Assembly: GCF_902713615.1 (NCBI RefSeq)
Contig: NC_052163.1
Span: 124,533,144 to 124,597,143, forward strand
DNA from: Scyliorhinus canicula
Taxonomy: Eukaryota
Length of the DNA stretch: 64,000 bases
Direction of reading: 5' to 3'
Below are positions 1 to 64,000 of this stretch, piece after piece. Positions within the stretch are counted from its first letter, which is position 1. The number at the start of each line of letters is the position of its first letter. The notes under the pieces were generated by a model. It was given only the letters and a program-made list of their open reading frames with translations, ran no database searches and was not told the origin of the DNA. Made by a program: the position numbers and the translations under genes.

Positions 1-432
1 GTTCTTGCATCTGGAGCCTGACTATGATTAATGTTTCCAAGCTGCAGCATTGCTAGCCAAGCAAGTTGAGCCCTGATTAACTCTGTTCCCTTTGCAAAGA
101 CCGAACTTGGTGAAACTACAAGGACACCACTTCACCGTGGCAGCGGGTGACGATGTGAATTGCATGGTGGAACACGCCTACTCTTGTAAAATAACATGTA
201 ACTTACTGTGTGGGCAATGCAATGAGAAATTGGCTGGTTTAAAAATTAAACTTCCAATCATTGATGACTAATTAATTAATTAATTAACCCGAACCCTCCA
301 ACAATCTAGGCCACTGAGTGAGTTTTATAGTCATTTTGAATGGATATGTAAATATAGGCAATGCATCCCAGGAAACTTCAATTCATGATCACCTATTGGA
401 GCGTGGAGACTTGGTTAATATTGTCACTGTTC

Positions 433-660
433 GGGGCAGCACGGTGGCACAGTGTGTTGCACTGCTGCCTCACTGCACCTAGGTCCTGGGTTCGAACCCG
501 GCTCTGGGTCACTGTCTGTGTGGAGTTTGCACATTCTCCCCGTGTTTGCGTGGGTTTCGCCCCCACAACCCAATGATGTGCAGGCTAGGTGGATTGGCCA
601 CGCTAAATTGCCCCTTAATTGGAAAAAATGAATTGGGTACTCTAAATTTATTTAAAAAGA
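433..660 (+). mobile_element. V-SINE family B (tRNA head, shortened V core, A-rich tail)
   Basis: Box A/B-like head GGGGCAGCACGGTGGC...GGTTCGAACCC; TSD aatattgtcac(t/a)gttc at 417-432 and 661-676. Confidence 0.9.
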
Positions 661-1356
661 AATATTGTCACAGTTCAGAAAGTATGAAGCCCTGGAGCTT
701 TGATGGAGAACTCTGGCCCACTTATCATAAATGTTTATTGTCAAACGAATGCCGTCTTATTTGATTATTATACACCAATCTATTCTCAGCATCAGTGTCT
801 GACTATTCAATTAATTCAAAATAATTTGATTAGTGTCTGCTTCAGATATCACCATTAATTGATTTATTTTGCATTATTGGCTTGTGAATTGTGGAGAAAA
901 ACAAATGACCTTAGGATGGTGGGCTCTAGATGTTATACTGGTCCTGGAAGCGGGGAAGCCCTATCGGTGAGCTCTAGCCCGAGCTGCTTTCTGCTCGGGA
1001 GACGCGAGTGTGTTGGTTAGTCCCAACATGAGGATGGCCTTGCGTGCTCTCCAGTGCCCTTCCAAACCCCTTGTCTGCTCTGTCAAAGTGTGGAGTTATG
1101 GCGAAGGTGACCATGGAGCTGCAGTTTCTTCTTGCTCGTGCTTTAACACTTGCTTTGTCATTGAGGAAAGGTTGCATGATTGACGTTATCGGAGTACCGT
1201 TGGAGCCCACTGATGACCCTACAGCTGGAGTCACCATCTTCGGGGAAGAAAAGATGATTATGTTTGGGTTGGGACAAGGATGGAAATGAGATTTCCACCC
1301 CAGCAGCCTCTTGATGTTACAGATGTCGAGCCGACTGCATTGGACGTGTGTGTGTG

Positions 1357-1641
1357 TTTTTCTTCTATAAATTCAGAGCACCCAATTCATCGTTTCCAAT
1401 TAAGGGGCAATTTAACATGCCAATCCACCTACCCTGAACATCTTTGGGTTGTGGGGGCGAAACCCACGCAAACACGGGGAGAATGTGCAAACGTCGCACG
1501 GACAGTGAGCCAGAGCTGGGATCGAACCTGGAACCTCGGCGCCGTGAAGCAGCAATCAACAATGCTAACCAATGTGCTGCTGTGTAGCCATTGTTAACCA
1601 AATCTACACACCGTGAGGCAGCAATGCTAACCACTGTGCTG
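1357..1641 (-). mobile_element. V-SINE family B with tandemly duplicated 5' end
   Basis: Reverse complement of the family B sequence. Confidence 0.85.
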
Positions 1642-2229
1642 CCGTGTAGCCATTGTTAACCAAATCTACGCATTAAATGTTACTTTCCAAGGTGCCTTTT
1701 GTCTAAATCACTAGACCAAATACGAGAGCCAGCACAAAATGCCTCTAATTTTCTAAAGAGTTGGATGAAGCACATTGTGACATGAGAACAATAACAATAG
1801 GGAAGCTGTTGTGCTTTTAGTAGATCTCTGGACAATTGAAACGTATATTGTCACTCCAGGGAGTCTGGGCCTTGTTTATTTCTGTTAGCTGCTAATTCAA
1901 AACCCAGTTGAATTGAAGGGTTGCATTGTGGGGTTGTTTGTATTATTCTTTGCCCATTCAATTAAGAAACAAATGCAATACAACTGTTGAGAGGTCCCTT
2001 ACCAGTGGTGCAATGGGTTAGCACCTGATCTGTCTCTGGGTGCCTAGGTTGAACGAGCACTAATGAGATGAATGCCTCCTGTTTGAATGGAGTCTGGGGT
2101 GATCTGAAATCTAATTTCTTGTGGCCATGAATCTGCATCCTAACCGAACCTACTGTGCAAGCTGGCTTGGAGACAGGAAGACTTGTGTTTGTCGAATGCC
2201 TTATTGTGTCTTCATGAATCTTTTTGGTA

Positions 2230-3507
2230 GCATGATTGCAGCACGTTAAACGGTGAATGGCTTTCGAAAAGGCAAAGCCTATTTTAAACCGATTTAAACG
2301 AAGGACTGGCCAACCCTGAATTTCATGCAAAGGGTCACCTAGTAGTGAAATGTAGAGGGGAGAGCAGGGAAGGTTCAACGTGTTTGTACAAATATGTGCC
2401 CCTAATTTGCATTGACGCAAGTGTTGTATGTTTAATTCTTTCAAGGGGCGGCACGTGGCGCAGTGGTTAGCACTGGGACTACAGCGCTGAGGACCCAGGT
2501 TCGAATCCCGGCCCTGGGTCACTGTCCGTGTGGAGTTTGCACATTCTCCCCGAGTCTGCCTGGGTTTCACCCCCACAACCCAAAGATGTGCAGGTTAGGT
2601 GGATTGGCCACGTTAACTGCCCCTTAATTGAAAAAAGAATAATTGGGTACTAAAAAAAAAAAAAAAAAATTCTTTCAAGGGATGAAGTAGGCAGCGAATA
2701 ATACCGGGTGGGGGAGGGGAGACGTGAAAATCCTAAATGTGGTGCAGTGTTTCTTCTCCGTTTGAGGTCATGTCCTTTTGTACAGAAGGTGAGGCCCGTG
2801 TCCTTCTGTAAAGAGGGTGCTCCTGTGGCAAATTCACTGATTCATTCTTTCCTCTTGTTATTTTGGAAAATAGCCTCTGGTAAGAACACTGTGTTGGTGG
2901 CGTTGCTCATTAGAAAGAATCACTCAGTCACAAAATCTTTATGGGCCAAAGAGTACATGATGTACTGTTGATGTTGAATCTGATGTCTAATCTATAGTGT
3001 ACATGTTGTTTTCCATTACTCTGCTGGCAAGTACAGTGCTGTACCACTGTGCCTGCATATGGTGCAGTTAGTCTCCAGGTCTAGTGTCAGCACCTGGTGT
3101 TCTATCTGTGTTCTATCCAGATAGTGCTCATCTCTCAAGGCTCATCTCTCAAGGCAGTCAAGGAAGGTATTGCTTCAAAATAAACACTTTCAAGTGGGCG
3201 GCATTCAAGAATCATGAGACTGGCTCGTGGCATGCAACGCAAAGAGCCAGAGCTTTTTAAGATTTGAATGGAGGCAGCTGATTGGCATGATTACAGCAAG
3301 CTAAACGGTGAATGGCTTCGAAAAGACGAAAGCTTATTTTAAACAGATTTAAACGAACGACAGGCCAACTCCTGAACTTCAGGCAAAGGGTCATCTAGTG
3401 GTGAAAGATGGGGGTTAGAGCAGTGAATGTTCAATGTGTTTGTACACAAATGTGCCACTAAATTGCATTGACATAAGTGTTGTGCATTTAATTCCTTTAG
3501 TGGGATG
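2230..3507. repeat. Diverged direct repeat pair, about 220 bp each (2230-2447 and 3285-3507)
   Basis: Colinear similarity, e.g. TAAACGGTGAATGGCTT, TATTTTAAAC.GATTTAAACGAA, GCAAAGGGTCA.CTAGT, TTGCATTGAC. Confidence 0.85.
2445..2669 (+). mobile_element. V-SINE family B with poly(A) tail
   Basis: Ends in an A-run of about 18 nt; TSD aattctttcaaggg at 2434-2447 and 2668-2681. Confidence 0.9.
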
Positions 3508-4388
3508 TGGGCATTATTGGCAAGGTCAGCATTTGTTGGCCATCCCTAATTGCCCTGGAACTGAGTGGCGGTTAAAAGTCAGGCACATTGCTGTGGGATT
3601 GCAGTTAAATCAATGTGCATGACCAGTGCTGTCTCTGTTACTGGATGTTTGAGACATTGTCGGGAGAGGTGTTTTACTCTGTGTACTCCTTGCTGTGACC
3701 TGTTGAACGGTGGGCCTGCCTACTGACCCAGCTCTCACCCAAGTTATAGATTTGTGTTATCACGGCAGGGGGAATTCAACCCTTGAATGTCTCACCCCAA
3801 GGTTTGCTTGAGGAATTTTTTTTTTAAAAAGCAGATGGGAACTATGGAGGCTAGTTAAGATGTCAAGGAATAGTCTAAAGGGAGAAAGCTGAGCATTTGA
3901 AAATTGTGCTTTTAACAGCTGCAGAGTGACCTTGTTAGTCAGCTGCTGAACCACCATTTTGATTGCAGTTTCCCCCCCGTTGCTGAAGCAATTCTTCTAA
4001 TTGGAGCTGGCTACAATGATTGTTTCACAATAGTGTAAAAAAAAGGACGGATGCAAGCTATTCGTATGCTATTAATCAAATTTAGAACTTTGAGCACCAA
4101 GATAATCCCTTTTCATCACTGCAGCACAAGATAAATCATGGGATTATGATTGTGGCAATTTTAATCCTTTTCGAAAGGTATTGGAGCACCTTACTGAATC
4201 TCGGTGCTTTGTCACCACCACCACTACCCATTCCTGATTCCCTTCGTGGGAGGTGGGTGGGGGGGGGGGGGGGGGTGCAGGTGCGTCATTGTGTGAAGAG
4301 GTCAGTTAAGGTGAGTGGTGCATGTATCAAAATTTTAGTAGAGATTGGGAGAAGTGTAGTCAGGACGATTTTCTTGAATTGAGTATTC

Positions 4389-4604
4389 TTTTTTAAATAT
4401 AAATTTAGAGTACCCAATACATTTTTTTCCTCCCAACTAAGGGGCCATTTAGTGTGGCAAATCCACCTTCCCTGCACATGTTGGGATGAGACCCACGCAG
4501 ACACTGGGAGAGTGCAAAACTCGACAGGGGACAGTCCCGGCGCAGGGATGGAACCAGGGTCCTCGGTGCCGTGAGGCAGCAGTGCTAGCCACTGCGCCAC
4601 ACCT
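4389..4604 (-). mobile_element. V-SINE family B
   Basis: TSD ttgaatt(g/c)agtattc at 4374-4388 and 4605-4619. Confidence 0.88.
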
Positions 4605-5598
4605 TTGAATTCAGTATTCAGTGTGATGCTAAAGCTTTGCATGCAGCACTAAATGCTGCTCTATGATTTGCCCAGTTTGGAATTCAGAAAATTTGTCAGA
4701 AATCTCTGGTGGGGTGTGGGTTGGGGGTGGGGGGGGGAGCAGATTAGGGGTTTGGTGGGCTGGTGGAGAATTTTGATGTTGAGCAATGAAGGGACTGGAT
4801 AAAAGTGGAAGCAGGAAATGGTTTGAGCTGATGCACATGTGAACACGCGGCATGGTTTTTAAGATCGGTAATTGAAAATTAAAGTGGACTGCAGACAGCC
4901 AGGAGGAGTGAATTTCTGGGCTAAATTGACCCTGTGCATTAAATGGAATCATGACTAATTGTTGCTATTCCCTCCGGAATAAGGCGTTCAAGTTTAGATC
5001 TAGGACATGATTACAGTTGGAAATGTTTGGAATACCAATTCAAAGGAAAGGCTTAATGTGGATTGAATTGGATACATCCTCGTGTTCAAATGTGCAGACT
5101 TGGCTGTACTGTCAGTGGGATTTCGGTGAAGCACAGTGCCAGAATTCCGAAGTACTTTTATATTCTGTCCACTTGACCTGGAAACCCAAAAGCAGTACAA
5201 TTACATGTTTGCCTCTTGGAAATACGTGCAGTGTTCGGAGAGGTTTCGTGCTAATATTGGTGGCTGCAGGTCTGTCACTGATTAGTGGGGTTAACCTGGG
5301 GCCTTGAATGAAAATCACACATGAAGCGTATTGGGTTTAAGTGTGAGGCTTTTTCTCTCCCCACTCAGCGTATTGGCAGCCATTTGCTAAATAAACCGGA
5401 TGGCCCTTTGCAGTGGGCCAGACACGAGTATTGTGTTACTGATTTAAATGGAGATTTAAAAGTTTATCTTTTTCTCCCTTCCATCCAAAGTTTTAAAAAA
5501 AATGTCCATTGCAGTATCTGACGTGCTGCCCATACATTATTGAATACCTTCTGTTTGTGCACGCTGCCAGTTGTCCGTTTTTCCTCTGCTACCATTTC

Positions 5599-8177
5599 TT
5601 TTTTAAAAATAATTTTTATTCAAATTTTAACCAACAACACGGGGGGGGGGGGGGGGGGGGGAGGAAAGAGAAAAAACAGTAACCCCCCACCAAATACAGA
5701 AGAAATAAATTAACAAAAATAATAATTAAATAACATGGAACAAATGCACATACCCAGTAAAGAACCCCCCCCCCCCAAGTTGGTGCCGAAATTGACCACC
5801 CCTAATGCTCCGCCAAGAAGTCTAGAAATGGTTGCCACCGCCGGAAGAACCCCTTAGGACAAACTTGACCCTCTCCAGTTTGATAAACCCAGCCATATCG
5901 TTGATCCAGGATTCCGCGCTCAGGGGCCTCGCATCCTTCCACTGCAAAAGAATCCTGCGCCGGGCTACCAGGGACGCAAAGGCCAGAATACCGGCCTCTT
6001 TCGCCTCCTGCACTCCCGGCTCCGCTGCCACCCCAAAAATTGCGAGTCCTCAGCCCGGCTCCACCCTGGAGCCAACCACCCTTGACAACGTCTCCGCTAC
6101 GCCCCTCCAAAAGCCCTCCAGCGCAGGGCACACCCAAAACATGTGGGTGTGGTCTGCCGGGCTCCCCGAACACCTGACACACCTGTCATCTTCCCCCAGA
6201 GAACCGGCTCAGCCTTGTCCCAGTCATGTGCGCCCCATGCAGCACCTTTAGTTGGATTAGACTAAGCCTCTCGCAGGAGGAGGAGGAATTCACCCTCTCC
6301 AGGGCATCCGCCCACGTTCCCTCGTCAATCTCCTCTCCCAGCTTCTCCTCCCACTTATCCTTCAGCTCCTCTACCGAGGCCTCCTCCGCCTCCTGCATCA
6401 CTTGGTAGATTGCCGAAATCCTCCCCTCACCGACCCACGTCCCAGAGAGCAGCCTGTCCTGAACCCCCCTTGGCGGCAACAGTGAAAACTCCGCCACCTG
6501 CCGCCTAACAAACGCCCTAATCTGCATATACCTGAAGGTATTCCCTGGGGGGAGGCCCAACCTTCCCTCCAACTCCTCTAAGGTCGCAAACTCTCTATCG
6601 AGAAAGAGGTCCCCCATCCGCCTGATACCTGCCCTGTGCCAGCTTAAAACCCTCCGTCCATCCTCCCTGGTATAACCCGGTGGTTCCCCCGTATCGGGGA
6701 CCAGACTGAAGCCCTCACCTCCCCCCTATGCCGCTTCCACTGCCCCCAAATCTTGAGGGTAGCTGCCACCACCGGACCCGTAGTACATCTTGTTGGGGGG
6801 AGCAGCAATAGCGCCGTCACCAGCGCCTCCAGGCTCGTGCCCACACAGGACGCCATCTCCATCCTTTTCCAAGCCGCCCCCTCCCCCTCCATCACTCACC
6901 TACATATCATTGCCACGTTCGCGGCCCAGTAGTACCCACATAGGTTGGGCAACGCCAACCTCCCCACATCCCTACTCCGCTCCAGGAACACCCTCCTCAC
7001 CCTCTGGGTCTTCTGCGCCCACACAAACCCCGTAATGCTCCTATTGACCCTCCTGAAAAAAAGCCTTCGGAATCATGATAGGGAGGCACTGGAAGAGGAA
7101 CAAGAACCTCGGGAGCACCGTCATTTTGACAGACTGGACCCTGCCCGCTAGGGAGAGTGGCAACACATCCCACCTCCTAAACTCCTCCTCGATCTGCTCC
7201 ACCAGCTTCGTAAAGTTAAGCCTGTGAAGGGCCCCCCCAGCTCCTGGCTATCTGGACCCCCAGGTACCTGAAACTCCTCTCCACCTTTTTCAGCGGTGCT
7301 TCCCAATCCCTCTCTCCTGGTGTCCCCCCCCCAGATGCACCATGAACAGCTCACTCTTCCCCACGTTGAGCTTATACCCGGAGAAGCTGGCGATCGAGCC
7401 CCTGGCCATGGCACTGAGGGAGTCGAGGAACTGGAGGGGGATAGTGTGGGGTGGGGGGAAGGAGCATCGGCTGTGGGGGGGGTTGGCGTTGCCCAACGAC
7501 AGCCGATACCTTCCCTGACTGCATGCTCCCCATCGTGTTAACCAGCTCCTCCAGCCCAACTGGTGTCCCCCACCACCTGCTCCTCCCCCACTCTCGGAAA
7601 CCCTAGCTTGCCCAGAAAGCGGTCCATTCCTCCCTCCTCCACTGGGGGCACTGACCGGTATAGCTCCTCCTAGAAGGTCCTGAACACTCTGTTAATGCCC
7701 CTCGCTCTCCGCACCAGACTTCCTCCTCCATCCCTAACTCTCCCTATCTTCCTAGCCGCCTCCCGCTTCCGGAGCTGGTGCACCAGCATCCGACTCGCCT
7801 TTTCCCCGTATTTGTATACCGTCCCCTGCGGCCTCCTCCACTGCGCCTCTGCCTTCTTGGTGGTCAATATATCAAACTCCGCTTGGAGACTACGACGCTT
7901 CCTCAACAACCCCTCTTCCGCGTACCTCACCATTTCTTCCACCAGCCTCTCCCTCTCCCTTTTCTCCCCCTCTCTCTATGCGCCCTGATGGAAATCAGAC
8001 CCCCAACCACCACCTTCAGCGCTTCCCAGACCACCTGCACCTCCCCTTTATCATTAATTTCTAGGTACCCTTCTATACACCTCCGGACCCGCCCGCACAC
8101 CTACTCGTCTGACAGCAGCCCCACCTCCAACCTCCACATCGGGCGTTGGTCCCTCCCCTCCCCCAGCTCTAGATCCA
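5599..8177 (-). mobile_element. 5'-truncated, internally deleted L1-clade LINE (ORF2 3' part and 3' UTR)
   Basis: ORF2-like peptides (FSGYKLNVGKSE, LSLIQLKVLH, WINDMAGFIKLE); A-rich tail; perfect 15-bp TSD ctctgctaccatttc at 5584-5598 and 8178-8192. Confidence 0.92.
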
Positions 8178-10245
8178 CTCTGCTACCATTTCAACGTCAA
8201 ACCAGCCTCAGTGAACATTTAAAATGCAAATTCTGTATGTAAATAGTTGCCTGGAACAATGCCATTGCGGTTGAGGCCAGCAAAAAAGGTGCTTTCGGGT
8301 GAGTTTCTAAAGTCTCTTGTACATTAATCAACATGGTGTGTTTTTAAAAAAAAAATTCTATTCATCAGGTAACTCTGGCCAATGCCTTGAAACAATTTAG
8401 TAGTTTGCATCGAGGAAACGGAACGGTGCCTGATGGCACATTGGAACAGCCTAGCATAGGGCAGCAGTGCAAAGTGATGATTCCATTTGTCTACCTAATG
8501 TGAATCCAGATACTAAGATTCTCTAACCACAGCAGCCCTGGAGTTAAATCAATATATTATTTACACTGCAGTGAAGCAATGTAAATGTAACCTATTGAAG
8601 TTCCCATTGCAAATCCATCTGCAAATCGATGACTGCAATCGATGCTTTCTGTCCTTTGAAAACAGAAATGATAGGAATAAAATTACCGGAAAAATTAAAA
8701 CGGAGATCAATATAAAGCTTTAACAAGTGGCACTTTGGATTCTATCTGAGCCACGCCCCCAGACCTGAGACTTGACTGACCTTTCGAATTTGCTGATCTT
8801 CGTCACCTGATTGTCACCAGTTGCAGTCACTTGCTATTCTACTCTGGGAGGTGGCGGACAAAGATTTGAAGCTTTAGTTGAGGGGGGGGTCATGACATGA
8901 GAATCGGCTGCACCCAGCAGGAAATCATCGAGTGCAACATTGGCTGTGAGCACTGGGGCTGAGGTAACCCCAGGAACCTCTTACCCCCCCCCCCCCCCCC
9001 CCCCCCGTCTTGCTGACTGAAAAAACATGAAGGTTGCAAACAGCCTTGGGCAGATAGAGTGAACGGGGAATCATAAAAACTTTGAGAAGGGAAGCTGATC
9101 GAATAACTCAAGTGATGGGATTCACATCTGAAATACAAGGTCACGGAATGTGAATCTGAATGTTAGTTGCTTGAAGTGCTTCTTAAGGATTCTCATTCAA
9201 ATTCTGTTTAATGGAATGACAAAGAAACGGTCTATTTAATTCAAATAATTCAATCAACTATGCTAGCTTTGTGCTTGGTAAATAATTTTTCTTAATTGAA
9301 AACCGAACCATTTTTCTTAAAAACCTTGTCAAGCTAATGAATACAAGAGAGGGAGTTTTCACTTTTCTGTAAACCAACCTGTTATTTTTGTTTGACGCAA
9401 AGAGAAAAGGTATGGAAGTGCCCACACTCTGGATTCTTGTAAAACACGGTGAGAGGTTTATTAAGGGTGTTGCTCAACGCAATCAAGATGTTAATCTGCC
9501 CAAAACCCACGCAAACACTGCTGACGTCACTACACATCACGTGACTCAGAACCAGCAAGAACGTATTCCCAGATACATAACTCCCCTCCCTCTACTTCAT
9601 TACAACAATGACAACAATTCATATTTGTACAAGATCTCCTGATACGTTATTTCTATACGTATATACAATTCAATAAGATGATCTGTGTGGTGGGCATCGA
9701 TTCCTTTTTGGTAGAATCTGGTGTTCTTGAACTCCGCTATTTGCGACCTCGAGTGTCCTCGTTCCTTTCTGTAGACGCCACTTCTTTTGAGTTTATTTCT
9801 GTATCTGTCACTGCAGCCAATGAAAAGTCCTCAGAAACAGCATCTGAACTCATCACTGTTTCTGGTCTCTGATCCAAAGTATAGTTCTCCAGATTTTTGA
9901 ACTCTTCAGAAGTTTCAGCAATTTTGCGTTGTGCAGCAAGTAACTGATCAGCATGGCGTCGCCAAACTCTTTCATCTTCTGTCTGTACGGTGTACGATGT
10001 TAAACCCTGTCTTTGCTAGCATCGTGGCTGGTACCTGTTTCTTGGTGGTGTAGCTTCCAACTAGAACTCCCTCTCCCGGCTTAAATACTCATCTTTTAGT
10101 GATTTTCTCCCTCATGACAATTTGAAAACCTCCTGAAGTATCGGGTGGCGTTAACAAATCAAACTGCGTTTGTTGCGTCTGCACGGACAGCAGCATTGCC
10201 AGTGAACTGTGCATGTTAGCATGTCCAAGGTCTTCTTATAATATC

Positions 10246-10438
10246 TCATGTGGAGATGCCGGTGTTGGACTGGGGTGAGCACAGTAAGAAGTCTTACAAC
10301 ACCAGGTTAAAGTCCAACAGGTTTGTTTCAAACACGAGCTTTCGGAGCGCAGCTTCTTCATTCACCTGAGGAAGGAGCAGTGCTCCGAAAGCTCCTGTTT
10401 GAAACAAACCTGTTGGACTTTAACCTGGTGTGATAAGA
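10246..10438. mobile_element. Penelope-type fold-back mini-element with hammerhead motif
   Basis: Inverted arms over 10299-10431; CTGAGGA-A-GGAGC-agt-GCTCC-GAAA-GCTC at 10366-10394. Confidence 0.75.
10362..10398 (+). ncRNA. Minimal type I hammerhead ribozyme motif (stem I weakened)
   Basis: Core CUGAGGA, 5-bp stem II, GAAA, palindromic AGCU stem III region. Stem I TCAC pairs poorly with CTGT; the mirror arm reads GTGT. Confidence 0.6.
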
Positions 10439-10928
10439 TATTCGAAAGTTGTTTACTCTTGATTATGCACCCTAGTCTTTCAATGCTTTGATGATTGCAC
10501 AAAATGTTTGGCCAATCCATTCATTGCCGAATGATATGAAGCTGGATTGATGTGGTGTATACCGTTACCCTTCAAGTAGTCCAAAATGATGCCCATAAAG
10601 GCGATGGTGGAATCTTCCTGCACCAAAAATGATGCTCAAAGTTGCTTTTTCTTTATTGTATTCATTTTCACATTCTTCTGGCCCACTGCCACGTCTGTTC
10701 GACCTGTGTGAAAGCATTAATCATGTTGCTAAATTTGGTATGAATTTACCATAATAATTGATCAGTCCTAAATATGACCATAACTGTGTCACATTTTGAG
10801 GACGTGGTGCTTCTGATTGCTGACATTTGTGTAAACCGTCTTTGTCGATGATATGGCCAAGGTAATTTACGGAAGACTTGGAAAAATTCACAATTTTCCT
10901 TTTTAACTCTCAGGTTGTGGCTCTAACC

Positions 10929-11293
10929 CAGGGGTGGGCAAACTTTTCCATGCAAGGGCCACATTCAGAAATTCACAATTTTAAAGGGCCGCATAGTATA
11001 TTAAGTAAAATAATTACTTCACCCGGTTAGGATTCTGGGCGCCTCATATAGAATATAGAACATAGAACAGTACAGCACAGAACAGACCCTTCGGCCCTCG
11101 ATGTTGTGCCGAGCAATGATCACCCTACTCAAGTCAACGTATCCACCCTATACCAGTAAGTAACCCAACAGCCCCCCCCCCCCCATTAACCTTAAAAAAA
11201 AAATTAGAAAACAAATTTTTTAATTTTTTTTTAATGACTTGGTGGGCCGCATAAAGACCTTACGGCCCGCGGGCCATAGTTTGCCCACCCCTG
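10929..11293. mobile_element. hAT (Charlie-like) MITE containing a CR1/SINE tail fragment
   Basis: Perfect 16-bp TIRs CAGGGGTGGGCAAACT / AGTTTGCCCACCCCTG; 8-bp TSD ctctaacc at 10921-10928 and 11294-11301. Confidence 0.93.
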
Positions 11294-24910: not shown

Positions 24911-25283
24911 TGTACAGAGACTGAAGAAAAGCAGATACGTTTGTCAACCGTGTTAACGAAGTATCTGTTATCCACAAAACCTCCCTTCAAAGCTCAAATC
25001 AAGCGACCATCATAACCGATCATAATCTCATTGAATGGCGGAGCAGACTCGATGGGCCGAATGGCCTGCCTCTGCTCCCGCGTCTTATGGTTTCATCAAC
25101 AAGTCTTCGCAGCAGTCTGCCCTGTGTTTCTTTTCTTAACGATATTTCATAACCCGTAAATAAATTGTCCTTAACAGACATGTGATTGCGCTCTGCACTT
25201 GCAGGTTAGCGCGACTAATTGTATCGCAGGTTCTTTTGTCTCTTCATTAACTTGCTCGTTTTTTTTCCCCCCCCCTTTCAAAG

Positions 25284-25381
25284 GCTCCATCACAGTCAGC
25301 ACAACAGTTGAAGTTTACTACCTCGGACTCCTGTGATCGAATCAAAGATGAGTTTCAGTTTTTGCAAGCACAGTATCACAG
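25284..25381 (+). CDS. TLE5: TLE5/AES coding exon 2 (Q domain start), [32 protein letters not shown](S)
   Basis: Polypyrimidine tract then AAG acceptor; AG|GTAAAT donor; 98 nt, phase 0 to 2. Peptide matches the AES-type motif [18 protein letters not shown]. Confidence 0.95.
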
Positions 25382-25649
25382 GTAAATGAGATTTTTCTTT
25401 CATATACTGGAAACCATTTCACTTTAGGATAATAAATGACTTCACTGAAAGGTGAAAGATGCAATTTATTCCAGCTAAGCTCGAGTGCACATTAAGATGC
25501 CAATAATTTTATATTGATGCTTGAAACCCAACGACACTCTTTTGAGTCATAACTTATGTTGCAACTGCTGTTGGGAGCAGGCAGCTGCGTCCGACCAGTC
25601 ACGCCAAGACGTGCTGTCAAATTGAGGAGGCAGCGAGAACCAACTTGAA

Positions 25650-26040
25650 GAATTGGGTACAGGAATAGGCCATTCGGCCCCTCGAGCCTGCTGCTCCCAT
25701 TCAATGTGATTGTAACTCAATTCCACTTTCCCACCCCTGATTCCATGAGACACCAACAATGTATCAATATTGGCCTTGAAGACCATCATCCACAACCCTT
25801 TGAGTGAAGAGATTTCTCCTCATCTCAGTCCTAAATGATCCGTCCTTTATTCTGAGGCAGTGCCCCATGTTCCAATTTCCCTAATCAGAGGAAACAACCT
25901 CTGTGTCTGCCCTGTAAGGCCCCTCCAGAGATCACCCCTCCTTCTTCTAAACTCCGAGTAATGTAGGCCCAGTTCACTTGGTGTCTCTGTGTAGGACAAC
26001 ACTCTCACCCAGGAACCTATCCAATGAACCTTTTGCTGAA
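25650..26040 (-). mobile_element. CR1 LINE 3' fragment
   Basis: Reverse-complement CR1 tail (GGCCATTCGGCCCCTCGAGCC) plus ORF2 end. Confidence 0.75.
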
Positions 26041-26042
26041 CC

Positions 26043-26435
26043 GTCTTGTATATAACAAAACGGCGTTCATGTCTTCTAGACGTTCCAAAATCTTTCGCAG
26101 CCTTTTAATTACTTTTAAAGTGTTGGCACTGCTGTAATTAATGTAGGAGACTGTGGGTCGTCAATTCACACGATGAGCAAAATGACCAGAGAATTTGTTT
26201 TAGCGATATTCCTGAGGGATAGGTATTGGCCAGATCACCAGCAAACCTTCCAACTCTTCTTGAAATGGTGCCATGGAGTTTTTTTTTACACCCTCCTGAG
26301 AGGGCACATTGGTTCAATATCCTGTCCCAACCGTTTGCATATTTCCTACAGTGAGCTTGGAGTATAAGCCCATGTTTGGAGTAGGGCCTGAACTCTCAGC
26401 CTTCTGACTGGGGGGGGGAGAAAGAGCTACCAACA
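26043..26435 (-). mobile_element. DeuSINE-like element (SacSINE1/AmnSINE1-related)
   Basis: Reverse complement reads GCCCTCTCAGG...CCATGGCACCATTTCAAGAAGAG...CTGGCCAATA...ATCCCTCA, recalled as the Deu domain; tRNA-like head. Confidence 0.65.
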
Positions 26436-26459
26436 GTAGTGCTTTCAAATCATGGGGGG

Positions 26460-27165
26460 CACTGAGGTCTGTTGTGGGGCCAAATATTACATGTCCAAGT
26501 CTGCGGGTGATACAAAGATAACTGGGAATGTGTGTTGTGAGGAAGGTACCCAAATCATTTTCAAGGGGATTTGGACTGAGTGGGCCAGAGCATGACAGAT
26601 GGAAAATAACGTGGAAATGTGGTGTTATCCACTTTGGTGGGACGAATAGATGTGCAGGTATTTTCAAATGGCCAGAGACTCACAAGTGTAGATATACAAA
26701 GGGACCTGATATCCTCGTCGATAAGTCACTGAAAACTAACGTGCAGGTGAAGCAAACGATTAAGAAGGCTTTATCCCAACAGGTTTTGAGAGAAAAAACA
26801 GTAGCAAAACCTTGCTTGAATTGTATAGAAGGTTGGTTAAACCGCACCTGGGGTAGTGTTGGTCCAGATTTAGCCCCCTTACCTCAGCAAGAATATTATT
26901 GCCACAGAGGGGAGTGCAAGAAAGGGAAAGTCACTTCGGACTGAGGTGAGGAGAAATTATTTTTACAGCAGAGGGTTGTGAACCTTGGGAATTCTCTATC
27001 TGAGAGAGCTGCGGAGACTCGATCATCGAGTACATCTAAAGCAAATGCGAAAAGGATATGGGGATAGTGTGTGGGGGAGGCATTGAAATGGATGATCATC
27101 CATGTTCGTATCGAATGGCACAGCATGTGTGATGGGCTGAATGGCCTACCCCAGTTCCTATGTTG
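26460..27165 (+). mobile_element. CR1 LINE fragment
   Basis: KCGVIHFG motif, QQRVVNLGNSL, CR1 tail GATGGGCTGAATGGCCT. Confidence 0.8.
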
Positions 27166-28107
27166 TTGTACATGTATCTGGGGATGGTTGTACAGTGGTT
27201 ATGGTGCCAGTTGAATTTTAATTGCCTTGATCTTGAAGGACAGGAGCCTGTCAACTCTACCTAATCTGGACTACACGTGACTCCAGTCCTATGCCCTGGT
27301 TGCGCTTTAGCGCCCTGTCAAGTGCCCAATCAAACCATTCTGCCATAAAAGACAATGTTGCCTAAAAGTTCATAAAAGAGGCCCACCAGCTTCTCGGGCT
27401 GCTGAGAAACGACAGCTGCGTTGGCCACATCTCGGAGCATTGTTGAAGAAAAGGGTAACTGGGGCCCAAAAACCCCCCCCCCCCAAGATGTTTCAATCCT
27501 GAAAACCCAAAGTGCTGAGGCTGATGAGAGTTTACTTGATGTAGACGTGCACTCGACGCCTTTTTTATTTGCTGATCTTGTGCATTCTAGTGTTGCTGTG
27601 ATGTGGACTATGGAAATTTGTAATAATTCCTGCAGATCTTCCGGAAAGCTGAAGATAAACAAAGGTGAAGGAAGAAATGTTGATGGGGTATGGCCTGTAG
27701 AGCTGTTAAAGGCCTTTACTTCAGTAAGGCCCATTCAAGTCAAATGACTTTTATATTGACAGATGGAATCGGAGTTTCTCGGAGTATTAAGAATTCTTCT
27801 GCACTTTCTTGGGTGTTCTCGGAGTGCATTTTCTGGTCCCAAAGACTGGATTTTTCTGACGGACGTGATTTGATATGCCAGATTGACTGTAGATCGCATT
27901 CATAATTGCGCCTTTATCAGTGTACCGTTTTGCTCTTGCAGCTTTATAATGCATGATATAGTTCAGATTCCTTGTAGCTAAGGGATATCTCTTCTTCAAC
28001 CACGTCCTGGGTTTCTAGATGTGCATTGATTTACTTTTTAAAATCCATTTTACGGGATGTGGGCATCGCTGGCTAGCAGTTGCCTTTGAGAAGGTGGTGA
28101 TGAGTTG

Positions 28108-28345
28108 AAAGAGAAGATGCTGGAAAATCTCAGTAGGTCTGGCAGCATCTGTAGGGAGAGAAAAGAGCTAACGTTTCGAGTCCGATGACTCTTTGTCAAA
28201 GCTTTGACAAAGAGTCATTGGACTCGAAACATTAGCTCTTTTCTCTCTCTGCAGATGCTGCCAGACCTGCTGAGATTTTCCAGCATTTTCTCTTGCGTTT
28301 CGAATTCCAGCATCCGCAGTAATTTCCTTTTATCCAGTATTATAT
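28108..28345. mobile_element. Penelope-type palindromic mini-element with twin hammerhead motifs
   Basis: 93-bp arms (28109-28201 and 28202-28294), no loop, 6 mismatches; perfect 15-bp TSD ggtggtgatgagttg at 28093-28107 and 28346-28360. Confidence 0.85.
28166..28203 (-). ncRNA. Minimal type I hammerhead ribozyme motif, U3-A8 core variant
   Basis: Minus strand: AGCU UUGACAA A GAGUC aucg GACUC GAAA CG UU AGCU (stem I, core, stem II, GAAA, GUU triplet, stem I'). Confidence 0.6.
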
Positions 28346-28581
28346 GGTGGTGATGAGTTGCCTTCTTGAACCGCTGCAGTCCCTGCGGCGTAGGTACACC
28401 CACTGTGCTGTTGGGGAGGGAGTTCCAGGATTTTGCCCCAGCAACAGTGATAAGTCAGGATATGAGTGACTTGGGAGGGGCTTCTCCAGGTGGTGGGGGT
28501 TCCCAGGTATCTGCTGCTTTTGTCCTTCTGGATGGTAGTGGTTATGGGTTTGGAAGGTGCTGTCGAAGGAGCCTTGGTGAG

Positions 28582-29431
28582 TGTTCTGGGTCCAGATGAG
28601 AATCCCCATTTTGGTAATGATCCCAACGATTTGCATTTGGTAAAGCTGTGAGGATATTTATTGCACCACAGCAGTGATAACACTGACCAGTAGACAGCTT
28701 ATAGTTAAGCACATTAGCAACAAATAAATAGCTTTACAGTTAACAGGCGCAATATTGTAACTTGCTTCCTGAAATCTGCCCCTCCACTCCAATTAAGCAA
28801 GCCATATCTTTGAAATACCACATATGAGGGGCTGGTTTAGCACAGTGGGCTAAACAGCTGGCTCGTAATGCAGAACAAGGCAACAGCACGGGTTCAATTC
28901 CCATACCGGCCTCCCCGAACAGGTGCCGGTATGTGGCTACTGTGGCTTTTCACGGTAACTTCATTGAAGCCTACTTGTGACAATAAGCTGTTATTATTAT
29001 TAACTTTATAACAACCAGGTTTTACTTGCTTATCTTGGTGCAGAGTCCTTGGAGAGAGAAACCCTTTTTTCAGGACCAAGCTGAAAACCTCCTGCTCAAC
29101 TTAGAGCCTTGGAAGCCACTACCCTGTCCAGACAGACTTGGCTCCTCTTATCAGTTTCTCTCACAACACACAACATTCTTTTGTTTCTTGTTACAAGATG
29201 TACCTTGATTTGTTTATCCAGGCTCAAACTGTTAGATTACCTTAGCTCTCTATATCTGCAAACAGGTAAATCTAATAAGGTGTTTACACCTCATCTCCAA
29301 AAATAATTCGAGTACCTCAGTTTTAATCATAGCTCTAACTGACGTACTGTCTGTAAGCATTTTAACCAAGGTTTTAATATTACTGCAAAAATACAAACTA
29401 TTAAGTATAACAATTTCATGTATTCATCACA
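28582..29431. mobile_element. Solo LTR containing a family D SINE
   Basis: TG...CA ends; 4-bp TSD tgag at 28578-28581 and 29432-29435. Confidence 0.8.
28827..29002 (+). mobile_element. SINE family D (second tRNA-like head, T3 tail with (ATT)n)
   Basis: GGGGCTGGTTTAGCACAGTGGGCTAAA...GGTTCAATTCCC followed by TTTTCAC.GTAACTTCATTGAAGCCTACTTGTGACAATAAG. Confidence 0.85.
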
Positions 29432-29439
29432 TGAGTTAA

Positions 29440-29790
29440 GAAGAACATTACAGCACTGGAACAGGCCCTTCGGCCCACCAAGCCTGCGCCGATCCAGATT
29501 CCTTATTTAGACCTACTACTTACTGCCCAAATGATCAGTATCCCTCCATTCCCCGCCCGTTCATGTGTCTGTCAAGATGCATCTTGCATGTTGTTATCGT
29601 GCCTGCCTCCAACACCTCCACTGGTAACTCGTTCCACTCACCCACCACCCTCTGCGTGAAATACTTTCCCCCTCTTTCCTTGAACTTGTGCCGCCTTGTA
29701 ATTGTGTCTTCCACTCTTGGAGGGGGGGGGGGAGAACTTCTGACAATTCACCCCATCTATTCCTCCCATAATTTTGTGGACGTTAATCGG
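29440..29790 (-). mobile_element. CR1 LINE 3' fragment
   Basis: Reverse-complement tail CAGGCCCTTCGGCCCAC and ORF2 end. Confidence 0.75.
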
Positions 29791-29924
29791 GCCTTCCCTC
29801 GGCCACAAACTTCAGTGCATCTTGTAGGAGGTACACACAGCTGCCACTGCTCGCCGGTGGTGGATGGATTGAATGAAGGGGGGGGGGGGGGCAGCAATCA
29901 AGCGGGCTGCTTTGTATCTTAGGA

Positions 29925-30075
29925 ATATGCAGAACAAGGCCAGCAGCGCGGGTTCAATTCCTGTACAGGCCTCACCGAACAGGAATGTGGCGACGTGGGG
30001 CTTTTCACCGTAACTTAATTGAAGCCTACTTGTGACAATATGTTGTTGTTGTTATTATTATGATGATTATTATTA
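29925..30075 (+). mobile_element. SINE family D, 5'-truncated
   Basis: Matches 28870-29000. Confidence 0.8.
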
Positions 30076-32009
30076 CACTGAGGTAACATTTTATCTCCTG
30101 GGGCATTGTTGGTAATGCTTGATTGTTGGTCCTCCTGTCTTTGGAACACTACCTCTGAACAGTCGCAAGAGGCGGTTGTGTCCCTTCACACCACCCCCCC
30201 CCACCCGATAATATACACAGTGGGCTCTTTTTTAAAAATAAATAAATTCCAGTTGCTTTTACAACAATTACCACAATTGCAGGAAATCCTATTTCTGCAC
30301 TGTTCACAGTTTCCGAGTGAAATGTGGCCTAAAATAGCCACCCTACTCGTCCCCATCAACGGGGATAGGCCAGGTCCCTGCAAACAGGAGGCTCCCCCTG
30401 GATTATACTCAAAGGGAAGTGGGGCCTTGGGAGCCAGGCTCATTCCAATTCGCTAGTGACCCGAGCAAAATAGGTTCTGTATTAACTTCCAATAACCAAT
30501 TGGAATTGTAACTGCTCGGTCTCCCAAGGCCGTGGTGAGCATTTTCACCCTGGTTGTCGCTGAAATAAACTAGTGCCCTGCTTTCAGTGCGTCGGTAGAC
30601 GGTGAATTGTTAGCGTTAAAATCAGGTGTTAACCAAACTCAGCAATTGTCTACATTTTCCTCTTTGTTAAGAAAGTTTTTTTAAAAATTGCTCTCTCTCT
30701 CAAAATAATGGGAGGTAATTGTATTTTTTTTTTAAAAGGATGCTTTCATAAATGTGATTTCATTAGCCAGCTTGGTAACAAAAGGGCAATCACTCTGCTT
30801 CCGTAATCATCCCTTTTAACACTTTTTCAAACAGCGATTGAGGCACTTAACTGATATTGGAGCCGGAAAAAGTTCAGCAATGCAGCTGTGCAGTGCAAAA
30901 AAAATTTGTGTAACGGCAGAATGAAAATTGGGGCAAAGTTGATTTGCCTACAGGATCCTTGCATATAAATGGAACTACTTGATTTATTCAAATATATGGC
31001 ACATCTATTTGCTTTAGGCATGTAAAGCTTGTTTTTACATGAACGCATTTGAATATTGTTGAGAAAGAGAGGCAGATTGACAAAGTTTTTCAGCGTGCAC
31101 TCCTCAGGATAAACACAAGAATGCCAAATTTCCAAACTGTCAGAACAATTTGGCAAAGGGTGCTGTTTGGTTGGTAAGTCGACTCTGATTAGCCTAAGAC
31201 GTTGCCATGGAGAAACCATAGGCTTCTGAAGTGCCTGGGGAATTCAAAACAAGAATTGAACATATTCCTTTTTGTTTGCAGAGAACTGATCCCCGTGAAT
31301 GTGTCACGTATAGAAGGTGTAAAAAAAAAAAAGCCGCCATGTTACAAGCTCAACTGATTATCTTAAGAGTAGCTGTTGGCACACTCTGGATTGTCCAATA
31401 AGTGCTGCAAAATCGCGGAATTGCATCCAACGTCAGAGTTTTGCAAGTGCATACTAGTTGAGTACAGACTGCACTCTTACCCACATTGTGACATTTATTT
31501 TCTGGTCGAAATTAGGATTCTCGTTGAAACCCCCTGAGCTGGGTGATTCACTTTCAGAGACATAGACTTCCTCTAAAAATATGGAGGTTAATACAAGAAA
31601 GCATCCGCTGAACCTTTTCAAACTGAGTTTGTGTTTTATTGCACCCAGGCAGTCAGCCCCTGTTATTTCATCACGGACTTGATGGGCTGAATGGCTTCCT
31701 CTTGTACTGTTGTAATGACACTCTCAATCCTATTCCAAAAAAGGTGAAGCCCTCAGCCTTCACAGAATTTTGTATATTTTTGAGCCCTTGGGAAAAGTGT
31801 GAAATCTTTTTATTCAAACGGAAAAGATGTATTCGCATGAAGCTACTGACAAACAGTTCAAAATAGATATATGGATGGCCATCCATTCATCAATGATGAA
31901 GGAAATTGGCTGTGGATTGAATAGATTCTCCTAAAAAAAAAAGCAGACTAAGTTCATGGGCAACATCAGCAATTACTGTTGTCGTCTTGGACCCTGCATT
32001 TCTAATGTA

Positions 32010-32460
32010 AATCGTGCATTTATGTAGCACCTTTTCGTGCCCTCCGAATTTCTCGACGTTTTGTTAAGAGGCATCTGGGTGAATAGGGAGGAAATAGGGA
32101 TATGGACCGAGTAAGGGCAGAAGTTTGTTTTTAGTTAGGGTATCCTGATTGGCACAGGCTTGGAGGGCGAAGGGAGTGTTCCTGTGCTGTACTTTCCTTT
32201 GTTCTCCAAGTACAGTCGTTGGTCTGCTCAATTCTGCACCGCAAACTCCCACGGCGCAATGAAATAATGGACCAGGCAATGGGTTTAAATGATGCTGATT
32301 GTGGAATAAATATTGGCTCAGACATCAGGGAGATAGTCTATTCTCTGCCAAATAGTATTGGGGATCATTTATATCCATCTGAGAGGGTTTAATGTCACAT
32401 CCAAATGATGGAATTCCAACAGTCCAACACTCCCTCGGTACTGCACTTAGTGTTAGATCT
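32010..32460 (-). mobile_element. DeuSINE-like relic interrupted by a + strand CR1 tail (about 32064-32213)
   Basis: Deu-domain-like motifs in reverse complement (GCAGTACCGAGGGAGTGTTG, CTCTCAGATGGATATAAATGATCCC). Confidence 0.55.
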
Positions 32461-32773
32461 AAGGGTCTGAAAGTAAAGATTTTTGTGCCATTTCGCATTT
32501 TTTTAAAAATAAGGGCCAGTTCCACATTCCTGGGAGGGAGCAGGTTGCATGACTGCAGTGTGTGAATTTCTTCCAATTCAATTTGCTGGATTCCAATCCC
32601 TGCTTAGACAGCCCGACATTGCACATCCTCGAGCGGCCTACTAAAGCTCCGATCCGATCATTTTGTGTCCTCCTTATCATTTCATCAAAGGGGCTTTTCA
32701 CAGTAACTTCATTGAAGCCTACTTGTGACAATAAATTGTTATTATTATTATTTTTATTATTATTTTATTATTA

Positions 32774-32999
32774 TTTTTAAAAATAAATTTAGAGTACCCA
32801 ATCATTTTTCCAATTAAGGGGCAATTTAGCGTGGCCAATCCACCTACCCTGCACGTTTTTGGGTTGTGGAGGCGAAACCCACGCAGACACGGGGAGAATG
32901 TGCAAACTCCACACGGACAGTGACCCAGAGCCGGGATCGAACCTGGGACCTCAGCGCCGTGAGGCGGTTGTGCTAACCACTAGGCCACCGTGCTGCCCC
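32774..32999 (-). mobile_element. V-SINE family B (young subfamily) inserted in the (ATT)n end of a T3 fragment
   Basis: TSD ttattttattatta at 32760-32773 and 33000-33013; near-identical to 35008-35234 and 40741-40966. Confidence 0.9.
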
Positions 33000-33129
33000 T
33001 TATTTTATTATTACTGTTATCTTCACGCGTGTTGCACTGTGTCACAGGTGGTCAGATTTCTGAATGTGGCCACAGTGGGTTTTTGCTGCTCCTCACCTCC
33101 AGCAACACTACTGCTGGCGGCTCTGCCTT

Positions 33130-33610
33130 CAGCTGCTCAGGCCCAAGCCTCTTCCAAACCCACGGCCCTCTTACCATCTAGAAGGGCCAGGACAGCACAT
33201 ACCTGGGAACGCCATTACCCGGAGTCTCCTCTCCAAACCACTCATCATCCCGACTTAGAAATGTATCGTCGTCCCTCCACTGTCGCTGGGTGAAAATCCT
33301 GGAACTCCCTCCCCAACAGCACGGGAGGTGTACCTGCACCTCGGGTACTGCAGCGGCTCAAGTGGGCATCTCACCACCACCTTCACAAGGGCAACTAGGG
33401 ATGGGCAATAAATGCTGGCCTACCCAGTGATGCCTACATCCAAAATTAATTGCAAAAGAATTCCTTCTCCGAGGCCTGCCTGCCTCTCCTCCCTAAGACA
33501 CTCCCCTTTGACCACGCTCTACTATCCTCGTGTGCCTCTGCATCGGATTTTGTTTGTAAATAGATGACGGTTTTACTCTGTTAAAATGCACCATATAAAT
33601 ACAAGTTGAA
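33130..33610 (+). mobile_element. CR1-like 3' end followed by an L2-like 3' end relic
   Basis: Shared tail GGGATGGGCAATAAATGCTGGCC, then CTTTGACCA...ATATAAATACAAGTTG. Confidence 0.6.
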
Positions 33611-35007
33611 TTTTCCTTTAAACAAGTTGGTGCAGAGGTGGATCAGAGATGGTTATTAAGGTAGTGGCATGTTACTGTGTATTTAATTGATCAAACACTA
33701 CCATTAGGTAGCAGTTAGACACATTCCGCTGTTGTAATATAATTACAGGTGCAATCTACAGTGAGGTGGATCCAGAGTGAGCGACAAACAAGACGTTTCC
33801 ACTTCTAATCGGCAAGGTTATCTACTTGCCCACCCCACACACACACACTTTGTGTGAATTCGTGATTGGCCCCTAACAATACCTTAATGAACGAAAGGCT
33901 CCCTTTTCATTCATAAAAGAATTGCACGATTTCTTGAATCCATTTTTAGGTGAGAAACCCTGGATGCGTTCTAATCAAAGTCCTGCCTGATGGAGTCCCG
34001 TGTCGAACACGGTTAGCCGGGTGTTTCCCGGCATTCGCAGCACCGAGAAAGCCAATGCTATCTGTTGGGGTGGCACGGTGACGCCGAGGTCCCAGGTTCA
34101 ATCCCGGCCCCGGGTCACTGTCCGTGTGGAGTTTGCACATTCTCCCCGTGTCATCAACTTCACCACCTGGCTGGTAACTTGGCAAGATAATAATTGGGTG
34201 GGTTCCACAGTGATTGGGCACAGTTGGGTTAAGCCCAATCAGTGAAGGTCAAATTGTTCCACATTGTCTCTCAATGTTTCCTATCTATATTGTGACACTG
34301 TTTACACATGTCTACATTTTCTCAAATTAGTACCTGGAGGAAAATGTGACCCACTAAGGTCATTGTAAGTACTGACGCTGTTCAGTTGCTAAAGCATTTG
34401 ATGAAAATCAGTACTGCAGCTTACAGCACCTTAAACATTTTTAGCTGGTAGGGTCGGTATTTATGAGAAATTTGATATTCATTGCAGTAGAAACGGCTAC
34501 AGATTGTCACAGACACCATGCGTGTGATTAATTTGCTAAAGAGGTAGAAGAGAAGGGACAGAAACACAACCACTTATTGGCAAATCTAACGACGCATGGT
34601 TGGCAATCTAGTCCGCACAGCAATCCGGGGGGGGGGGTGGGGGGGGGGGGGGGGGGGTCAAAGCTCATGTAGCTGTTGACCAGCATCTTATTGGAGCAGT
34701 GAATTCTGTTGCAGGACTGGGTTTAGATGTTGAGAAATATGAGGTGGTGTTGGTTATTTATTGTTTGTATGTATGTGCAGGTATCCAAAGATATGCAGAA
34801 ATTGGTAGTGATGTGTCCCACAACTAGATGTTGGTCACATCCAAAATCAGGAGGCAGATCAAGGAGATGAAGGGAGTAGGAGCAGGAAATAGCCTGCTTA
34901 ACCTTTTGGGAGAGAGCACATGTTAAAATGCCATTATTCAGTCAAGTATCTTGACCAACAGTCTAGCCTCGGCTCATGCCTGTTCCTGTAACAGGGCCTG
35001 TTTTCAT

Positions 35008-35234
35008 TTTTTTTTAATAAATTTAGATTAGCCAATTATTTTTTCCAATTAAGGGGCAATTTAGTGTAGCCAATCCACCTACTCTGCACATTTATGGGTT
35101 GTGGGGGCGAAACCCACGCAGACACGGGGAGAATGTGCAAACTCCACACGGACAGTGACCCAGAGCCGGGATCGAACCTATGACCTCAGCGCCGTGAGGC
35201 GGTTGTGCTAACCACTAGGCCACCGTGCTGCCCA
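35008..35234 (-). mobile_element. V-SINE family B (young subfamily)
   Basis: Perfect 15-bp TSD agggcctgttttcat at 34993-35007 and 35235-35249. Confidence 0.92.
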
Positions 35235-35360
35235 AGGGCCTGTTTTCATGACGCTACGACAGTGACCCAGGGCCGGAATTGAACTCTGGTCCTCAGCGCC
35301 GTGAGGCAGCAGTGCGAACCACTGAGCCACCATGTTGCCCAACCCTAGGGCCCACCTAAC

Positions 35361-36194
35361 ATTTTTTTAAAAAAAATAATTTTTATTAAGATTTTCACAA
35401 AATATAAACAACAAAACAATATTAACAGAATAACCATTTGTAAAAACCCAAGAGCAACACCCACCCCCTACAAAAACAACTACTAACTCAAAAACAAATA
35501 AAAAAGCAAACAACAGAAAGGAAAGAGATAACACCCGCCACATCCCACGAACCCATGTACACAATTCTCCCCACCCCCGGGTTGCTGCTGCTGCCGGCCT
35601 ATTTTCCTACTGTTCCACCAGGAAGTCCAGGAAAGGCTGCCACCGCCTAAAGAACCCCTGTACTGATCCCCTCAGGGCAAATTTCACCTTCTCCAATTTG
35701 ATGAACCCCACCATATCATTGATCCAGGCCTCCACGCTTGGGGGCTTCGCATCCTTCCACTGAAGAAGAATCCTCCGCCGGGCTACTAGGGACGCAAAGG
35801 CCAGAACACCGGCCTCTTTCACCTCCTGCACTCCCGGCTCCACTGCAACCACAATTGCGAGTCCCCAGCCTGGCTTGACCCTGGATCCCACCACCCTCGA
35901 CACCGTCCTTGCTACCCCCTTCCAATACTCTCCCAGCGCTGGGCATGCCCAAAACATATGGGCATGGTTCGCTGGGCTCCACGAGCACCTAGCACACCTG
36001 TCTTCTCCCCCAAAAAACCTACTCATCCTCGTCCCAGTCATGTGGGCCCTATGCAGCACCTTGAACTGTATGAGGCTAAGCCTCGCACAGGAAGAGGAGG
36101 AATTCACTCTCTCCAGGGCATCCGCCCACGTCCCCTCCTCAATCTCCTCACCCAGCTCCTCTTCCCATTTACCCTTCAGTTCCTCCACCGAGGC
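35361..36194 (-). mobile_element. 5'-truncated L1-clade LINE, same family as 5599-8177, with open ORF2 C-terminus
   Basis: 198-aa ORF 35607-36203 with CARC...HAHMFWACP zinc knuckle; A-rich tail; TSD-like aggg(c/t)ccacctaac at 35347-35360 and 36195-36208. Confidence 0.92.
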
Positions 36195-37278
36195 AGGGTC
36201 CACCTAACTTGCACATCTTTCGGTTGTGGGGGTGAAAGCCACCCAGACGCAGGGAGAGTGTGCAAACGCCGCACAGACCGTGGGATCGAATCTGGGTCCT
36301 CAGCGTCCTAGGCAGCAGTGCTAACCACTGCGCCACCGTGCACGCAGTAATGTCATGGTGGAATTTGGAGTGGGCAGGTCTCTTTAGGGTAAAGTGAAGT
36401 GGTTGTAGGCACACTGAGGAGTGGGACCGGAATTCTGTCTGAAAACAAATCCGTTAAGTTAAGAGAAATATAATTGGGGTTTTGAGTCCTTCGCTTTGAC
36501 TGTATGCAGCATTTGTGAAATCTACCTCCGGAAGGTTGCAAGCATTTAGATGCTGGGAGGCTAGAGACTGAAATCACAGTGGATCTAACTTGGCATTTAG
36601 ACAATGGCTTTGCTTTCAAGCACTGCAGCAAAGATGTGCTGCTTGTTCCTGCAGGCATCCTGGGTGTCGAGCTTGTAATATTAACAATGTCTCACGTGCT
36701 GAGTTATTTGTATGTATGAGCATTCTGCTGTGATTGTTATCCAGTCATTACTGCTGACCTGTTCGTATACCTGTCAGGGAGATCATTACAGCGACTGACC
36801 TCTTTGAGAATTTATTAACGCAAGTGCTGCAGTCGGAAATCTGTGCGTGTGTGTTTTATTAATTAGATTTGAAAAATTAATTGCGCCACATGGGATTGTG
36901 TGTCCTGATAGTTGACCCTTTTCCCCATCACTTTAGTCTACTTTTGTTTTGAGGCATGATAGATGTGACATTATTGGGTTTTACAGCAGAAAAACCAGCT
37001 GAACTACACTGACGTTTACACTCCACTCTCGCCTCCCTGCTCACTATTTGGACACCTTAGCAGAAAGTAACTACAATCCCTTTCTCCAGAAAAAAAGATT
37101 GGCTTGCGATCTCTCGCCCTTTTACCCCTGGTCATAAACGGAGAGAGACCACAGACAGGTCAAAATCCTGGAACTCCCTCCCTAACAGCACTGTGAGTGT
37201 ACCTACACCACATGGCCTGCAGTGGTTCAAGAAGGCAGCTCACCCACCACCTTCTCTAGGGCGATTAGGGATGGGTAA

Positions 37279-38186
37279 TGTTGCCAATTTAATGGAAAAC
37301 TATCCCACCAGCGTCACCAATAATGTTGCCCTTTAGAGTCGCCTGTATGATACTGAAGCTCTTTTTATGATATGATGTTATGTCCCAACAGCATCGCCAA
37401 TACTGTGGGTGTTTCTGTTTCTCTTACTGAACCACAAGGCTTTCCTGTATATCAGTCAAATGACCACCCAACTAGTTAGTCAGTTCAAGTTCAAAGATGG
37501 TTTATTTACACACAAGTGTTACTTCGACAAGCAAGCATAATATACTACAAGTTAAACTACACCTGTCAGCTACAATAACCTATACTTGACTTCAGGGCGA
37601 CCGGCTCTGTGCAGATGGCTAAGGCCTTTATCTTGATCTCACGTGGCTGGTTTGAAGAAGTGGCTCGGTCTCTGGTGGGCTCATTCGTCAGGTAGCGATT
37701 GAACTTGGTTGTCTGGTCGTTATGCTGCAGGTGGGCTGGCACAGGCCAGTTTCAAAGGAGGCTGGCACAGGCTGGGTCCAAAAGAGACGGAACACACGGC
37801 TGTGTCTCTTTTTATCCCTCTGGGATTTCGCGCTCTTTGGGGTTGTCCTTAATCTTGGACCCAATAATTCGACACGGCTTCGATCACTGTCTTCGATTTT
37901 GGCCAATAAAGTGGCGGGTGCCTTGGTGGCTGGGTGGGTCCTTAGCGGTCATTGACCTTGGCAGTTGGGCTTTCTGAGTAAAGGGAGTGGAGCCGATCAG
38001 TCTGGGGCTGTATCGGTTTCTTGAGTTATTGTTCTGGGGAAATGGGCCATTAGAATGCAAACGAGCGGGGGTCGATCAGGTCTAGCTACCTGCATTTAAA
38101 ATACACAGAAGCTCTGTATCTGTCTGAGTCCTGGGTTGGCCATAATTCCCATGGTCCTTTGCAGGTGGCCATCTCAGATGGCTACA
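37279..38186 (-). mobile_element. Solo LTR (908 bp) inserted in a CR1-like tail
   Basis: Ends TGTTGCC...GGCTACA; 4-bp TSD gtaa at 37275-37278 and 38187-38190; host tail rejoins across it; AATAAA on the minus strand near 37500. Confidence 0.85.
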
Positions 38187-38830
38187 GTAATAAATGCCGG
38201 CCTAGCCAGCGATGCCCACTTCCGGTAAATGAAGTTTTTTGTTTTTTTTTTAAATCAAAAGATGACGCAAAAAGGATTGCAATTGTTTTAAAGCCAGCAC
38301 CAGGTGTATTTTTTTAATGAGTCTCCAAGCTACCATAAACTGAGGTGTTTGATGTGCAGAGTAAACTATAGTTCCGAAGTTAAGGAAAGTAGGTTCAGAG
38401 TGTACATTCAATCATTGCTTCATTCTGAGGCACAGGTTATTATCAACAGCCTGTATCGTCTCTCATTGTGACATTTGCTAAGTGTATGAAATGCCTCAAA
38501 TATTCCAGGGAGTATTATTTGTCAATAACATCATCTTTGCTGGTCTGTTTTCAGACCTAGCTGGTCGAACGCTTGCCTCTGGATCAAAAAACCAGAAGGT
38601 TCAAGATCCGAAGATTGTAGGCTGTTACAATTATACTTGGAGTGCTGTGTGTACAGTTTTGGTCTCTGTACATAAAGGAGGGTATTCGTGCCTTAGAGGG
38701 TGTACAACAAAGGTTCATTAGATTGATTCCTGGAATGTCCCAGATGAAGGGATAGAGTTAAATGGGCCTATGTTCTCACAAAATTGGATGGGTGAAAGGT
38801 GACCACAGTGAAATATACGATTCTCCAGGA

Positions 38831-39367
38831 ACCAGACGAGTGTGAGAGGTGCGGGCTGGGGCCAGCGAATCACACGCGCATGTTTTGGGGTTGCGGAAAA
38901 TTGGGAAGATTCTGGGCGGGAGTGTCCGCGGTCTTAGCCAGGATAGTGGAGGAGGAGTTGGACCCAGACCCTTCGGTGATGATATTTGGGGTTTCAGAGA
39001 AGCCGGAGTTCATGGAGAGGGGGAAGGCCTTTGTCTCTCTGATTGCAAGGCAGCAAAATTTACTGGAGTGGCGGTCGGCATCGCCATCGGGGGGGGGGGG
39101 GTAGCGGCTTGGTTGGGTGACTTGTACGACTTCCTGCGGTTGGAGAAGATAAATATGAGTTAAGGGGCTCTGCAGAGGGGTTTGAGAAAAAGTGGGGAAT
39201 ATTTGTGTTTGAGGAGCTGTTTGTCGTAGGGGGAGGGGTGGGGTGAAAAAGGGAAAAAATTGTTCAGACTGTATAGTTGATTGCTGGGAAGCATGTTTCC
39301 CAGGGTGTTTTATGTTGTAACCTATTTTGATATGATGTTTGCAATAAAATGCATTTAAAGAAAAAAA
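38831..39367 (+). mobile_element. 5'-truncated L1-clade LINE inserted in a CR1 fragment (about 38625-39640)
   Basis: CERCGLGPANHTRMFWGC knuckle; AATAAA plus A tail; TSD gattct(c/g)cagga at 38819-38830 and 39368-39379. Confidence 0.88.
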
Positions 39368-39644
39368 GATTCTGCAGGAGCTTGATATTGGATGAATACG
39401 GAGAACCTATTTCTCTCCAGCCAGTGAGTCTGAAATTCGGAGGCAGAGACTCAGCATAATTTTGGAATGGGATGACAGAGAAATGTCTTCACTCCGATGG
39501 CCTGAAATGTGGGAATCCTTTACCCCCCGAGAGCTAAGGGTGCTCAATCATTGAGTGTATTCCAGGTTAAGATGAATAGGTTGAGGTTGAAAATTTGATT
39601 AAATAGCAGTGCTTGCTCACCTCCTCTGCTCACATAAGTGTCCA

Positions 39645-39730
39645 CATTTGCACGTGTACATGTGCGCATGCAAGCATGTGCATGTGCAGGCATGTACACA
39701 TGCGCACACATGTGGGCGAGTGCACACGTT
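39645..39730. repeat. Mostly alternating purine-pyrimidine tract
   Basis: GCACGTGTACATGTGCGCATGC...GCATGTACACATGCGCACACATGTG. Confidence 0.8.
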
Positions 39731-40740
39731 ACAGAATAGGAGAAGATAGATTGGCCAAATTAGAGTCTGTATGAAATAAAAGTTCAAAGTTCATAGCTTG
39801 GGAGTATTTACTGGCTACAGGTAAAATATAGTGGCTCAAACTCTAACTGGGTTTTCTGATTTCTAGAGATGCTGCATTGGAATTATATTCTTCCTTCAAT
39901 AAAATCTGTTTACCGCAGAATGGAGATAAAGTCAAATTAGTAGATGGAGTCTAAACCTCTCCGTGGGGGACTGAGGGGGAGAGTTGGAGCTCCACTCGAC
40001 TCCGCTGCTAGCCCAGTACCTCAGAGAACCACGTGCTTAAACCACACAAAGGCCTTGGGCTCATCATGTGATCTCTCCAGCTGGCAGTCATTCAGATATA
40101 GTTGTGTATTCCATTTATAACTTGATTAGCTCGTCTGGAGAGCGATCTTAAAAATCAAGCTCCTCTTGTCCAAGCAATTAACCTTTAGATGGTTCGTCTT
40201 CAGCTGTTGAATACTGTAGGTGGCTTCCATTGATGTCTTGTTGATACGGCAGGAAGGAAGGTCATTCACAAACCCCAGGCGAGTGCCGTTGTCTGTGATG
40301 GGTTTTGCAGACTTGCTGTTTGCTCTCCATAGAGTAAGAACGTGGAATATAAAGTCATGTAAATTAGACTCTGCCATGTTGATGCAAGTTGAAATCGCTT
40401 TCGTCTATTTTTTTAAAAATCTCATCTCTTTTAAAAGCCTAATTCCTGTTTCCAGCAATGAATTAAAAACTAGTATTGGAAAAAAATATGTTTTCGTGTT
40501 GGCAGGAGAAATATTCCTCTTTATTCTTCAGTATCACTAGAGTGACTCACCGAAATATTGATTGGCACCCAAGGAACACCGTATTGAAGTGAGCTAGCTG
40601 GTGCAACATTTTGGAAAGCCTATCGATAGGGCACTGCCTGTAACAGTTTACCTACACTTGTTGTTATGATCCCAGTGGAGACCAATATTGTTTAAAAGGA
40701 AAATTCAAACTTCCAGTAAATAGCTAAAAGAATGATGTCA

Positions 40741-40966
40741 AGGGCAGCACGGTGGCCTAGTGGTTAGCACAACCGCCTCACGGCGCTGAGGTCCCAGGTT
40801 CGATCCCGGCTCTGGGTCACTGTCCGTGTGGAGTTTGCACGTTCTCCCCGTGTCTGCCTGGGTTTCGCCCCCACAACCCAAAAATGTGCAGAGTAGGTGG
40901 ATTGGCCACGCTAAATTGCCCCTTAATTGGAAAAAATAATTGGGTAATCTAAATTTATTTTTAAAA
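40741..40966 (+). mobile_element. V-SINE family B (young subfamily)
   Basis: TSD aatgatgtca at 40731-40740 and 40967-40976. Confidence 0.92.
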
Positions 40967-41550
40967 AATGATGTCATGGCTTCACGTTTACTGTAACAAA
41001 TGACTAAAACACTATAATCTGAACACTCTCTTTGTGGACAACCTGTACTTTAACCTGTACTTTAATGGGGGTTAATATTAGCCCAATGAAAAAAACACTT
41101 CACAGGTATACTTTACATAAACATAAAATTTTCCCAGGATCAATCCCAAAGTGATTCCTTGCCCGCAAAGATTTATTCCTGATCTCTGGTGACTTGTAGG
41201 CTTAGAACTGTCTTTCGCATTGAGGTTTTCTTTTCCTGGAGATACTTGCTTTAGCTCAAGCTAGCAACTCTTCCAGCCTTGTTTTTAATTGCTCATGAAT
41301 TTGGTGTTTTCAATCAATCAGAGTATGAGCTTCCTCCTTCATTCCTGTGCAGCAAACTATAGAGACGTGTTTTTGCTTCCGGCTGCTCCCTCTCTCCCAG
41401 ATATCAATGCACTCCCAAAATACTGTCTGTGATATTTTCGGAAAGTCTGTGTCCTAATCTTTTGTATAGTTTCCTCTGCATCCTTCCCGTGGTCATGTGA
41501 ACCAAACGGGCCTTGTATCCAGGTGGGGATGCTGATTAATTATCCTTGAG

Positions 41551-41854
41551 AAATAAATAAATTTTATTATTGTCACAAGTAGGCTTACATTAACACTGCA
41601 ATTACGTTACTGTAAAATTCCCTAAGTCACCACACCTCTTCGGGTACACAGACAGCAAATTCAGATTGTCCAGTTCATCTAACAAGCATGTCTTTCGGGA
41701 CTTGTGGGAGGAAACTGGAGCACCCGGAGGAAACCCATGCAGACACTAGGAGAACGTGCAGACTCCGCACCAACAAGTGACCCAAGCCGGGAATCGACCT
41801 GGGTCCCTGGCACTGTGAAGCAACAGTGTTAACCACTGTGCTAATGTGTCGCCC
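41551..41854 (-). mobile_element. V-SINE family C (V-SINE head, T3 tail)
   Basis: V core followed by TTGCAGTGTTAATGTAAGCCTACTTGTGACAATAAT on the minus strand. Confidence 0.85.
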
Positions 41855-42772
41855 ACAATCCAACTCTCATCTTGGAACTAAATGGGCAGTTTTAAGCTCA
41901 ATTGTTTACAACCCGATACGTTCAATACCTTTCTGGGACTTTGGGAGGCTCCGCTTCTATACCTGGCGAATTGAGAGACTGCTGTCACTGTCTCCAGCTG
42001 TAAGTACCTTAGAAAAAAAATCACCCCCCTACCCTGGGCCTCTTTAACCCTCCAGGTTTGCTGTCAATGCAGACTTCAGCACAGTTCACGTTTCCCACAC
42101 GTTTCACCTTAAATTAAAGGCACAGATGTCCCTGTTGGCGTTTAATCACTGAGATTTCATCAGGGATTCTCCCAAATGGTCACTATAACTTTGTAAGATG
42201 GGCAGAATGCTGTAACAAGGCACAGACCTCTACCCTGGCACTGGACTTATTTACAGCAGCCTTAACGATCACTGCCTCCTAACCATTAACTCAGATTTCT
42301 GGCCACCACTCTCCATCAGCGCTTTCATACAATTTGAAAATTCCAATTACCTGTGTACCTTTAATGGGATAATCGACCAACTGTTAACAACCCATGGCAG
42401 AAACTGGCACTGTGGGGGGTGCTGTGTCAAGACTTAATTGGGCAGTGCCGTGAGAGCTCTCGTTAGCGATATAGGCTTCAAACATTCGGGACTCTGGTCC
42501 GAAACCTACGATTAACCGCTGGCACCAGCTCACTGCGTCTCAACGTGAATTGGCAGGAGGGCAGAACAGTAGATGTTTTTTATTCAACGGTGTGTGATGC
42601 ATTGGTTAATTGTGCAAAAACAAGCAATTGTGAAATATTTTGACTTTGTTTCCCCAAGGATAAGTACCAAAGATGTAGCTTTAATTTTGGAATGAGGAGA
42701 AAAAAGGATCTGTTTTTTTTTTCTCCCTGGAATTTGTCGTTTTGAAACTTCTTTTGTGTTTTTCAACCACAG

Positions 42773-42836
42773 CCTCAAGTTGGAATGTGACAAACTGGCC
42801 AGTGAAAAGACGGAAATGCAACGCCATTATGTCATG
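42773..42836 (+). CDS. TLE5: TLE5/AES coding exon 3, (S)[21 protein letters not shown]
   Basis: ccacAG acceptor, ATG|GTATGG donor; 64 nt, in frame with exon 2; Groucho Q-domain peptide. Confidence 0.96.
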
Positions 42837-43399
42837 GTATGGACCCTTCACTTGATTCTTGCTCTGCAAAAGAGATGAAGTCTACCTGATTGTGCCTTGC
42901 ATATTGTAGATATTTAGAACTCTAAATGTGGCTGGAGGGTGCCTCTTAATAATTAAGGAGCTACAAATCTTAAGTACCATGTCATGATGTACACTGTTGC
43001 CACCTTCTGATTTAAAAAAAAAAAATGAGATGTAGTTGGAATGCTGTGAACACAGCCAAACTATTTGCACCACTTGACAGCCCTAACCCTTCAGCCTAAT
43101 CTGGGTTACTGGGCACAGCTCGCCAACAGGTTTTGTATTACCCAGAACAATTACTGCAGTTCGCTGAGACGTCCCGCTGTATTTCATATACCCATTTTGA
43201 CTCTTTGAACATCAGGAGTAACCCACTGATAAATTTTCTATTGGAAGAGTGTTCGTCTTTCTCTGATGCGCAACAGGATTACTTTACTGAGTTAAACTGA
43301 ATATTGAGTGAAGTGTGTTTGCTATCTCGGCATCGTTTTCTGTACTTCTCAATGTGATCTGTATCTGATCATAATTTAGCCCCAAGCCCAGCCCCCATT

Positions 43400-43615
43400 C
43401 GTTTTTTAGAATTTGAAGTGTCCGGTTCTTCTTTTTCCAATTAAGGGGCAATTTTAGCGTGTCCAATCCATCTACCGTGCACATCTTTTGAGTTGTGGGG
43501 GGTGAGACTCACGCAGATGCAGGGGGAATGTGCAACTCCACACAGACAGTGACCCGGGGCTGGGATCGAACCTGGGTCCTTGGTGCCGTGAGGCAGCAGT
43601 GCTAACCACTGCCAC
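43400..43615 (-). mobile_element. V-SINE family B, older copy
   Basis: Reverse complement of family B; no clear TSD. Confidence 0.8.
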
Positions 43616-44291
43616 CCTACCCACCTCCAAATCTTGAATGGTGTATGTTTGTAGATGTTTTGGCGGGGAACATGGTGCAAATCTGAATCAGCTGAAGCGT
43701 TTCCGAGTATCTAGGGTCCAATGTAAGTAACCGCCCGCCCATAAACACGAGTAGGCAGTCGATGCCAGTGGCTCTGTATCTTGACTTCTGCATTCAGGAG
43801 AGAACGAGTGCCTCTTGTTTTTTGTTTTTTTTAAATGCATCGGGTTCGCAATATGCATTGTGTTTTATATCACTTTCAACTTGAGAATCTGGCTCTAAAG
43901 AATTGACTTTTGCACATTGAGTTAATGACTGTGTCAGATTTGGTGCATGAGGAAGTGTTACAATTCCAGTTGATATAACTGGGCAGGAAGATCACATAAT
44001 GGAACCCTGACTCAAAAGAAAGATCGTAACTTTGAAAAAAATAAGGTGGAGGAATAGAGTCACAGTACCGCTAATTAATTTCAACGACAAGGAAAGAATG
44101 TTAATTAAACATGAAAAAAATTGGGTTATTCAATATTCTATACTCCCTCCTTGCCTTCACGATTACACTCCGGCTTTAGGATTGATACAGATTACAAAGT
44201 GCATCTTAAGCTACAATGGTCTCATTAACACACTCCCTTTTATCACACAAGATGACTGTGGTCAAATACACACTCTACTCTGAAGCCAAGT

Positions 44292-47200
44292 TATCACAAT
44301 CCCAGACAGACCCCAACAGTGGCTAGGAGACTGGACTGGAACCCCAATATTTTAGCTTATTTTAAGACTGTGCAGAAGGAATGATTCGCTCCAGGGGTGA
44401 TTTCATGAAAAAAATATGGCTTTGGTATTTCTAAAACAAAACTTTATTGTACATACAATATTTAGATTTGAAATTCACACCTGGCATTGCTGCTTCAACT
44501 GGGCTGTTTAAACTCTTTGTTGTCTTCAGACAAGACTGCTTTGCTTTTTAAACTATTACTACTTTTTTTTTAAAATTCTCCACTGGAGAAAACTGCCTTA
44601 CTTGTGGTCTAACAAAAACATGGGTTGCTAGGTCAGACTTCACTTCCAAAAGCCTTTTTCCAACAAAACTCTTGTCTCTCTAATGCTTTCAAAATGTCGC
44701 CTTCCTTTGCTCCACCCAGTAATGACCTCATCTCTCCAAGCTAAAAAACAAACTAACTCCCCAGGGACTGAAAGCACATCAACTCCCCAGGAAAACCACT
44801 GGGCATTAGCCCAAACTGAAAAATACATTTCTGGGTCAACTTCACCTGCTGGCTGCTAAAACCACCCCGGCCCAGCAGATCCAAATTCATTTTTTTTTTT
44901 AAATGACCATTGCAATTGAACACGTTTTAACCCCAGGTTTTGAATCTGCAAATTGCCCAAAGCATTTGTATATCGTCACAGTATCTGTGGATTTCTCCTC
45001 CGAATCCCCCCCGGAGAGTTTCCAAACTCCATTCCCAAAAACACACTTTTTAAAATAAAATCATGTTTCCGCTTCGCAGTCTGTATTCCAAAATCCTGTC
45101 CAGGTTTTCCAAATGACCCACTCCTCTCCCCCCAAAATCGTCTATGCACAGCTTCCACCTCTTGGTGACCCCCCCTCCCCCCTAATGGTGAACTTTGCCA
45201 AATCGCTCACCCACACCCCTGCACTGGGTGGCTCCGCCTCCCGCCAACACAACGCAATCCTTCTCCGGGCTATCAAGGCGACAAAGGCCATCACAACGGC
45301 CTCTCGCTCCCCACCTTCACTCCCAGACCCTCCGACACTCCCAAATATCGCCACCTCCAGACTCTGAGCTACTGTTATCCCCAAAATCTCCAACATTACA
45401 TCTCCAAATCACGTCCAAAACCCCCTCAAACAAGCCCAAAACACATGGGACATGTTTTGCTGGCCTCCCCGCACACCGCCCTTAGCTGTCCTCCACCCCT
45501 GGAAAGAACCGTCTTATCCTGGACGCCACCATGTGGGCCCTGTGTACCACTTTAAACTGGATGAGACTTAGTCTTGCACACGACAAGGACGTATTAACCC
45601 TCTGCAAAAGCCTCACTCCATACTCCCGTGCCCCACCCAGCTCCTCCCCTCACTTATGCCTAACCTCCTCCACCGGGGGCACTCTCTTCACCAGCTCCCC
45701 ATATATATCTGAGACCTTGCTCTCATTTCCTCCTCTAACGGGAGCTTATCCTGCAGCACAAAGGGTGGCAGCATTGGAATAAAGCCACCTCCTTCATAAA
45801 GTCCCTCACCTGTAGATACCAGAATCAATTCCCCTTCGGCAACTGGTATGTCTCCTCCAGGCCTGCAAACATCCCACCAGCAAATAAATCTCCCAAGTAT
45901 TCTACCCCGCTTGCTGTCAACCCCAGAACCTCGCAGCCAACCCCGCCGGGGCAATCCTATGATTGTCGCAAATCGGCGCCCATACCTCTTCCCATGGCCA
46001 CAAGTCCAAACTCCATCTGATGCTTCTGTGTCTCCTTCAACAGTGCCCCCTCAGGCAATGCCGAGTACTTCCAGACGACCCTCAAAACGGCCTCCACCAG
46101 CCTCAACCTCTTAGCCTGCGCCCCCTTCTCTTTGTGCGCCTATTTCAAAATAAACTCCCCCCTTACCATCACCTTATCGCTTCCCACAATGTGGAGGCAG
46201 AAGCCTCCTCCTTATTCTGCTCCACGCGCCGGAATGTGGCGACTAGGGTCTTTTCACAGTAACTTCATTGAAGCCTACTGGTGACAAGCGATTTTCATAG
46301 TTCCGGATGGCCAACCCTATCTTTTCGCAAACCTCCTTTTTCCAATTAAGGGGCAATTCAGTGTGGCCAATCCACCTATCCTCCACATCTTTGGGCTGTG
46401 GGAGCAAAACCCACGCAAACACTGGGAGAATGTGCCAATTCCACACGGACAGTGACCCAGAGCCAGGATCGAACCTGGGACCGTGGCGCCGTGAGGCTGC
46501 AGGGCTAACCTGCTGCCCACGGAACACTCTTATTGATCAACGCTGCCACCTCTCTCGTCTTCATACCCAACCCCTGCCTTTCCTCAGCCTGGTCTGTTTC
46601 CCCGCCTTCAGATGCTTGAAAAAGCAAGACCTCTTAATTGGCCCACTTAATCCCTGAATGTTGAACATAATCAACCAGGGTGGGAGCCAGCTCCCCCAGA
46701 TCCGCGCCTTGCTCACCCTCTGGGCCTCCCCAAGATGTCCGCCACCATCCTCCTTCGCCAAATGCGCCACACTAACTATGCCCCTGTCAACAACCCTCCC
46801 CCCCCCCCATAAACAAAGAATCAAAAAACCAACCCGCCCCACCACCCCTCCCCATTTCCCTCGACAATTGACTCCCCACTTCACTCCTGTTAACTAGCCT
46901 ACCTGTTGGCATGGTGGCCCCCACTCGAGACAGCTGCCAACCTCCCCGAGCCACCCCTCGCCTGTAATTCCCCAGGAACAGTGAAACACACTTGCCCAAT
47001 CCACCCAAACACAGTAAATTGCAACATTCCGTCCAGCAAACGTCGACATTCCCTGCACTGGCATCTCCAAAGTTCCATGTCCTCAATAGTCCCCTACTCC
47101 ATGGTCTCGTTAATGGAGTCTCCTCAATCAAAATAGAATTCCTGATTCTGGTGCATGACCCAAAGATGAGCAGGATAGAACACCCCGGCCATTTTGATCT

Positions 47201-48473
47201 TGCTGAACCCAGCCTGCCACTTGGCCAACTCCGAACCCAAGTCCTGGCAGATACGCAACGTTTCCTTCCCAGGTACACTCTCTCATCGTCTTTGCCCACT
47301 GCAGAATCTTCTCGGTATCCAGAAAACAATGCAACCGCACTACCTTCATCCTCATGTCCCCCGCCACCATCAGCCGCCTCCTCAACACCCTGTGCGCGCT
47401 CTCCATTACGGGAGGTTCATCAAAGCCCCCTCCCCCACCAAATTCTCGAACATCCTCGCCACTTTGTGGCCTACGTTCCCTCAAACCCTTCAGGCAACCC
47501 CACAATCTGGACATTCTGCGTCCTGGCCAGACTGCTGACCCTTGATCGTTGCACGCCTCGTCTGATAAGCCATAAATACGCCTTATCTGAGGAGAATTGC
47601 TATCTCTTACTAATCATGCAATTTGATCCAGCAAACACCATAAAGCCGGTGAAAAGTACCAAACAATTCCACCTTGAGCAGGAGCCACAAAATATGCGAC
47701 TATTCCTCCACGGCTGCCACCGGAAGTCTGGCACTTTTTAAAAAAACAAGCTTCCCCTCCAATTTTGCTGGCGAATCCAATCCAGTATTTTACACCAACC
47801 CTTTCTCGGATTTCCTTGTCTTGACAGCTATACGAGTGGTTCACAATTGCTTTAACTCTCAATTGCCGAACTCTATTAAAATTACATCAAATGTTTAATC
47901 TATCTCTGAAGTCTGCTGTCCCACTTTAAATCTAGTCACTCCAATTGTCTCTTTGACTCTGAATACTTTGATTACCTTTCTGTGAATTCTTCTGAACAAT
48001 ACCTTGGATTCTTGTTCACTTAACTTCAGGAGTCTTGAATGTTCTTTCTATCCCAATTCCCTGGTTATCTGGATGGTATCTTGTTCCTTAGGAAGCTTGA
48101 ATCTTTGCAACTCCATTGTCTTGTCCCGCTTCTCCTGGCAGAGTTTGAGAGCTGTTCACTCTCAAGTGAAATGTCTCCAACTTCAATCAAATTTGTTGAG
48201 CTAAACCTTCCCTACTGTACCAGGTTGCTAAGCACCCGCTTCTAGTTTATTTATTCTTCATGCCGTAGCCCTCTCTAAGCACAATAGAAACACAGTTGGA
48301 ACTTAACCAACCCCCACACATACAAACACCTTTGTCCAGCATGAATCTAACTATAGGTTTAACCCTTCCAGGTGCAGAAGTATTAAATTAAACCCACTTA
48401 AAACTATACCTTATTTCTAATGTTTATCAATACAAATCTAATTCCCTTAAAACTGCCTTTTGTTTTCTGAACA
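44292..48473. mobile_element. Large solo LTR (about 1.5 kb) split by an L1 insertion
   Basis: Ends T(A)TCAC...AACA; 5-bp TSD caagt at 44287-44291 and 48474-48478; start ATCCCAG resembles the 40662 LTR. Confidence 0.65.
45056..47731 (-). mobile_element. End-to-end but internally deleted L1-clade LINE (5' UTR, ORF1 relic, ORF2 3' relic), containing SINE fragments at about 46227-46520
   Basis: 5' end GACTTCCGGTGGC; ORF1-like QNVQIVGLPEG; ORF2 C-terminal AFVALIARRRI; 12-bp TSD cactttttaaaa at 45044-45055 and 47732-47743 containing a TTTT/AAAA site. Confidence 0.82.
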
Positions 48474-48595
48474 CAAGTGACCATTGACAATCACAAATGG
48501 ATATCTTGATCACTGTAACATGGTTATGTGGACCACAGTGGGTTCATCCGTAACAGTGAGAGACATTAACATTTATTTCTTGGTTTCTCCTCCAG

Positions 48596-48640
48596 TATTA
48601 TGAAATGTCGTATGGTTTGAACATCGAAATGCACAAACAG
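48596..48640 (+). CDS. TLE5: TLE5/AES coding exon 4, YYEMSYGLNIEMHKQ
   Basis: ctccAG acceptor, CAG|GTAAGT donor; 45 nt; invariant Groucho/TLE peptide in frame with exon 3. Confidence 0.97.
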
Positions 48641-50138
48641 GTAAGTGGCTTTCTTGACCTCTTTTCCTTCTTCAAATTCCTCATTGTTTCTCGTTGACCT
48701 GTTTACAGAACGTGTGCATCCTCCCTGAAATTAGACCAATCAGAAATGTGGCAAAATTCATGATCGAGACTGGTTGTAAATAGAACTTTTCTCTTTGTAA
48801 TTTCCAATTAAGCGCCAATGAATAATTAAATGTTCTTTTTAATTGGAAATGCTGACAGATTAATTTGAATGATAAATTAATAATGGGCACTGTCTCATTT
48901 ATTATTACTTTTTATAAAGTGCTTCAGAGCTTTCAACCTTTATTAAATATTTAAAAAGTAAATGTCGTTGTCTTCGGTTGTGCGTCTATTGTGTGAGGAT
49001 TTACTCTCTCCTTCCACTCATGTTCCAGGAAATCAATGGTGACATTATATAATGAACCGTTAATGTGATTTAATATCTTTTGGGGCTCATTTCCCACTGT
49101 GAAATTTTAAAGTGGCATGCGAAAGATTCCCCAGTTTCTGGTAGAATGTTTGCTGTTACAATTCCACCGCCTCCCTCTTGTGATGCGAAATCCCAGATTA
49201 ATAACTTGTTGTGCCTGGATTTTCCATGCGCCGATGAAGTAGCTCCTTTTTATGAGGGTACACAGTGGTCGCAAGGTTTTCACAACGCTGTTTTTGTTTG
49301 TATTATGTCCGCTTGACCTGTGAAGCAGTCTCAACTGGTTGCATCCTTCCTCCACACCATGGTCCAGCCCGTGGTGGATTTAGTTGGATAACTTCTGGCT
49401 GTAGTTTTGGCGGTTACAGGCTTCACGTCATTGGGGACAGTTAATGGAAGCTGAATTCCATGTCCAGTATGTTGTGCAATAATAAATCGTATCGGCTTAC
49501 CCACGCTAATTTCTCTAAACCATCAGGATTACGGGTTGTCATTTGTGCAAATTGGCTGCAGTGTTTGTCCACCCAATGGCAGTACTTCAAATATACCCTA
49601 CTGGTGCAATGCCTTGGGGACGCACAAACAGTGCATGTCCCCAAATTTCATATTGCTGCTAATGTATTAGGTGGGACTCGTGTTGTGCTGAAACTGTTGC
49701 CTTTAAGGATGAACCATTGGGTTGATGCGTCAGCTTCTCCTTTGGTACTCTGACTACTGCGTCACTCGTGTTTGTGTGGGGGAGGCGGAGAGGGAGGGAA
49801 TAGAAGATCTCTGATTGTCAGATACCAGTATATTATGGAAGAGTTCACGGGATACATTCTGCTCTTGGAATGCTTTATGGCGACTGGAAACTATACTTGC
49901 TTGGGTTTTAGCAAGATTAGGACCACAAGCAATAGATTGGCAACTACGATAAGCCGGTGGCAGAGTTCAGTTCTGGGGGGAGAAATGTTTTTGCCTCGCT
50001 CTCCCCACAAAATGACCCAAAACGTCTGTCCCAACAATGACACCTGCAACATTAATGGGCTAGTGTGGTCAGGATTTCCGTGCAATGTGATGGTGGGCAG
50101 CTAAAGTTTTAATGTAACTGTGTTGATTGCGCAGACAA

Positions 50139-50416
50139 GGAGCGGCACGGTAGCACAGTGGTTAGCACTGTTGCTTCACAGCGCCAGGGACTGGGGTTCA
50201 ATTCCCGGCTTAGGTCACTATCTGCGCGGAGTCTGCACGTTCTCCCCATGTCTGCGTGGGTTTCCTCCGGGTTGTCTGATTTACACCCAAAAGACGTGCT
50301 TGTTAGGTAATTTAGACATTCTGAACTCTCCGCCGGAGTGTGGCGACCATGGGATTTTCACAGTAACTTCATTGCAGTGTTAATGTAAGCCTACTTGTGA
50401 CACTAAAGGTTATTAA
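50139..50416 (+). mobile_element. V-SINE family C
   Basis: V-SINE head with T3 tail GATTTTCACAGTAACTTCATTGCAGTGTTAATGTAAGCCTACTTGTGAC. Confidence 0.85.
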
Positions 50417-50419
50417 AAT

Positions 50420-51030
50420 TAACTTGAACTAAATTGCAAAATTTCAGAGGTTGAAGGAACCGAGAGACCCTGGGGTGTATCTTTGTACCTTGATAAGCCT
50501 GGTTAAGGTGCACGACTTGCATGGTTTTACTGAGGCATTGAGAACAAAAGCACTGGTTACACATCTGTTGGGAGTGTCCAATTTGAGACATTCCATTTTA
50601 GGAAGAATTTCAAGGACTTGGACAGAGTGCAGAGGAAATTTCTTTGAATGGTGTCATGGAAGAACTTCAGTTTTGTGGGAAGGTTGGGGAAGTGGGGCTT
50701 GCTTTGTCCTTTGAACAGAGAAGGTTAAGTGATGTGATTGAGGTGTTCAAAGTCATGAAGGGTTTTGATTGAGGCAGGAGGATTGGTAATCAGAGGACAC
50801 CGATTTAGAGGAAAAGATTTAAAAGAACCCGAGGCTACTGGAAAGAAAAGAAATTCACTGAGTTCTGATCTGGTGAACAGATGGCGGAAGCAGATTCTGT
50901 AATTCGCAGAAGGAAAGATCTGCAGGGGCCGTGGAGAAGGAGCAGGGGAGTGGGGCGAATTGGATAAATCAAAAGAGCTAGTAGAAGCACGATGGGTTGA
51001 ATGGCCACCTTCTGTGTTGTATTATTCTGT
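50420..51030 (+). mobile_element. Old CR1 LINE fragment
   Basis: Degenerate ORF2 end and tail GATGGGTTGAATGGCCACCTTCTG. Confidence 0.7.
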
Positions 51031-51094
51031 AAATCGATTATTTCTCTCCTTCCTCCTTCCCATTTCTATTAAGAGTCTTGTACATCTTTTGCAC

Positions 51095-51395
51095 TGATGG
51101 TGAAATTTGAAAATCTGGAATTAAAATTCTAAAGACGACCAATAAATCCACTGTCGATTCTCGTAAAAACCCATCTGGTTCACTAACCTTCAGGGAAGGA
51201 AATCTGCCGTCCTTGCCCGTTCTGGCCTCCGTGTGACTCCAGACCCCACACAGCAACGCGGTTGACTCTTAACTGCCCCTCCCACTGAAATGGTCTCGCT
51301 AGCCACTCAGTTCAAGGGCAATTGGGGATGGCCAACAAATTCTGGCCCAGGCAGCGATGCCCACATTCCAAGAACGAATTAAAAAAAAAAAAAAA
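51095..51395 (+). mobile_element. SINE family E (tail shared with the second CR1-like family)
   Basis: AAACCCATCTGGTTCACTAA...GTGACTCCAGA...AAGGGCAATTGGGGATGG; related fragments at 18696-18870 (-), 27185-27330 and 3500-3610. Confidence 0.6.
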
Positions 51396-52084
51396 ATCCA
51401 ACTTGCTGTTGTAAATTTTCAACGTTTGAACTTTTTTCCTTAAATTTCCAGTGTGTTAACTTGCAGCTGTGAAGTAATGGGGCATGGGTGGGGTGGCATA
51501 GCCAAGTTAAAGCAGCATTGACACAAAGATGGCTTGTGTAACTGACACCACATGGTGAGCATGTTAATTGCAAACTTTTAATCTGGCAATGGTTCAGTAA
51601 TTTGAATATTATCCAGTATGTATGGAATTTATTTTTTATGTGTGTACGTATTGTTCTGTTTAATGGACATTATGAGCTGGGCTCTGGTTCTGGCAATAAC
51701 ACAGGCTGTGTGGCATGTGTCCCATCTTTTTTTAGTTAGTGGGGTGGTATATAACCTGTGCTCCCGCCCGTTGTATATTGCCATCCAAAACTAATTTCTA
51801 CCCCGTGAATCTTAAGTGTGCTGCTAGACCATGGTGCTGGTATTGCACCAATCATGTGGGGATGGAGTTCGATCCTCTGCCTGCTGCTTAAAAGTGCAAG
51901 TACTTGGCCATCGAGCATGGTAGGTGACTGAGCTCTCCACAGCGATCACTGACATGTCTTAAAATTCAGACTGGCCTTTATTTGGTTAAGGAGTATTTAC
52001 CAACGGCACAGGACAATATCAAAAATCCTGGAAATACAGCTCGGGTATCATTATTGGTTAATCGCTGCTTCGGAGCGTCTGCCA

Positions 52085-52695
52085 GGTGTGGCTCGCTTGG
52101 TAGCACTCTCGGCTCTGAACCACAAGGTTCCAGGTTCAAGTCCCACAGTAGGCCTCGATTGCAATGATGAAATCTGGCACTGTGATGCAACCCTGATGGA
52201 GCACTGCACTGTTAGAGGTGCCATCGTTCAGATGAGATGTTGGACCAAGGTAATAGCAATAGCTGTCTTTATTGGTGTCACAAGTAGGCTTCCATTAATA
52301 CTGCAATGAAGTTACTGTGAAAATCCCCTAGTCGCCACATTCCGGCGGCTGGTCGGATACGCAGGGAGAATTCAGAATGTTCAATTCATCTAACAGCACG
52401 TCTTTTGGGACTTGTGGGAGGAAGCCGGAGCACCCGGAGGAAACCCACGCAGACACTGGGAGAACGTTCAGACTCCGCACAGACAGTGACCCAAGCTGGG
52501 AATCGAACCTGGGACCCTGGCACTGTGATGCAACAGTGCTAACCATTGTGCTACCGTGCTGCCAAAATGCCTGGTCAGGAGAACGTAAAAGACCCCATGG
52601 CGATCTGAAGAAGAGCAGAAGAGCTATGCCGAGCCAATATATACTCTTCAATCAATGCCACAAAAAAAATAATTAGTTGGTCATTAGCACAGTGT
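52085..52695 (+). mobile_element. DeuSINE-like element split by a family C V-SINE
   Basis: tRNA-like head (TTGGTAGCACTCT, GGTTCAAGTCCC); CTGCACTGTTAGAGGTGCCATC; resumes at about 52575 with CGTAAAAGACCCCATGGC. Confidence 0.65.
52250..52563 (-). mobile_element. V-SINE family C
   Basis: Head, V core and T3 tail in reverse complement. Confidence 0.88.
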
Positions 52696-53597
52696 CCCCC
52701 ACACTTTTGTCGTAAATGTTGGTGCAATATGGATGTTGGTCCGTGATGCTGACACAAGCAAAAGGGGGAAAGAGAACATTCCTCCTTTGTGTGGCTAGTA
52801 GATTGGGGAAGAACCCAAAATTGTTTGTGAATAAAATTATAAAATCTCTTTCTGTGATTTCTCCTCATTAGAAGGTTTTGTCACTTTGGTGTGATTGAGA
52901 AAACGGGCTATCAAGCAATGTGCCTGGTTACTGGTTAGCACCAGATTGCTGTTGTGACGGCGTGTTGATGGGACTCCTCATTTGAACTTGTCTGCAATTT
53001 CTTGTCGAGTGATGAGATTGAATTGCATTTTAATCTTCAGGGTTTTTAAGACCACAAATTAATGAGGTTGTAATTTTGGAAACCAGCTGGGATGATGAGC
53101 ATCAAACCTGACATCTGACTGGATGGATTTTGGGAGGTTAATTGAAGTGAGCCGAATGTTCAGTAGTTTTAATTCGGTTGTTTCAAATTCAGTTGGATGT
53201 GAGGGTGGGGAGACCGTTTTGGCAGTAGGGAGAATTACTCAGTAATTTACTATTTTGACCAACGTACCATTTATAATCTGTATTCCCGCCCCATTCTTAT
53301 CTCTGTCTGTACTGAGGATCTTTGCTGCAGTACCTTCAAGGACACCAGCTGCAAATCTCCCTCGGTATGTTTCTGCTTCAGGGGGAGCTGCCGTTACTGA
53401 GCGTGTGGTGGTTGGGGGGATGGGGAGGGGGGAGGGAGGTGTATCCAGGGTGGGTAGTGACTGGGTTTTTGGAGGTGGGGGGGGGGGGGGTAGGGCCTGT
53501 GGGGGGGGCCTGGGTGGGGCTCATGTGGGGAGATTGGGGTGCTGGGCCCATGTGTGGTACGGAGCCCCAACATCCCCCATTAATTTAGGGTAAGATG

Positions 53598-54088
53598 TTT
53601 TTTTTTTAAATTTAGAGTACCCAATTCTGTTTTTCCCAATTGAGGGGCAATTTCCTACCCTGCACATCTATTTTGGGTTGTGGAGGGCGAGAGCTATGCA
53701 GACATGGGGAGAATGTACAAACTTTAACTAGGGCAGCACGGTAGCATAGTGGTTAGCACAGTTGCTCCAGGATCCCAGGTTTGATTTCCGGCTGGGTCAC
53801 TGTCTGTGTGGAGTCTGAACGTTCTCCCGTTCTCCCCGTGTCTGCGTGGGTTTCCTCCAGGTGCTCCGGTTTCCTCCCACAGTCCAAAGACGTGCAGGTT
53901 AGGTGGACTGGCCTGGTAAATTGCCCTTGGTGTCCAAAAATGTTAAGTGGGGGTTACAGGGTTACGGGGATAGAGTAGATATGTGGGCTTGAGTAGGGTG
54001 CTCTTTGTAAGGGCTGGTGCAGACTCGATGGGCCAAATGGCCTCCTTCTGCACTGTAAATTCTATGTATGTGCTTTGTTCTATGTTCT
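53598..54088. mobile_element. Head-to-head V-SINE pair: family B fragment (-, 53598-53725) and family A (+, 53731-54088)
   Basis: Both match family sequences seen elsewhere in the window. Confidence 0.85.
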
Positions 54089-56046
54089 AATTTCGGGTAA
54101 CATTAATGAACAAAGAGGGTCCTGTGACCTGTCCTGAATTCTACCTGACAACAGGTTGTTGATGGTTAAAGAGCGGCCCAGGTTGTTTTACTGGGACTAG
54201 GCTGTAAGATAGTCACTGTCGGCAGTGACCTGAGCAGCTGTTCAGATGATGCATCGACTGTTGGGCCTGGACCTTCACCGGGTTGGGAGGTCTTGGGAGC
54301 CCTTTAATAACGACGGGCAGGTCCTGATTCCGGGATTCCTGACTCCATTATTGGCTGTCCGATTTTCGGGAGTACCTTCAAAGGGTGTCGGTTCTTTTGG
54401 GTCAAAAGCTTGCATCCTGCACTCCCGACCTGGCCAGCTCTAATTGGGATGAAAGGCTCGTCCTCGTCCTCTGCAATGTGTGTGGAGCCAGGCTAGCTTT
54501 TAAATTATTTGGTGTTTCACGGCTCCTCTGAGGAATTGTGAGCCTAATTCTTCAAACCTGACCCTTTAAAAGGGGATGTTCAGAAGGTTATCCTCATGTG
54601 CCCCCCCCCCCCCCCCCCCAAGTGCCATGGTAAGGCCCCACCATATTTACAGAAGCAATGTTTTCCCTGAGGCTCAAGTATTTTAGAACTATAATGGATT
54701 TCTGGGCTTCGTAGCCCTTTGATTTCTGCTGTCAATTTCACAATGCTTGTTTGCACAAGATTAAAGGTTTTTGAGTGTTTCAGCTATTGAAACTTTAAAA
54801 GATTTAGAAGATAGATACCGATAGTAAAAAGGAGGTTTTTTTTTTAAGAAGGTGGGAAATTATCGATGAACTATTTTCTAAACCTTTTTCGTTAAACACA
54901 TTGTTGCTTCTATACAATGTATAGTGAGTGACTGGATATTGAAGTGCCATGGCTTGGTATGGGAGACATGAGGGGCCACAGGAAGTGTTAGGGGCATGGA
55001 TGGAAGTTTGGGAGTATGTAGGAGAGTGAGGGCCTTTCTGTTTTAATTTCAACTGGGGCCACTTTACTGAGCAGACCTTTTAAACAGCCTGCCATTGCAC
55101 CCATCAGCCCGATGGCTACCTCCAATCTCTTCCCTGGCTCGGAGACCAGCCCCCATCTACTTCCCAGCAATGAAGATCCTGTTGTCGGGGGCCCTTTCTC
55201 CGATGGAATTTTTCACAATTCCCACTGCCCACCTCGGTGATGAAAATTCATGCCTTAGTCCCTAGTGTCTCGGGGAGGTGTTGGGACAGGTTTTATAGAT
55301 GGTTATACTTTAAAGTGTCTCTTTAATTCTGAGACTGAATGCAGTTGGTAGTCTAGAAAATAGCTCATTAACATTTTTTTCCCTGGATACAAGGCACGTG
55401 TGATTCATGTTACCATGTAGACTGATTGATTCTGAAAGGGGAAGCCATGGCGAGCTGTTGTCATATCGGGTGCGTCTTAAGATAGCCCTGAAAACACACA
55501 GACACGCCACAGTGTGAGAATCTGAGAGGGAGAGCAGAGAGTTGAAGGTGGCCAGTTTCTATTGTTTATCATGCGCTCAGATTGAAGGGACAAAGCTCAA
55601 GCAGTTAAACAAGGCTGGAAGATTTATCTAGCTTGGCTCGAGGGAGGAATCTTCATCTTGAAACTCCATTTGGGATTTAAATTTACTCAGCTCTCAAAGA
55701 AAAAAAGGAGCTAATAAACCCTTTGGACTTGTCCGTGGAGAATGATGTGTCCTTGAGAGGCATTTTAAAGTCTAACCATATTGTGAGGATTTAAGTTGTT
55801 TTAAAAGTTGAAGACGGGAAGTTATGAAGCTGGTATAAGCTGCTGATAAAATAATGTTTAGTCAGTGTTGCTATTAATTTGAGTTTGAGTTGTTTTCAGC
55901 CAGTCATTGGATGTTCAAATTTCTTTTGGTTAATGAGCTGAGCAAAGTCAGTATAGGTGGGGAGTTAAACCTGACAACATATTCCCGTTCTTGAGGGAAG
56001 ATGACACTGGACAAAGGATATAGGATATAGGGATGGGATGTAGAGA

Positions 56047-56394
56047 TCATAGAATTCCTACAGTGGCCCTTCATTTGGCCCATCATGTCTGCACTGACCC
56101 TTTGAATAAGCACGCTATCCATGTCCACTCCCTCATCCACCCCAACCTATCCCAATAACCCCATAACCTAACCTGCATATCCCTGGGAACTAAGGGGCAA
56201 TGTAGTATGGCCAATCCCCCTAACCTGCACATCTTTAGGATGTGGGAGGAAACTGGAGCACCCGGAGGAAACCCACGCAGACGCGGGGAGAATGTACAAA
56301 CACCACACAGATAGGCACCCAAGGCCAGAATTGAACTTGGGTCTCTGGGTGTTGTGAGGCAGCAGTGCTAACCACTGTGCCACCGTGCCGCCCC
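56047..56394 (-). mobile_element. V-SINE family A (HE1-like)
   Basis: Full V core and CR1-type tail. Confidence 0.88.
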
Positions 56395-57270
56395 ATATTG
56401 CATGACAAATCTACAGAGGGAGAGAGACAGGTTCAGTGAATGGCCGATGGAATACATTGTGGGGAAATGTGAAGTGGTGCACTTTGGAAGGAAGACTAAA
56501 GGAGCAGAACATTATTAAAATGGAGAAAGACTGCAGAAAGCTGCAGTGCAGAGGGATTTGAAGGTCCTCATGCATAAATCAGAGAAAGCTAACAGCAAGT
56601 TCAGGTAATAGAGAAGGGACAGGGAATGTTGACCTTTTATTTCAAAGGGAGTGGGGTATAAAACTAGAGAAGTTGTGCTAAAACTGTACACTGCACTCGT
56701 TAGATCATACCTGGGATACTGTGAACAGTCTTGGTCCCTTTATCGAAGGATATACTGACATCAAAGGCAGTCCAGAGAAGGTTCACGAGGTTGATCCTGG
56801 GAATGGAGGGATTTTCTTGTAAGGGGAAGTTGAGTAGGTTGGGTCTGTACTCTTTGGAGTTTAGAACAATTGGGGGGGGGGGGGGTGATCTTATTGAGAC
56901 AAATGGGATTCCCAGGGGGTTTGACAGGATAGGTGCTGAGAGGTTGTTTCCCCTTGTGGGAGAGTCTAGGACCAGAGGGCAGAATCTCAGAGTGAGGGAT
57001 CGCCCATTTCAGTCAGGGATGAGGAGGAATTTCTTCTCTCTGAGTGCAGTGGATCTGTGGAAATCTTTACCACAGAGAGGTCTAGAGGCTGGGCCACTAA
57101 GTATGTTTAAGACTGATACAGATTTGTATAGGAACCAAGGAGTATGGGGGTAAGGTGGGAAAGTGGAGTTGAGGGTTATCATATCTAATCAGTCATGATC
57201 TCATTGCATGGTCTAGCAGACTCGATAGGCCGAATAGCCTCCTTCTGCTCCTACATCTTGTCTTATGGTA
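56395..57270 (+). mobile_element. CR1 LINE 3' part
   Basis: KCEVVHFGR; AVQRRFTRLILGM...MRRNFFS; CR1 tail. Confidence 0.9.
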
Positions 57271-58069
57271 GTCACTGTTGTACTAGCAAAGCAAATGCTT
57301 TCTGTCTCTCATTGATTGTGCTGTAGTGTACTCCCAGAGTGGAATGATTTCTAAGACGTGAATGGAAAGTTTAAGGTAACCCATTAAGAGTCATTTGTCC
57401 CTCCTGCCCTTCAAAGCTGGGAGCTTGAGCAGTTTTACATTCCTTTTGACCCAGCCTTTTATAGAGCTGTAATGTGGCTGTGCATTATGGCTCTGATTTA
57501 TTATTTCTGAAATTTATTTTCAAACCCATTGGTGTGAAGACTGCATTCATTCTCCAGAGAAGGCTTAACAAAGCCATAAATCAATGTTGCTACAATTGCT
57601 GATGGACTACCCAGTAGATTGGGCCTCGATTGCACTTTGGCAAAGTCAACCCTATGCTATTGTGGGTGAGTGATGGAATTGAATGATCGGGTGGAGGCTC
57701 TGTGAAAGGTTGAAATCAAACGCGTGCAGACACGACTGAACTCTCAACTTGGATCATTCGAGGCGAAGATAAAAGGGGGGTTAGTTCAAAGTTCTGTTAA
57801 GTGTAACTGTACAGAGGTGAGGACACAATAGACTGTGCTGCTATTGTAAGTACTGATTCAAGACTTGGTTAATTGTCAAAGAACTGGTTTATCACATGTG
57901 ATCTGCATGAAGCAGCAATGACATGAAATGTAGGATTTAATTGGAAAAAGTTGATTTTCTTTTGACTTTGCAATTTTTACATTTTACAACAGGGGTCAAT
58001 AGGTAACGATCTTAAGCTGATTTTAATATAGAAATAGATCATTTATCGCAATGTGCCACGACCAATGTT

Positions 58070-58780
58070 TATGCTGCACATGACTTTCCCCTCTCCCTAC
58101 TTCATCCAACCCCATCAAAACATCCTATTGGTGGCTCCATCGTGTGCTTCCCTTAAATGTATTTATTCTAGTTGTCTCGACTCCTCACATGATAGATCGA
58201 TACACCTTCACTCTCTGGGCACGAGGTTTCTCCCGAGTTCATTATTAGGTATATTTGCGACTTGAGAGTAATATTACCTAGCCTTAGTTTTGAACTCTCC
58301 TCCCACAAGCAGAAACATTTTCCCTCTGCCCACGCCATCGAACCTCCTCTTCACTTCAAAGACCTGCATCAGGTCACAACCTTGAGCCTGTTCTGCCGTA
58401 ACACAGCACAAACTGGAACGAGAGTGGCCCATTCGGCCCATTGAAGCCTGCCCCGCCATTCAATAAGATCATGGCTGATTTGATTAACTCCACTCTCCTG
58501 CCTGCCCGCCCCCAAATATCCTTTGGCTCTCCTGTCAATCAAAAGTCAAGATTCTGAGGGATTGACTGGGTACATGCTGAAATTCAATAGCCCAGCCTCC
58601 ACTGCTCTCTGGGGAAAGAACTCCAAGCATGAACAGCCACCTGCCGAGAAATTCCTCCTCGTCTCTGTCTTAAATTACCCCCCATTATTTTGAAACTACG
58701 CTGCTATTTCTACATTCCCCAACGAGAGAAAGCATGCTCTCCACACTTACCCTGTCACCCCCTCAAAATCTTTTATGTTA
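58070..58780 (-). mobile_element. Two adjacent CR1 3' fragments
   Basis: Reverse-complement ORF2 end (GCDLMQVFEV) and tail GGCCCATTCGGCCCAT. Confidence 0.7.
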
Positions 58781-58805
58781 CTACTTGGATGATCTGTTTC
58801 TTCAT

Positions 58806-59091
58806 TCTCGGCTTGGGTCACTGTCTGTAAGGAGTCGGCACGTTCTCCCCGTGTCTGCGTGGATTTCGTCCGGGTGCCCCGGTTTCCATTCATGGTTCAA
58901 AGATGTGCAGGTTAGGTGGATTGGCCAATGTTAAATTGCCCTTGATGTCCAAAAAGGTGGGGTGGGGTCACTGGGTTACAGGGATAGGATGAAGGTGTGG
59001 GCTTGGGTAGGGTGCTCTTTCCTAGGGCCGGTGCAGACTCGATAGGCCGAATGGCCTCCTTCTGCACTGTAAATTTTGTGATTCTATGATT
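58806..59091 (+). mobile_element. V-SINE family A, 5'-truncated
   Basis: V core and CR1-type tail. Confidence 0.85.
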
Positions 59092-59199
59092 CATTCCATT
59101 CTTCTCACCTTGGTTCCATAAACACGTGATACCCTTACCTAAAAAGAAATCTAGTAAATAAGAAGCTGACCTCCACTCCAACAGAACCTGCCTGCGATC

Positions 59200-59502
59200 A
59201 ATTTGCAAGGTAAAGGCCGAGACATATAGGGTGGACATCGCGAGCCTTTTTCCTCGGATGGTGATGTCCAGCATGATGGGAGATAGATATAGGACAGATG
59301 TCAGAGGTAGGTTCTTTACTCAGAGAGTAGTAAGGGCGTGGAACAGTAGTGGACTCGCCAACACTAAACGCATTCAAATGGTCATTGGATAGACATATGG
59401 ACGATAAAGGAATAGTGTAGAGGGACTTTAGAAGGGTTTCACAGGACGGTGCAACATCGTGGGCCGAAGGGCCTGTACTGCGCTGTAATGTTCTATGTTC
59501 TA
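59200..59502 (+). mobile_element. CR1 LINE 3' end
   Basis: GRFFTQRVVRAWN; tail GTGGGCCGAAGGGCCTGTACTG followed by (TTCTATG)n. Confidence 0.85.
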
Positions 59503-59505
59503 TCT

Positions 59506-60915
59506 GCCCCCACACCCGTCTGCAACTCCGACAGGTCCGTCACCCCAAACAGGGCTTCTCGGGAACAGGCTCCAATTCCTTTTGTAAGATTGCCGACATG
59601 GTGTTAAGGGAGGAACCCCAAAATTTTGCTAGTTTAAGACGTGCCCAGAACAGCTGTACATGATTCACTGGGCCCCTCCCACACCACCTACACCTATCTT
59701 CTACCCTCTCAAACACTCAACCCATCCTTGCCCTTGTGAAATGTGCCCGATGCACCACCTTTAGTTGTACAAGATTGAGGCTTGCACACGACAAGGTGGC
59801 ATTCACCCTCTGCAGGGCTTCATGCCGCACACCCGCCTCCACTTACCCCCCCCCCCCCCCCCGCCCACTTGGCCTTAATCCCCTCCAGCATTGCTGTGTC
59901 CTGCATCAGAACCCTCCCATGAATTCTGGAGGCACCTCTTCCGCCTCTGCCTACGGCCGTACCCTCTCCACCAACGATGCGGGCGGCAATACCGGAAAGG
60001 TTGGAAAAATCTTCCCAGAAAAATTCCGAGCTCCTCCAAACTGGGCTAACCCATACGTCTCCGTGAATTCCTCCAGCCTCGCAAACCACCCCTCCAGGAA
60101 TAAACCCACCATTACTGCCACCCCCTTAACCTACCAACCTCCAAACCAGGCATCCAATCTAGCCGGTTCAAACATGTGATTGTCCCAAATCAGTCAGCTT
60201 CGACCCTTCTCTGCCTTAAAATGCTGCCGTAATTGCCTCAATATTTTTAATGATGGCCACCACCACTGCATTTGCTGAAGATTTTCCCAGAACAAACAGC
60301 AGCGAAGCGTTCTCAGCCCCTTACACAACCATCATCACCCAGACTGCCTTCTGATCCCCGCACCGACCCAAAACCACCTCCATGTTCACCGCCCAGTAAT
60401 AGTACATAAGGTTCAGTAGCACCAAACCCCCGGACTGCTGATCCCTCTGTCGGACCCTTTCCTGAAACCTTAACCCCCCCCTTAGTCAAATAAACGACGA
60501 GATCAAGCCTCCTACCCCCACAAAACACACCTTTTGGTAGAAACACAGGCAGGCACGGAAATAAAAACAAAAACCGTGGCAAAATATTCATCTTCACTGA
60601 TTGCACTTGCCCAGCAAGAGACAGTGGGAAACTCTTCCATCTCTGTAAATCCACCTTGTCCTTCCTCACTAAACTCGTAAAATGTAACTTCCAGAGCCGC
60701 CCCCAATCCCAAGCAACCTGCATCCCAAAGTATCTGAAGTGAGAGCTCGTCAAAGAAAACTGCAGTATCCCTAAGTTTACCCCCTTCCCGGCGGAGTAAC
60801 TGGAATACATCTGCTTTCTTCCAAACTCAATTTGTATCCTGAGAAAGCTCCAAACTGCCTGAACAGCCCCATTATTTCTTCCCCCACCCGTGTGCGTATC
60901 TTGCTTTCTACCATT
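59506..60915 (-). mobile_element. L1-clade LINE ORF2 fragment
   Basis: FGAFSGYKLS, FRYFGMQVAWDW, LSLAGQVQSVKMNILPRFLFLF. Confidence 0.85.
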
Positions 60916-60920
60916 TCTTT

Positions 60921-61113
60921 GAAATGAAAAATGAAATGAAATGAAAATCGCTTATTGTCACGAGTAGGCTTCAATGAAGTTAGTGAAAAGCCCCTAGTCG
61001 CCACATTCCGGCGCCTGTCCGGGGAGGCTGGTACGGGAATCGAACCGTGCTGCTGGCCTGCTTGGTCTGCTTTAAAAGCCAGCGATTTAGCCCGGTGAGC
61101 TAAACCAGCCCCT
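60921..61113 (-). mobile_element. SINE family D with (ATTTC)n tail variant
   Basis: Head GGGGCTGGTTTAGCTC; T3 tail ending GCGATTTTCATTTCATTTC. Confidence 0.88.
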
Positions 61114-61314
61114 AAAGCAGTGACTTTAGTTTTATATTTTGTTGAAGTTAGTCTGGCGGTGAGGCACAATAGGTGGCTCTTTTATTTTGATTAGTGCCAA
61201 GGCTGGGAAACTCCCTCCATAATAATTCTACACTCTCCATTTGTAACTTGCATATTTTACATTGTGCAGAGGCATATACTTCATTTAACCTCATTCGCTT
61301 TCACCATGTTGTGT

Positions 61315-61347
<33 letters not shown>

Positions 61348-61467
61348 GGGTGCGTGACCAGCAACTCTTTCAAATTCCAGAATCACTATGGGGTGGGGCC
61401 TAGGAAGAGATTTAGTTGATCTTGAAAGGCGTTAAAATTCCTGAAGCCGGTAGGTAAAATTTTCACA

Positions 61468-61765
61468 TAATAATAATTAAGAATCTTTATTAGTGTCACA
61501 AGTCGGCTGACATTAACACTGCAATGGAGTTACTGTGAAAATCCCCTAGTCGCCACACTCTGGCGCCTGTTTGGGTACACAGAGGGAGAATTCAGAATGT
61601 CCAACAAGCCCGTCTTTCAGGACTTGTGGGAGGAAACCGGAGCACCCGGAGGAAACCCACGCAGACACAGGGAGAACGTGCAGACTCTGCACAGATAGTG
61701 ACCCAAGCCGGGAATCGAACCTGGGATCCTGGCTAACTATGCTAACCACTCTGCCACCATGGTGT
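61468..61765 (-). mobile_element. V-SINE family C
   Basis: V core and T3 tail in reverse complement. Confidence 0.85.
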
Positions 61766-61816
61766 CCACCTTGCTCTTCTCCCAGGGTCTTTTTAAGGAA
61801 TAAAGCCGCTGACTCT

Positions 61817-62045
61817 CAACAACAACAACATCCTGCGTTATACAGTGCCCCCCTTAAAAACAAAGTGCTTCACAAGAGCATCATACAAAATCTGACAGCT
61901 ATTAGGACAGATGATCAAACGCTTCACCAAAGAGAAAGGTTTTGAGGAGTGTCTTCAGGTAGAGAGTAGGGGGGGGAAGAGTTTCAGGGCAGGAATTGCA
62001 GAGCGTGCAGCCTCGCCAGTTCAAGGCACACCTACCAGTGGATGA
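61817..62045 (-). mobile_element. L2-like LINE 3' end relic
   Basis: (CAA)n end and AAAGTGCTTCACAAGAGC; resembles the reverse complement of 33460-33610. Confidence 0.5.
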
Positions 62046-62842
62046 ACAATGGAATTCCAGAAGAGAAAGTTAAATATTTGTTGTTAAATATCTGGAGGCC
62101 TGATGGTAACCGTGAGGTGGTCTGCCTGTATATCTGGCACCTGGCCTCTCGTACCACCTGGCACATTGTACTTGCAGTAAACGGCAAGGCTGTCTGTAGT
62201 TGATGACTTTCCATCAAGGTAAAGACACCTTTGCTTTCTCTTGAGGGAAAGGTGTTAAATGTGCTATAAATCAGTTTGCTTGTAGCTGTGACTGGACATC
62301 TGGAGTTGGGAGTTAATGGCCAAACATGCTCATAAACCATTTTTTTAAAACTCTGAATTTTAACAAAAGCCTGTCAGACTAAATTAACTTTTCTTTGAGA
62401 TTTATTTACTTTTTCCAACTGGGACATGAATACTGTGCTTTTTTTAAAAAAACTGTCAGCCTCTATTTGCGGATGTGAGTTCTGTCATGGTGTTAGCAGT
62501 TTGAAAATTCTTCAGGATATGAAGGGGAAATAAATGTGATGCTTCCAGTAACACTTTTAATGAATTACAGATGATCAGGCTGTGCCTATTTTGGCAATCT
62601 CCGCTCTGTTTATATTGCACGCAGTAACAACACTGGAACAAGTGTTCTGGCTAGCGGTCTTCTCTTGATGTCAGCGATGGGAGGGAAGAATCCATCCATT
62701 CTGGAAATGTGCAGATCATCTTTTTGTCTTTTGGGCAGGCGTTAAGCTTGCGTCCATTGAAAATAAAGGAATGGACCCGAGCATCACCCGAGATGCCCCG
62801 GCCGTTTATTTCTGCTGGTAGTTTGACTTCACGTTCTCCTTG

Positions 62843-62985
62843 CAAGAGGCAAAATGCTGCGGTGGGGGAAATCTGAAATATAAACAGGAATTGCTGAGAT
62901 CGTCCAGTAGGTCAGGCAACATCTGTGGGGGGGGGGGGGGGGATAATAAAGAGTTGACGTTTGAGATGGGTGGTCTTTCATCAGG
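62843..62985 (-). mobile_element. Penelope-type fragment with a decayed hammerhead motif
   Basis: Related to the arm of 28108-28345; minus strand CTGATGA-A-AGAC..ATCT-CAAA-CGTC-AACTC. Confidence 0.65.
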
Positions 62986-62989
62986 ATTA

Positions 62990-63700
62990 AAACAAATGGG
63001 CAAAGAATTTGGGGGTTGTCGTGCAATGTGGGAAAAGCAGCCATGTGGGAAAAGCAGCGGTACAGAGGGATCTGGGTGTCCTGACGCATGAACCAGAATA
63101 GGTTTGTGTGCAGGTACAGCCAGTGATTAGGAAGGCGAATGGAATGCTGGTGTTTATTGCAAGGGGAATGGAATACAAAAGTAGGGGTGTTTTGCTACAG
63201 TTGTAGTGGGATTTGGTGAGACCACATTGATAGCAGTTTTGGGCTCCTTATTTAATGGTTTAGATGATGTTCAGAGAAGGTTCGCTCAACTGATTGCTGG
63301 TATGGGGTGTTAACTTGTGAGAAAAGGGTTAGCCGATATGCATTGGAGTTCGGAAGAATGAGAGTTGACATGACTGAAGCAGGAGTTGACCAGGTGCGTA
63401 CTGACAGGATTTTCTCGCTTGTGGGAGAGACCAGAACAGTTTCCGACACACTTTGGAACAATAAGAGCTCTCCCATTTAAGACGACGATGAGGAGAAGTT
63501 TTTTTTCCCCCGAGGGTGGTGAATCTTTGGAATTCTTCTCCAGAGAGCAATGGGGGCAGAGCCACTGAATATTTTTACGGCAGAGGTAGATTCTTGATGG
63601 AGTTGAAGGTTATCGGGGACAGACTGAATAGTGGTGTTGAGGTCACAGTGACATTAGGCTTGAGGGACCGAATGGCCTACTCCGAATTCATGTGTATGTT
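62990..63700 (+). mobile_element. CR1 LINE 3' part
   Basis: QRDLGV, IRKANGML, MRRSFFS, VVNLWNS and CR1 tail. Confidence 0.82.
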
Positions 63701-64000
63701 CAAACATGTTACAGATTCAGGGATGAAATGTGAAGCTTCATGTGTGCTCAGAACCTGATGCTAATGTGGAGCACACATCTCCAGTTCTAAATGCTTTGCC
63801 AATGACAGCATTGCAGGTTGTTTTGGACATGCATCACACATTTATTGACGGGTGTGGAGCAGTGTTCTTTTAATGATTCAACAAACCTAGCCTGGAGAGA
63901 AGCTGCCATAAAGGGTTTTAAATATGGACAAAGGCAAGGAAATGTGCTGGGTGGATGTAGTTGAGAACAAATGGGGATGGTCTCTGATGGATGGAAGGCA

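Follow-up and report, generated by a model that had tools for sequence, protein, structure and literature searches.

Positions 28108-28345 of the window, by which we mean the whole 64-kb stretch of Scyliorhinus canicula DNA analyzed here, hold a genuine 238-bp retrotransposon insertion. The 15-mer GGTGGTGATGAGTTG stands on either side of it, at 28093-28107 and 28346-28360, with 15 of 15 bases identical, and because the bases adjoining both copies differ, the target-site duplication (TSD) is exactly 15 bp long. To reconstruct the empty site, the two flanks were fused around one copy of the 15-mer and aligned against the 64-kb window. The fused flanks align unbroken across the junction to 33151-33396 and 37158-37262, both on the minus strand, and the 15-mer is present once in each of these paralogues. 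Together, the TSD and the two empty-site paralogues therefore establish 28108-28345 as a true insertion of 238 bp, in agreement with the initial annotation of this DNA. The host sequence (27700-28760) belongs in turn to an interspersed repeat, of which the window has at least two further copies (33151-33396 and 37158-37262) at 72-88% identity. Elsewhere in the window, a 198-aa ORF at 35610-36203 on the minus strand matches zf-RVT weakly (E 0.003, short of the Pfam cut-off) and is probably a LINE relic. The features of the insertion and its relatives in the window are as follows, where PLE denotes a Penelope-like element.

28093-28107, no strand: left TSD copy, 15 bp, identical to 28346-28360; single in the uninterrupted host-repeat paralogues
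28108-28201, minus strand: inverted 5'-truncated copy of a PLE terminal (pLTR-type) sequence, tail-less; 93-nt arm, 94% complementary to 28202-28294
28166-28203, minus strand: minimal type I hammerhead motif, minus copy; descriptor match with U3-A8, bulged A, 5-bp helix II, GAAA, ACGU and triplet GUU
28200-28237, plus strand: minimal type I hammerhead motif, plus copy; core as in the minus copy, with CpG transitions that alter loop 2 (AUUG) and ACGU (ACAU)
28202-28294, plus strand: direct 5'-truncated copy of the same PLE terminal sequence; 77% identity to the solo relic at 62844-62965 (minus strand)
28295-28345, plus strand: 51-bp 3' extension ("tail") of the plus copy only, missing from the left arm
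28346-28360, no strand: right TSD copy, 15 bp, matching the left copy; single in the empty-site paralogues
62844-62965, minus strand: decayed solo relative of the same family; 77% identity to the right arm, no inverted partner
10246-10438: second fold-back, of a different repeat family; arms 10292-10359 and 10371-10438, 68 nt, 91%, 11-nt spacer

Most of the insertion is a loop-less palindrome. Its arms, 28109-28201 and 28202-28294, are 93 nt each and 94% complementary, and they meet with a spacer of 0 nt at a center that falls between the AG and the CT of AGCT; the arm alignment agrees in every particular with the palindrome first described from the letters. All of the arm-to-arm mismatches (6/93) are transitions, and two of the six, ATCGG/ATTGG and ACGTT/ACATT, have turned a CpG of the right arm into TpG or CpA. 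Base 28108 is a single extra unmatched base at the outer end of the left, inverted copy, and this outer end coincides with the arm/tail boundary of the right copy. The two copies of the element are arranged head to head with their 3' ends pointing outward and with a tail at one side only. This tail is family sequence rather than filler, as the relic at 62.9 kb aligns through the 28294/28295 boundary as far as 28331. A self-search of the insert returned the inverted match only, with no direct repeat or tandem unit. In a single-arm RNA, CUGCAGAUGCUG (28249-28260) is predicted to pair with CAGCAUCCGCAG (28308-28319, in the tail) in a stem-loop that encloses the inner 3' end at 28294/28295; this predicted stem-loop (28249-28319) recalls the one where an Anolis PLE begins reverse transcription.

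Each strand carries the motif AGCT-TTGACAA-A-GAGTC-N4-GACTC-GAAA-C(A/G)-TT-AGCT, starting at 28200 on the plus strand and at 28203 on the minus strand. The descriptor matches from these two positions bear out the earlier reading of a minimal type I hammerhead layout with a U3-A8 core on both strands. Within the core (UUGACAA...GAAA), the invariant positions are intact on both strands but for a change of C3 to U and of G8 to A, and positions 3 and 8 still form a Watson-Crick combination. The assignment of these two positions is right, given that the canonical CUGAUGA of the relic aligns with UUGACAA. One unpaired A follows position 9, after which GAGUC and GACUC form a perfect 5-bp helix II, closed by G10.1-C11.1, in both copies. 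The motif also includes a palindromic ACGU and an NUH triplet. The minus copy has ACGU followed by U (GUU), with its predicted cut between 28170 and 28169; the plus copy reads ACAU, a CpG-to-CpA change by which the palindrome is lost, with the triplet AUU and a predicted cut between 28233 and 28234. These sequences are as the initial annotation gave them, and the difference between them is most simply post-insertion decay at a CpG in one arm. Helix I (AGCU/AGCU) pairs in the minimum free energy (MFE) structure of the 38-mer, but the first two bases of its 5' strand are supplied by the inverted copy, so that this helix is only a putative one for the source RNA.

A strict minimal-hammerhead descriptor (Y3, R8, optional bulge, G-C-closed helix II, GAAA) matches three times in the 64-kb window, at the two palindrome motifs and at 10366, compared with a mean of 0.01 matches in 100 dinucleotide shuffles. 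The hammerhead motif is far above chance; the two palindrome motifs count as one observation because both were copied from one source sequence. Relaxing the descriptor (free N3 and N8, one deviation) gave extra matches in the window, all of which lack the ACGU/NUH and helix I context and were set aside as noise on that ground. The Rfam hammerhead models (types I, II and III, HH9 and HH10) gave no match to the locus even at E≤10. We do not read this blank as evidence against a hammerhead, since the same models missed the canonical-core minimal hammerheads used as controls as well (10366 and the metagenomic loci L001, L004 and L006). The cores in the window comprise one U3-A8 source and two C3-G8 examples, the relic from the same family and a motif from another; none is mixed, and the number is too small for a covariation test. 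That the only two departures from the canonical core concern both partners of the 3-8 pair, and are transitions to a pairing combination, is suggestive of selection on this pair, to the extent that a single sequence can speak to it.

The hammerhead secondary structure is the MFE structure of the 38-nt motif RNA (-9.9 kcal/mol), and in a single-arm RNA (28200-28345) helices I and II are kept in both the MFE and the centroid structure. For an RNA of the whole insert, the 93-bp hairpin is predicted at -169.5 kcal/mol and the best structure that retains one hammerhead at -125.0 kcal/mol, a gap of 44.5 kcal/mol. Back-to-back hammerheads are not workable in an RNA that contains both arms, because the 93-bp hairpin excludes the ribozyme fold. 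The central AGCU, previously proposed to serve as stem I for both motifs, is instead a by-product of the junction, with half of it coming from the inverted copy. A cofold of two 38-mers predicts an extended duplex and not a hammerhead dimer, an outcome that is uninformative on catalysis. Judged from these predicted folds, the motif at this locus is a fossil, and a transcript through the insert would form the 93-bp hairpin. Both arms read through the predicted cut sites; therefore, both templates were uncleaved when they were reverse transcribed.

The motif closely resembles hammerheads described from PLEs. The pLTRs of these elements carry minimal type I hammerheads (min-HHRs) with a helix I of 4-5 bp, a conserved extra base located after position 9 and before 10.1, and G10.1-C11.1 (Cervera & De la Pena 2014, PMC4209133). 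Positions 15.2-16.2 are palindromic, helix III is an ACGU that requires dimerization, and in vitro activity is low even for dimers (PMC4209133). The same study describes dual PLE hammerhead motifs on opposite strands, 100-700 bp apart, as well as U3-A8 covariation that replaces C3-G8 (≈1,300 matches in Schistosoma mansoni; a Cercyon PLE) (PMC4209133). The shark motif shares with the PLE min-HHRs the type I form, a putative 4-bp helix I, the unpaired base after position 9, G10.1-C11.1, ACGU and U3-A8 (PMC4209133). It differs from the schistosome families in its host, a shark, and in a helix II of 5 bp in lieu of 7-8 bp (PMC4209133). The background facts cited in the initial annotation, namely the tertiary 3-8 pair, the dimer-acting hammerheads of PLEs and the extra A after A9, are correct (PMC4209133, PMC11167929). 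The U3-A8 core to which it drew attention had been reported for PLE hammerheads in 2014 (PMC4209133).

The architecture of the insertion is likewise familiar. A typical PLE insertion comprises inverted 5'-truncated copies, junction palindromes, TSDs and a 30-40-bp tail on one inverted pLTR (Arkhipova et al. 2013, PMC3846280; Craig et al. 2021, PMC8557442). Similar to these canonical insertions (PMC3846280, PMC8557442), the shark insert has a TSD, an adjacent inverted 5'-truncated copy placed head to head, a palindromic junction, and a PLE-type extension at one end only (51 bp, 28295-28345). The palindromic "mini-element" design seen at first is thus the known head-to-head inverted-pLTR arrangement of PLEs with its optional one-side tail (PMC3846280, PMC8557442). 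Unlike canonical PLE insertions, however, this one has nothing between the inverted copies (no ORF, no full pLTR), and its arms meet without spacer or overlap. The tail is also longer than the 30-40 bp published for PLEs, and the TSD of 15 bp compares with 8-10 bp in rotifer examples. Overall, the data support a Penelope-derived, non-coding insert, and both the insertion architecture and the PLE-type motif fit the Penelope derivation that had been proposed. The suggested search for an autonomous Penelope (RT plus GIY-YIG) sharing the arm yielded none within the 64-kb window, and no PLE RT/GIY-YIG ORF or relic was found there by Pfam searches that covered 20 of its 23 ORFs with a length of 130 aa or more, or by tblastn with the PLE ORFs of L006 and L004. 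The missing RT and GIY-YIG ORF is expected because the copy is 5'-truncated. By blastn, the window holds no second close copy of the element, only the 77% relic. With neither a PLE ORF nor a close second copy in the window, the insert is placed in a particular autonomous family by its architecture and motif.

The relic and the second fold-back offer the nearest comparisons. In the relic, the canonical CUGAUGA stands where the insert has UUGACAA; it lies just 5' of the aligned stretch, at plus-strand positions ≈62967-62973, and the copy extends past 62965. The relic has no inverted partner, and the element family is therefore not obligately palindromic. Within 62844-62985, a run of >15 G (≈62928-62943) takes the place of the CT-rich stretch that follows the cut site of the young copy. 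The fold-back at 10246-10438 has at its apex, from 10366, a minimal hammerhead with a canonical core, CUGAGGA-A-GGAGC-AGU-GCUCC-GAAAGCUC. An extension of ≈42 nt (10250-10291) is present on its left side only, a general architecture like that of the 238-bp insert, and no clear TSD was found for it.

A metagenome scan with the motif, with Y3/R8 allowed, identified CUGAAGA-A-GAGUC-N4-GACUC-GAAAC, together with a 4-bp helix I, on six eukaryotic contigs. All six have C3-G8 cores, so that there is no U3-A8 relative among these loci, which come from other eukaryotes and include no shark DNA. Around the hammerhead, the 147 nt examined show no differences among three JGI contigs (L001-L003), of which L004 and L005 are close variants. 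L006 (MDSQ01024577.1) carries an uninterrupted 814-aa ORF with RVT_1 and GIY-YIG (378-2822; the GIY-YIG match is marginal, with 22.3 bits against a cut-off of 22.6) and a minimal hammerhead at 3658-3684, ≈840 bp downstream on the same strand. The ORF and the same-strand hammerhead of L006 therefore tie this type of motif to Penelope-like elements.

A biochemical framework for the locus comes from Poseidon PAc of Anolis carolinensis, whose purified protein nicks and extends both target strands in vitro (PMC11167929). Reverse transcription of PAc starts at two internal sites, the interval between them being the tail, with the hammerhead a short distance 5' of those sites (PMC11167929). Uncleaved RNA is the main substrate, and hammerhead cleavage requires the protein (PMC11167929). 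Single C3 or G8 mutants abolish cleavage, which the double mutant partly restores (PMC11167929). The PAc cut lies at +26 and its RT start at +111 to +118 of the ORF; here, the distance from the predicted cut to the copy ends is 61 nt (inner) and 112 nt (outer). The PAc core is C3-G8 and its ORF starts inside the hammerhead, whereas the shark motif has no ATG in helix II. The Anolis and Drosophila PLE enzymes are reported to prefer AT-rich targets, unlike the insertion target at 28093-28107, which is not AT-rich.

The observed insertion and its TSD, the way in which the copies are oriented, the tail on one side and its continuity in the relative are probably the product of one PLE retrotransposition event, in which approximately the last 145 nt of the template RNA were captured twice, head to head, by dual-strand priming. 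The captured region would be of the pLTR type and would hold both the minimal hammerhead of the element and its RT start sites. The PLE enzyme would have introduced staggered nicks 15 bp apart, and both 3'-OH ends would have served as primers for copying the element RNA into cDNA, that of the bottom strand from the outer start site to give the tailed copy (28202-28345) and that of the top strand from the inner start site to give the tail-less copy (28108-28201). Both cDNAs would have come to an end at the same 5' point in the RNA, two bases 5' of U3, and joining of their ends there, blunt or via the self-complementary AGCT, would have left a loop-less palindrome within the TSD. Directly past the left TSD, the plus strand is antisense of RNA from the inner site (...CUCUU), and past the right TSD the minus strand is antisense from 51 nt further 3', a geometry that would follow from cDNA synthesis primed, at two start sites, by the two 3'-OH ends of a staggered break of 15 bp. 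The U3-A8 motif would have been inherited from a non-palindromic source RNA able to adopt the hammerhead secondary structure. If active at all, it may be a weak ribozyme that depends on dimerization or on help from a protein, as with other PLE min-HHRs. The six transitions between the 93-nt arms, with two at CpG, would have been gathered after insertion. We infer that priming took place on both strands, which start sites were used and how the cDNAs were joined, with dual-strand priming taken by analogy from one in vitro system. In L1 twin priming, reportedly described by Ostertag and Kazazian in 2001, the 3'-OH of the second target strand likewise primes on the RNA, giving an inverted segment in a TSD-flanked insertion with microhomology at the junction. 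The inverted part in L1 derives from more 5' RNA and forms no palindrome, whereas both primings at the shark locus would fall in the same 3' region.

Where the cDNAs end appears to be a recurrent landmark. In the insert, the two copies share one end point immediately 5' of the hammerhead, and those of the 10246-10438 fold-back stop within ≈11 nt of each other at this landmark. The simplest idea is that the shared cDNA end could be a defined 5' end of the template RNA (the pLTR transcription start); it could also reflect snap-back. A bolder extension, which we offer tentatively and think unlikely to hold as a whole, is that the template RNAs of shark PLEs begin at the 5' edge of the hammerhead and that fold-backs are run-off records of a pLTR RNA of ≈145 nt, with copying from both target strands. 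In that case, the U3-A8 lineage would be a competent protein-assisted ribozyme under selection for the 3-8 pair, and the fold-backs might even constitute an amplifying non-autonomous family.

Dual-strand priming is not the only way to obtain an inverted copy in a PLE insertion. A single cDNA could have primed itself by snapping back, or an antisense template could have been copied, and self-priming is how Arkhipova et al. 2013 interpret the palindromes where inverted pLTRs meet (PMC3846280). The AGCT in which the junction falls is self-complementary, as this account would have it. An intramolecular fold-back on a 4-nt palindrome, however, cannot yield a zero-loop palindrome, and self-priming gives no reason why the inverted copy should stop at the arm/tail boundary beside the TSD, a stop that two RT start sites explain (PMC11167929). 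We regard self-priming as the strongest of the competing explanations and still as an unlikely one. Less probable again is the retrozyme-like Penelope parasite put forward in the initial annotation, a self-propagating non-coding fold-back with the palindrome already in its master copy and one hammerhead per strand to process its RNA. In its favor, the apex of the 10246-10438 fold-back, from another family, likewise lies at the 5' border of a hammerhead core, and the case has been made in a 2026 preprint for animal retrozymes as non-autonomous derivatives of PLEs (10.64898/2026.07.22.740005). Animal non-LTR retrozymes resemble the insert in that they are non-coding, carry a type I hammerhead whose helix III is weak, and are probably PLE-derived (PMC7229834; 10.64898/2026.07.22.740005). 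Retrozymes, however, are direct tandem repeats that yield circular RNAs, whereas the insert is one inverted pair; without a tandem direct repeat, the retrozyme comparison does not carry over. The related relic at 62.9 kb is solo and non-palindromic, and an RNA with both arms, locked in the 93-bp hairpin, would be a poor ribozyme and likely a poor RT template. Moreover, a model in which the inverted copy is made anew at every insertion, from an RNA whose 5' end is defined, predicts the one-sided tail and the recurrent apex equally well (PMC3846280).

Explanations outside the PLEs fare far worse. A long inverted repeat flanked by a direct repeat could be mistaken for a MITE or another DNA-transposon remnant, in which the arms would be TIRs and the likeness to a hammerhead incidental. 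Known cut-and-paste transposon families have TSDs of roughly 2-10 bp, and 15 bp is long for such an element. No sequence lies between the arms, and the 51-bp one-sided extension inside the TSD means that the inverted repeat misses the right terminus. A homologous copy exists solo in one orientation, and the motif is both far above chance and linked to a PLE on L006. With its one-sided tail, long TSD and solo relative, the insert is not what arms of a DNA-transposon TIR family, the outcome that the initial annotation had named as fatal to its reading, would give, and we consider this origin scarcely credible. Almost as implausible is a hairpin RNA gene, that is, a miRNA or endo-siRNA precursor. 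Rfam miRNA-precursor models do align to the insert with low E-values (e.g., MIR6457 with 94.5 bits), but every match falls below its gathering score (94.5 against 140 in that example). These matches come from unrelated plant and animal miRNA families and occur on both strands, as any long perfect hairpin would produce, and the TSD and empty site show a recent transposable element insertion instead.

Dual-strand priming during a single PLE retrotransposition is thus the account we favor, and the locus is a new shark example in which element type, insertion architecture and ribozyme variant are all known already, with no new class of element or ribozyme. As such, it represents a clean, dated fossil of a PLE integration event. 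The outward 3' ends, the two start points and the zero-spacer junction are what the two-strand extension and dual RT starts reported in vitro in 2024 predict (PMC11167929), and loci of such geometry could give in vivo support to the two-strand, dual-start model. The locus also extends the U3-A8 hammerhead variant from the PLEs of flatworms to one cartilaginous fish.
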